A stretch of DNA of 45,057 nucleotides from a bacterium (GTDB lineage: Bacteria; Patescibacteriota; Saccharimonadia; Saccharimonadales; OMJO01): the NCBI GenBank assembly GCA_900299395.1, contig OMJO01000038.1, positions 1 to 45,057 of the forward strand, written 5' to 3'. Shown here piece after piece: positions 1 to 45,057 of the stretch. Within the stretch, counting starts at the first letter, position 1. The number at the start of each line of letters is the position of its first letter. Below the pieces are notes generated by a model that was not told the origin of the DNA, ran no database searches, and saw only the letters and a list, made by a program, of their open reading frames with translations. A program made the position numbers and the translations under genes.

Positions 1-2
1 GA

Positions 3-332
3 CCGTCTGGTGAAGTCTGGGCAGCCAGTTGGAGAAGTTGCTATAGTTTTATGAATCGTCACGCCAAGCAACAAACATGGCGCTGGCTAACGAAAAACTG
101 GTCTTGGCTCGAGAAAAATCTTGGCAATGACCCGGCGTTTTACCGCTTCCCTGTATACGCAGCACGAGCATTTAGCAACGAGTCGTTCTTGGTGGAGTTC
201 AAGAAATTCTTTGAGTCGGTCCAAAATCCTAGTCTTGAACGGAGTATCAATCAAGGCATCGACATGATCGAATGGCAAGCCGACTGGCGCACGCGAGATC
301 TTGCTTTGATAAAAAAATACTTCAATCTTTAG
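3..332 (+). CDS. M1-family aminopeptidase, C-terminal end (5' truncated by window edge)
   Basis: The frame of ORF 51..332 stays open back to base 3. The tail ...WRWLTKNWSWLEKNLG...FSNESFLVEFKKFF...IDMIEWQADW resembles the helical ERAP1-like C-terminal domain of M1 aminopeptidases. Confidence 0.5.
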   Translation, partial: PSGEVWAASWRSCYSFMNRHAKQQTWRWLTKNWSWLEKNLGNDPAFYRFPVYAARAFSNESFLVEFKKFFESVQNPSLERSINQGIDMIEWQADWRTRDLALIKKYFNL

Positions 333-672
333 TTAATATCTGTGATGTGTACGGACACCTGCATATCGCGTCCGCTACTTCTACCGCTTCTAGGGCTATG
401 GCGCCGTTCCACTGGTTCTCTTGCACCCATATACGGGCAGCGTAGTCCATTTGCTGTTTTTTACGATGCGTAATGTAATCTAACCCCGAACCGGCAATGT
501 CGGTTGCACGATACTTCACCTCAATATAAGACACGCAATCACCTTTTTGGGCTACTATATCAATCTCGCACTGTTTCGTCTTCCAATTTGTGTGAAGTAT
601 TCTGTAGCCATGAGCCTGCAGATATTTAGCCGCCACTTGTTCTGCTTGTTTGCCCAATTCTGTCGTATTCAT
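322..672 (-). CDS. yraN: YraN family endonuclease (UPF0102)
   Basis: 116 aa. The pattern LGKQAEQVAAKYLQAHGYRIL..NW...CEIDIVA....YIEVKYR is typical of YraN. Its start overlaps the rnhB stop by 4 nt. Confidence 0.75.
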   Translation of the reverse strand: MNTTELGKQAEQVAAKYLQAHGYRILHTNWKTKQCEIDIVAQKGDCVSYIEVKYRATDIAGSGLDYITHRKKQQMDYAARIWVQENQWNGAIALEAVEVADAICRCPYTSQILTKD

Positions 673-1226
673 GGTGATAGCTCGCGTATTGGTCTGAATG
701 AACGGCGATGAAGCGGCGTTAATCCCAGCTTGTGGATTTGCTCCCGATGAGCTGACGTCCCATAACCAACATGACGCTCAAATCCGTAACCTGGAAATTG
801 CCGAGCAATCTGTTGCATGTAGTTGTCTCGTGCCACTTTAGCCACAATGCTCGCTGCGCTTACTGCCGGTACGGAACCATCAGCTTTTACGATGGCCACA
901 CTATTTGACATTGATTGCAGATAGTTAATGTTCCCATCAGCTATTATTCTGCGCTTATCGAACTGCACCTGCGAAATAGCGCGCATCATTGCCTGCTGCA
1001 CACTCCAGGTAATGCCTTTGGCATCAATCTCAGACGGCTGCACCCAACCAATACCTACTTCGGCATTTTGTTCGATAAACTGCGCCAATTCCTGTCGTCG
1101 CTTTGGAGTTAGCTTCTTAGAATCACGCAAGCCTTCTATGTCGATGCGCAACCGCACGGCCGCTGCTACCAGTGGCCCAGCCCAACAACCCCGCCCAACC
1201 TCATCAAGACCGATAATATCCTGCAC
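669..1226 (-). CDS. rnhB: Ribonuclease HII
   Basis: 185 aa with the N-terminal catalytic motif GLDEVGRGCWAGPLVAAAV and RNase HII-like overall length. Confidence 0.9.
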   Translation of the reverse strand: MQDIIGLDEVGRGCWAGPLVAAAVRLRIDIEGLRDSKKLTPKRRQELAQFIEQNAEVGIGWVQPSEIDAKGITWSVQQAMMRAISQVQFDKRRIIADGNINYLQSMSNSVAIVKADGSVPAVSAASIVAKVARDNYMQQIARQFPGYGFERHVGYGTSAHREQIHKLGLTPLHRRSFRPIRELSP

Positions 1227-1240
1227 TTCTTCATAGTATC

Positions 1241-1262
1241 AAAAAGCCGCCAGATAGGCGGC
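1241..1262 (-). terminator. Intrinsic terminator after rplS
   Basis: Minus-strand hairpin GCCGCC-tatct-GGCGGC (1262..1246) followed by TTTTT (1245..1241), 27 nt after the rplS stop. The plus strand also has a T-rich tail, so it may act in both directions. Confidence 0.6.
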
Positions 1263-1288
1263 TTCTATATTTTTCAGTCAAACTGAAA

Positions 1289-1819
1289 TTATTCTTTGGC
1301 TTCTTCTGATTTGCGAGCAGCTAGTGCAGCAGCAACTTTAGCTTCTTCTTTAGCCTTTTCTTCAGCTTCTTCAGCGGCTTTAGCTTCAGCTTCAGCAGCT
1401 ACTTTTTCGTGCAGCTTAGCTTCTTCCTCTTCAGCTTTATCGTCTCGAATGGTATTTACCGCTTCTCGATCAAAGTCCACACCTGTCAAGCGAGCAGACT
1501 TACCAGTCAGACTACGCATGTAACTTAGGTAATTACGTCGCACCTTGCTTCTTTTAGTAACTTCAACTTTTAGCACGAGCGGACTGTGCAAAAGAAAACT
1601 CTTCTCAACACCAATGCCACTCGCAATACGACGAACGGTTATCCGACTGGTGTGACTGCCTTTGTTGTCAGTCCGGATAACAAGACCCTGGAAGATCTGC
1701 ACGCGCTCTTTGTTGCCTTCGCGAATCTTTTGGTGCACTTTTACAGTATCGCCAGAGCGAACATCAACAACTTGCTGCTTTTTATATTTCTGATCGATTT
1801 TCTGAATAACAGATTGCAT
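1289..1819 (-). CDS. rplS: 50S ribosomal protein L19 with A/E/K-rich C-terminal extension
   Basis: The first ~115 aa show the L19 pattern (VRSGDTVKVH.KI.EG.KERVQ.F.G.VI......G...ITVRRI..G.GVE). They are followed by ~60 aa of low-complexity AEEAKA sequence. Confidence 0.9.
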   Translation of the reverse strand: MQSVIQKIDQKYKKQQVVDVRSGDTVKVHQKIREGNKERVQIFQGLVIRTDNKGSHTSRITVRRIASGIGVEKSFLLHSPLVLKVEVTKRSKVRRNYLSYMRSLTGKSARLTGVDFDREAVNTIRDDKAEEEEAKLHEKVAAEAEAKAAEEAEEKAKEEAKVAAALAARKSEEAKE

Positions 1820-1856
1820 AACCCGTAAATATTACACTGTTTTACCTCTTTGGTCA

Positions 1857-3011
1857 ATGGTCTACAATAGAGTTATGAATTTTAGTGAGGAAGCACTCAA
1901 TAAGCACAAACAACTCCACGGTAAAATTGCCGTCAAACTAAAAGATAACCTCGATAGCAAAGAAAAACTCAGCACCTATTACACTCCCGGCGTTGCAGCC
2001 GTATCGAGCTATGTAGCAGAACACCCTCTTGAAGCCCGTGACTATACCTGGACCAATAACTCCGTTGCGGTAGTTAGTGATGGTTCGGCCGTTTTAGGAC
2101 TTGGCAACATCGGACCACTAGGTGCTTTACCTGTCATGGAAGGCAAAGCTATGCTGTTTAAGCACTTCGCTGATATTGATGCCGTACCAATTGTTCTTAA
2201 TGTGCACACCGCTGATGAGATTGTGTCTGCTGTCAAAGCGATTGCTCCCAGCTTTGGAGGCATTAATCTCGAAGACATTGCTGCCCCACTCTGTTTTGAA
2301 GTAGAGGACAGACTAAAAGAAAGCTTGGATATTCCCGTAATGCATGACGATCAGCACGGGACAGCAATTGTTGTCCTCGCAGGTCTGATCAATGCCTGCA
2401 AGGTAACCAAACGCAAAATCCAAGACTGCAGGATAGTAATCGTCGGGGCAGGTGCCGCCGGCACCGCCATCGCAAAACTACTGCACCACTATGCCCAACC
2501 AAACATTTTGATGGTCGACAGCCGCGGCATCATTAGCCCTGACCGCAGCGACCTTAATGCAGAGAAACAACAGCTACTCAACTTTACCAATCAGAAAAAG
2601 ATGACAGGCTCACTTGATGAAGCCCTGAAAGACACTGATGTTTTTATTGGCGTATCCCAGGCCAACCTACTAACCAAGGAAATGGTACAAAGCATGGCCA
2701 AGCACTCCATTATTTTTGCCATGGCTAACCCTAACCCCGAGATTCTCCCCACTGACGCAAAAGATGCCGGTGCCGCCGTGGTCGCAACAGGCCGTTCTGA
2801 TTTTCCTAACCAAGTTAACAATGCTTTGGCATTTCCTGGAGTATTTCGTGGCGCCCTCAACCATCGCGTCACCAAAATTACGGATGAGCATAAAGTAGCT
2901 GCAGCCGAAGTTATCGCCTCGCTGGTACCTAAACCAAACGCCGAGAACATTATCCCTTCAGTACTTGAGAAGAAATTAGTTCCCGGTATAGCCAAAATAT
3001 TCGCTCAATAG
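1857..3011 (+). CDS. NAD(P)-dependent malic enzyme (no PTA domain)
   Basis: Contains YTPGVA, GLGNIGPLGALPVMEGK and the VGAGAAG Rossmann motif. The true start is probably ATG 1875 (MNFSEEAL...), because TACAAT 1863..1868 lies 6 nt upstream of it. Confidence 0.85.
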   Translation: MVYNRVMNFSEEALNKHKQLHGKIAVKLKDNLDSKEKLSTYYTPGVAAVSSYVAEHPLEARDYTWTNNSVAVVSDGSAVLGLGNIGPLGALPVMEGKAMLFKHFADIDAVPIVLNVHTADEIVSAVKAIAPSFGGINLEDIAAPLCFEVEDRLKESLDIPVMHDDQHGTAIVVLAGLINACKVTKRKIQDCRIVIVGAGAAGTAIAKLLHHYAQPNILMVDSRGIISPDRSDLNAEKQQLLNFTNQKKMTGSLDEALKDTDVFIGVSQANLLTKEMVQSMAKHSIIFAMANPNPEILPTDAKDAGAAVVATGRSDFPNQVNNALAFPGVFRGALNHRVTKITDEHKVAAAEVIASLVPKPNAENIIPSVLEKKLVPGIAKIFAQ

Positions 3012-3051
3012 TACTTGTATTTTTTACAATAATGTTGTATTATAAACTTCT

Positions 3052-3774
3052 ATGGATACCCCCGCGTCTGCAGTACAAACTACTCCTCTCCCAGGACTTA
3101 TGGAAGAGGGACTGTTGGTGGGCGTTGAAACATCTCAAGATACAGAGGTAGTTGGCTCTGTCGATGTCGACGAAACTATTGCTGTAAGCGGCCTGGTGGC
3201 CCATGATTCTCCAGACCATCAAGCAGAAACTGCCATGCCCCACCGAACCCTTTCTAAGCGAGAACAATGGATAATGGACGTGGTCAGTGAGCCAAAAACC
3301 TTTCGAGACACCGTGCTTGGTTACTATATTCGTGGTGAATTTGGTTTTGATAAGCTACCACGCAAAGAAATCCTGCGGCTATTTCAGCGCCATAGCTATA
3401 AGCTTTTAACGCCCGAGGTTTCTGATGCACTCAAGCAAGGACTTGATGATTTGGTTGTTGAAGGAGTTCTCATCAAAAAAACATATCCACAGCGCACCAA
3501 AAAGATTCGAGACACCGTGTACTTACACCTAAGTCCAACCATCGAGGACGAACTTCGCGAGCTCGCTTCTGTCAACGGCACTGCCCAGACCCAGGAAACA
3601 CCAGCTGAAGCCCCTGTAGTAAGCAGTTTTGCGTGGGAAGACGATACAACCGAAGAAGAAACAAGTACCGAACATTATGACGAAGCATTCGAGAGAATGC
3701 TCGGGCCTTTTAAGAGCAGTTCAGCCTTCAAACCCAAAGAGCGTGGGCGACGTGACGAGAGGCGCCGGCGTTAG
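3052..3774 (+). CDS. Hypothetical protein (acidic N- and C-regions, basic RRDERRRR tail)
   Basis: 240-aa ORF with no family recognised. The central part (EILRLFQRHSYKLLTPEVSDALKQGLDDLVVEGVLIKK) looks globular and the N-terminal ~60 aa are low complexity. The start is uncertain. Its stop overlaps the pilB stop. Confidence 0.5.
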   Translation: MDTPASAVQTTPLPGLMEEGLLVGVETSQDTEVVGSVDVDETIAVSGLVAHDSPDHQAETAMPHRTLSKREQWIMDVVSEPKTFRDTVLGYYIRGEFGFDKLPRKEILRLFQRHSYKLLTPEVSDALKQGLDDLVVEGVLIKKTYPQRTKKIRDTVYLHLSPTIEDELRELASVNGTAQTQETPAEAPVVSSFAWEDDTTEEETSTEHYDEAFERMLGPFKSSSAFKPKERGRRDERRRR

Positions 3775-5375
3775 CCAATCACGCGCAGCACTTCATCAAG
3801 AGTCGTAAGCCCTTGGCAAACTTTTAGAATCCCGTCTTGTAACATCGTAATCATGCCGCTGGCAATGGCTGCTTCTTCAATTTCTTGAGCAGAAAGTACT
3901 TTTTTAGGATTTTCCAGTATTTGCCTCATCTGGCCTGACATGGTGAACTGTTCCCTGATAGCCAGCTGCCCAGTGTATCCAAAAGGATTTTCAGCTGTTT
4001 TACCAGGTTTATATAGTTGCAGTTTACTCAAATCCGGCTTGGCGACATGACTGGGTAGCGTATCAACAACTTCTCTTATTTTTGTGAGCACACCTTCATC
4101 CGGCGTGTATGCCTCTTTAGATGCATCATCGAGTTTCCGAATAAGCCGTTGGGCCATTACAAGGCGAATCGCTGAAACAAAAAGCGGGTTGGTGCCGATT
4201 ACGTCCATCATTCTTGTCAGGGCCGCGGCAGCTGATGACGCGTGAAATGTCGACAACACTAAATGTCCGGTAAGGGACGCCTGTAATGCCGTCCTAGCAG
4301 TATCCGTATCGCGTATTTCCCCCACCATCACAATATCGGGATCAAGCCGTAACACTGCCCGAAGTTTGTCAGCAAAGCTGGTCTGACCAGCCGTTTGCGT
4401 CGTAACTGAGATCTGGGTAATACCCGCAAACTGGTATTCGACCGGGTCTTCAATTGTGATTATCTTTCGCTCCTCACTATTAAGCGTATTGAGCATCGAG
4501 TACAGCGTTGTTGTTTTGCCTGAACCAGTAGGACCCACCACCAGTACTAGGCCTGTTGGCCGAGATATGATATCGTCGACAACTTTTCTCTCTGTATCTG
4601 AAAGGCCTAAGCGGTCTAGCGTGTACATAGATTGGTCCATATTGAACAAACGCATCACGATATCCATCCCATTGATGGTAGGTACTGTTTCCAGACGAAC
4701 ATTTACATCGACAACGTTACCGTCAGCCATACGTGCCTTCATGGCGATGTGCCCCTGCTGCGCTTCGTTCGCAGATGTAGACACATTCCCGGCACTTGCC
4801 ACGGCAGATACGAGAATGCGGTATTTTTCTCGCGACAAATGCGCGATTGGGTGAAGGACACCATCAATGCGAAAACGAATTCGGACAAAGTCTTTTTGGC
4901 TCTCCATATGAATATCCGATGCATTCAGTTGATGTGCTTGTTGGACGAGGTAGGCCAACATGTCATCTGCCTTAACCTGCTCAAGGGTGGCTGAAACTCG
5001 CTGTAAAATATCTTGATTACCCGCCTGGTTGAGCTCGATATCCTGATAGACGACTTGTTTAGGGGGGTCATACAGCTGCATGTATTCACGAAAGCCCGCG
5101 TCTGATATCAGCCCAAAACTCAGCCGCTGATCCTGGAAGCGAGAACGTAGGCCGGCGATTGTTTGCTGCGAGGTAGTATTGGTAATACCAAAATTAATAT
5201 TATGCGAGTCGGCATACACAGGAATCACCCGTAACTGATAGAGCTCAGGGACTGTTAGTAAGTCTTTGAAGAGCTGTTTTTGTTCGCCACCTGACGTATC
5301 GAGATATGGAAGTCCCAGTATGCGAGCACGGCGCAGCGTTGACTGTTCTTCGTCTTGACGAGCATTTTCAGACAT
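3771..5375 (-). CDS. pilB: Type IV pilus / type II secretion ATPase (GspE/PilB family)
   Basis: 534 aa with Walker A GPTGSGKTT, the Asp/His boxes of the GspE family and an N-terminal T2SE_N-like region. Confidence 0.85.
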   Translation of the reverse strand: MSENARQDEEQSTLRRARILGLPYLDTSGGEQKQLFKDLLTVPELYQLRVIPVYADSHNINFGITNTTSQQTIAGLRSRFQDQRLSFGLISDAGFREYMQLYDPPKQVVYQDIELNQAGNQDILQRVSATLEQVKADDMLAYLVQQAHQLNASDIHMESQKDFVRIRFRIDGVLHPIAHLSREKYRILVSAVASAGNVSTSANEAQQGHIAMKARMADGNVVDVNVRLETVPTINGMDIVMRLFNMDQSMYTLDRLGLSDTERKVVDDIISRPTGLVLVVGPTGSGKTTTLYSMLNTLNSEERKIITIEDPVEYQFAGITQISVTTQTAGQTSFADKLRAVLRLDPDIVMVGEIRDTDTARTALQASLTGHLVLSTFHASSAAAALTRMMDVIGTNPLFVSAIRLVMAQRLIRKLDDASKEAYTPDEGVLTKIREVVDTLPSHVAKPDLSKLQLYKPGKTAENPFGYTGQLAIREQFTMSGQMRQILENPKKVLSAQEIEEAAIASGMITMLQDGILKVCQGLTTLDEVLRVIG

Positions 5376-5431
5376 ATCTTCTATTTAAGCATAACCACCG
5401 CTGATATGCACCTATCTGCTACTATGGTGCC

Positions 5432-5932
5432 ATGCAACGAAAGATAGTCATTATTGCCAACAACCTACGAAGTGCACATAATGTTGGTTCTTTATTGCGT
5501 ACTGCGGATGGAATAGGCGTTGAGCGGATCTATCTTACCGGCTATACCCCCTACCCGATTGCGCCACAAGATAAAAGACTCCCGCATATTGCACAACGTG
5601 CCGAAAAACTGATAGCGAAAACGGCCCTAGGAGCCGAGCATACTGTACGTTGGCACCATGAAGATAGTGTCGCTGACGTTATAACTACACTAAAACAGGA
5701 TGGCTATGCCGTATGCGCCCTCGAGCAAGCCGAGACTGCAATCGAGATTGCGAAGTATCATGTGCCAAAAAAGATCGCTCTTATACTTGGTAATGAAGTA
5801 GCTGGTATCGACCAGCAAACGCTTGCGCTCGTCGATACATGTCTGGAAATACCAATGTTTGGCGGCAAAGAGTCATACAATGTGACACAAGCAACCGCAA
5901 TGGCATTGTATCATTGCCGATTTATGTCATAA
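5432..5932 (+). CDS. SpoU/TrmH family RNA 2'-O-methyltransferase
   Basis: 166 aa with NLRSAHNVGSLLRTADGIG, LILGNEVAGI and IPMFG..ESYNVTQA, typical of the SPOUT TrmH family. Confidence 0.8.
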   Translation: MQRKIVIIANNLRSAHNVGSLLRTADGIGVERIYLTGYTPYPIAPQDKRLPHIAQRAEKLIAKTALGAEHTVRWHHEDSVADVITTLKQDGYAVCALEQAETAIEIAKYHVPKKIALILGNEVAGIDQQTLALVDTCLEIPMFGGKESYNVTQATAMALYHCRFMS

Positions 5933-5950
5933 GCATGATAAAATAGACTT

Positions 5951-6943
5951 ATGCCCATAAAAACCGCGGCCAAACGACATAGTCGTGCCCCGCGACACAA
6001 ACACACAAAACACTATCTGCAAGCATACTGGCCGTACTTGCCCATGTTGCTTGTAGTCCTTATCGGGCTAATATTTGGTGGCAACCGACCCTTTAGCCCA
6101 GCCAGTCATCGCGGCGTTCTGTCTTATGCAACAGAAATGAGTGCTGGCGCCTTATTAGCAGCAACGAACGTACAGCGCGCAAATAATGGAGCCGCAAGTT
6201 TAACCACAAACTCTCAGCTTAACAGCGCAGCGCAAGCAAAGGCCAATGACATGGTCGCCCGTAACTACTGGTCTCATAACACCCCCGACGGACAAGAGCC
6301 ATGGGTATTTATCCAGAACGCTGGGTATAAGTACTCAAAGGCTGGCGAGAACCTTGCATACGGCTTCGCGACAAGCAGTGACACCGTTACTGGATGGATG
6401 AATAGTGCGACCCACAAGGCGAATCTACTTGATACAGCCTTTACAGAAGTTGGGTTTGGTATAGCCAACAGCAGCAGCTTTAACTCTTCGGGTGAAGAAA
6501 CGGTTGTCGTCGCCATGTACGGTAAACCGCAAGTTCTTGCGGCAGAGAGCTCAGCACCGGCCCCCGCGCCAGCAAAAAAGACAACTACTACACAACCGGC
6601 AGAAACAAAACCTATCGAGACTAAGCCACCGGTAGAAAAACCAGCAGAGAAAAAACAAGACGCTGTCGTCGCTTCTAACAAACCGATTATTGAGCCAGCA
6701 ACCCAAACGGTCACACGCGCAAACATATGGACAAAGGGTAAAACACCCTGGGTTGTTGGGGCAATCGTCTCGCTCTCGGGAATAGGAGCTGTGATATTGC
6801 TTGTCAGACACGGCCTCGGGTTTCACCGCCTTGTAAGAGACGGTGAACGGTTCGTACTCAAGCACCCACTTTTTGACTTAGCACTCGTTACCTTACTTAT
6901 GCTCGGATACGTTTTGAGTGCCACAAAAGGCTTTATAAAATAA
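5951..6943 (+). CDS. CAP/SCP (YkwD-like) domain protein with N- and C-terminal membrane segments
   Basis: N-terminal TM (WPYLPMLLVVLIGLIFG). CAP core (NYWSHN...GENLAYGF...GWMNS..H..N..D..FTEVGFG). P/T/K-rich linker, then two hydrophobic C-terminal segments. Confidence 0.75.
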   Translation: MPIKTAAKRHSRAPRHKHTKHYLQAYWPYLPMLLVVLIGLIFGGNRPFSPASHRGVLSYATEMSAGALLAATNVQRANNGAASLTTNSQLNSAAQAKANDMVARNYWSHNTPDGQEPWVFIQNAGYKYSKAGENLAYGFATSSDTVTGWMNSATHKANLLDTAFTEVGFGIANSSSFNSSGEETVVVAMYGKPQVLAAESSAPAPAPAKKTTTTQPAETKPIETKPPVEKPAEKKQDAVVASNKPIIEPATQTVTRANIWTKGKTPWVVGAIVSLSGIGAVILLVRHGLGFHRLVRDGERFVLKHPLFDLALVTLLMLGYVLSATKGFIK

Positions 6944-6951
6944 TCTCGTTT

Positions 6952-9900
6952 TTACTTGAGTCTGACGTTCGTCTCACCAACAATTTTTTGTAACTCACTC
7001 ATAACCGCATCGCTACCCTCTACCCGTGATGGCAATCGTATTATTTGTTTGTTCACTTCTGGACCAAGCACCAATACAACTTCCGTTTTGCCTACGTTCC
7101 CATCGATAATACTTTTAAGCGTCAGTAGCATCTGATGATCATCACCTTTTTCAATTCGTATGTACAGCCGCTGAGGAAGATCCTCGACCGTCGGCAAAAC
7201 CTGGGCAGCTTTTGGCTTACTTGCCTTTGGCACTTTAGGTTTTTCCCCTGTGGGCTGATACGCCACCGCCTGCTCAGAAGTTAACTCGCGAGCATCATCA
7301 ACTAATACTCTCAGCTCCGTTCCACTTGCGCCATTCTTGTCTTTAGTAGAAAGTTTACCTTTTGCCAATACAACACGATCACGTTCCCAAATACCAGTTG
7401 TTTTTTGGTAGATACCCGGGAAGAGTATTAGTTCAATCTCACTAAACCGGTCAGCCACTTTAACAAATGCCATCTTTTGACCATTTTTTGTGGTAATTTC
7501 TCGCATATCAATGATACTACCACCAACACTAACAACTTTATTGTCATGATCCACCGTTAGCGTATTTAAAGGAATAGTATGCTCAGCCAATAGATGCTCA
7601 AACGCCTCAAGCGGGTGCTGGCTTAAATACAACCCGAGTAATTCACGCTCCCAAAGTAATTGTTCCCTAACTTCAATGCGATTGGCTGGTTTATCTAAAC
7701 TAAGCTTGGGCTGAGCGGCAACTTCTTCGATGGCGTTGCCGAATAAGTCCGTCTGGCCACTGGCCGCTTGTTTTTGCAGGCGCCCACCATATGCCAACAT
7801 GACATCGAGGTTGTGCAATAAAACATCGCGTTCGCCAAACCTATCGAAAGCACTTGCTTTTATCAAACTTTCCAGAGCTTTGCGATTGACAACCCGAGTG
7901 CTAACCCTGGCAAAGAAATCCTCTAAATCAGCAAAGCTGGCTTCTTGGCGTGCCCGCAGAATTTCTTCAACTGCCGCTGTCCCAACGTTTTTAATCGCTG
8001 CCAGCCCAAAACGGATTTGATTTTGTTCTGGTACTACCGCAAACTCCACGAACGACTCGTTGACATCAGGGGCAAGCACCTCGATACCCATGTGTTTGCA
8101 TTCAGTGATTTCTATCGCAAGGCGGTCGGTATTGTCAAAATCACTTGTCATCAAGGCTGCCATGAATGCTGCGGGATAGTTTGCCTTGAGGTAGGCGGTT
8201 TGGTAGGCGATCAATGCATAGCAGGCCGCGTGTGCTTTATTGAAACAATACGCAGCAAAGTCTTCCAGTTGCTTCCAAAAAGTATCCATCGTAGCACGGT
8301 CTGCGCCAACTGTTTTTATGGCGCCCTCTATAAACTCTGCTTTGAGTTTCTTCATGACTTCTGGAATCTTTTTTCCTATAGCCTTTCGAAGAGTATCCGC
8401 TTGTCCACCAGTGAATCCACACATTTCTTTGCTGATCTGCATGACCTGTTCCTGGTAGACAATCACGCCGTAAGAGCTTTTCAGGGCTGGCTCCATTGCT
8501 GGATGCAGATACTCAATCTTTTTCTCTCCGTGTTTTCGTGCAATAAAGTCATCTATCCATTGCATTGGTCCTGGGCGGTACAACGCAACCATTGCAACTA
8601 TATCTTCAAAGACGTTGGGCTTGAGCTCTTTGAGGTATCGCTTCATGCCCGCAGATTCAAGTTGGAAGACACCTGTTGTGTCCCCCTTCTGTAGCAATGT
8701 AAAGGTTTTTTTATCTGTGAGTGGGATATTGTTAATCTCTATGTCAGTGCCGTGTACCCGTTTAATAATCCTCAGGGCATTTTTGATAATGGTAAGGTTA
8801 GAAAGCCCAAGGAAGTCCATTTTTAAGAGCCCAAGTTCGTCAATCGGACCCATCGAATATTGCGTGGCAATGACGCCCTTCTGAGCCTTTTCGAGTGGCA
8901 CAAATTTCACAATTTCATCTGGGGCAATGACCACTCCTGCCGCGTGAACACCATGGCTACGCATGGTGCCTTCTAGCTGAACCGCCAGATCAAATACCCT
9001 CTTTGCCTGTTCGTTTGTTTCGTATTCATGTTTGAGATCTGGTGCGTTGAGTAATGATTGTTCCAATGGTGTATGCCGGCCCTGTATTGGTGGAGGAATC
9101 ATTTTTGCCCAACGATCAGCTTCGGCGTAAGGTACTTGCAGTACTCGTGCGACGTCGCGAACGGCATTTCGAGCCGCCATACGGCCAAATGTCACGATGT
9201 TCGCCACACGATCCTCACCGTATTTATCAACACAATACTGTATAACCTCGTCACGGCGACTATCTTGTATGTCAATATCAAAATCAGGCATGCTTATACG
9301 ATCAGGGTTCAGAAATCTCTCAAACAGAAGGTCATACATAAGTGGGTCAAGTTCAGTGATACGCAAAGCATACGCGACAATGGATCCCGCCCCACTGCCT
9401 CTGCCCGGCCCGAAGACAATCCCTTGATCTTTCCCCCACGTAATAAAATCCTGCACGATCAAGAAATAACCATTGAAGCCCATCCTATCAATCACCCCAA
9501 GTTCGTACTCTGCCCTCTCCACAATGTCTTTTGGCAGTTCCTTTTTGATTTGAGCAACTGTCAGTTTCTTGCTTGCAGCACCTTCGCCGTAACGTCTCAA
9601 TAAACCATGATAAGTTAGCTGGTCAAGGTAGCTTTTTTCGGTTTCTGAAGCAGGTACCGGGAATTTTGGAATAAGATACTGCCCGAGCGTGATTTCAACA
9701 TCGCATCGCTCTGCAACAGCTGCAGTGTTGCGTATAAGGTCAGGATATTTTGCGCCCCATCGTTTAATTATTTCTTGCGGATCAGTAACATGAAGCTCAA
9801 AGTCTTTCAAAGACATTCTTTTTTCGTCTGAGAGGAATGAGCCAGTTTGTACACACAGTAATATCTCGTGAGCTTCTTGGTCTTTGTGCTTCAGATAGTG

Positions 9901-10563
9901 TGCGTCACATGTAATGACGGCCGGGATATGTAACTCTTCCGCAAGTTTCAATGTACCTTCGGTAACCTGGACTTGCTCTTGCCAAACGCTTGGATGGTCC
10001 GCGTGACCATGATCTTGCACCTCTAAATAGTATCGATCGCCAAAAACTGATTTATACCATTCTGCCGTGCTTTTTGCTTGCTCGTATTGCCCCTGGCGAA
10101 GAGCATCACCGACCTCTCCACCTATACAACCACTGAGTACAATCAATCCCTCGTTGTATTTTTCTAGTAGTTCGTGGTCGATACGGGGCTTGTAATAATA
10201 CCCTTCGAGATTTGCTATCGTGCTGAGCCTCATGAGGTTCTGGTACCCCGTTTGGTTCATAGCCAACAGTATTAGGTGATAGTATGTCTTGTCCTTTGTG
10301 GCATCTTTGTCGGTATAGTGTCTCGCCGCTACATATCCCTCCATGCCCAGTATTGGCTTGATACCTCGGGCTTTGGCTGCTTTATAGAATTCAATAACTC
10401 CGGATAATGTGCCATGATCAGTGATTGCCACAGCCTTCATACCCAGCTGCTCAACGTAATCCAAGAGCGCAGGTACTTTTGTTAGACCATCAAGCAAACT
10501 GTATTGCGTATGGTTATGAAGATGTACAAAATCACTGGAATGCAACGATTTTTTTGCAGCCAC
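6952..10563 (-). CDS. dnaE: DNA polymerase III alpha subunit
   Basis: 1203 aa with an N-terminal PHP domain (FVHLHNHTQYSLLDG), polymerase core and OB fold. GTG start with AGGGG 5 nt upstream. Confidence 0.95.
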   Translation of the reverse strand: MAAKKSLHSSDFVHLHNHTQYSLLDGLTKVPALLDYVEQLGMKAVAITDHGTLSGVIEFYKAAKARGIKPILGMEGYVAARHYTDKDATKDKTYYHLILLAMNQTGYQNLMRLSTIANLEGYYYKPRIDHELLEKYNEGLIVLSGCIGGEVGDALRQGQYEQAKSTAEWYKSVFGDRYYLEVQDHGHADHPSVWQEQVQVTEGTLKLAEELHIPAVITCDAHYLKHKDQEAHEILLCVQTGSFLSDEKRMSLKDFELHVTDPQEIIKRWGAKYPDLIRNTAAVAERCDVEITLGQYLIPKFPVPASETEKSYLDQLTYHGLLRRYGEGAASKKLTVAQIKKELPKDIVERAEYELGVIDRMGFNGYFLIVQDFITWGKDQGIVFGPGRGSGAGSIVAYALRITELDPLMYDLLFERFLNPDRISMPDFDIDIQDSRRDEVIQYCVDKYGEDRVANIVTFGRMAARNAVRDVARVLQVPYAEADRWAKMIPPPIQGRHTPLEQSLLNAPDLKHEYETNEQAKRVFDLAVQLEGTMRSHGVHAAGVVIAPDEIVKFVPLEKAQKGVIATQYSMGPIDELGLLKMDFLGLSNLTIIKNALRIIKRVHGTDIEINNIPLTDKKTFTLLQKGDTTGVFQLESAGMKRYLKELKPNVFEDIVAMVALYRPGPMQWIDDFIARKHGEKKIEYLHPAMEPALKSSYGVIVYQEQVMQISKEMCGFTGGQADTLRKAIGKKIPEVMKKLKAEFIEGAIKTVGADRATMDTFWKQLEDFAAYCFNKAHAACYALIAYQTAYLKANYPAAFMAALMTSDFDNTDRLAIEITECKHMGIEVLAPDVNESFVEFAVVPEQNQIRFGLAAIKNVGTAAVEEILRARQEASFADLEDFFARVSTRVVNRKALESLIKASAFDRFGERDVLLHNLDVMLAYGGRLQKQAASGQTDLFGNAIEEVAAQPKLSLDKPANRIEVREQLLWERELLGLYLSQHPLEAFEHLLAEHTIPLNTLTVDHDNKVVSVGGSIIDMREITTKNGQKMAFVKVADRFSEIELILFPGIYQKTTGIWERDRVVLAKGKLSTKDKNGASGTELRVLVDDARELTSEQAVAYQPTGEKPKVPKASKPKAAQVLPTVEDLPQRLYIRIEKGDDHQMLLTLKSIIDGNVGKTEVVLVLGPEVNKQIIRLPSRVEGSDAVMSELQKIVGETNVRLK

Positions 10564-10637
10564 AAATACCCCTAGCTTTTATAGGTATATTGTAATCTAT
10601 CGTGTGCGTGACAGCGATGCTTATAATTACAACGCTT

Positions 10638-11048
10638 CTAAGCGTTCTTCTTTTGCAGATATTTCTTGAGGTGTTCGACGGCGTTTGTTGCCTCATTTAC
10701 GGCCTTTTCAAGATCTTTGTCATCAGCCCCACCTTCATGAACTGCACTGAGAATTTCGCGTGCCTTTTCTTTGGCGACCTGCGCATTGGCAAGCAGCTCG
10801 GTCAGCTCTTTCTTGCCTGCAGCCTTGAGCTGTTTAGCTTTTTCCGTACCTTTGTCTATCAACTGGCTAAGTTCACTGTGGAGGCTTTTAAGTTTTTTCT
10901 CAGCCTCTGCCTTTGCCCGCAACGATGCATCGTGAATATCTTTCCGTGTTTCTTTGCCGCTCTTTGGTGCCGTAAGAATCCCTGCTACATAACCCGCTAT
11001 ACCAGCAATAACACTACCAATTGCGAGTTGCTTAAGATACTTCTTCAT
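10638..11048 (-). CDS. YtxH domain-containing protein
   Basis: 136 aa. The N-terminal GSVIAGIAGYVAGILTAPKSGKETRKDI motif followed by a helical K/E-rich region is typical of YtxH. Confidence 0.7.
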   Translation of the reverse strand: MKKYLKQLAIGSVIAGIAGYVAGILTAPKSGKETRKDIHDASLRAKAEAEKKLKSLHSELSQLIDKGTEKAKQLKAAGKKELTELLANAQVAKEKAREILSAVHEGGADDKDLEKAVNEATNAVEHLKKYLQKKNA

Positions 11049-11323
11049 TATTCCTCCTTGGAACTCTTACTTTTACTGCGTTTCTGAAAGGCTGCTTCAG
11101 CAATATTCGCTAAAAAGCGACCGATTGCTACTGGACCTGCTGCTTTCTGAAAGAACTCAGTTACTGCGCCGGCCTGGTCGGCAATGTGTTCAGCCTTTTC
11201 TGCAGCTTTTTTGACATGATTTAAGATTTTGATGACAAGAATCACAGCCACAATTGAGAGCAGAAGGAAGACCGCCAACGCGGAGGATAGAATTACAACC
11301 AGTATCCGTTCTGCTCCATTCAT
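11048..11323 (-). CDS. Small membrane protein (DUF948-like)
   Basis: 91 aa with an N-terminal TM followed by an amphipathic helix. Its stop abuts the start of the YtxH gene. The family call is tentative. Confidence 0.5.
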   Translation of the reverse strand: MNGAERILVVILSSALAVFLLLSIVAVILVIKILNHVKKAAEKAEHIADQAGAVTEFFQKAAGPVAIGRFLANIAEAAFQKRSKSKSSKEE

Positions 11324-11352
11324 GCTTAGTAGTATACAGCAATGCTCAAGCC

Positions 11353-12243
11353 CTACACAGAAAGGCTGCGCAAATACTCCATAAAGTTATCTTTGATGTC
11401 GTCGTGTTTGAGCGCAAAATCAACGACCGTCTTTACATACTCGAGTTTATTGCCGGTGTCATAGTATTTAGCATTTTTGACTTCAACAGCCAGAAGCTGC
11501 TTGCCGTCAGTAATCATTTGCCGCATAGCTGGCTGAACTTGAAACTCTTGGCCTTCGGGAATTTCATGACTAGCTTTTTTTAAATACTCAAAAATGTCGG
11601 GAGTCAGTAAGTAGCCACCTATACTTGCAAGGTTTGAAGGAGCCTGCTCCTTGCCTGGCTTTTCGACAATGGTGGTCATGCGGAGTACACCGTCTTCCAT
11701 TTCGTCACCCGCCACAATGCCATATCGCTTGAAGTCGACATCCTTTTCAACACGGATACAGGGTAATACTGAACTTTTGGTCTTCTCGTACTGCGTAATC
11801 ATCTGTGAAAAGCGGTTGGGCTCAGCAACAATAAGATCATCGGCATAGGTGTATATGAAGGGTTCGTCTCCGATGAGGTGTTGCACATTCATTAACGGCG
11901 TGGCGTTACCGTACGGTCCTTTTTGGCGTACATACACAAAGTTTGCCAAGTCCGAGATACGCTTCGTTTGCTCAAGCAAATCTTCTTTACCGCCATTTTT
12001 CAGATTTAAGCGAAGGTCGGTACTCATGTAATCGAAGTGATCCTCGATAGATCGTTTATGATACCCCGTAACGATCACAATATCTTCAATGCCTGCCTCT
12101 GCCAGCTCCTCTACAATATACTGAATAATCGGTTTGTCGACGAGGGGCAACATCTCCTTGGGCATTGCTTTTGTCTGAGGCAAGAAACGTGTGCCAAACC
12201 CAGCGGCAGCAATTACGGCTTTTCGAACGGGCAGTACACTCAT
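11353..12243 (-). CDS. galU: UTP--glucose-1-phosphate uridylyltransferase
   Basis: KAVIAAAGFGTRFLPQTKAMPKEMLP motif. I chose ATG 12243 (MSVLPVRK) because TACAAT 12255..12250 lies 6 nt upstream. The tracked ORF extends to 12309. Confidence 0.9.
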   Translation of the reverse strand: MSVLPVRKAVIAAAGFGTRFLPQTKAMPKEMLPLVDKPIIQYIVEELAEAGIEDIVIVTGYHKRSIEDHFDYMSTDLRLNLKNGGKEDLLEQTKRISDLANFVYVRQKGPYGNATPLMNVQHLIGDEPFIYTYADDLIVAEPNRFSQMITQYEKTKSSVLPCIRVEKDVDFKRYGIVAGDEMEDGVLRMTTIVEKPGKEQAPSNLASIGGYLLTPDIFEYLKKASHEIPEGQEFQVQPAMRQMITDGKQLLAVEVKNAKYYDTGNKLEYVKTVVDFALKHDDIKDNFMEYLRSLSV

Positions 12244-12307
12244 AGGACAATTGTACCATTCATGATTCTTGATTCGAGATAAATTAAGCGTACAATACGT
12301 GTCAATC

Positions 12308-12970
12308 ATGAGTGAAATCCCATCTTCACCAGAGGTTCAGATCCCGATTGCATTTGAGGCTCAAATGGATGAGCTACGCGAATGGGCACGCCCCCTGCAT
12401 CATGTTGAAGCGGATTATCACCCATTTGAACACGCCGAGTCAGTATACGAAGCAAGTATGTGGCTGGCCGATCGTTATGAAGAAATGGGCCATACCGTTA
12501 ATCGGCGGCTCCTTGGCTTCACAAGCCTCGGGCACGATATTATGGTGAACGCACCACTCAATGAGTCATTCGTGCCAGGGCACGTATTTCCCAGCTTTGA
12601 GCACCGATCGGCCTTTTTTACGGCACAGTTTTTGGCAATCAGAGGATACGATATAGAAACGATCGTGCAGCCAACACATGATCTTATCGTGGCAACAAAA
12701 AATGGTGAGCCATGCAACACACTTGAAGCCATCATCCTACGCATGGCGGATATATTTAACACACAGGATTTTGATACATTTAAAGACAGGGCTGAGGCAT
12801 TCTATAACGAAAAATGCCGTTTCGATAATGAACAACGCTCATTTGTTGAGTGGCTCCCCGGAGCTATGGGTTACTTACGAGGCTTTTTAGATAAAAATTT
12901 ACCAGAGTGGTTCACGCAAACAGCGTTACGGCACATTAACAAACTACTCAACGAGTGTAAGCCGAATTAA
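12308..12970 (+). CDS. HD-domain protein (putative phosphohydrolase)
   Basis: Shows an H...HD...D arrangement (FEHAESV, SLGHDIMV, LRMADIF). I chose ATG 12308; the tracked ORF starts at a TTG at 12269. Confidence 0.5.
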   Translation: MSEIPSSPEVQIPIAFEAQMDELREWARPLHHVEADYHPFEHAESVYEASMWLADRYEEMGHTVNRRLLGFTSLGHDIMVNAPLNESFVPGHVFPSFEHRSAFFTAQFLAIRGYDIETIVQPTHDLIVATKNGEPCNTLEAIILRMADIFNTQDFDTFKDRAEAFYNEKCRFDNEQRSFVEWLPGAMGYLRGFLDKNLPEWFTQTALRHINKLLNECKPN

Positions 12971-14415
12971 CCAATTTTTTCCTTGAGCAGTTTTTGAGCG
13001 AGCGAAGGGTTGGCCTGACCTCTTGAATGTTTCATTACTTGACCCACAAGATACCCTATCGCTTTCATTTCGCCAGCCTTAACATCTGCCACTGCTTGGG
13101 GGTTGTCTGCTATAACCGCATCAACAATTTTACCGACCGCCCCTTCGTCAGACACCTGAAGCAGCTTTTTGTCTTCGGCAATTTTGAGCGGATCGCCACC
13201 ACGCAGCACTAACTCTTCTAGAATTTGCTTGGCAGCAGTTGAGCTAACTTTCTTATCCTCAACCATTGCTGCCAGCACTAGCATAGATTGGCCGTCCAGC
13301 TTTGCGTCATCCCACGTTATTTTCTGCGCTACAACCATGGCCTGCACATCACTCGTTAGCCACGCGGCAATCTTTTTTGCAGCGTGAACATCACCCTTTT
13401 CTAAAACAGTCAGCATAAAACGCCCCGCTTGCAATTCTTCAACAAGCGTTTCTACCGCTGAATTATCGAGCTGTAAGGTGCTCAACTGTTGACGAAGTTC
13501 GCCCGGCATCACTGGCATATCTTTTTTTATCTTCGCAATAAATGATGGGTCTAGATCTAGCGGTGGGATATCAGGTTCAGGGAAATAGCGATAGTCATGC
13601 GCCTCTTCTTTTGTCCTCTGACTAAATGTTTTCTGCTTGGCGTCATCCCAACCACGAGTTTCCTGAACAATAACTTCACCCTTTTCTAGTAACTCTATCT
13701 GGCGATTAGCTTCATGCTCAACCGCCTTTTCAACGCTTCTGAAACTATTAAGGTTCTTCGTTTCGGTGCGCGTTCCCAGATTGTCCGTTTTACTAACACT
13801 CACATTCACATCGAAACGCATGTTGCCATAGTATAAGTTCGCGTCACTAACATCAGCATATCGGATGAGCAGATACAGCTCTTTCGCATAGGCTTTAGCT
13901 TCAGCTGCCGAATGAATTTGGGGCTCGCTGACAATCTCAAGCAGCGGGGTCCCAGCACGGTTTAAGTCAATGAGGCTGTACTCTTTACCCGACGGGTGTG
14001 TGCTTTTACCGGCATCCTCTTCTAAGTGCGCGCGAGTAATGGCGATGTCTTTTTGATTGCCGTCAACCACAATAGTCACATGTCCGCCGAGAATGATAGG
14101 TTGATCAAACTGCGTTATCTGATAGCCTTTTGGCAGGTCCGGGTAGAAGTAGTGTTTGCGATCAAACTTACTGAATAGTTGTGGTTCCGTCTTGAGCGCA
14201 AATGCCGCTTTTATAGCTAAGCACACTGCCGCTTCGTTGAGCACCGGCAGGGCACCAGGCATACCCAGGTCAATATGACTAATCAGTGTATTAGCGGGTG
14301 CTTCCCGCGCATCATTTCCTACGGCAGAGAACAACTTCGTCTTTGTCTTCAGCTGGACATGACATTCTATACCAACGGTTATACGATACTGTTTACGAGT
14401 TTCTGGACTGACCAT
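12967..14415 (-). CDS. gatB: Asp/Glu-tRNA amidotransferase subunit B
   Basis: 482 aa, GatB pattern throughout (IGIECHVQL, YFYPDLPKGYQITQ, C-terminal YqeY-like tail). Confidence 0.95.
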   Translation of the reverse strand: MVSPETRKQYRITVGIECHVQLKTKTKLFSAVGNDAREAPANTLISHIDLGMPGALPVLNEAAVCLAIKAAFALKTEPQLFSKFDRKHYFYPDLPKGYQITQFDQPIILGGHVTIVVDGNQKDIAITRAHLEEDAGKSTHPSGKEYSLIDLNRAGTPLLEIVSEPQIHSAAEAKAYAKELYLLIRYADVSDANLYYGNMRFDVNVSVSKTDNLGTRTETKNLNSFRSVEKAVEHEANRQIELLEKGEVIVQETRGWDDAKQKTFSQRTKEEAHDYRYFPEPDIPPLDLDPSFIAKIKKDMPVMPGELRQQLSTLQLDNSAVETLVEELQAGRFMLTVLEKGDVHAAKKIAAWLTSDVQAMVVAQKITWDDAKLDGQSMLVLAAMVEDKKVSSTAAKQILEELVLRGGDPLKIAEDKKLLQVSDEGAVGKIVDAVIADNPQAVADVKAGEMKAIGYLVGQVMKHSRGQANPSLAQKLLKEKIG

Positions 14416-14833
14416 CTGGCAGTGCTCCTATGTCAATCAATGCTTGGCGATACGCAACCAGTGCAGCTTTGACTTTTGCTTCACTTAAACGCGTTGCTGG
14501 ATTATCAATAACTTTCTTTGTGAGGTTATGCGCCGCCCAGACCCCGTCGTTGTTGGTTAATCTCCGTTGTGCAGAGACGAGACGTTCACCCATGCGCTTA
14601 CCGCGAAATTTTCTCCGCTTCAAGGCCTTATCAAGCAGCCTGTCGGCATCAACAAGTGCTTTAGGCCACATCGTCCGATCACGGCAAAACGACTGCAACT
14701 CTTTCCATTCAACGCGATACTTATCAACTTTTAGGCGCCGTGGCTTCTTCCACACAACAAGTGCCATAACCACAAATAGTACAGGCAATGCAATTACTGC
14801 GCCAAGAATTAGATCATGTATTTCAAGATTCAT
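14393..14833 (-). CDS. Hypothetical N-terminally anchored membrane protein inside the gat operon
   Basis: 146 aa with one TM (LILGAVIALPVLFVVMALVVW) followed by a basic helical domain. It overlaps the gatA stop by 4 nt and the gatB start by 23 nt. Confidence 0.6.
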   Translation of the reverse strand: MNLEIHDLILGAVIALPVLFVVMALVVWKKPRRLKVDKYRVEWKELQSFCRDRTMWPKALVDADRLLDKALKRRKFRGKRMGERLVSAQRRLTNNDGVWAAHNLTKKVIDNPATRLSEAKVKAALVAYRQALIDIGALPDGQSRNS

Positions 14834-16251
14834 GCGGTCTCCTTTATTTTTGCTGCTAGCGACAATAGTGCGCGATCATGCTTTTGCGGAGCCATGAGCT
14901 GCAAGCCAACCGGCAAACCTTGCACTTTTGCCACAGGTACCGAGACAGCTGGAATCCCCACTAGACTGGCAGCTACCGTCATGATGTCAACTAAGTACAT
15001 CTGCAACGGGTCGTCGACGTTTTTACCTATCTCAAAAGCCGTCATAGGAGCAACAGGCCCAGCCAGAAAATCAACTTTTTTAAAGGCGCGTGTAAACTCT
15101 TCGACTAGTTTAGTTCGTACTGTTTGCGCTTTTTTGTAGTAGGCATCGTAGTAGCCACTGCTCAGCACATATGTCCCGATCATAATGCGCCGCTTTGCCT
15201 CATCACCAAAACCCTCGCTTCGCGACCAGTTATAACTTTCTTCTAGGGATTTCGCGTCTGCATGTGAAAAGCCATAGTGTTGGCCGTCATAGCGACTAAG
15301 ATTACTGCTCACCTCCGCTGGGCAAATTATGTAGTAGCAGGCAAGCGCCAACGGCAATGAAGGCAAGCTGACACTAACAATGTTAGCCCCTGCAGCCTGC
15401 AACTGTTTTACTGCAGCTTCTATTTCTTTTCGAATTGCTGGATCCACACCTTCGTCCATATACTCGGCGATGATGCCAACAGTTTTCCCCTTTACCGATA
15501 CATCTAACGTTGTATACGGGGAGGTGTCGCGTTCGATAGTCGTGCCGTCTAAGTCATCTCTGCCAGACATAACATCTAACACCAGTGCAGCATCCTCGAC
15601 GGTCCGCGCTAAAGGCCCGATGACGTCAGTACTGCTGGCCATGGCGATAACACCACTGCGTGAGACCAACCCATAGGTCGGCTTGTAGCCGACTGCTCCA
15701 GTAAACGATGCTGGTAGACGTATAGAACCACCGGTGTCCGTCCCAAGTGCGAAAGGAGCCATATCAAGTACTACCGCCGCAGCCGAACCACCCGATGAGC
15801 CACCGGGTACACGAGATGTGTCGTGCGGATTTTTAGTGGTCATGACGTCGCTGTTTTCAGTGCTAGCACCGTGAGCAAATGCATCAAGGTTGGCCTTGGC
15901 AACACATATCGCACCTTCTGCTTCTAGCTTTTCAATCGCTGTTGCCTGATACGGAGCCTCAAACCCCTTGAGAATATTGCTAGCAGCGGTTGTTTCGCTA
16001 CCAAATGTCAGCATATTGTCTTTGGCGATAAACGGTACACCGGCTAGACGACCAATCTTCTCACCTTTTGCTACCCGTTTATCTATGTCTGCGGCGCGGT
16101 TTTCTGCTCGTTCTTTGATAACGGCGATGATCGCCTGATACTCTTGTTTATCTTCAATGGTCTTTAGGGCCTGTCGTACCAGTTCGGTGGCTTGTACCTT
16201 TCCCGCCTCTACACTTTGGACAATATCAGCAATAGAAGGCCACTGACTCAC
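14830..16251 (-). CDS. gatA: Glu-tRNA(Gln) amidotransferase subunit A
   Basis: 473 aa with the amidase signature GGSSGGSAAAV and a GatA-like N-terminus. Confidence 0.95.
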   Translation of the reverse strand: MSQWPSIADIVQSVEAGKVQATELVRQALKTIEDKQEYQAIIAVIKERAENRAADIDKRVAKGEKIGRLAGVPFIAKDNMLTFGSETTAASNILKGFEAPYQATAIEKLEAEGAICVAKANLDAFAHGASTENSDVMTTKNPHDTSRVPGGSSGGSAAAVVLDMAPFALGTDTGGSIRLPASFTGAVGYKPTYGLVSRSGVIAMASSTDVIGPLARTVEDAALVLDVMSGRDDLDGTTIERDTSPYTTLDVSVKGKTVGIIAEYMDEGVDPAIRKEIEAAVKQLQAAGANIVSVSLPSLPLALACYYIICPAEVSSNLSRYDGQHYGFSHADAKSLEESYNWSRSEGFGDEAKRRIMIGTYVLSSGYYDAYYKKAQTVRTKLVEEFTRAFKKVDFLAGPVAPMTAFEIGKNVDDPLQMYLVDIMTVAASLVGIPAVSVPVAKVQGLPVGLQLMAPQKHDRALLSLAAKIKETA

Positions 16252-16541
16252 TACAACATCCTCCTAACCTTGAAGTGTCCATCTTGTGTAGCGGGAGCAT
16301 TTTTCAGTAATGCATCAGGTGACGCCCCATAATCCTTAACTTCGTCTGGTCGCATGACGTTTTGTAGCCCTGTTACCTGGCTGGTAGGCTGTACAGCCTT
16401 CAAATCTACACTTTGCAGCTGCTCAACATAACCCAAGATAGCGGTGATCTCTTTCTGAAACCGCTCGACCTCTTCATCCGTCAGATGCAAACGCGAAAGC
16501 CGCGCCAGCTTTAAGACATCATCTCGTGTTAATTTCGCCAT
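16251..16541 (-). CDS. gatC: Asp/Glu-tRNA amidotransferase subunit C
   Basis: MAKLTRDDVLKLARLSRLHLTDEE is a typical GatC N-terminus. I chose ATG 16541 because TATACT lies 7 nt upstream. The stop overlaps the gatA start by 1 nt. Confidence 0.85.
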   Translation of the reverse strand: MAKLTRDDVLKLARLSRLHLTDEEVERFQKEITAILGYVEQLQSVDLKAVQPTSQVTGLQNVMRPDEVKDYGASPDALLKNAPATQDGHFKVRRML

Positions 16542-16635
16542 TTGACTAAGTATAACAGAGGCAATCAACAATTGTCTTTACAAAATGTAAAAGCAGGAGG
16601 AGGATAAGAATAAGCGTAAAACGCGGGAAAGAAAC

Positions 16636-17577
16636 ATGGCGACCGAACTGCAGCCAGTTATAGCAAACCCGCCCGAGCTCGACCCGGGTGCTGAGATAAG
16701 CGCCTCAAACGAGTTTGAAACAACCACCACTCATGGTGAAGTTGTCGTAGCCGGCACTACTGTTGAATATACTATCGAGTCACCACCCGAGGACCATATC
16801 GTGTACGAGGGGTTAGCAATCATTGCGCCTGGTTTTGGTGGTTTTAAGCGAACGTCACGACCTCTCCGGCACGAGATGGCTCTGGCTGGCGTTGTAAGCG
16901 TTAGCTATAGCCCCGTCAGGCGCGATGATCATAGTTTGTGGTCACGGCTGGCACGATCCCAACAGGCCCATGCCGACACCATTACTGCCGTCGCCAGCGA
17001 CATCGCAGACCAAGACTTCAGTGATACCGATGTGCCACCCGTTGATGTTACTCGCCGAGTCCTACTGCCCCATTCCATGGGCGGGCTAGCAACGGCACAA
17101 CACGCCAGTGATACACCGCATGGCACAACCGAAGCAATCATAAATCTAGCTGCAGCCGGCTTTGGCTCGCCCACTATACCGGAACTGCTAGAGACCATTC
17201 CTAAAAACCTGCACCACGCGGTATTCAAAGAGTTAATACCGTTTGTGATGTCTGGTAAGGTTGACGTCACTCCGCAGAACTTCTGGCGGTTCTTGCACTA
17301 CTATGGAGTTAATCCCACGCGGACAATTGGCGAAATATACGCATGCCTGTCGACTGACGTCAGACCAACAGTATGGCAATTAGGTCGACAGGGTGTACTA
17401 AGTGCCTTCCTGGCCTTTGAGCATGATGCGCTCATACCGCCACATGACAATCTCGGTGACACTGTTGACTACTATGAAGTCATGCCAGGAGCCGGGCATA
17501 TGGCACCACAGCTCAAAGCCAAAGAGGTAGCACAAGGTGTAGTCGACACTATGGAAGTACTTGATATCGCTGCCTAG
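16636..17577 (+). CDS. Alpha/beta hydrolase fold protein
   Basis: 313 aa with the nucleophile elbow HSMGG and a late GAGHM motif. The substrate is unknown. Confidence 0.6.
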   Translation: MATELQPVIANPPELDPGAEISASNEFETTTTHGEVVVAGTTVEYTIESPPEDHIVYEGLAIIAPGFGGFKRTSRPLRHEMALAGVVSVSYSPVRRDDHSLWSRLARSQQAHADTITAVASDIADQDFSDTDVPPVDVTRRVLLPHSMGGLATAQHASDTPHGTTEAIINLAAAGFGSPTIPELLETIPKNLHHAVFKELIPFVMSGKVDVTPQNFWRFLHYYGVNPTRTIGEIYACLSTDVRPTVWQLGRQGVLSAFLAFEHDALIPPHDNLGDTVDYYEVMPGAGHMAPQLKAKEVAQGVVDTMEVLDIAA

Positions 17578-17739
17578 TTCATTGCTTTTTTATTACGTTT
17601 ATGGTATAATCTTCTGGTTCTGGTCGAGGTGAATCCCAGACGTTTCTTTGACAGATTAGCTCTAGGCTGGCAACCAGCGCACCCTCGTGTGTTGATTGCC
17701 CGTCTAGAAATTCTAGTACGCGAGCAGAAAGCTGTTCAT

Positions 17740-17915
17740 GTCCGTCTACCGCCCTGAGGTCATCAACCTTCAGCCTGGCAGCGATCACATCGTGATCGCC
17801 CAGTTCCCGGCGCGCGCCCGGTTGGCCGTTGCGGCCAACGACGCTGGCGAGGGGCTGGGGATGAGCAACCGTGCTCAACAAATCCCCGCCCCTTTCGCCG
17901 CTCTCACCACTAATC
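17740..17915. other. GC-rich, hairpin-dense island in convergent intergenic space
   Basis: My hand count for 17751..17900 is about 100 of 150 G+C. Perfect hairpins lie at 17783..17801 and 17822..17840 (8 bp plus triloop each). A long bulged hairpin spans 17852..17893. The tracked ORFs 17579..17881(-) and 17738..17938(+) overlap it. Confidence 0.6.
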
Positions 17916-17956
17916 TGTCATTTAACCTAGGTTTTTAAGGAAATTGAAAGCTTGGG

Positions 17957-19921
17957 TTAAAGTTTTTTCTGGATATCTTCTATGATGTCGCGAAGCTCGG
18001 CAGCTTTTTCAAATTCTAGGTTGGCCGCCGCCAGATCCATCTGTGAAGTTAAATCTTTGATGAGATGCCCGTACTCATCTTTTGGAATTTTCTTCAGATC
18101 AAGCTTAGCTTTTTTGGCTTCTTCAGGCAGATCGGGCCGTAAGCCCTTTTCAACATCTTTGGCAATTCCGATAGGCGTAATGTCGTGTTTTTTGTTATAC
18201 GCTTCTTGCATGGAACGGCGGCGGTTTGTCTCGTCAATCGTTCGCTTCATACTGCCTGTTACCCTATCGGCGTACATAATTACTCGTCCCTCAACATGTC
18301 GTGCTGCCCGCCCGACTGTCTGGATCAACGCTTGCTCACTGCGCAAGAAACCTTCTTTATCGGCATCTAGAATGGCAACCAGACTTACTTCCGGCAGGTC
18401 CAAGCCCTCTCGCAAGAGATTAATACCTACAACCACGTCATACGTGCCTAGTCGGAGATCACGCAGGATATCCGTTCTGTCGAGCGTATCGACATCACTG
18501 TGGAGATACGTCACTTTTATGTTCAGCTCCTGCAAATACTCGGTAAGATCTTCCGCCATTCGTTTAGTCAAAGTTGTCACCAACACTCTTTGACGTTTCT
18601 CAATTGTTGACCGTATCTCAGCAAGCAGGTCATCAACTTGACCATCGACTGGTCGCACCTCAATAACTGGGTCAAGCAGTCCAGTCGGGCGAATCACTTG
18701 CTGTGCAGGCTCAGGGCTGCGGCTCAACTCATACTCAGCCGGAGTAGCGCTGACGTAGACCACTTGATTGACATGTTTTTCAAACTCCGTGAACGTTAAG
18801 GGGCGGTTATCAAGCGCACTGGGCAGACGAAAGCCGTGCTCGACCAGCACTTCTTTGCGTGCCCTATCGCCGTTATACATACCGCGCACCTGTGGTATGG
18901 TCATGTGTGATTCATCAATTAGTAAGAGGTAGTCGTCTGGAAAGTAGTCAAGTAACGTTGCTGGTTGCTCCCCGGGTTCACGGTTAGTCAAATAGCGACT
19001 ATAGTTCTCGATGCCTTTTACAAACCCTGTTTCCTGCAGCATCTCCAGATCAAACCGCGTGCGCTGCTCGAGCCGCTGCGCCTCTAGTAATTTCCCATGT
19101 TTCTTAAAGAACGCGAGCCGCTCTGCCAGCTCACCTTCAATATGACCAAGTGCCTCTTTTAACTTATCCTGCGGTGTCACGTAGTGACTACTTGGGAACA
19201 CCTTGAGAGATTCCAGCTTCGACAGTATCTCTCCGGTTAACGGATCAATCTTGGTGATACGGTCAATGTCATCACCAAAAAAGTCCAACCGGTATGCCAC
19301 TTCCTCACCTGCCGGAAATACATCTACAACATCACCTCGAACTCTAAAGGTCCCCCTGTGAAAATCTATGTCGTTGCGTTGGTACTGAATATCTGTCAGT
19401 TGCCGCAGCAATTTATCACGAACTCGGCGCTCGCCCTTTTTTACTGATAACGCAAGGTTGTCGTAGTCTTCGACGGACCCTATACCGTAAATACAACTCA
19501 CACTGGCGACTATTACCACATCTCGTCGTGACAATAATGAGTCCGTCGCAGCGTGGCGCAGCCTATCAATTTCTTCGTTTATCTGGCTATCTTTCTCAAT
19601 GTAGGTATCGCTCCGTGGTATATATGCCTCCGGCTGATAGTAATCAAAGTAGCTGACGAAATAGTGAACGGCATTGTTGGGGAAAAATTGTTTAAATTCA
19701 CTATACAGCTGGGCAGCCAAGGTTTTATTGTGGCTAAGTACTAGGGTTGGCTTTTGCGTATTCTGAATCAGGTTAGCCATGGTAAAAGTCTTGCCCGAAC
19801 CGGTTACGCCCAGTAGAACTTGCTCTTTTAACCCTTTCTCAAGTCCGCTGGTCAATTGAGCAATAGCCGCTGGCTGATCGCCAGTGGGCTTATACTTACT
19901 CTGCAACTCAAACTGATCCAT
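17957..19921 (-). CDS. uvrB: Excinuclease ABC subunit B
   Basis: 654 aa with Walker [13 protein letters not shown], helicase motifs and a C-terminal UVR domain ([11 protein letters not shown]). Confidence 0.95.
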
Positions 19922-19940
19922 CTGAATATTGTATCAGTAA

Positions 19941-20546
19941 TCAGCCGCTATGCTCTTTCCCGCCATTGAGATACCATTGCGTCTTCAGCGCATGTGTATC
20001 AATACCTTTGTAATCTTTATCAAGCATTGCGATGATTTTAGCTACTAAGCGCTCAGGGTCGTCGTCCATAACTATCATATTCTTGTTAACAGCCTCGAGC
20101 TTTTCCAAAAGCTCAGGTATTACATCTGCTGCGCCACCACTTCCAAGCAAAATCCCAATCGGCGTTTTAGATTCGAGCGCAATCGTAAACTCGTTTAAGG
20201 TACCGAAGCGTCCCCCAATATAGATAACCGCATCGCTCGATAGTATCAGGTGTACGTCACGGCCAATATAATGAGCACCGGTAAAGTTTATAAAGTCGAA
20301 CATCCCGATTGGCAAACGGTATTTTAGTACATGTTCTTTTAAGCTAGCTGCCGGTGAGAACCCAATGCTCGTACCACCAGCTTTCTTGGCTGCCAGGGCG
20401 GCATAATACGGTAGCCCGACCGTTGCACCGCTCACCGTAGTATGGCCAGCTTTTGCAATAGCTCGTCCAACGGCAATAGCTTTTTCTTTGTCCGGTTCGA
20501 CAGTCTTACCTGCTGCCGCACCTGAAACACATATTGCATAATTCAT
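19941..20546 (-). CDS. LOG/SLOG-superfamily Rossmann protein (TIGR00725-like)
   Basis: 201 aa with an N-terminal ICVSGAAAG and the GGRFGTLNEF motif (LOG-type GGxGTxxE). Confidence 0.65.
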   Translation of the reverse strand: MNYAICVSGAAAGKTVEPDKEKAIAVGRAIAKAGHTTVSGATVGLPYYAALAAKKAGGTSIGFSPAASLKEHVLKYRLPIGMFDFINFTGAHYIGRDVHLILSSDAVIYIGGRFGTLNEFTIALESKTPIGILLGSGGAADVIPELLEKLEAVNKNMIVMDDDPERLVAKIIAMLDKDYKGIDTHALKTQWYLNGGKEHSG

Positions 20547-21820
20547 CGCACAAGACTCCTCAAGGGCATTTCGGAATCAACGAGTTCTTGTTCTAGCTGT
20601 CGCAAGATGTGAGTCTCGAGCGTGGGCTGACTAATATATCTCCGGTGTAGCTCGTTCCAGAGACTACGCTGCAAATGATAACTTACCTGCTGCTCAAACG
20701 GTAATTGGTTAATAAAATTTGTAGCCACATCCATCAGATTAAAGCTAATCCTCCGGCCATCGAGCACCACACCCGCAAAATCCATACCCTGCCAAAACTG
20801 CAGCGCCGGTTCCATATGAAACAAGATATCTTCCGCGCTTCGCCACTCGAGGTCTTCTGGCTGCACATGTGGCTCAAACAGCTCTGGCTGCTCCAGACGT
20901 GACAGTTTTCCAAAGTGCTGCTGCACTACCCGCCAGTGGACTCCTTGACCTGCCACTTTCACATGGTTACCCGGATCGTGAAGAATGGTCTCTGAGATAA
21001 TAGCACCGAAGTTAGGCTTCACCTGCTGTAGCTTAAACAGTGCACTGTACAGACGAATTTCATTTATATAGTGCAATAACAGCGGCAAAACAGTGATAGT
21101 TATGCCGGGAAGACGACGCACTGGAAGTGGCAATACAATAATGGAGCCCATCTCCTTGCTGTGGGTAATATTATGGTGCTGGCTGCGTATAAAATCAGTT
21201 GCAGCTTGTTCCCACTTCTTGCCCTGCAGATTGATAACTTCTACGTTTCTCAATTCGAAATCACTCGGCTGCAGTCGATTGTACTGCTGCACAAACTGTC
21301 GTTGCCACTGTGGTGTTTCCAAAAAACGCATAGCCGCAAATACAACGTCTATGGGCTCGCGCTTTAAGAGTGAGTCAAGAGACCGGTAGCCCAGCGATTT
21401 CATAAGTCGACGAGGTGGATGCACCCGTAATAAACGCTTACCTACACTATGTTTTATAACCCAGACTTGTCGAGGAATTCGAACTCGTTGTGCTATGTGG
21501 ACAATGCGAGGCAACAGATCCTCTACATCACCAGCATCAGATCCACCAATAAGTCGAACGAGAAAATCGTCATGCAAACGCACCATATCTTGCAGTGCAT
21601 AATACAGTTCTCTGCCGTTAGTATCTCTTGGGTCAAGGCCGAGAGCACGCGTTTTACCGTGAACTTTAGTGACAATTTCAGCCGTCAACCGAACGTCAAC
21701 ACTCTGTAGCCAGCTAGCTCGTTCCAGATCTTGAATAGAACGCGCAAGCGTCGGCTCATGAACCCCTAACAACTCAGAAAGCATTCGCGACATAGTTACC
21801 ATAAGCATAGCATTTTCCAT
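20543..21820 (-). CDS. Hypothetical protein (425 aa orphan)
   Basis: Long uninterrupted ORF with no motif I recognise. Its stop overlaps the start of the LOG-like gene by 4 nt. Confidence 0.6.
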   Translation of the reverse strand: MENAMLMVTMSRMLSELLGVHEPTLARSIQDLERASWLQSVDVRLTAEIVTKVHGKTRALGLDPRDTNGRELYYALQDMVRLHDDFLVRLIGGSDAGDVEDLLPRIVHIAQRVRIPRQVWVIKHSVGKRLLRVHPPRRLMKSLGYRSLDSLLKREPIDVVFAAMRFLETPQWQRQFVQQYNRLQPSDFELRNVEVINLQGKKWEQAATDFIRSQHHNITHSKEMGSIIVLPLPVRRLPGITITVLPLLLHYINEIRLYSALFKLQQVKPNFGAIISETILHDPGNHVKVAGQGVHWRVVQQHFGKLSRLEQPELFEPHVQPEDLEWRSAEDILFHMEPALQFWQGMDFAGVVLDGRRISFNLMDVATNFINQLPFEQQVSYHLQRSLWNELHRRYISQPTLETHILRQLEQELVDSEMPLRSLVR

Positions 21821-21876
21821 GCGCTTTTATAAAGATTGTGCTTGAAAAATCGTATTTTTGCTATATATTTATATGA

Positions 21877-22566
21877 ATGTCAAGCTTGCCTGAGCTCCCT
21901 GCAGCTGAACTTCCCCCGCTAGAGCTTATCACCCCTGAAGAACACCGAGATGCCATTGGCGCCGCTGCCGAGTTGACCGCGCATGCGCTCAGTATTACTC
22001 GAGGTGTTGGCGGTGTGGCCTTGGCTCATGAAATTGAAACTACGCCGGATTATCTCAGTGGAAGCACCTTCACCAAGTTTGCCCTCTTAGCTGCAACAGA
22101 TGCCGAAGGGCACCTAGCCCGCTGGGGTCGTGCCCGGCAAGGCAAAGATGAAAGTATACGAAGACCTTTTAATGCCTGGGTCGATCAGATGACTGATAAG
22201 CTACTCATCGATGCGACAACCAACGCAATTGCTAATCGTGAAATATCAGAGGGTCACTTCGTATATGGTGGCGTCGTCAAGGCAACGGCAGCTATCTATA
22301 CTGCACGAGATGTCGCTACATCAGTTGACCGCGCCATTGCTGAGCGGCAAGATATCGACACACGTGCCCGTGGGAGTGGTAAGCTCAAAACTCTCGTACA
22401 AATAGCCGTTACCGGAGCTGCCCTAACCCCGATGGCAAAAACACGAACTGGTAGAGCTGTTCTAGGGGCCGGATTCGCCTACAGTGCCGGTATGTCACTA
22501 AAAAGCGGGCGTGACCTACATCGACATTTCAAAGAAGCCAGGGCAGCAAAAAAGGCTGCAGCCTAA
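21877..22566 (+). CDS. Hypothetical Ala-rich protein with weak CDP-alcohol phosphatidyltransferase-like motif
   Basis: The segment TDAEGHLAR...NAWVDQMTDKL loosely mirrors DGxxAR(x8)GxxxDxxxD, with E for D, N for G and an 8-aa insert. The protein has only weakly hydrophobic segments. Confidence 0.4.
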   Translation: MSSLPELPAAELPPLELITPEEHRDAIGAAAELTAHALSITRGVGGVALAHEIETTPDYLSGSTFTKFALLAATDAEGHLARWGRARQGKDESIRRPFNAWVDQMTDKLLIDATTNAIANREISEGHFVYGGVVKATAAIYTARDVATSVDRAIAERQDIDTRARGSGKLKTLVQIAVTGAALTPMAKTRTGRAVLGAGFAYSAGMSLKSGRDLHRHFKEARAAKKAAA

Positions 22567-23570
22567 AACGGCTCGGGCTTGTACCATTCGGGGGCTTTTT
22601 GTAATAATTCCCCGATCTCATCCTGTGATAATAATCCCGCTTGTGCACCAACTTTCTGCACCACACTCATTGAATTAATGGGCGCCCACTGCAGCGCACC
22701 TTCTAAATTGCTACCCTTTATGAGCGCCGCAACAAATGCTGAAGAAAATGCATCGCCGGCACCAGTACGCTCAAATGGTGGCGCAGGATCGGGGTAAGGT
22801 GGCATCTTGAAGCGTGATTGCCCGTCACTCGCGTAGGCCCCTTGCGGGCCATCAGTAATAACAACTACCTTGGGCCCTAGGGCATGCAGCTTATCCAATA
22901 GCTCGTGGAGATTTTCATGATCTCCTCCTGTTATTTCAGTCGCTTCTTCGCGATTCACGAGTAAAACTTTAGTGACCGCATATAATCGCTTCAAACGATG
23001 AGCGCCTGCGTCAATTTGGAATGTCCCTGGCTGGAATGCCAAATTAACCTCCGGATGATCTTCCAGCCACTCAGCCATATCATCGTGCATGTCGAGGGCA
23101 TTCTTACTGATAGAGCTGAAGTAAATCCACTTTGGTATTTCCTTCGGCTTTAAGTGGGGCCAGTGGTAATCATACTCTTCATGTTTGATCAAAATGGTAC
23201 GCTCTTCCTTGTACCAAAGCACATAGTGATAATTACTATTTTTATCAGGATTAATGTGCACATACCGACTGTCAACTTTTTTCTTATGCAGTGAGGCAAT
23301 CATGTCACGTCCATGCTGATCACCCCCAACATTAGCGGCTAAGGCGCTCTTAAGCCCTAGTTTCGCAAAACTGACAGCAGCGTTTGGTGCATTACCTACC
23401 GCCTCAACTATTTCGGCGTGATCAAATGGAATTTTCATCCCGAATGGCATCGCTAGCCATTTATTGCCATCATCTTCGTAAGCAACTGCTTGGTCATCAA
23501 GTAGTTTTATGAATGCATCAGTCACGATATCCCCCACACTCAACACGTCTATGTGTTCTGGTTCGCTCAT
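22563..23570 (-). CDS. PfkB-family carbohydrate kinase
   Basis: 335 aa with an N-terminal VGDIVTD and a C-terminal TGAGDAFSSAF motif. Confidence 0.8.
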   Translation of the reverse strand: MSEPEHIDVLSVGDIVTDAFIKLLDDQAVAYEDDGNKWLAMPFGMKIPFDHAEIVEAVGNAPNAAVSFAKLGLKSALAANVGGDQHGRDMIASLHKKKVDSRYVHINPDKNSNYHYVLWYKEERTILIKHEEYDYHWPHLKPKEIPKWIYFSSISKNALDMHDDMAEWLEDHPEVNLAFQPGTFQIDAGAHRLKRLYAVTKVLLVNREEATEITGGDHENLHELLDKLHALGPKVVVITDGPQGAYASDGQSRFKMPPYPDPAPPFERTGAGDAFSSAFVAALIKGSNLEGALQWAPINSMSVVQKVGAQAGLLSQDEIGELLQKAPEWYKPEPF

Positions 23571-23634
23571 GCCACCCTTTCTATATTCATACTGCTTCTG
23601 CTTATTGTGTCATACCCGTCACGTTCTCCGCAAG

Positions 23635-24549
23635 TTATCGTGAGACAGCCTTACCACTTGCGTTGAACAAATCAATCTTCTCTTCTACTACCGCCTGCAC
23701 AGCCTCAACAACGCTATCCATCAACTTAACTACCGCGTATTCAGTTGGGTGCTCCTTGAGCTCACGTTCAAGCGTTTTGCGAAATGCCACCCGCATATCT
23801 GAGTTTATATTGATTTTGCTAACACCGATTTTAACCGCCTCAACAAAGTAGTGCCCAGGAGTACCGCTACCACCATGCAGACTGATATTACAATCGACAG
23901 CGGCTCGTATACGACGCAAAAGTTCTAAGTCAAGCATCTTTGGTACTGGGTATTGACCGTGCAGGTTCCCGATTGCCGCGGCATACGTATCAATACCTGT
24001 CGCTGTGACGAACTGCTTGGCACCTTCTGGCGTACTGAACGTTTTCTTGATTTCGTCGTAGTCTATGGTTTCAGTATGCAAATTTGAACTGCCGCCAAAA
24101 TAGTGAGGCTCACTTTCGACGATTGCCCCCGTTAACCGTGCATACGCTACTACTTGCTTCGTTTTTTCAATTATTTGCGCCTCGGTTGCATTATGATCAG
24201 CTTGCGATACATCAATGTGTATGAATTCGTACCCCGCTTCTATGCCCTCAATTGCCGCTTCAACTGATGGGGAGTGGTCGAGATTAATATACATCTCAAC
24301 GGCGTATTCGTCTTTATAGTTATCGACCATGTCACGTACATTTTCTAGGCCTAAAGCTTCAACCTCACCATGACTAACCTCAACCAACACGGGAGCTTTT
24401 TTCTTTGCGGCAGCACGCGCGACAGCCTTTAGTGTTTCTTGATTATCCAGATTAAAGGCACCAAGCGCGAAATGCTCTGCCCGCGCTCGAGCCATCGCTG
24501 CCCGCGCGTTTTCGCAGTTTTCTCTCATCTGTCGTAGCGTTAATGACAT
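23635..24549 (-). CDS. fba: Class II fructose/ketose-bisphosphate aldolase
   Basis: 304 aa with ALGAFN, the HLDH-type metal site (NLDHS) and LHGGSG. Confidence 0.85.
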   Translation of the reverse strand: MSLTLRQMRENCENARAAMARARAEHFALGAFNLDNQETLKAVARAAAKKKAPVLVEVSHGEVEALGLENVRDMVDNYKDEYAVEMYINLDHSPSVEAAIEGIEAGYEFIHIDVSQADHNATEAQIIEKTKQVVAYARLTGAIVESEPHYFGGSSNLHTETIDYDEIKKTFSTPEGAKQFVTATGIDTYAAAIGNLHGQYPVPKMLDLELLRRIRAAVDCNISLHGGSGTPGHYFVEAVKIGVSKININSDMRVAFRKTLERELKEHPTEYAVVKLMDSVVEAVQAVVEEKIDLFNASGKAVSR

Positions 24550-24617
24550 GGGTGAATTTACCTATAACGTTGCTTATGCTTCCCAGCATAGCATATAATG
24601 AGTGGTAGTTTATTATC

Positions 24618-25235
24618 ATGAAAAATCAAAATACTATTACTTCATTTTTCTCGTGGCTTCTTCCCACCGCTACTGAGTTAGTTGCTGTGACGGGATTCGT
24701 AATTGCCACACTTATGATCAGTAATATTTCGTTTTTTAGTGACTTTATATTCTTACCGAGGGATTTTCACATCAAGAACCAAATACTTGATTCAATCAAC
24801 AACCTCCTCGTGCAAGTTGTTGGTGTCAATGTTGCTCGGTCGGCTGTCGTCGCTATCTTTTGGGCTTTTGTTGGGTTACTCGTATATGCCGTAATCTGGG
24901 TAATCCTGAACTTCTCTGATGAGCTAGGGAACGACTTGGCCATCACCAAGTACGTACACCCGCGTAATGTCGACACACAGTCTCCCCTACGCAATTTCTT
25001 GTCTCGCATTAGCTTCCAAGGTGGAATGCTATTTGTACTTATCTTTTACGCCAACATGGTTGTGAGCGTTTTATTGCCCTACTGTGCCGGCCTCTTTCGC
25101 ACCACCATCCGCGACTGGCCAACGTTGCAAGGTTTTCAGTATGCAATACTTGGTTTTGTAACTGAAATACTCGTTCTGCATTTTCTCGTAATACTCATCA
25201 GAGCGTTTTTATTGCGCAAACGAGTGTTCTACTAA
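24618..25235 (+). CDS. Hypothetical polytopic membrane protein
   Basis: 205 aa with 4-5 hydrophobic segments. No family recognised. Confidence 0.55.
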   Translation: MKNQNTITSFFSWLLPTATELVAVTGFVIATLMISNISFFSDFIFLPRDFHIKNQILDSINNLLVQVVGVNVARSAVVAIFWAFVGLLVYAVIWVILNFSDELGNDLAITKYVHPRNVDTQSPLRNFLSRISFQGGMLFVLIFYANMVVSVLLPYCAGLFRTTIRDWPTLQGFQYAILGFVTEILVLHFLVILIRAFLLRKRVFY

Positions 25236-25238
25236 CCC

Positions 25239-26222
25239 TTACTGTTCTTTCAGCATAGTGTAGGCGGCCATAGCTATGTGTTTAGCAGTCAAGCCAAACT
25301 TATGGAGCAGCTCTTTCGGGGTGCCTGATTCGCCAAACGTATCTCTTACCCCAATACGGTGCAGTGGCACGGGAAATTGTTCCGAGAGAAGTTCTGCAAC
25401 GGCTCCGCCAAGCCCGCCAGTGATCTGTGCTTCTTCTACGGTAATCACGTGCTTTGTTTTGTGCACACTCTTGAGCAGTGTTACTGCATCTAGCGGCTTG
25501 ATTGTTCCCATATGAATTACCTCTGCGTCAATACCATCACGAAAGAGTGTTTCGGCAGCTGCGAGCGCGTGATATGTCATGGTCCCTGTGCTAACGATCG
25601 TAATATCCTGACCTTGCGCAAATACTGAGGCCTTACCAATTGCAAAAGGAGTGTGTTCGGTGGTGATGATTGGTGTTGCCTCACGAGCAAGGCGGAGATA
25701 ATTAGGTCGCGGATCAGTTGCCATTGCAAGCGTCATCTTTTCTGCTTCTACACTGTCACACGGCGCGAGGACCACCATGTTAGGTAGCGCACGCATTATG
25801 GCGATGTCTTCCAGCATCTGGTGAGTCGCTCCGTCCGGTCCAACAGAAACACCAGCATGTGAGCCAACAATCTTTACTGCACGATCGTTCAAACAAATGG
25901 TTGTGCGAATCTGCTCCCAGTTACGACCAGGGCTAAATGCAGCATAGCTACTGACGAACGGTGTTTTGCCCATAGCCGCCAATCCAGCTCCGACCGTTAC
26001 CAGATTTTGCTCAGCCACACCAATCTCTACGAAACGATCTGGAAACTCTTTGGCAAACTGATCCATTGCTGTTGATGTAGTCAGATCTGCACAAGCTGCC
26101 ACCACCTGTTCGTGAACCTGCCCTGCCTTTAAGAGACCCCTACCAAAACCTTTTCGGATCGGCTCTTCTTCCAGTTTTGGGGACAAAATATCATCCACGA
26201 GATGTTGATCACTCATGCTCAC
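25239..26222 (-). CDS. Transketolase, C-terminal (pyrimidine-binding) subunit
   Basis: 327 aa with FVEIGVAEQNLVTVGAGLA. Its start overlaps the upstream N-terminal subunit gene by 14 nt. Confidence 0.9.
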   Translation of the reverse strand: MSMSDQHLVDDILSPKLEEEPIRKGFGRGLLKAGQVHEQVVAACADLTTSTAMDQFAKEFPDRFVEIGVAEQNLVTVGAGLAAMGKTPFVSSYAAFSPGRNWEQIRTTICLNDRAVKIVGSHAGVSVGPDGATHQMLEDIAIMRALPNMVVLAPCDSVEAEKMTLAMATDPRPNYLRLAREATPIITTEHTPFAIGKASVFAQGQDITIVSTGTMTYHALAAAETLFRDGIDAEVIHMGTIKPLDAVTLLKSVHKTKHVITVEEAQITGGLGGAVAELLSEQFPVPLHRIGVRDTFGESGTPKELLHKFGLTAKHIAMAAYTMLKEQ

Positions 26223-27066
26223 CTCGTATCTTTCCTTGCAATGTTCTTAGCTCATGAAGCGCCTTCTTGGCTTGCTCGTGGTTTGGTGGCGCACCGTGCC
26301 AGTGAAAATCATATTCCATGAAATCTACACCCTTACCAGGAACGGTGTGGGCAATAATCATGGCAGGCTTCTCGACAACCGCTCGCCCCATAGCACAGGC
26401 ATCAATGAATGCTTCGATGTTATTGCCATCTATTTCTATAACATGCCACCCGAAGCCTTCCCACTTAGCTCGCAGGTCCTCAAGCGGCATTACCACTTCT
26501 GTTGGCCCATCAATTTGAATATTATTGCGGTCAATAATGCCAATAATGTTATTGAGTTTGTACTTGGCGGCCAGCATTGCTGCTTCCCACACATTGCCCT
26601 CGTCAAGCTCTCCATCACCCATCACGACATATACCCAACGATGCAGGTCCTTGTCCATTCGCATGGCGAGTGCCATACCACATGCTTGACTCAAACCACA
26701 ACCTAAAGGCCCACTTGTTGTTTCCAGCCCCGGCAAGCGAACACGTTCAGGATGCCCTTGCAATCTGGAGCCGAGCTTACGAAGAGTTAGGAGCTCCTTC
26801 ACGTCAAAATAACCTGCATGCGCCATCGCTGCATACCGCACCGGAACACAGTGGCCATTACTAAGCAATAAAATGTCACGCTGATCCCAATCGGGCTTTT
26901 TGGGGTCATGTTTCAGAACATCAAAATAAAGAGCCGTAAATATATCTGCCAAGCCAAGCGGACCAGCACTATGGCCGCTACCAGCATGTTCCAGCATTTT
27001 AATAATATCCTGGCGGATCTGATTGGCTTTTTTCTCTAATTGCTCTGTCGACATTCCGTGTTTCAT
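26209..27066 (-). CDS. Transketolase, N-terminal (TPP-binding) subunit
   Basis: 285 aa with GHSAGPLG and the GDGELDEGNVWEA TPP motif. Confidence 0.9.
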   Translation of the reverse strand: MKHGMSTEQLEKKANQIRQDIIKMLEHAGSGHSAGPLGLADIFTALYFDVLKHDPKKPDWDQRDILLLSNGHCVPVRYAAMAHAGYFDVKELLTLRKLGSRLQGHPERVRLPGLETTSGPLGCGLSQACGMALAMRMDKDLHRWVYVVMGDGELDEGNVWEAAMLAAKYKLNNIIGIIDRNNIQIDGPTEVVMPLEDLRAKWEGFGWHVIEIDGNNIEAFIDACAMGRAVVEKPAMIIAHTVPGKGVDFMEYDFHWHGAPPNHEQAKKALHELRTLQGKIRGEHE

Positions 27067-27701
27067 GTCTGTTTTCCCGCTAATGCTTCCAGTGTAGCAT
27101 AGGCTGTGGCTGGCTGCTCGGCGTGCTGGATATATCCACCTACATTGAGTACATCAACACCGCTACTCACAAGTGCCCTGACGTTGTCCGCATTAATACC
27201 ACCATCCCATCCAATCTCTAGGCTTTTCTTGAGTCGCTTCAGTTGCTTTACCTTGTCCAATAGCTTCAAATCTGCGATACCACCGTAAAGCCCGAGATCT
27301 CCGGAAAAAACAAGAACATGGTCAACGTGTTTAATGTACGGTTTTAGCTCACTAACTGGAGTATCTGCCAAGAGTGCAACGCCGAGTTTAATACCAGCGT
27401 CACGCAACACCTTAGCCATACCCTCAATGTGACCTTCTGCTTCGGCATGAACAATAGCCAGATGGGGCTTAAGATGTATAATTTTTTGGAGATACGCTTG
27501 CGGATGAGTGTACATAATGTGCAAGTCTGCCAGGACATGCTCTGGCCACCAGGCACTTTCAATGGGCGGCGATTCCGTTGGTGCGAATTGTCCATCCATA
27601 AAATCAAGATGAACCCGGCGTGCAAACTTCTCAACTCGCTCCATCTGCTCACGATATTCATGCGGGTCAGTGGCAGTAACCGAAGGGCAGATCGCCGCCA
27701 T
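27063..27701 (-). CDS. rpe: Ribulose-phosphate 3-epimerase (divergent)
   Basis: 212 aa. ICPSVTATD...VHLDFMDGQFAP parallels the Rpe pattern IAPSILSAD...IHxDVMDGHFVP. Operon position lies between rpiB and tkt. Confidence 0.7.
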   Translation of the reverse strand: MAAICPSVTATDPHEYREQMERVEKFARRVHLDFMDGQFAPTESPPIESAWWPEHVLADLHIMYTHPQAYLQKIIHLKPHLAIVHAEAEGHIEGMAKVLRDAGIKLGVALLADTPVSELKPYIKHVDHVLVFSGDLGLYGGIADLKLLDKVKQLKRLKKSLEIGWDGGINADNVRALVSSGVDVLNVGGYIQHAEQPATAYATLEALAGKQT

Positions 27702-28144
27702 TATTGAAACTCGTCTATTTCTTTAAGCCGCCGAACAAATCGAGGAGCAGCTTCAAAGGGCGTGTCCAGCCACATGTCGACAATCGTATATGCCTCGTCT
27801 TGCTCCAGTACTCTTGCAGGCAAACACAGCACATTACTATTGTCATCATTGCGAGCTGCTCGTGCCGCTTCACGATCGTAGCCGATCGCCGCACGAATAC
27901 CCTTAAATCTATTGGCGGCCATACACATGCCTTGCGCACTACCGCAAACAAGTATTCCGCGGGCATTGTCACCAGCACTCAGTACATCCGCAACCACCTT
28001 CTGGGTAAATATAGGGAAATCGTCGTTGGGATCCAATTTTTTATCACCGTCATCCATTACATCATGACCGGCACGTTTTAAATAACCTATTAAGGCTTCA
28101 CGCAAATGATACCCATTATGGTCAGCACCAATGAATATTTTCAT
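27701..28144 (-). CDS. rpiB: Ribose-5-phosphate isomerase B
   Basis: 147 aa with MKIFIGADHNGYHLREAL and GILVCGSAQGMCMAANRFKGIRAA. Confidence 0.9.
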   Translation of the reverse strand: MKIFIGADHNGYHLREALIGYLKRAGHDVMDDGDKKLDPNDDFPIFTQKVVADVLSAGDNARGILVCGSAQGMCMAANRFKGIRAAIGYDREAARAARNDDNSNVLCLPARVLEQDEAYTIVDMWLDTPFEAAPRFVRRLKEIDEFQ

Positions 28145-29176
28145 CTAGCCCTCTTTAACTGCAGCTTTGTGAGCTGCCTGACCGACGTCGGCTACGAGCT
28201 CAACCAAACGATTACTGTAGCCCCATTCGTTGTCGTACCAAACAACCACTTTCGCAAGATTACCTGACACAACATTCGTAAGCAGCAGATCAACAATACC
28301 CGAATGACTATTGCCGACGTAGTCTTTGCTCACTAACGGCTCTTCACTAACATCAAGGATCCCTTGGAAATATGGCTCCTTTACCGCCTTTTTAAACACC
28401 TCATTAATGTCTTCTTTGGTGGTATTCTTTTTCAGAACCATCGTAACGTCACTAAGGCTGACGACGGGACTTGGTACACGCACGCTAAGCCCATCAAATT
28501 TATCTTTTAATTGTGGCAATGCGAGCGTTACAGCAATTGCTGCCCCAGTCGTTGTTGGCACAATATTTTCGGCGGCCGCACGGGCTTCTCGCATATCTTT
28601 TGCGGGGCCATCTTGCAATGCCTGGCTCGCCGTGTAGCTATGTACCGTTGTTAACATGGCTTTCTCTACCCCGAAAGCTTCCTCCATAATGGCCATAATG
28701 GCGGCTACTGAATTCGTAGTACAGCTAGCGTTACTAACGATATCGCCTGCATCTTTTAGGCGATCCTCATTTGCCCCGATGACTAACGTCTCCACATCAG
28801 CACTTTTACTTGGCGCAGATATGACCACCTTCTTTGCACCTGCTTTGAGGTGCATACTCGCATCTTCACTCTTGGTGAAACGACCAGTTGACTCAATAAC
28901 GACATCTACTTTGAGTTCAGCCCACGGCAGCGCTGTAGGGTCCTTTTCGGCAGTTACCTGTATTTTTTGATCATCTACGATCAGATGTGTCTCATCTGAT
29001 TCGACCGTATGCTCATACGTCCCATAGTTACTATCATGTTTAAGCAAGTATGCCAGTGTCTTGGTTTCTGTCAGATCGTTAATCGCCACGATTTCAATAT
29101 CTGACCGTTCGAACGCTATCTTGAATGCATTGCGTCCGATACGCCCAAAACCATTGATAGCAACTCGTATTTTCAT
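28145..29176 (-). CDS. gap: Type I glyceraldehyde-3-phosphate dehydrogenase
   Basis: INGFGRIGR and the catalytic SNASCTTN. I chose ATG 29176 (MKIRVAING), which is preceded by GGGGGAG. The tracked ORF starts 12 nt upstream at 29188. Confidence 0.9.
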   Translation of the reverse strand: MKIRVAINGFGRIGRNAFKIAFERSDIEIVAINDLTETKTLAYLLKHDSNYGTYEHTVESDETHLIVDDQKIQVTAEKDPTALPWAELKVDVVIESTGRFTKSEDASMHLKAGAKKVVISAPSKSADVETLVIGANEDRLKDAGDIVSNASCTTNSVAAIMAIMEEAFGVEKAMLTTVHSYTASQALQDGPAKDMREARAAAENIVPTTTGAAIAVTLALPQLKDKFDGLSVRVPSPVVSLSDVTMVLKKNTTKEDINEVFKKAVKEPYFQGILDVSEEPLVSKDYVGNSHSGIVDLLLTNVVSGNLAKVVVWYDNEWGYSNRLVELVADVGQAAHKAAVKEG

Positions 29177-29230
29177 AACTCCCCCCATTGATGTGTTCTA
29201 GAGGTATTGTATATGCTTACGGTTGTTTGC

Positions 29231-29668
29231 TCAAGAAGCAAGTAAGTGGTTATCAAGCACGTGCTGCAAAACTTCCTTGTGCAAGGGGTATTCAAACTCT
29301 TTGACAGCCTGCTCGGGTTTAACCCATTGAAATTCTGCATGCTCATGACTCAGCGTCACGTCGTCAATATCCACACGCGTTCTGTAGAACAAAAAGACAA
29401 CATTCTCGATCTGGTTGCCAGCCTTCTGGTCTATCCATTCCCGAACTTCAGTCTTGGCATAGACTAGCAGAGGCGCTTTGACAGTAAGCCCAGCCTCTTC
29501 TTCTGCTTCCCGTACCATACAAGCCTCAAGTGATTCACCAGGGTCACGGTAGCCACCCGGCAAATCCCACTGCAGTGGCCTCCGTACATCACTTTTGCTC
29601 CGACGCAACATGAGCATTTCACCCTTCGGGTTCAGCACCACTGCTTTGACAATGTGACGCGTGTTCAT
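29231..29668 (-). CDS. NUDIX hydrolase
   Basis: 145 aa with the Nudix box GGYRDPGESLEACMVREAEEEAGL. Confidence 0.8.
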   Translation of the reverse strand: MNTRHIVKAVVLNPKGEMLMLRRSKSDVRRPLQWDLPGGYRDPGESLEACMVREAEEEAGLTVKAPLLVYAKTEVREWIDQKAGNQIENVVFLFYRTRVDIDDVTLSHEHAEFQWVKPEQAVKEFEYPLHKEVLQHVLDNHLLAS

Positions 29669-30196
29669 CTAACCCTTTTTGGCGCGTTCTATTGAGTCTT
29701 CGACGACTTTTTTGGCAGCCGCTGCATCGCCCCAACCATTGAACTCTACCTTGGTACCTTGCCAATCTTTTTTCCAGGCCTTGTACTGTCGGTAGAAGTG
29801 TTCAACCATTGGCTTAAAGTTTGGTCCAAGATTATCAACGTCAGTGATATGGGTCTTTGTAACATCGTCAGCAGCTACACATACCAGCTTTTCATCAGCC
29901 TCATCATCATCAACCATGTATAAAACGCCAATGGGACGGACAGGCACGACCACACCATGTGGCAATGGTTCGTCGATGACTACCATTGCGTCCAGTGGAT
30001 CGCCGTCTTCACATAAGGTGTCTGGGATGTACCCGTAGTCGGTAGGATAACCCAAAGATGTTCCATTTACTCTGTCGAGAAATAGTAAGCCCGTTTCTTT
30101 ATCAAGCTCGTACTTGTTACGATTGCCCTTTTGAATCTCAATCACAACATTAACTACATTAGGGGCGTCTTTGCCATAGCTCAGCTTAGTGCTCAT
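29669..30196 (-). CDS. ppa: Inorganic pyrophosphatase (family I)
   Basis: 175 aa with YPTDYGYIPDTLCEDGDPLDAMV. GGAG lies 8 nt upstream of the start. Confidence 0.9.
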   Translation of the reverse strand: MSTKLSYGKDAPNVVNVVIEIQKGNRNKYELDKETGLLFLDRVNGTSLGYPTDYGYIPDTLCEDGDPLDAMVVIDEPLPHGVVVPVRPIGVLYMVDDDEADEKLVCVAADDVTKTHITDVDNLGPNFKPMVEHFYRQYKAWKKDWQGTKVEFNGWGDAAAAKKVVEDSIERAKKG

Positions 30197-30247
30197 CTTT
30201 TATCTCCGTTTACTTCGATAATATTGTACACTAAGATCAAGCGTACT

Positions 30248-30940
30248 ATGAAGACAACTATCATTGGGCATCGCGGAGCCGCGGGTCCAGCAATTGAAAA
30301 CACTATTGCCAGTTTCAAGCGAGCCCTTGAGCTTGGCGCCAATGCCATCGAGCTTGACGTTCGTAAAACGGCAGACGACATTCTGGTTGTGTGTCACGAT
30401 CGAAACCTCGATAGAGTGGCTGGTGCTGATGTAGTGATCCGCAAAACCAAGTGGCGAGATCTCCAGAAAGTAACGCTGAAAGATGGGAGTTCACATATTC
30501 CCACCCTCGACGAGGCCTTAGCTGTTATCGGTACAACACCAGTGCTTATTGAGATTAAAGCTTCAGGTTGCAGTAAGCAGCTCGCTGAAATCATTGATAG
30601 ACATGCCGATGCAAAGGTCACTATCATATCATTCAAACTTAGCGAACTACTAGAGATGCGTCAGCTACGTCCTAAAATCCCGTTATTTCTCAATGAGCAA
30701 ACCAAAGCTATCGAAGCTATTCAAGCAGCTAGAGCCCTAAAACTCAGCGGTATCGGACTAAACTTTTGGCTGCTTAATCCTCTGGCCTACACGCTTGCAC
30801 GAAGGGCCAAACTGAAAGTCTTTGTTTATACTGTTAACCGTCGCTTTTATGGGCGACTCATCCATTTACTGTATCCCCGTGTAAGCATCTGCACCGATCA
30901 TCCCGAGTATTTTGTATCCCGCAGGAGAAGAAGACGATGA
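30248..30940 (+). CDS. Glycerophosphodiester phosphodiesterase family protein
   Basis: MKTTIIGHRGAAGPAIENT and AIELDV motifs. I chose ATG 30248; the tracked ORF 5' extension overlaps ppa. Confidence 0.75.
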   Translation: MKTTIIGHRGAAGPAIENTIASFKRALELGANAIELDVRKTADDILVVCHDRNLDRVAGADVVIRKTKWRDLQKVTLKDGSSHIPTLDEALAVIGTTPVLIEIKASGCSKQLAEIIDRHADAKVTIISFKLSELLEMRQLRPKIPLFLNEQTKAIEAIQAARALKLSGIGLNFWLLNPLAYTLARRAKLKVFVYTVNRRFYGRLIHLLYPRVSICTDHPEYFVSRRRRRR

Positions 30941-31626
30941 AAGTTACATTCGTAAAAAGCGAGCAGACGGCGGAATCTATTCAAACATTCTGGTTTAAAC
31001 CACAGTCCCCCGTGCAGTACACGGCTGGGCAATTTATAGAGTTACGGCTCCCACACCCAAAAGCTGACAAACGTGGCGAAAAGCGCTGGTTTACCCTCTC
31101 ATCCTCACCGACCGAGCCACTCCTTTCAATCACCACAAAATTCAGCAAGCCGAGTAGCACGTTTAAGAGTACTCTTTTACAGCTAAAACACGGTCAGCAG
31201 GTATACATGTCCGATCCCATGGGTGATTTCGTCCTGCCGATCGATAAAACGATACCCTTGCTGTATGTCGCTGGTGGCATTGGCATTACGCCCGTACGAA
31301 GCATGATTAAGTGGCTCAGCGACACAAAGGAAGAGCGACGCATTACCATTGTGTATGTCACAAGGTCTGCGGATGAATTTGCGTTTATAAAGTTATTCAA
31401 TAACTACGGTGCCACGCTCATACAGCTAAATACTGAACATGATGGTGAAAAAGCCCATCTCAACGCACGACGTATCCTCGATATTGCCAGCCCTGAATCT
31501 CAAACCCAAATATACCTTTCTGGCCCAGAACCCATGATAGAAGCCCTCGTTGCTCAATTCGACAAGCAGGGTTATGACCAACATCAACTTATCACTGATT
31601 ATTTCCCCGGATATACCCCGATCTAA
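30937..31626 (+). CDS. FNR-like FAD/NAD(P)-binding oxidoreductase
   Basis: 229 aa with the RWFTLSS (RxYS-type FAD motif) and VAGGIGITP nucleotide-binding motif. ATGA overlap with the upstream gene. Confidence 0.7.
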   Translation: MKVTFVKSEQTAESIQTFWFKPQSPVQYTAGQFIELRLPHPKADKRGEKRWFTLSSSPTEPLLSITTKFSKPSSTFKSTLLQLKHGQQVYMSDPMGDFVLPIDKTIPLLYVAGGIGITPVRSMIKWLSDTKEERRITIVYVTRSADEFAFIKLFNNYGATLIQLNTEHDGEKAHLNARRILDIASPESQTQIYLSGPEPMIEALVAQFDKQGYDQHQLITDYFPGYTPI

Positions 31627-31637
31627 ATACTGGCAGA

Positions 31638-32156
31638 TTACCTTTTGGTGTCGTCCGATACCATCGACATATTTGCCATAGCCGTGCTAATGCGATGATA
31701 AAAATGCAGATGCCCCGACGGCGTTGCTTGCAACAGTTTTGCTATAACCTTTGATACGGCCACCTCACTATCAGTAAAGATTACCCGTCCTCTCGCGGTA
31801 ATATACAACTTCTTGCCTCGACGATCTTCACGATATATACGTTGCCGCAATGCATGACGGGCGATAAGGTCCTGACTGGCTACTGTTATTTGTGGCGTAC
31901 TAATGCCCAGCTCTTTCGCTGCAGCCGTAACACCAATCCCGTCGTTCCCTTTCCCAAAAATCAGCCCGAGCAAAAGCCACTGAGCCAGATTTAACTTGTA
32001 CTGTTTGAGTTCTTTGTTAATAAGACGACTAACATTGCGTTGTGCCTTGTTGGTAATGCGCAGGAGTTCATTGGGTGAGACCTGAGCTGAATGAGAACTG
32101 GGAGTTTCTTTCCCCCCGACAGTTACAGATATTACCTTAGCTGGCATGACCTTCAA
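31638..32156 (-). CDS. MarR family transcriptional regulator
   Basis: 172 aa with a winged-helix core (LNLAQWLLLGLI...ELGISTPQITVASQDLIARHALRQ...DRRGKKLYITARG). Its start overlaps the trxB 3' end. Confidence 0.75.
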   Translation of the reverse strand: MKVMPAKVISVTVGGKETPSSHSAQVSPNELLRITNKAQRNVSRLINKELKQYKLNLAQWLLLGLIFGKGNDGIGVTAAAKELGISTPQITVASQDLIARHALRQRIYREDRRGKKLYITARGRVIFTDSEVAVSKVIAKLLQATPSGHLHFYHRISTAMANMSMVSDDTKR

Positions 32157-33096
32157 GGTGTTTACGAATCATGAGCGCAGCCGTCGCACCTTCACCTGCG
32201 GCACTGGCGATTTGCATTGTCGCCCCACTCCGGACATCACCCGCGGCGTATACGCCCGCCATAGATGTCTCCAGCTCACAATTAGTTTTTATCATGCCAA
32301 CTTCATCTAGTTCTATCTTGCTATCTTTCAGAAACTGCGTGTTAGGGAGTAGCCCGATGAATATGAAAACGCCATCGGTATCAAATGATACAGGTTTTTT
32401 GTTTACCACGTCAGTGCCCTTCACCTTGTTGACCACACCATTCTCCGCCACGATTTCGTCAGTGGTTGTATTCATGTGAACCGTGATTTTGTCGGCGTGT
32501 TTTTGTAGCTCTTGTTGCAGTATCTCTGAGGCGCGCATTTTGGGCCCCCGTACAAGCAAGTCAATATGGCTGGCGAATCGCGTCAGGAAGATTGCTTCCT
32601 GGATTGCCGAGTTGCCCCCACCGACTACGACCAGTCGTTTGTCACGATAAAATGCTCCGTCACAGGTGGCACAATAATGAACCCCCCGGGCATAATATTC
32701 CTGCTCACCCGGTATGCCTAATTTCTTATAATCACTGCCGGTTGCGATAAGTACACTTTTCGCATATATATCACCATCCGTAGTGGCCAGCTTCTTATAG
32801 CCACCATCTTCTGTGATGCCCATGACCTCACCGAGGCGTATTTCTGCTCCAAAACGCTCAGCCTGCTTTTGTAGACTATCGGCTAGCTCAAGCCCAGCAA
32901 TCCCTTTCGCGAATCCCGGGTAGTTATCAACCCAGTCAGTTATAGCTGCCAAGCCCCCCACTACCCCTTTTTCGAATAGTATCGTATCGATATCTTCACG
33001 AGTTGTGTATATCGCAGCAGACAGCGCAGCTGGGCCTGCTCCGATCATTACTACATCGTGTATCTCTCGTTTATCCGTCATAGCTCTCTTTATCAT
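32137..33096 (-). CDS. trxB: Thioredoxin-disulfide reductase
   Basis: 319 aa with VVMIGAGPAALSAAIY, the redox-active CATCDG and GGGNSA. Confidence 0.9.
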   Translation of the reverse strand: MIKRAMTDKREIHDVVMIGAGPAALSAAIYTTREDIDTILFEKGVVGGLAAITDWVDNYPGFAKGIAGLELADSLQKQAERFGAEIRLGEVMGITEDGGYKKLATTDGDIYAKSVLIATGSDYKKLGIPGEQEYYARGVHYCATCDGAFYRDKRLVVVGGGNSAIQEAIFLTRFASHIDLLVRGPKMRASEILQQELQKHADKITVHMNTTTDEIVAENGVVNKVKGTDVVNKKPVSFDTDGVFIFIGLLPNTQFLKDSKIELDEVGMIKTNCELETSMAGVYAAGDVRSGATMQIASAAGEGATAALMIRKHLEGHAS

Positions 33097-33154
33097 AACT
33101 CATTGCATCGCTCGCTTCATAGTGAGCGCAGCTGAATCGTTCTGCGGAAGCCAA

Positions 33155-33403
33155 CTACGCGATAGCTGGCGCCAATTTAGCCAAGTTGTATCCAACAACG
33201 ACTTCTTTTGTTTCGTCAGCTTTTGTAACAACCGTTACGGGGACAGTTAAAGACCCGCTGACTGCAAGCGCTTCTGCCTGACGCTCGGGATGTTCGTCCA
33301 GGTTCACGACGTCATATTCCATGCCTTTAGCGCCTAGATATTTCTTAACCATTGCACAGTAGGCGCAAGTATTCGTCGTAAAAATAGTGATGTTTTTGAC
33401 CAT
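33155..33403 (-). CDS. Glutaredoxin-like/NrdH-like small redoxin
   Basis: 82 aa with a thioredoxin fold and CAYC active site near the N-terminus (ITIFTTNTCAYCAMVKKYL). Confidence 0.75.
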   Translation of the reverse strand: MVKNITIFTTNTCAYCAMVKKYLGAKGMEYDVVNLDEHPERQAEALAVSGSLTVPVTVVTKADETKEVVVGYNLAKLAPAIA

Positions 33404-33521
33404 CGTAAAACCCTCTTATGTTAGTTAGTTTTATATTGTTTGTCTCTTTCGCTTATTACGCTTATGTATTATATATAGCGTCTCGACCCATGTCAACCCA
33501 CCATATATTGTGTTTTTTACG

Positions 33522-34052
33522 CTATTGGCCTATTTTTACTAAATCAATGTCGAACACAAGATCGGCGTTCGCAGGGATACCTGAACCGGCAGGCGGGTTG
33601 GCTCCATACGCCTGATCGGCGGGTATAAGCAAACGGCGCTTGCCGCCAACTTTCATGCCGGGTACGCCCTCAGACCAGCCCTTAATGACACCATTGAGGC
33701 TAAATGGTACCGGTTGCCCCGTATCATATGAGCTCTGAAATATAATGCCGGTTGCTGCTACTGCGCCGGTGTAATGCGCGGTGACAGTATCACCTGCTTT
33801 TGCCTCATTACCAGTGCCGACTTTTTCATCAATCTTTTGTAGTGATTCTACTCTTGCCATTGGTGTAAAACCATTCAACCTAGTTCCTTGCAAGGTGTTT
33901 TCCCCCTTTTTCGTATCAGTTTTTGCTGATGAATTACTTGTTTTATTATCTTGATACATCTGCCAGACAACGATGCCGCTAAAACCAACGGTTGTTGTCA
34001 AAAAAAGTACTGCAGCAACTATAGCTATCACGCGCTCATGTGGTCGTGCCAT
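33522..34052 (-). CDS. FKBP-type peptidyl-prolyl isomerase, membrane anchored
   Basis: N-terminal TM followed by an FKBP core (GDTVTAHYTG...VIKGWSEGVPGMKVGGKRRLLIPADQAYG). Confidence 0.85.
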   Translation of the reverse strand: MARPHERVIAIVAAVLFLTTTVGFSGIVVWQMYQDNKTSNSSAKTDTKKGENTLQGTRLNGFTPMARVESLQKIDEKVGTGNEAKAGDTVTAHYTGAVAATGIIFQSSYDTGQPVPFSLNGVIKGWSEGVPGMKVGGKRRLLIPADQAYGANPPAGSGIPANADLVFDIDLVKIGQ

Positions 34053-34104
34053 GTAGAAATATCTCCCTTATACGTAGAAGCTAGTATAGCTGCTACAGCT
34101 TGGA

Positions 34105-34548
34105 TTAGCCAGCGATTTCCACCGGAATATCCGGCCACTGATGATGATAGTGCGCCAATATGGTGTCTCGCAATTTTTCAGTAACAAAAGGCCTCGTATG
34201 AAGATCTTTTAACAAAACCCACCCAGGTTCGTAGAGATTTTTACCCATATTACTAATAAGAAATTCTTCGGAGTTTTCTTGCAGTTTTGCTTCACCACTA
34301 ACGTACGTACACAAGTATATGAGTTGGTCTCCATATGGATCACCAGCGTGATGCACAATTACCAGCTTTGGATCCTTGAAGGTGATGGATGTCTCATCAA
34401 GAAGTTCTCTTTTTAGCGCCTGTTCTGGCGACTCGCCGCCGCCAATATTACCCCCGGGTAACGTATCGTATACTCGGCCAAACTTGTTGCGATGCATCAC
34501 CAGCAGCTTGTCGTCCTTGATAATAATGGCTCGTGCTGCACGTCTCAT
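34105..34548 (-). CDS. NUDIX hydrolase
   Basis: 147 aa with the Nudix box GGNIGGGESPEQALKRELLDETS. Confidence 0.8.
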   Translation of the reverse strand: MRRAARAIIIKDDKLLVMHRNKFGRVYDTLPGGNIGGGESPEQALKRELLDETSITFKDPKLVIVHHAGDPYGDQLIYLCTYVSGEAKLQENSEEFLISNMGKNLYEPGWVLLKDLHTRPFVTEKLRDTILAHYHHQWPDIPVEIAG

Positions 34549-34567
34549 ACTCTAGAGTGTACGGTGC

Positions 34568-36334
34568 CTAGCCAGCAATTTCAAACTCCTTCAGTTTTTC
34601 ATCGGCTGCGGTACCTTTGTGCTGTAGGCGTAATAGCTGAGCGTAGATTCCGTTACTTCTCGCCAGTTCTTGCGGACTACCTACTTCATCGATACGACCT
34701 TTGCGAATCGTGACAATCTGATCGACATTACTAATAGTGCTGAGTCGGTGGGCAATAATAATCGTGGTTCGCCCCTTCATGAGCCTTTCTAGGGCTTGCT
34801 GCACCATAGCTTCACTCTTACTGTCGAGACTACTGGTCGCTTCGTCGAGTATCAAAATTGGCGCATCTTTTAGTAGTGCACGAGCGATAGCTATTCGCTG
34901 TTTTTGCCCGCCAGACAATTTTAATCCTCGTTCACCAATCTCTGTTTGGTAACCCTTTTCTAGTTTAGTAATAAACTCGTCAGCATTCGCTGCTTTCGCG
35001 GCCGCCTCGACTTCGACCTGCGAAGCGTTGGGTCGTGCGTAGGAAATATTTTCAAATATGGTACCGCTAAATAGGGCGGGGTCTTGGAACACTACCCCAA
35101 TGTTTTGCCGTAACGACTGTTGTGTTACTACGTTAATATCTTGTCCGTCTATAGTGATAGTCCCCGACTGTGGTTCATAGAGGCGCATAAGGAGGTTGGT
35201 GAGAGTTGTCTTGCCTTCGCCGCTTTCACCAACCAAGGCCACTTTACTATCGGGGAGGATGTCTAAGGAGATGTTTTGCAGAACTGGCTCCTTGTCATAC
35301 GCAAACGAAACATTATCGAAAACAATATGAGCCCGAGTTATCTGTAGTGCAGCTGCATCAGTAGCGTCGGCGATCTGTGGCTGTATATTCATAATTTCAA
35401 AGTAGTCTTGGCTGTCTGATATAGCACGCTGCGTATTCTCGACGAGAAAACTAATCGTAAAAATCGGGATCCTAATCTGCATAGCATAGAGAATGAGCGC
35501 TACGGTCTGGCCTGGCGTTAATACCCCCCGTGCGCCCTGTACAAATACATACATGTACACTGACAAAAATATGACATTAAGCACAACGCGACGTTGTACA
35601 TCTCGTACATGCCAAAAGCGTGACTGAGGGACATTTGTGTCTACCACCGTTTGCATGTGTTTGTCGAAGAAAGCATTTTCTCGCTTTTCCTGTATGTAAC
35701 TTTTGACAACCTTTACCTGGCTAATCGATTCGGCGAAGCGGCCACTCGCTATGTCGGTATGTTTGTTTTTCTTTGCCTGATACTGCTGCCACGTACTACT
35801 GCTCAAGAACGTCATCCATACATAAATCGGATAGAGCAAGAACAGCATAAGTGCCACTTGCCAGCTATAGATAGCCATCACAATGAGCGCAAACACCGTA
35901 CTAAAGATAAACTGCAGGAAGTTGTTGCTCATCATCTGCATAAAGTTCGCGATCTGTACTATCGAACGATTGAGACGATTAATGATTTTGCCGGAAAGTT
36001 CAGTATCAAAATATTGCTGTGGCAGGCTTAAAAGGTGCGCATAGTAGCGGCTGCTCAGTACTTTATTAAGCTTCGCCGACATTTGATCACCCAGGTAACC
36101 ACCAATGTTACTAAATAACGTGCTAAAAATATCCATCAGAAAAATTACTACTGCCAAGACGACCACATACTGGACACGAGCGTTAGTTCCTTTGCGTATC
36201 TCGTCGATTGCCCATCCAGACAGCAAGGGCTGCAATAAACTCATCAAGCTTAATAAAATAGTAAAAAAACTAATCGCCACGTAATAGCGCCATAGTTCAC
36301 GCCCTGACTGCAAAATCCGAAGAATGTGCTTCAT
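34568..36334 (-). CDS. ABC exporter, fused permease/ATPase (MsbA-like)
   Basis: 588 aa with six N-terminal TM segments, Walker A GESGEGKTT, signature LSGGQKQR and Walker B ILILDEATS. Confidence 0.9.
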   Translation of the reverse strand: MKHILRILQSGRELWRYYVAISFFTILLSLMSLLQPLLSGWAIDEIRKGTNARVQYVVVLAVVIFLMDIFSTLFSNIGGYLGDQMSAKLNKVLSSRYYAHLLSLPQQYFDTELSGKIINRLNRSIVQIANFMQMMSNNFLQFIFSTVFALIVMAIYSWQVALMLFLLYPIYVWMTFLSSSTWQQYQAKKNKHTDIASGRFAESISQVKVVKSYIQEKRENAFFDKHMQTVVDTNVPQSRFWHVRDVQRRVVLNVIFLSVYMYVFVQGARGVLTPGQTVALILYAMQIRIPIFTISFLVENTQRAISDSQDYFEIMNIQPQIADATDAAALQITRAHIVFDNVSFAYDKEPVLQNISLDILPDSKVALVGESGEGKTTLTNLLMRLYEPQSGTITIDGQDINVVTQQSLRQNIGVVFQDPALFSGTIFENISYARPNASQVEVEAAAKAANADEFITKLEKGYQTEIGERGLKLSGGQKQRIAIARALLKDAPILILDEATSSLDSKSEAMVQQALERLMKGRTTIIIAHRLSTISNVDQIVTIRKGRIDEVGSPQELARSNGIYAQLLRLQHKGTAADEKLKEFEIAG

Positions 36335-36342
36335 CGCTTACT

Positions 36343-36372
36343 ATTGTATCCCTGTTTTAAAACTTTAAACAA
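36343..36372 (-). promoter_or_regulatory. Putative promoter of the ABC exporter gene (near-leaderless)
   Basis: TACAAT (36348..36343) lies 8 nt upstream of ATG 36334. A TTGTTT/TGTTTA -35 candidate overlaps the U-tract of the upstream terminator. Confidence 0.45.
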
Positions 36373-36422
36373 AAACATCTCCCAAAACCGATGTTGCATG
36401 AGAACATCAACTTTGGGAGATG
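36367..36422 (-). terminator. Intrinsic terminator ending the ncRNA unit
   Basis: Minus-strand CAUCUCCCAAA (36422..36412) pairs perfectly with UUUGGGAGAUG (36386..36376). There is an inner 6-bp helix (36408..36403 with 36395..36390). UUUUUGUUU follows at 36375..36367. Confidence 0.75.
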
Positions 36423-37025
36423 AACAGGTGTAATAGGGTGTGGTGGGAAGTGGGAATTAGTGGTGCCGTAATCGGAACCAAAACTCAACCACTTCTTGGT
36501 CGGCTAGGGTGGGCGCAGGAACGCCTCGTTGGGCAGGGAACGAAACGCCCAGCAGCCCACCCTAACCGGTGTGTCGGGAAGAAAGCCCTCTCGTTCATGC
36601 AGGTGGTGACCGCAGATGTTGAGGCTTTTGAATAGAGAAACTCCGTCCAGTCTCTCGCATCAATCGTTGCAGCAAGCGCCTCCGGCTAGAAGCTCGCGCA
36701 AAACTCTCTTCCCGAGCGATGGGTGGGCGACAAATGCGTCACACGCAACAACGATCAGACTGATAGCGTCGTCACGCATGTTCGAGGGCGTTTGCCTGCC
36801 CACTGAGTGGGGGCTGGAGTGATTCGGCTTCGTAACCGACCAGGAGCGGGTGATCCCTGCAATCCTGACTCAACGATTGGGTGCGAGTGGCGGCAAGCAC
36901 GAGCAACCGTTCCTATGGTAGGACAGCCCCACGGCTATGTGTCTGTAAATACAGACAGCTGTGCCTAGCTATTCCCTAATAGCCACGCAAAACTGTCTGT
37001 ACGACCCGTATCTATTACACCTGTT
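36423..37025 (-). ncRNA. Candidate large structured non-coding RNA, class unknown
   Basis: 603-nt core closed by a perfect 14-bp helix (37025..37012 with 36436..36423). Other helices: 9 bp (36707..36715 with 36574..36582), 10 bp (36505..36514 with 36555..36564), 7-8 bp (36496..36503 with 36836..36843) and 8 bp with a G.U (36872..36879 with 36904..36911). No minus-strand ORF of 60 aa or more. It is flanked by its own promoter and terminator. Confidence 0.7.
36443..36456. repeat. Tandem heptamer GTGGGAA x2 (UUCCCAC x2 in the minus-sense RNA)
   Basis: Direct reading of 36443..36449 and 36450..36456. It lies just inside the 3' strand of the closing helix. Confidence 0.9.
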
Positions 37026-37068
37026 AAAGTACTCTTAGGAATCTCTCGACTCAACCAAAAGCTGATAA

Positions 37069-37097
37069 ATTATACAACGACGACCGAATAAATGCAA
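37069..37097 (-). promoter_or_regulatory. Sigma70-type promoter for the ncRNA unit
   Basis: Minus strand TTGCAT (37097..37092), a 17-nt spacer, then TATAAT (37074..37069). It starts 16 nt after the pheT stop. No ATG lies within 6-11 nt downstream, unlike the CDS promoters in this window. Confidence 0.65.
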
Positions 37098-37112
37098 CGG
37101 AATTCTTCCTTT

Positions 37113-39659
37113 TTATACGCGTTCCGCACCGAGAGATTCACTAGCGGTGGCGACAGAGTCTAGCAACGAATTAACCACCTCAGCCTTTAACGTGCGCGTG
37201 GAATCACTAACCCACAGACGGAAGGTAACATGCTTGTGATGCGTATCTTCCTCTGATCGATATATTCGAGGCTCTCCCACGACGACCATCATTGAATCTT
37301 GTACGAGATCGTGTAGCGCTGCCTGTACTGTGCTGTGAAGCTCTTGGTAGGAAACTTCATTTTTTACACGCAAGGTTATGTCTTGTACGACTTTTGGAAA
37401 TCGCGATAACGGTGTGTACCCTGGATTTTGGGCGGCCACGCGCATTAGCTGCCGAACGTCTAGTTCAAAGCCCGCTGTTGCAGGAGGCAATTTGAACGCA
37501 CGTCGCGTCGGCGCGCTGAACTCCCCAATTTCGCCCAAGAATTCATCAGTTGTCGACGTAATAATAGCAGCACGATCTACATCAAATGGCGCTATCGCGG
37601 CCCGACTAATTGGCTGGTCAGGATGATGCTCGGTGGCTGGCTTATACTTTGTGCTGATGCCCAAAAAATCAAAAAGACTATCCGCGTAATGGCGAGCCAT
37701 ATAATATGCAGCCCCTTCGTACTTACGCGTATAGGTTTTTTCGTCTGCCGCAAAAACCACTGCCAAGCGCAAATCTTCTACGGGTAATCTATCTTTATCT
37801 TTTAGGTCTTTGCCAAACACTGGATTTATTTCGAATATAACAAATTCGTTATCATCCCCGCGCACAATGTCACTTTTAAGATTCGAATGAACTTTATCAA
37901 GCAGACTTGGCGCAAGACTTTGTCGGTAATACTGTAACTCTGGACTCAAGGCATTTGATAGCTGATACGCATTCTGCGGGTCTTGCCCGACTTTTTCAAA
38001 CAGATTGCCATGCACAAACGTGTAGGTCAGGACCTCGTTGGCGCCAGCTCGGGCCAGCAGTGTGCGTAGCGTATTCTGGAAATCAAGCAACGAATTGTGC
38101 GGCGCCGGTTCAATGCCTCGTGTAGGTAAAAGTAATGGCAGTTTGTCGTACCCATACAGTCGGCCGATTTCCTCGACTACATCCTCAGGAATCTCAATGT
38201 CAGTACGCCAGAACGGTGGAATCACGTGCAGTCGAGTTTTGTCTGCCGGCACACTCACGATTTTGAACTCCACATTCTCGAGTAACGTAGCCATCTCCTT
38301 TAAAGAAAGTTTCGAACCAAGCCGTTCGTTTACAAAGTCGCTCGATACTGTCACGCCCTTTGTTGCATTATCTTGCGCCTTGGCGGATTTGAGATCATGG
38401 TAGCTCCCTGCGATGCCAGCATCTGGGCACAGGTCCAAAATCATCTCAACAGCATGCGCCAAAACGACGTCATTTTGCTTGGACGATTGACCTTTGTTAA
38501 ACCGTGTCACTGCGTCCGTAAATATGCCATGCTCCATGCTCGTTTTACGCACGGAGTACATATCGAATGAGGCACACTCTATAACTATGTTTTTGGTCGT
38601 CTCACTGACTTCGGTATCAGCTCCACCTATGACACCACCTACGCCAACAAGCTTTTTGGCGCTAGCAATCATGATGGCCTCACGTCGTGGAGTAATCGTT
38701 TTGCCATTCAGTAACTTTAGCTCTTCCCCTTTTGCCGGGTGACGTACCACCAGTGTTGCCGCAGAAGTACCGTCTTGCTCACACAGTCGATCGTGGTCGT
38801 ATGCATGTAAAGGCTGACCCGTGAGCATCATGATGTAATTAGTCACGTCAACAATGTTGTTGATGGGCCGTATGCCCACGCGTGAAAGATAGGCTTGGAG
38901 CCACACCGGACTGGGCTTAACTGTCACGTCACTGACTGCAACAGCCATGAATCGAGGCGACAACGCCGGTAGTTCATTCTTGACTTTTAAGCTCAGTTTT
39001 TTACCTTGGCGCTGCTCAGTTACGGCCTTTCGATACCAATTGGGTGATTCAAACTTCTGATGCTGTATACCTGCAATCTCGCGCGCCAATCCGAGTTCAC
39101 CGAACAAGTCAGGACGGTGTGTGAACATCTTGTTTTCAATATCAATAATGTAGTCATCAAAACCCACAGCCTGGGCAAAGGAAGTACCGGGTTTTATCGT
39201 CGATTCGAGCGTTACTATACCGCTATGATCGTCGCTAATATCCAGCTCACTGGCGCTCGCCAGCATACCATTGCTCATTTCACCACGAATTTCTCGAGCT
39301 TCTAATACAAAGGGGTCCTTTTCCACTGTGCTCGGGACTGTCACCCCCGGGGGCAACCACGCAACATGAAGCCCGACCGCTACGTTGGGAGCACCACACA
39401 CTACCTGAACGTGACCTTTGGCATTTCGGGTAACATGCTTCGCTGCGCCACCATCATCTATAGTGCACACATGCAACTTATCGGCATTAGGATGTTTTTC
39501 ACACGTCACGACCTTGGCGACCACAATTCCCTCGTAGCGCTTACCTAAGTCGGTGACTTCTTCAACCTCACCTAATTGGGCGCCAATTTTTTGCACCAAA
39601 TCGTCAATGCTTACCTTTACTGACGTATATTCTTTGATCCAATTGAGGCTTACTTTCAT
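37113..39659 (-). CDS. pheT: Phenylalanine--tRNA ligase beta subunit
   Basis: 848 aa with an N-terminal tRNA-binding domain (VVTCEKHPNADKLHVCTIDDG), B3/4 and B5 domains and a C-terminal anticodon-binding domain. 4-nt overlap with pheS. Confidence 0.95.
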   Translation of the reverse strand: MKVSLNWIKEYTSVKVSIDDLVQKIGAQLGEVEEVTDLGKRYEGIVVAKVVTCEKHPNADKLHVCTIDDGGAAKHVTRNAKGHVQVVCGAPNVAVGLHVAWLPPGVTVPSTVEKDPFVLEAREIRGEMSNGMLASASELDISDDHSGIVTLESTIKPGTSFAQAVGFDDYIIDIENKMFTHRPDLFGELGLAREIAGIQHQKFESPNWYRKAVTEQRQGKKLSLKVKNELPALSPRFMAVAVSDVTVKPSPVWLQAYLSRVGIRPINNIVDVTNYIMMLTGQPLHAYDHDRLCEQDGTSAATLVVRHPAKGEELKLLNGKTITPRREAIMIASAKKLVGVGGVIGGADTEVSETTKNIVIECASFDMYSVRKTSMEHGIFTDAVTRFNKGQSSKQNDVVLAHAVEMILDLCPDAGIAGSYHDLKSAKAQDNATKGVTVSSDFVNERLGSKLSLKEMATLLENVEFKIVSVPADKTRLHVIPPFWRTDIEIPEDVVEEIGRLYGYDKLPLLLPTRGIEPAPHNSLLDFQNTLRTLLARAGANEVLTYTFVHGNLFEKVGQDPQNAYQLSNALSPELQYYRQSLAPSLLDKVHSNLKSDIVRGDDNEFVIFEINPVFGKDLKDKDRLPVEDLRLAVVFAADEKTYTRKYEGAAYYMARHYADSLFDFLGISTKYKPATEHHPDQPISRAAIAPFDVDRAAIITSTTDEFLGEIGEFSAPTRRAFKLPPATAGFELDVRQLMRVAAQNPGYTPLSRFPKVVQDITLRVKNEVSYQELHSTVQAALHDLVQDSMMVVVGEPRIYRSEEDTHHKHVTFRLWVSDSTRTLKAEVVNSLLDSVATASESLGAERV

Positions 39660-40693
39660 TTGAACTGCCTCAAGAATTCTAATTTTCCACTTTCGAAATG
39701 GCGCACATCTTCAATACCATACTTCATCATCACGAGACGATCTACACCACCGCCCCATGCGAAGCCGGTGTATTCTTTTGGATCAATGCCAGCCATACTC
39801 AGCACATTTGGGTGAATCAGACCACACCCCAGCAACTCAATCCAGCCGCTATAACTACAAACATTACAGCCATTTTTTTGGCAAAACGGGCAGCTCATCG
39901 CGAACTCAAAACTTGGTTCAGTAAACGGAAAATAGAAGGGCTGCGTCTTCACTTCTAGATCTTGCTCATAATATGCACTTAGAAATGTCTTGAGAGTGGC
40001 AAGCAAGTGCCCAACATTTATACCCTTGCCCACAAAAATGCCCTCGAACTGATAAAACGTATGCTCATGACGCGCATCGAGATCTTCGTTACGAAACACT
40101 CGATCTGGAATAAGAACTGCTATGGAGCCGCTGCTATCCAGATTTGGCCTGTATTTTTTTAATACACGGTTTTGCATGGTACTCGTGTGGGCAGGGGCAA
40201 TAAAACCGTCTGTCGTAACGAACGTGTCATAATCATCGCGAGCCGGATGTCCTGCCGGGAAATTAAGCGAGTCAAACATGTGGTATTCATCATCAATCTG
40301 CCGGGAACCTTCGACAGCAAAGCCCATACGGTAAAAGATGTCAGAAATGACTTCTATCTCTTTCATTAATGGGTGCCTGCTGCCCTGTGAGCTTGCAAGC
40401 AACCGAGGGCGTTTTGCATCAGAGACGTTGCTGTCAATCGGTGCCGTTACGTCAATAAGCGGCAAAGCTTGTAGGGTATCCTGCTTTTTGTTGACCAACT
40501 CTTCGAGCTCGCGTTTGAGGTGATTTATTTCCTGCCCAAAATCTCGCCGATCTTCCGCAGGCAAAAGTGGTATTTCGGCATACAGGCCTCGTAATTCGGC
40601 GGCGCGCAAGATAGTCGTCGGGTCTTCAAGCTGATCAAGCCTAGTCTTCAACACTTCCGCTACATCGGCGACTTTTTTATTCTTATAGGACAT
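39656..40693 (-). CDS. pheS: Phenylalanine--tRNA ligase alpha subunit
   Basis: Class II motifs (FRNEDLDARHEHTFYQFEG, GFAWGGGVDRL). I chose ATG 40693 (MSYKNKK...). The 68-codon 5' extension of the tracked ORF runs through the yajQ gene on the opposite strand. Confidence 0.9.
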   Translation of the reverse strand: MSYKNKKVADVAEVLKTRLDQLEDPTTILRAAELRGLYAEIPLLPAEDRRDFGQEINHLKRELEELVNKKQDTLQALPLIDVTAPIDSNVSDAKRPRLLASSQGSRHPLMKEIEVISDIFYRMGFAVEGSRQIDDEYHMFDSLNFPAGHPARDDYDTFVTTDGFIAPAHTSTMQNRVLKKYRPNLDSSGSIAVLIPDRVFRNEDLDARHEHTFYQFEGIFVGKGINVGHLLATLKTFLSAYYEQDLEVKTQPFYFPFTEPSFEFAMSCPFCQKNGCNVCSYSGWIELLGCGLIHPNVLSMAGIDPKEYTGFAWGGGVDRLVMMKYGIEDVRHFESGKLEFLRQFK

Positions 40694-40703
40694 CTTAGAA
40701 TCT

Positions 40704-40711
40704 ATTATAAT
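40704..40711. promoter_or_regulatory. Overlapping back-to-back -10 boxes (ATTATAAT) for pheS and yajQ
   Basis: Plus-strand TATAAT 40706..40711 lies 6 nt before ATG 40718. Minus-strand TATAAT 40709..40704 lies 10 nt before ATG 40693. Confidence 0.5.
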
Positions 40712-40717
40712 ACAGAT

Positions 40718-41215
40718 ATGGCTAACTTTTCTTTTGATATTGTCAGCGACTACGATAAGGCCGAGATGAACAATGTGCTCGATCAAGTTCGGCGAGAGAT
40801 TGATAATCGGTACGACTTCAAAGGCACCCCCGCTGGCATTGACTGGCTCAATGATGACAAGACAGGCGTAAAAATATCTGGCAATGGCGATTGGCAAATA
40901 GATGCCATCATCGAAATCTTGCGCAAAAAACTAGCCGCCCGCGGTCAGAGTCAAAAAGTCCTCGACGTGAGTCGCGATAGTACGACCAACAATATGCAGA
41001 CCAGTAAAGAAGTACCGTTCAAGCACGGGCTCGACCAAGAAAAAGCCAAAAAAGTGACGAGCGCCATCCGCGACAGTTTTCCAAAAGTAAAACCAACCAT
41101 CCAGGGTGATACCATTCGCGTTACTGGCAACAGCAAGGATGAACTACAAAACGTCATGCAGATTCTACGAGAGCGAGACTTTGACTTCCCACTCAGCTTT
41201 ACAAATTATCGTTAA
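40718..41215 (+). CDS. yajQ: YajQ family nucleotide/cyclic-di-GMP-binding protein (UPF0234)
   Basis: 165 aa. MANFSFDIVSDYDKAEMNNVLDQVRREIDNRYDFKG is a typical YajQ N-terminus. Confidence 0.85.
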   Translation: MANFSFDIVSDYDKAEMNNVLDQVRREIDNRYDFKGTPAGIDWLNDDKTGVKISGNGDWQIDAIIEILRKKLAARGQSQKVLDVSRDSTTNNMQTSKEVPFKHGLDQEKAKKVTSAIRDSFPKVKPTIQGDTIRVTGNSKDELQNVMQILRERDFDFPLSFTNYR

Positions 41216-41566
41216 AATCCAACGATAAACTTGATTGCTACCAGCAGCATGAATACACCAAATACACGTTCTATGGACACGGTCTGCATATGGACCGCCA
41301 AGCGTGAGCCAAAAATACTACCGATAAGAAATCCAGTGATGATTAGACCTACAGCTTTTACATTCACATAACCAGCACGATAGTAGGTCAAGGCTGCAAA
41401 AATACCTATCGGAGGCACGAGGAGTGCGAGTGTCATCCCCTGTGCTTCTTTTTGCGAAAAATGAAATAGCAGCACGAGTACTGGAACAATAAGTACACCA
41501 CCGCCCACCAACGACACCACTAACCAATCCAGCTGTAATTCCCAGCAAAATAAGTGCAATATCCAT
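41212..41566 (-). pseudogene. Half-size TauE/SafE (DUF81) family membrane transporter, apparent 1-nt frameshift
   Basis: ATG 41566 opens MDIALILLGITAGLVSGVVGG and then leaves the frame. ORF 41212..41559 continues with GGGVLIVPVLVLLF.... Removing one base near 41503..41510 restores the TauE motif GVVGGGGVLIVPVL. Confidence 0.55.
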
Positions 41567-41628
41567 TAGCTACATAATAGCACCGCTTTGCTACTGAAAG
41601 CGACACGCTAAAGGTTTATACTACCTGT

Positions 41629-42945
41629 ATGGATGAAAGTAGCGACTTTGTTGAGAGAGCAAAACAAGTCTTACTCACAAACGATCGTGGGACATTTACT
41701 GTGCCGGCCGCTGGTCTTTACCCACATCAGTGGCTATGGGACAGTTGTTTTATTGCTATAGGAACCCGGCACTACAACATAGAAAAAGCGCAAACGGAAA
41801 TAGAGCGACTCTTAAAAGGACAATGGGCAAATGGCATGTTGCCCCACATGATACTCGGTACTAGTCATATTACTGGCCGTAACAGTATATGGCGTAGTTG
41901 GCTCAACCCAAACTCACCTGATGGCGTCGTAACGAGCGGCATCACCCAGCCACCGGTCATCGCCGAGGCCGTGGTCCGTATTGGGGCAAAAATGAAAATT
42001 CCCGAAAGACGCAGTTGGTATCAGACGGTATTTCCGGCTCTCGTTCGATACCACGAATGGTTATACAGCGAACGCGACCCACACAAAGAAGGCCTTGTAT
42101 TGCAAATACACCCCTGGGAAACTGGGCTCGATAACACCCCTCCATGGATGAGTGAGATACATCAACACTCTCTACCATTGTGGATTAATATAATCGAGAA
42201 AACGCATCTCGATGTCCTCATTACCCCCTTCCGCCGTGACACCCATCGCTTGCCAGCTGAGCAACGACTTAATACCATTGAAGCGCTTGTACTCTATAGC
42301 ACACAGCGTCGCTTGCGGCGCAAAAACTATGATATAAATCGCATACTGGCTCATTCTTTATTCGCTATTGAAGACGTATCGTTCAATAGCGTTTTTGTAC
42401 GAGCAAATACGCTGCTGCGAGAGATAGCCAAAACCATCCGAAAAGACCTACCAGCTGAACTGCTGGACAATATGAAGAAAAGTGAAGAAGCGCTCGAGCA
42501 ACTCTGGTATCCTTACTCCGGGCAGTACTACTCTCGTAATTTCGTTACGCACAAACTCCTCAAGGAACCAACCATTGGCACCCTCATGCCTCTGTATGCG
42601 GGTACGATCACTCATGAACGTGCCAAGAAGCTAGTAACCATGCTGGAGAATGAAAATCTATTCGGGCCCAATTACCCGGTGCCGTCAACGGCTGTTAATT
42701 CAGCGTGGTTCAAGCCAACTGGCTACTGGCAAGGTCCAAGTTGGGTCAATACCAACTGGCTCATCATTGATGGCCTACGCCGATACAATTTCGAAGATCA
42801 CGCTGAAGCGTTGAAAGAAACAACGCTTGAAATGATTCGTAGCGGTGGTTTCTATGAATACTTCAACCCACTCACCGGTCAGCCGGCCGGCGCACCGGAC
42901 TTTAGCTGGACAGCCGCTCTGGCCATCGACCTATCGAAATCCTAG
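41629..42945 (+). CDS. (alpha/alpha)6-barrel glycoside hydrolase (GH63-like, glucosyl/mannosylglycerate hydrolase-like)
   Basis: 438 aa with YPHQWLWDSCFIAIG, GYWQGPSWVNTNWLIIDGLRRY and EYFNPLTGQPAGAPDFSWTAAL. Confidence 0.65.
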   Translation: MDESSDFVERAKQVLLTNDRGTFTVPAAGLYPHQWLWDSCFIAIGTRHYNIEKAQTEIERLLKGQWANGMLPHMILGTSHITGRNSIWRSWLNPNSPDGVVTSGITQPPVIAEAVVRIGAKMKIPERRSWYQTVFPALVRYHEWLYSERDPHKEGLVLQIHPWETGLDNTPPWMSEIHQHSLPLWINIIEKTHLDVLITPFRRDTHRLPAEQRLNTIEALVLYSTQRRLRRKNYDINRILAHSLFAIEDVSFNSVFVRANTLLREIAKTIRKDLPAELLDNMKKSEEALEQLWYPYSGQYYSRNFVTHKLLKEPTIGTLMPLYAGTITHERAKKLVTMLENENLFGPNYPVPSTAVNSAWFKPTGYWQGPSWVNTNWLIIDGLRRYNFEDHAEALKETTLEMIRSGGFYEYFNPLTGQPAGAPDFSWTAALAIDLSKS

Positions 42946-43578
42946 GTGTGGACCAAAGTAGTACCAAAAGTGCTGCAAGATTGCCCCAATCAAGACGAGA
43001 TATATCACAGTCAACACAACGATATGATGTTGCAGCATCCACGCTTGCAGCTTTTGCAGTTTTTTCGGCAGCACAACAAAACCATTAGCCATGTTCCACA
43101 GCAGGGTGTACCACGACAGTAGTATCACCACCACCCACACACTGAGGCAATAAATACAGAGTGCATTAATACGATAGACGCCCTGATAAAACAGATAGAT
43201 AACCGCCGCCAGTCCGCCAATTGACACCACTTGGAAAAGTTGCCAGAAACGCTTGTTCATCCGGGCGCCGAATAGCATTGATACCCCAACAGTCAGCAAT
43301 GCTGGAAAGGCCATGAGCCCGACAATAGTGTTTGGCGCACCTGCTACTTCTGCTTGTTTCGTTTTCATGACTGAGCCACAGCTAAATATGGGATTGATGT
43401 TACATGCCGGATTATAGTTTGGGTCCCTGAGCACATGAATTTTATCGAGCGTCAGTACCGTGGATGCTACTAAACCAACAATTGCCACCACTATCAATAA
43501 CCAGCTAAACCACTTTACTTCTAGCATCTTTACGTTTGCTGTTTTACGCATCTTTGTTCCCATCTGTTGGTTTATCAA
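42931..43578 (-). CDS. Vitamin K epoxide reductase (VKOR) family protein
   Basis: Polytopic membrane protein with the loop cysteine pair (NPACNINPIFSCGSV) and a CIYC redox motif. The start is uncertain, with in-frame ATGs at 43551 and 43527. Confidence 0.7.
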   Translation of the reverse strand: MINQQMGTKMRKTANVKMLEVKWFSWLLIVVAIVGLVASTVLTLDKIHVLRDPNYNPACNINPIFSCGSVMKTKQAEVAGAPNTIVGLMAFPALLTVGVSMLFGARMNKRFWQLFQVVSIGGLAAVIYLFYQGVYRINALCIYCLSVWVVVILLSWYTLLWNMANGFVVLPKKLQKLQAWMLQHHIVVLTVIYLVLIGAILQHFWYYFGPHLGFR

Positions 43579-44608
43579 TTAGTAACGGCTCAATTTTTTC
43601 GGTCGTGTTAGCTATCTTTACGATATCCTTATCAACTCGGCCAAGCTCTTTCTGTGTGCTATTAAAATGACCGACTGTCGCACTCAAGCTATTCCCAAGC
43701 CGCTTAAAATACCCGTCGACATTATGCAAATGACGGCCAAGCTGCTCGACATTCTTGCGTATAACCTCAGTGTCTTTTTGAATCTCGAGGCTTTTTAGCC
43801 CTTGGGATACTATTTGCAGCATGGCGCTCAACGTACTAGGACCAACAATTGTCACTCGTTTTTCGACCGCCGCATATTGCATCAGATCTCGGCCACTCAC
43901 TCCAGTAGCGCCAACTTTATTAGCGAGCAAATCGTAATAGATTGCCTCGCTCGGGATAAACATCAGTGCTTGTTCAAGGGTACCTTTTTTGGGCAAGATA
44001 TATTTGGCAGTTTCATCGATGCGACGCTTTAGATCTTCTTTCAACGCCTTTTCGAGGGCTGGCCGTTCTTCTGCCTTTGCTTCAACTAATCGATTGTAAT
44101 TCTCAAGACTAAACTTACTGTCAATGGGGAGTATTTTGTCGTCGAGGTAAATCACGGCGTCCACGATGAGTCCCTCGCCCAAGCGATGCTGTAGCTTGTA
44201 TGCTCCGGGGGGCAGCATATTTTGAAGTATTTGCTCGAGATAGAACTCCCCCAAAACACCTCGCTGCTTAGGGTTGGCTAAGACATTTTGCAAACTCTTG
44301 AGCTCTCCTGCTATGTCTCCGACTTGTTGATTCGTCTTTTCCAGCTGAGTCAGCTTCTGAGTAACATCTTTGATGATGTCTGCTGATGTCTGAAATTGCT
44401 TCAACATCTGCGCATTACTCTTGTCGAGTCGGTCGTTGATCTGCTGATGCAACCCTTCCTTAAGTTGCGTTACACTCTCGGTGAGTGTTGTTATATCCTG
44501 CTTTATCAGTAAGGCACTACCCGTATCACTACCGCCCCCTGAACGGCGCAACAGCATTACTAAAAGTAATGCGTTCAGAACCCCCAGAATTATTATCGCA
44601 ACTATCAT
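43544..44608 (-). CDS. rmuC: DNA recombination protein RmuC
   Basis: 354 aa with an N-terminal TM, a coiled coil and the RmuC nuclease-like C-terminal region (VDAVIYLDDKILPIDSKF...MFIPSEAIY). Confidence 0.8.
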   Translation of the reverse strand: MIVAIIILGVLNALLLVMLLRRSGGGSDTGSALLIKQDITTLTESVTQLKEGLHQQINDRLDKSNAQMLKQFQTSADIIKDVTQKLTQLEKTNQQVGDIAGELKSLQNVLANPKQRGVLGEFYLEQILQNMLPPGAYKLQHRLGEGLIVDAVIYLDDKILPIDSKFSLENYNRLVEAKAEERPALEKALKEDLKRRIDETAKYILPKKGTLEQALMFIPSEAIYYDLLANKVGATGVSGRDLMQYAAVEKRVTIVGPSTLSAMLQIVSQGLKSLEIQKDTEVIRKNVEQLGRHLHNVDGYFKRLGNSLSATVGHFNSTQKELGRVDKDIVKIANTTEKIEPLLIDKPTDGNKDA

Positions 44609-44645
44609 GCTTACCTATTGTACTTGGAAGCGCGCAACCATGCCA

Positions 44646-45057
44646 CTAACCAATGTAGCGATGAGCCAGCACAATAACAATGCCAAGAACCCCTGCGCCA
44701 AGTGCCACTAGAGCAGTCGGCATATCAATAAGCTGGGCTTTCTTGCGTGAAGCATTGATACTCGGGATTATGTCACTTGCTGCAATGTAGATGAAGAAGC
44801 CCGCGGTAGAACCAAGCAAGATGCCCAGCAAGGTGTGGCTGGTCTGCGCTGTCTGATAAAAAACAATTGTCCCTATAGCAGTTGCGACCACTGCAATACC
44901 GTGCACCATTAGTACTCCGCGCCGCTTCATGCCTCGCGACAATAGATAGCCAGAATCAGCCATCTCGCGTGGTATTTCGTGGAGTGCCACAGCAAGGGTC
45001 GTTATAACGCCAGTGGGCGCACTAACCAAGAATGCAGCGGCGATTGCGGCCCCATCA
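44646..45057 (-). CDS. ZIP family metal transporter, C-terminal part (5' end beyond window)
   Basis: The frame stays open to the window edge (..DGAAIAAAFLVSAPTGVITTLAVALHEIPREMADSG). This resembles the ZupT-like HxxPEG region and is followed by hydrophobic helices. Confidence 0.6.
   Translation of the reverse strand, partial: DGAAIAAAFLVSAPTGVITTLAVALHEIPREMADSGYLLSRGMKRRGVLMVHGIAVVATAIGTIVFYQTAQTSHTLLGILLGSTAGFFIYIAASDIIPSINASRKKAQLIDMPTALVALGAGVLGIVIVLAHRYIG

Follow-up and report, generated by a model that had tools for sequence, protein, structure and literature searches.

A candidate self-contained gene for a large structured RNA, set in a conserved frame whose cargo varies among Saccharibacteria

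An uncultured member of the Saccharibacteria has, flanked by two housekeeping genes and at positions 36367-37097 on the minus strand, a predicted RNA unit of no known class, and the question is what kind of gene it represents. The stretch of DNA analyzed (positions 1 to 45,057 of contig OMJO01000038.1) is referred to here as the window. An earlier note on the window had proposed a highly structured RNA of no recognizable class, and the Rfam 15 check agreed with this: no match at the gathering score fell in the unit in the window-wide search, and no match even at an E value of ≤10 was obtained for either strand of 36250-37200, save microRNA noise on single hairpins. ARAGORN found neither a tRNA nor a tmRNA in the unit, and literature searches turned up no account of RNAs of this kind from Saccharibacteria. 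To our knowledge, the non-coding RNAs of candidate-phyla-radiation bacteria, which have tiny genomes, are almost uncharted.

Locus and expression signals

The neighboring genes are yajQ, pheS, pheT, an ABC exporter gene, and a NUDIX gene. Two assemblies of this organism showed no difference from each other. As the earlier note had stated, the 778-bp gap at 36335-37112 lacks minus-strand ORFs of at least 60 aa, and the short ORFs of the unit have no match to any Pfam family. The GC content is also higher than that of the neighbors, as claimed, reaching 0.57 in the unit versus about 0.42 to 0.49 in the flanks. The promoter proposed there (37069..37097, minus strand) was found again by direct reading of the sequence and consists of the -35 element TTGCAT (37097-37092), a 17-nt spacer, and the -10 element TATAAT (37074-37069), located directly 3' of the pheT stop codon (37115-37113). 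It was not listed by the automated promoter scan because TTGCAT matches TTGACA at three of six positions. The same layout recurs in about a dozen relatives, including L107, L111, L112, L114, L108, L049, L013, L004, L047, L031, and L014, where it lies upstream of the frame described below.

At the other end of the unit (36367..36422, minus strand), the terminator scan detected the two-tier hairpin that had been predicted, a 47-nt terminator-like structure (36422-36376) reported together with TTTTTGTTT and continuing into the U-tract UUUUUGUUU (36375-36367). This hairpin is predicted to act as a terminator and/or to protect the 3' end. The downstream ABC gene has a TACAAT box of its own 8 nt before its ATG, and similar boxes are present in relatives, so that its expression would be independent of read-through. 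These signals support the view of the region as a self-contained unit that brings its own promoter and 3' hairpin or terminator and is predicted to be transcribed from the minus strand.

The leader preceding the structured interior contains a small hairpin in the minimum free energy (MFE) fold, GCUUUUGG..GAGUC-GAGA-GAUUC..CCUAAGAG (37031..37062, minus strand), at the position taken by boxB in the leader of an rRNA operon. Its motif UUUGGUWGAG..CUCCC is kept in at least 10 relatives. Next comes the leader motif GUACUUUAACAG (37021..37032, minus strand), with the family consensus GYACWUURACAG derived from 19 frames, which resembles boxA or an endonuclease site as judged from the sequence. It agrees at 9 to 10 of 11 positions with the boxA consensus GYTCTTTAANA of gamma-proteobacteria (PMC5725501). 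The third position differs from boxA in nearly all members, and the leader of L042 matches the boxA consensus exactly. An RNase E-type RN|WUU site fits the leader motif as well as boxA does. In L108, the ACA of the motif is conserved though unpaired.

The last 5 nt of the leader motif are at the same time the first 5 nt of a leader-trailer helix, the clamp. Its 5' strand AACAGGUGUAAUAG (37012..37025, minus strand) pairs perfectly over 14 bp with the 3' strand CUAUUACACCUGUU (36423..36436, minus strand), as the earlier note had read it, and the 14-mer occurs nowhere else in the window. Across the family, clamps measure 11 to 18 bp. In the covariation analysis, 98% of the cells were paired, both sides were changed in 8 of 10 pairs, and none of 500 shuffles equaled this result, versus 24% to 49% pairing in controls slid along the sequence; the percentage paired is inflated because much of the set was gathered via an exact inverted repeat search. 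Support for the clamp that is free of this ascertainment bias comes from the nine nearest pheT relatives, which were chosen by pheT alone and without a repeat search: five of them carry frames with perfect clamps of 12 to 15 bp. Clamp sequences drift freely while complementarity is retained, including G.U pairs on the sense strand.

Fold and homologues of the cargo

The interior between the clamp strands is a GC-rich stretch of 575 nt, here called the cargo. The 699-nt unit folds with an MFE of -309 kcal/mol, and the comparison with shuffled sequences (z = -9.2 for the minus strand versus -3.6 for the plus strand) agrees with the earlier proposal of a highly structured minus-strand RNA with paired ends. 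For the cargo alone, the z scores are -9.4 in sense and -2.7 in antisense. The sense strand folds better in 14 of 17 family cargos, most of which have z scores between -5 and -13.

In the MFE fold of the minus strand, the cargo is resolved into six domains. H1 (36948..37004) is a long hairpin conserved in L107, L111, L112, L108, and L114. D2 (36810..36930) is a cloverleaf-shaped junction of four hairpins closed by GGGGCUG/CCAGCCCC, followed by H3 (36723..36803), another long hairpin. D4 (36574..36715) is a three-hairpin junction with a 13-bp closing stem, CUCGGGAAGAGAG/CUUUCUUCCCGA, and H5 (36501..36568) is a long, near-perfect hairpin. The hairpin H6 (36447..36495) is followed by a C/A-rich single strand of 10 nt (36446-36437). 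Two helices listed in the earlier note, of 9 bp (36715-36707/36582-36574) and 10 bp (36564-36555/36514-36505), are perfect and part of this fold, as are the pairs 36876/36907 and 36959/36992, which had been correctly described as G.U pairs of the minus strand that read A.C on the plus strand. For the helix given there as 7 to 8 bp (36843-36836/36503-36496), seven pairs are present, but the helix does not occur in the MFE fold.

One full-length homologue of the cargo, in the relative L107, was found by nhmmer (E = 5e-24), and the conservation of the cargo over its full length refers to this homologue only. Folded independently, the L107 cargo shows the same six-domain order as the window cargo (z = -13.2 in sense and -9.7 in antisense), and it retains RNA domains and not an ORF. 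The D2 closing stem is identical in L107, and the sub-hairpins carry consistent changes. At the position of H3, L107 has a hairpin in the same place with another sequence; D4 forms the same three-way junction, with the closing stem and hairpin 1 conserved and hairpins 2 and 3 diverged; a 69-nt hairpin of unrelated sequence stands at the H5 position; and a hairpin is also found at the equivalent of H6. RNAalifold on a MAFFT alignment of the window and L107 gave good results for H1 and D2, whereas the diverged H3, D4, and H5 were misaligned. A structure-guided alignment of the same pair yielded 66 shared pairs, compared with 2 to 40 for unrelated cargos but 62 for L111, so that its discrimination is modest. 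The conservation of H3, D4, and H5 therefore rests on two independent MFE folds with the same order of elements. Across six species, H1 has 22 bp, of which 93% are paired, with 11 pairs changed on both sides and a result equaled in none of 500 shuffles; its conserved sense-strand G.U pairs would read as A.C in the opposite orientation. The earlier note had asked for homologues with compensatory changes; a homologue is present in L107, and such changes support the clamp and H1.

On sequence comparison, the lineage of the window-type cargo appears to comprise the window and L107, with partial relatives in L111, L112, L108, and L114. Since the interiors of the relatives are exchangeable and most relatives have no insert, this lineage is probably young and narrow. 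The 734-nt unit showed no similarity to any of 50,697 phage records, and an nhmmer search with the unit against the first 80 pheT loci gave only a weak match in the leader. A metagenome scan with the 3' signature AYRCCTGTYYNTYYCCCAAARTT gave 23 loci, which we regard as chance matches because none has a matching 5' arm, and the same signature had no match in viral contigs.

The frame and its cargos in other Saccharibacteria

At least 22 elements in Saccharibacteria, mostly located just 3' of pheT or 5' of the ABC exporter gene, share a frame made up of a promoter, a leader of about 40 to 45 nt ending in GYACWUURACAG, a covarying clamp of 11 to 18 bp, and an adjoining 3' hairpin. The 3' hairpin has a 5' arm of the YCUCCCAAAG type in about 17 of the 22 frames, with compensating changes between the arms, and a U-tract follows in a few of them. 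The region is thus a conserved frame with variable cargo and not one conserved RNA family. Conservation lies in the surrounding promoter, leader motif, clamp, and 3' hairpin and not in the 600-nt RNA, and the interior is exchangeable among Saccharibacteria. All-against-all BLASTN of the cargos detected no common sequence except in the peptide region of L008 and L061.

As cargos, the relatives have tRNAs, tRNA-like modules, small ORFs of the Cys-rich or zinc-ribbon type, or unrelated structured RNA. At the position of D2, L111 and L112 contain a real tRNA. Some tRNA cargos have abnormal anticodon loops or suppressor-type anticodons. At least five frames contain ORFs of 44 to 57 aa in the 3' half of the cargo, behind a perfect Shine-Dalgarno sequence of the GGAGGTGAT type, and the small peptides of these frames had no Pfam or NCBIfam match. 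As several members thus hold small ORFs with strong Shine-Dalgarno sequences, non-coding RNA is not the only content that the frame takes.

The earlier note had suggested a check on whether the pheT/ABC synteny is conserved: most relatives have no insert at this site, and the gap from pheT to the ABC gene is 0 to 60 nt. The RNA is therefore dispensable for the lineage as a whole, and this presence/absence pattern weakens the argument that a reduced genome spending 0.7 kb on a non-coding unit implies function. A profile HMM built from the leader brought back nothing beyond the members it was trained on, with no extra copies in 850 kb of the relatives outside the neighborhood.

Readings of the locus and known systems

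We think it probable that the locus is a self-contained gene for a stable RNA, with a layout resembling that of a miniature rRNA operon and yielding an end-clamped ornate non-coding RNA that acts in trans. The near-consensus sigma-70-type promoter would initiate transcription at about 37062. The leader would then fold its small hairpin and leave the conserved single-stranded motif GUACUUUAACAG exposed, which may recruit a boxA-like antitermination/chaperone complex or mark a 5' processing site. The 14-nt 5' strand of the clamp would stay unpaired until its complement is made 575 nt later, and the resulting leader-trailer clamp would stack on the adjoining 3' hairpin, at which transcription is predicted to terminate. 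Sealed in this way, the RNA would have both ends shielded, and the clamp is probably also a site of double-strand-specific processing. The cargo would fold into the domains H1, D2, H3, D4, H5, and H6 and act in trans as a free RNA or an RNP particle, and would not regulate the neighboring genes. Our best guess is that it serves as a tRNA-related scaffold or decoy, because in relatives the place of D2 is taken by tRNAs, either real or aberrant.

It is unlikely that the element is instead a cis-acting leader or insulator of the ABC exporter gene, in which the fold and the terminator set how much transcription, whether it comes from pheST or starts at the promoter of the unit, gets to the ABC gene, by attenuation or as a riboswitch. 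Such a role would fit the position of most frames, which lie immediately 5' of an ABC exporter gene whose product begins with MK(H/Q/D)IWRI, even where the frame stands between two ABC genes and the exporter gene is still downstream (L015, L061, and L108). In some members, such as L112, the probable -35 region of the ABC promoter shares sequence with the 3' hairpin. The leader also contains UUUGGUUGAG, which is similar to the terminator's 3' arm and might in principle be a competitor for CUCCCAAAG. However, a -10 box belonging to the ABC gene precedes its ATG in the window and in relatives, the gene is expressed without any insert in most species, and some frames have no ABC neighbor, L013 being located upstream of yajQ and L014 and L016 upstream of another large gene. 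Interiors differ between frames, which leaves no common ligand-binding core, and a perfect 14-bp clamp is too stable for switching. A riboswitch or T-box was rejected on the same grounds, namely, the lack of an Rfam match, the variable interior, and the -10 box of the ABC gene. About equally improbable is a DNA-level element, in which the 14-bp inverted repeats are recombination or transposition sites of a mobile or invertible cassette at a pheT-ABC hotspot and RNA structure is secondary. The presence of the element at one site is patchy among relatives, interiors can be wholly different between identical clamps (L024 versus L026 and L015 versus L061), L014 contains two tandem units, an unrelated ORF of 120 aa occupies the site in L110, and the core CAGGYRT/AYRCCTG is kept in many clamps. 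Against this, the repeats are not accompanied by a target-site duplication or by an adjacent transposase, integrase, or invertase gene, and the element is single copy in the 45-kb window, with none extra in the relatives' sequence outside the neighborhood. The leader and the 3' hairpin are conserved beyond the repeats, the promoter always lies outside and upstream, all tRNAs and ORFs in the 22 frames are oriented as the promoter is, the clamp diverges with pairing kept, including sense-strand G.U pairs, and the cargos fold better on the sense strand. A MITE or IS-derived element was rejected for the missing target-site duplication and the single 14-mer pair in the window, and integron attC and dif-type sites were considered and rejected as well.

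Slightly less probable still is a small-protein cassette, decayed or atypical, that normally expresses a short peptide behind a long structured 5' untranslated region, as in L008, L061, L024, L038, and L042; the window cargo would then have lost its ORF or would encode an unrecognized micropeptide. The ORF-bearing frames are in line with this, as are a Cys-rich peptide kept in three species and the ORF of L008, which follows about 550 nt of structured RNA. The only ORF of the window cargo flagged for a Shine-Dalgarno sequence, however, is a 26-aa frame behind GGAGG that is not convincing, and the cargo showed no tblastn similarity to the family peptides and no Pfam match. L107 preserves RNA domains instead of an ORF, and such extreme, strand-biased folding (z = -9.4) would not be sustained by a decaying remnant. 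Least probable is a diverged housekeeping RNA (RNase P RNA, tmRNA, 6S RNA, signal recognition particle RNA, or a group I or II intron) missed by standard models in candidate-phyla-radiation bacteria. RNase P RNA, tmRNA, and 6S RNA do have paired ends, and the L038 cargo matches the tmRNA model, below threshold, at the tRNA-like ends. The Rfam and ARAGORN results nevertheless speak against it, and the absence of the element from most relatives and the non-homologous cargos are incompatible with an essential, universal RNA. RNase P RNA and tmRNA were rejected for the missing model matches, the patchy distribution, and the non-homologous cargos, and group I and group II introns were rejected as having no Rfam match and because the element is intergenic with its own promoter.

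The reading as a stable-RNA gene could also be widened. Tentatively, the locus may belong to a modular RNA cassette platform, in which a conserved expression-and-processing frame carries swapped ornate RNAs, odd tRNAs, and Cys-rich micropeptides, and the clamped products are set free as stable particles, perhaps RNA-only assemblies or circularized RNAs, that serve the episymbiotic lifestyle or phage defense; if so, this would be a new class of RNA gene organization, beyond one more non-coding RNA family. Even for the single locus, an RNA of ~600 nt with strong thermodynamic and comparative support for its structure has no relative in Rfam, and as a new large structured RNA it is a target for structure determination. 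The recurrence of the frame around odd tRNAs and micropeptides may point to a general rule for expressing and stabilizing structured RNAs in these organisms. If the leader motif is an equivalent of boxA, the reach of Nus-type antitermination in this phylum would include genes for non-ribosomal RNAs. The signature of the frame also offers a practical search handle for more such RNAs in metagenomes.

Among known systems, MITEs and invertible promoter segments share with the element short perfect inverted repeats around a few hundred bases and a patchy presence; the element differs in having no target-site duplication, in being single copy with conserved outer flanks and a fixed orientation, and in preserving complementarity through sequence change. 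Retron msr-msd is similar in that inverted repeats at the ends (a1/a2) form a helix around a variable structured interior, but the element in the window is 3 to 5 times longer, has a conserved leader before the 5' repeat, and lacks a conserved branching-G context. A retron was rejected, as the flanking genes are pheT and the ABC exporter gene and no reverse transcriptase gene is adjacent. OLE (RF01071) is likewise a structured bacterial non-coding RNA of ~600 nt and is expressed as a unit of its own, as is predicted here; the window has no match to its model and no oapA/B/C nearby, and the host phylum is different.

GOLLD (RF01998) and ROOL (RF03087) belong to the same size class of 500 to 800 nt and have multi-domain folds. 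Both occur near tRNA islands, and tRNAs lie in some cases within the linker of GOLLD (PMC12286853); here, related cargos have tRNAs or tRNA-like modules built into them. Unlike these RNAs, which are found in phages or prophages, the frame resides in a chromosomal housekeeping neighborhood of Saccharibacteria, it is the frame and not the body that is conserved, and the window RNA has long, almost perfect helices and lacks the conserved pseudoknotted cores that mark GOLLD and ROOL. The covariance models of OLE, ROOL, and GOLLD gave no match in the window even at an E value of ≤10 and none in the loci of 17 relatives that were scanned, and all three were rejected. The likeness to OLE, ROOL, and GOLLD raised in the earlier note therefore extends to size and style and not beyond.

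The rRNA operon, with its antitermination leader of boxB, boxA, and boxC and a helix processed by RNase III, offers the comparison for the frame itself. The frame departs from it in several respects: the cargo is not rRNA, with no match to small-subunit, large-subunit, or 5S rRNA in the window or in the relatives' loci, and some cargos are small mRNAs; the helix of the frame has 11 to 18 bp, whereas rRNA leader-trailer helices have 25 to 40 bp (PMC10250234); the boxA-like motif overlaps the helix, whereas boxA and boxC of Escherichia coli are separated by a gap of 18 to 19 nt; and a conserved 3' hairpin adjoins the helix. In the rRNA leader, the boxB hairpin, boxA, and the 5' strand of the leader-trailer helix follow each other in this order, and in a published model anchoring at boxA aids helix formation (PMC10250234). 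The frame has a comparable arrangement, in which the promoter is followed by a small hairpin, by a U-rich boxA-like motif (GYACWUURACAG versus GYUCUUUAANA), and by a GU-rich 5' strand that pairs across a long structured RNA, with tRNAs possible inside the bracket. As in rRNA operons, the long-range leader-trailer helix covaries, with some of the 5' strand kept constant, and clamps were perfect in all five frames found free of the repeat search.

Gene neighborhood and fold of the unit

The window derives from a Saccharibacteria (TM7) genome. The organism is represented by another assembly as well, which does not differ from the window over 8.5 kb. Its PheT is encoded by an 848-aa ORF (37113-39659, minus strand), and the closest relatives of this protein are all from Saccharibacteria. 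Identity did not exceed 61% to any other sequence among the 5.8 billion clustered proteins searched, or 58% to anything in 185,579 species-representative genomes, and by this comparison no close relative of the organism was found in the collections searched. Read along the minus strand, the genes are yajQ (on the opposite strand), pheS, pheT, and, after a 778-nt gap, the ABC exporter gene (34568-36334) and NUDIX. The ABC exporter mRNA is probably leaderless, as judged from a TACAAT box (36343-36348) only 8 nt upstream of the ATG (36332-36334) and the lack of a Shine-Dalgarno sequence. In the homologous loci L004, L015, L024, L026, L107, L110, and L112 of other Saccharibacteria, GCTACAAT or TATAGT is found 7 to 12 nt upstream of the ABC ATG.

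The earlier note read the gap as a transcription unit for a highly structured RNA of no recognized class, and all of its listed elements were recovered at the coordinates given. These include the promoter (TTGCAT, 17 nt, TATAAT; 37097-37069), the perfect 14-bp closing helix (37025-37012 with 36436-36423), and the two-tier 3' hairpin of 47 nt (36422-36376) followed by UUUUUGUUU. The proposed 9-bp and 10-bp internal helices are both perfect, and they and the two proposed G.U pairs are all present in the minimum-free-energy fold. The 7- to 8-bp helix (36843-36836 with 36503-36496) can be drawn in the sequence but is the sole such element outside the predicted fold. As noted earlier, minus-strand ORFs of ≥60 aa are absent from the gap, and its short ORFs matched no Pfam family. 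The GC content is indeed raised (0.57 in the region versus about 0.42 to 0.49 in the flanks), and the folding z score of the unit is -9.2 for the minus strand versus -3.6 for the plus strand. No Rfam 15 model matched anywhere in the window at the gathering score, and at E ≤ 10 the region gave only microRNA noise on single hairpins. ARAGORN found neither a tRNA nor a tmRNA. Together with the homologue and covariation results below, the evidence for structure in the unit is strong.

Frame and clamp in related loci

Among 80 Saccharibacteria loci retrieved via PheT, in most cases pheT abuts the ABC gene, 0 to 60 nt away, and an insert is present in a minority. The inserts have no interior sequence in common, and sequence comparison indicates that they are one conserved frame with variable cargo. 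The frame consists of a near-consensus promoter, its spacer 17 nt long; a leader of ~45 nt that contains a small hairpin (UUUGGUWGAG..CUCCC) together with the motif GYACWUURACAG; a fully complementary long-range helix of 11 to 18 bp, here called the clamp; and a two-tier hairpin of ~45 nt (5' arm, YCUCCCAAAG), which abuts the clamp 3' strand. Few members have a U-tract with this hairpin. Inspection of nine of the nearest relatives 3' of pheT yielded five further frames (L107, L108, L111, L112, and L114), bringing the total to 22 elements, two of which are tandem copies in L014. The majority of frames are located directly after pheT. In L015, L061, and L108, the frame has an ABC gene on either side, and in L013 it is found upstream of yajQ. 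The gene 3' of the frame is in many members an ABC exporter gene, which retains a TAnnnT box of its own a few bases upstream of the ATG.

The L014 frames (6635-7090 and 7303-7788), located after pheT, are both complete and have separate promoters, near-identical leaders (UUGGUAGCAGUGCUCCCC..GGUUGAGAAC), and different clamps and cargos. L107 has its closest relative in L110 (PheT 72% identical), where no frame is present between pheT and the ABC gene and the site is occupied by a 120-aa ORF (6662-7024) with no Pfam hit on record. The short pheT-ABC intergenic site appears to be a place where content varies particularly often.

The clamp sequences are highly diverse (ACAGGUGU.., ACAGGCAU.., AGGCAGAUAAUA, GGUAGGUAUAA, CGGUACAAAUGG, GGUGUAGAUACG, and others), and yet the arms are complementary in every case. 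Among 11 distinct clamps, 98% of cells are paired and both partners have changed in 8 of 10 pairs; none of 500 shuffles matched these values, and slid controls were 24% to 49% paired. The pairing count is biased, as many members came from an exact inverted-repeat search; however, the clamps are also perfect in all members free of this bias, i.e., those found by the leader motif and the five found by inspecting pheT neighbors. A real RNA helix is favored over a protein-binding DNA repeat or transposon end on the basis of G.U pairs on the sense strand, the absence of any target-site duplication detected around the repeats, the single, always fixed orientation of the cargo relative to the frame, and sequence conservation that continues outside the repeats.

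Cargo of the window and of other species

The element in L107 (assembly GCA_034680565.1; PheT 60% identical to that of the window) occupies the same site and is a full-length match to the unit (nhmmer E = 5e-24). Folded independently (z = -13.2 sense, -9.7 antisense), it has the same order of predicted domains: H1, a long hairpin; D2, a cloverleaf-shaped junction whose closing stem (GGGGCUG/CCAGCCCC) is identical in both; H3, a long hairpin; D4, a junction of three hairpins with a conserved closing stem of 12 to 13 bp; H5, a near-perfect hairpin of ~68 nt; and H6, a hairpin with a short single strand between it and the clamp. The sequences of H3, H5, H6, and two D4 arms differ between the two species, but their place and shape are kept. 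Sequence-only alignment failed on these diverged hairpins, whereas a crude structure-guided alignment gave 66 shared pairs, compared to 2 to 40 for unrelated cargos. Conservation of H3 to H6 is supported, but by a single homologue only, L107.

H1 is also present in L111, L112, L108, and L114. In the resulting six sequences, its 22 pairs are 93% paired and both partners have changed in 11 of them (0 of 500 shuffles as good; slid controls, 30% to 42% paired). Conservation also includes several sense-strand G.U pairs. At 36940-36960 of the window, the H1 3' strand (CUGUCUGU) is followed by ACAGAC, which could replace the 5' strand as its partner; this could be an alternative fold or switch. Comparable small competing hairpins lie 3' of H1 in L111, L112, and L114. 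At the exact position of D2, the close relatives L111 and L112 carry real tRNAs, Phe-GAA and an odd Asn-AUU with an unmodified-looking A34, respectively, which hints that D2 is a candidate tRNA-like or tRNA-derived module. The T-loop consensus is absent from D2.

Most of the 17 cargos folded are exceptionally structured, with z scores of -5 to -13, and the sense strand folds better than the antisense strand in 14; the exceptions are ORF-dominated. The GC content exceeds that of the surroundings in all but one. Structured RNA alone makes up the cargo in, e.g., the window, L107, L031, and L049. tRNA or tRNA-like modules occur in L015, L042, L044, L047, L111, L112, L014a, and L038. The embedded tRNAs are often aberrant (L044 6968-7043, 7068-7140, and 7153-7249; L042 6604-6682; L047 9785-9859 and 9983-10056; L112 2955-3030 versus L111 6752-6825), with ARAGORN "anticodons" of 2 or 4 nt denoting non-7-nt anticodon loops, and one L047 tRNA has the anticodon UCA, which would read UGA. 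For the L038 module (6684-6754), the match to the tmRNA model is confined to its two ends (E = 3.7e-6, below the gathering score), the tRNA-like domain without an anticodon arm, and a CxxC..CxxC zinc-ribbon ORF follows the module. Some cargos contain small ORFs with GGAGGTGAT-type Shine-Dalgarno sites. Zinc-ribbon peptides are encoded in L038 and L044, and a Cys-rich peptide of 44 to 57 aa (C.GCC..C.GKAGR.SFGGLS.VTC..C....CP; perfect Shine-Dalgarno GGAGGTGA) is common to L008 (7113-7265), L061 (4431-4565), and L024 (7143-7316), each copy directly 5' of an ABC exporter gene. The cargo peptides matched no Pfam or NCBIfam family.

Proposed working, alternatives, and known systems

The unit runs from the promoter through a small hairpin, a conserved U-rich single-stranded motif, and the GU-rich 5' strand of a helix to the structured RNA and the partner strand, an order that matches that of rRNA operon leaders (boxB, boxA, boxC, and then the leader-trailer helix). 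GYACWUURACAG agrees with the boxA consensus, GYUCUUUAANA (PMC5725501), at 9 to 10 of 11 positions; nearly all members differ from this gammaproteobacterial consensus at position 3, and the L042 motif matches it exactly. [quoted passage not shown] In L108, the ACA of the leader motif is conserved though unpaired by the helix. Based on the layout and the boxA-like motif, the unit is proposed to be a self-contained stable-RNA gene. Transcription would start near 37062, and the leader motif would load an antitermination/chaperone complex or mark a 5' processing site; for the latter, the motif is also compatible with the RN|WUU preference of RNase E-type enzymes. Once its 3' arm is transcribed, the clamp would pair and stack on the 3' hairpin, shielding both RNA ends and probably serving as a double-strand processing site, and the six-domain cargo may work in trans.

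A cis-regulatory leader for the ABC gene is unlikely, as that gene has its own promoter, most species lack the insert, and the interior is unconserved. A mobile or invertible cassette acting at the DNA level would account for the patchy distribution and cargo replacement, but no target duplication flanks the repeats, no recombinase gene is adjacent, the 45-kb window has a single copy, and the cargo features of all 22 frames share one orientation. That the unit is a decayed peptide cassette is contradicted by the RNA domains conserved in L107 and by folding that is both extreme and strand biased, and a diverged housekeeping RNA is excluded, since no model matches and the element is dispensable.

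The window unit is best described as a putative structured-RNA gene with an rrn-like frame. Its organization is unexpected, and the lineage of its cargo is narrow. No description of framed RNA genes of this kind was found in the literature for Saccharibacteria. A truly new modular cassette system is considered a rather improbable reading of the frame. The unit belongs to none of the OLE, ROOL, GOLLD, RNase P, tmRNA, intron, T-box, and retron families; for each, a defining feature was looked for and not found. GOLLD and ROOL, which are large ornate RNAs with a link to tRNAs (PMC12286853), are similar to it in style. In function, the unit resembles an rRNA-type leader-trailer unit, from which it differs in its short helix, in the overlap of the motif with the helix, and in its nonribosomal cargo.
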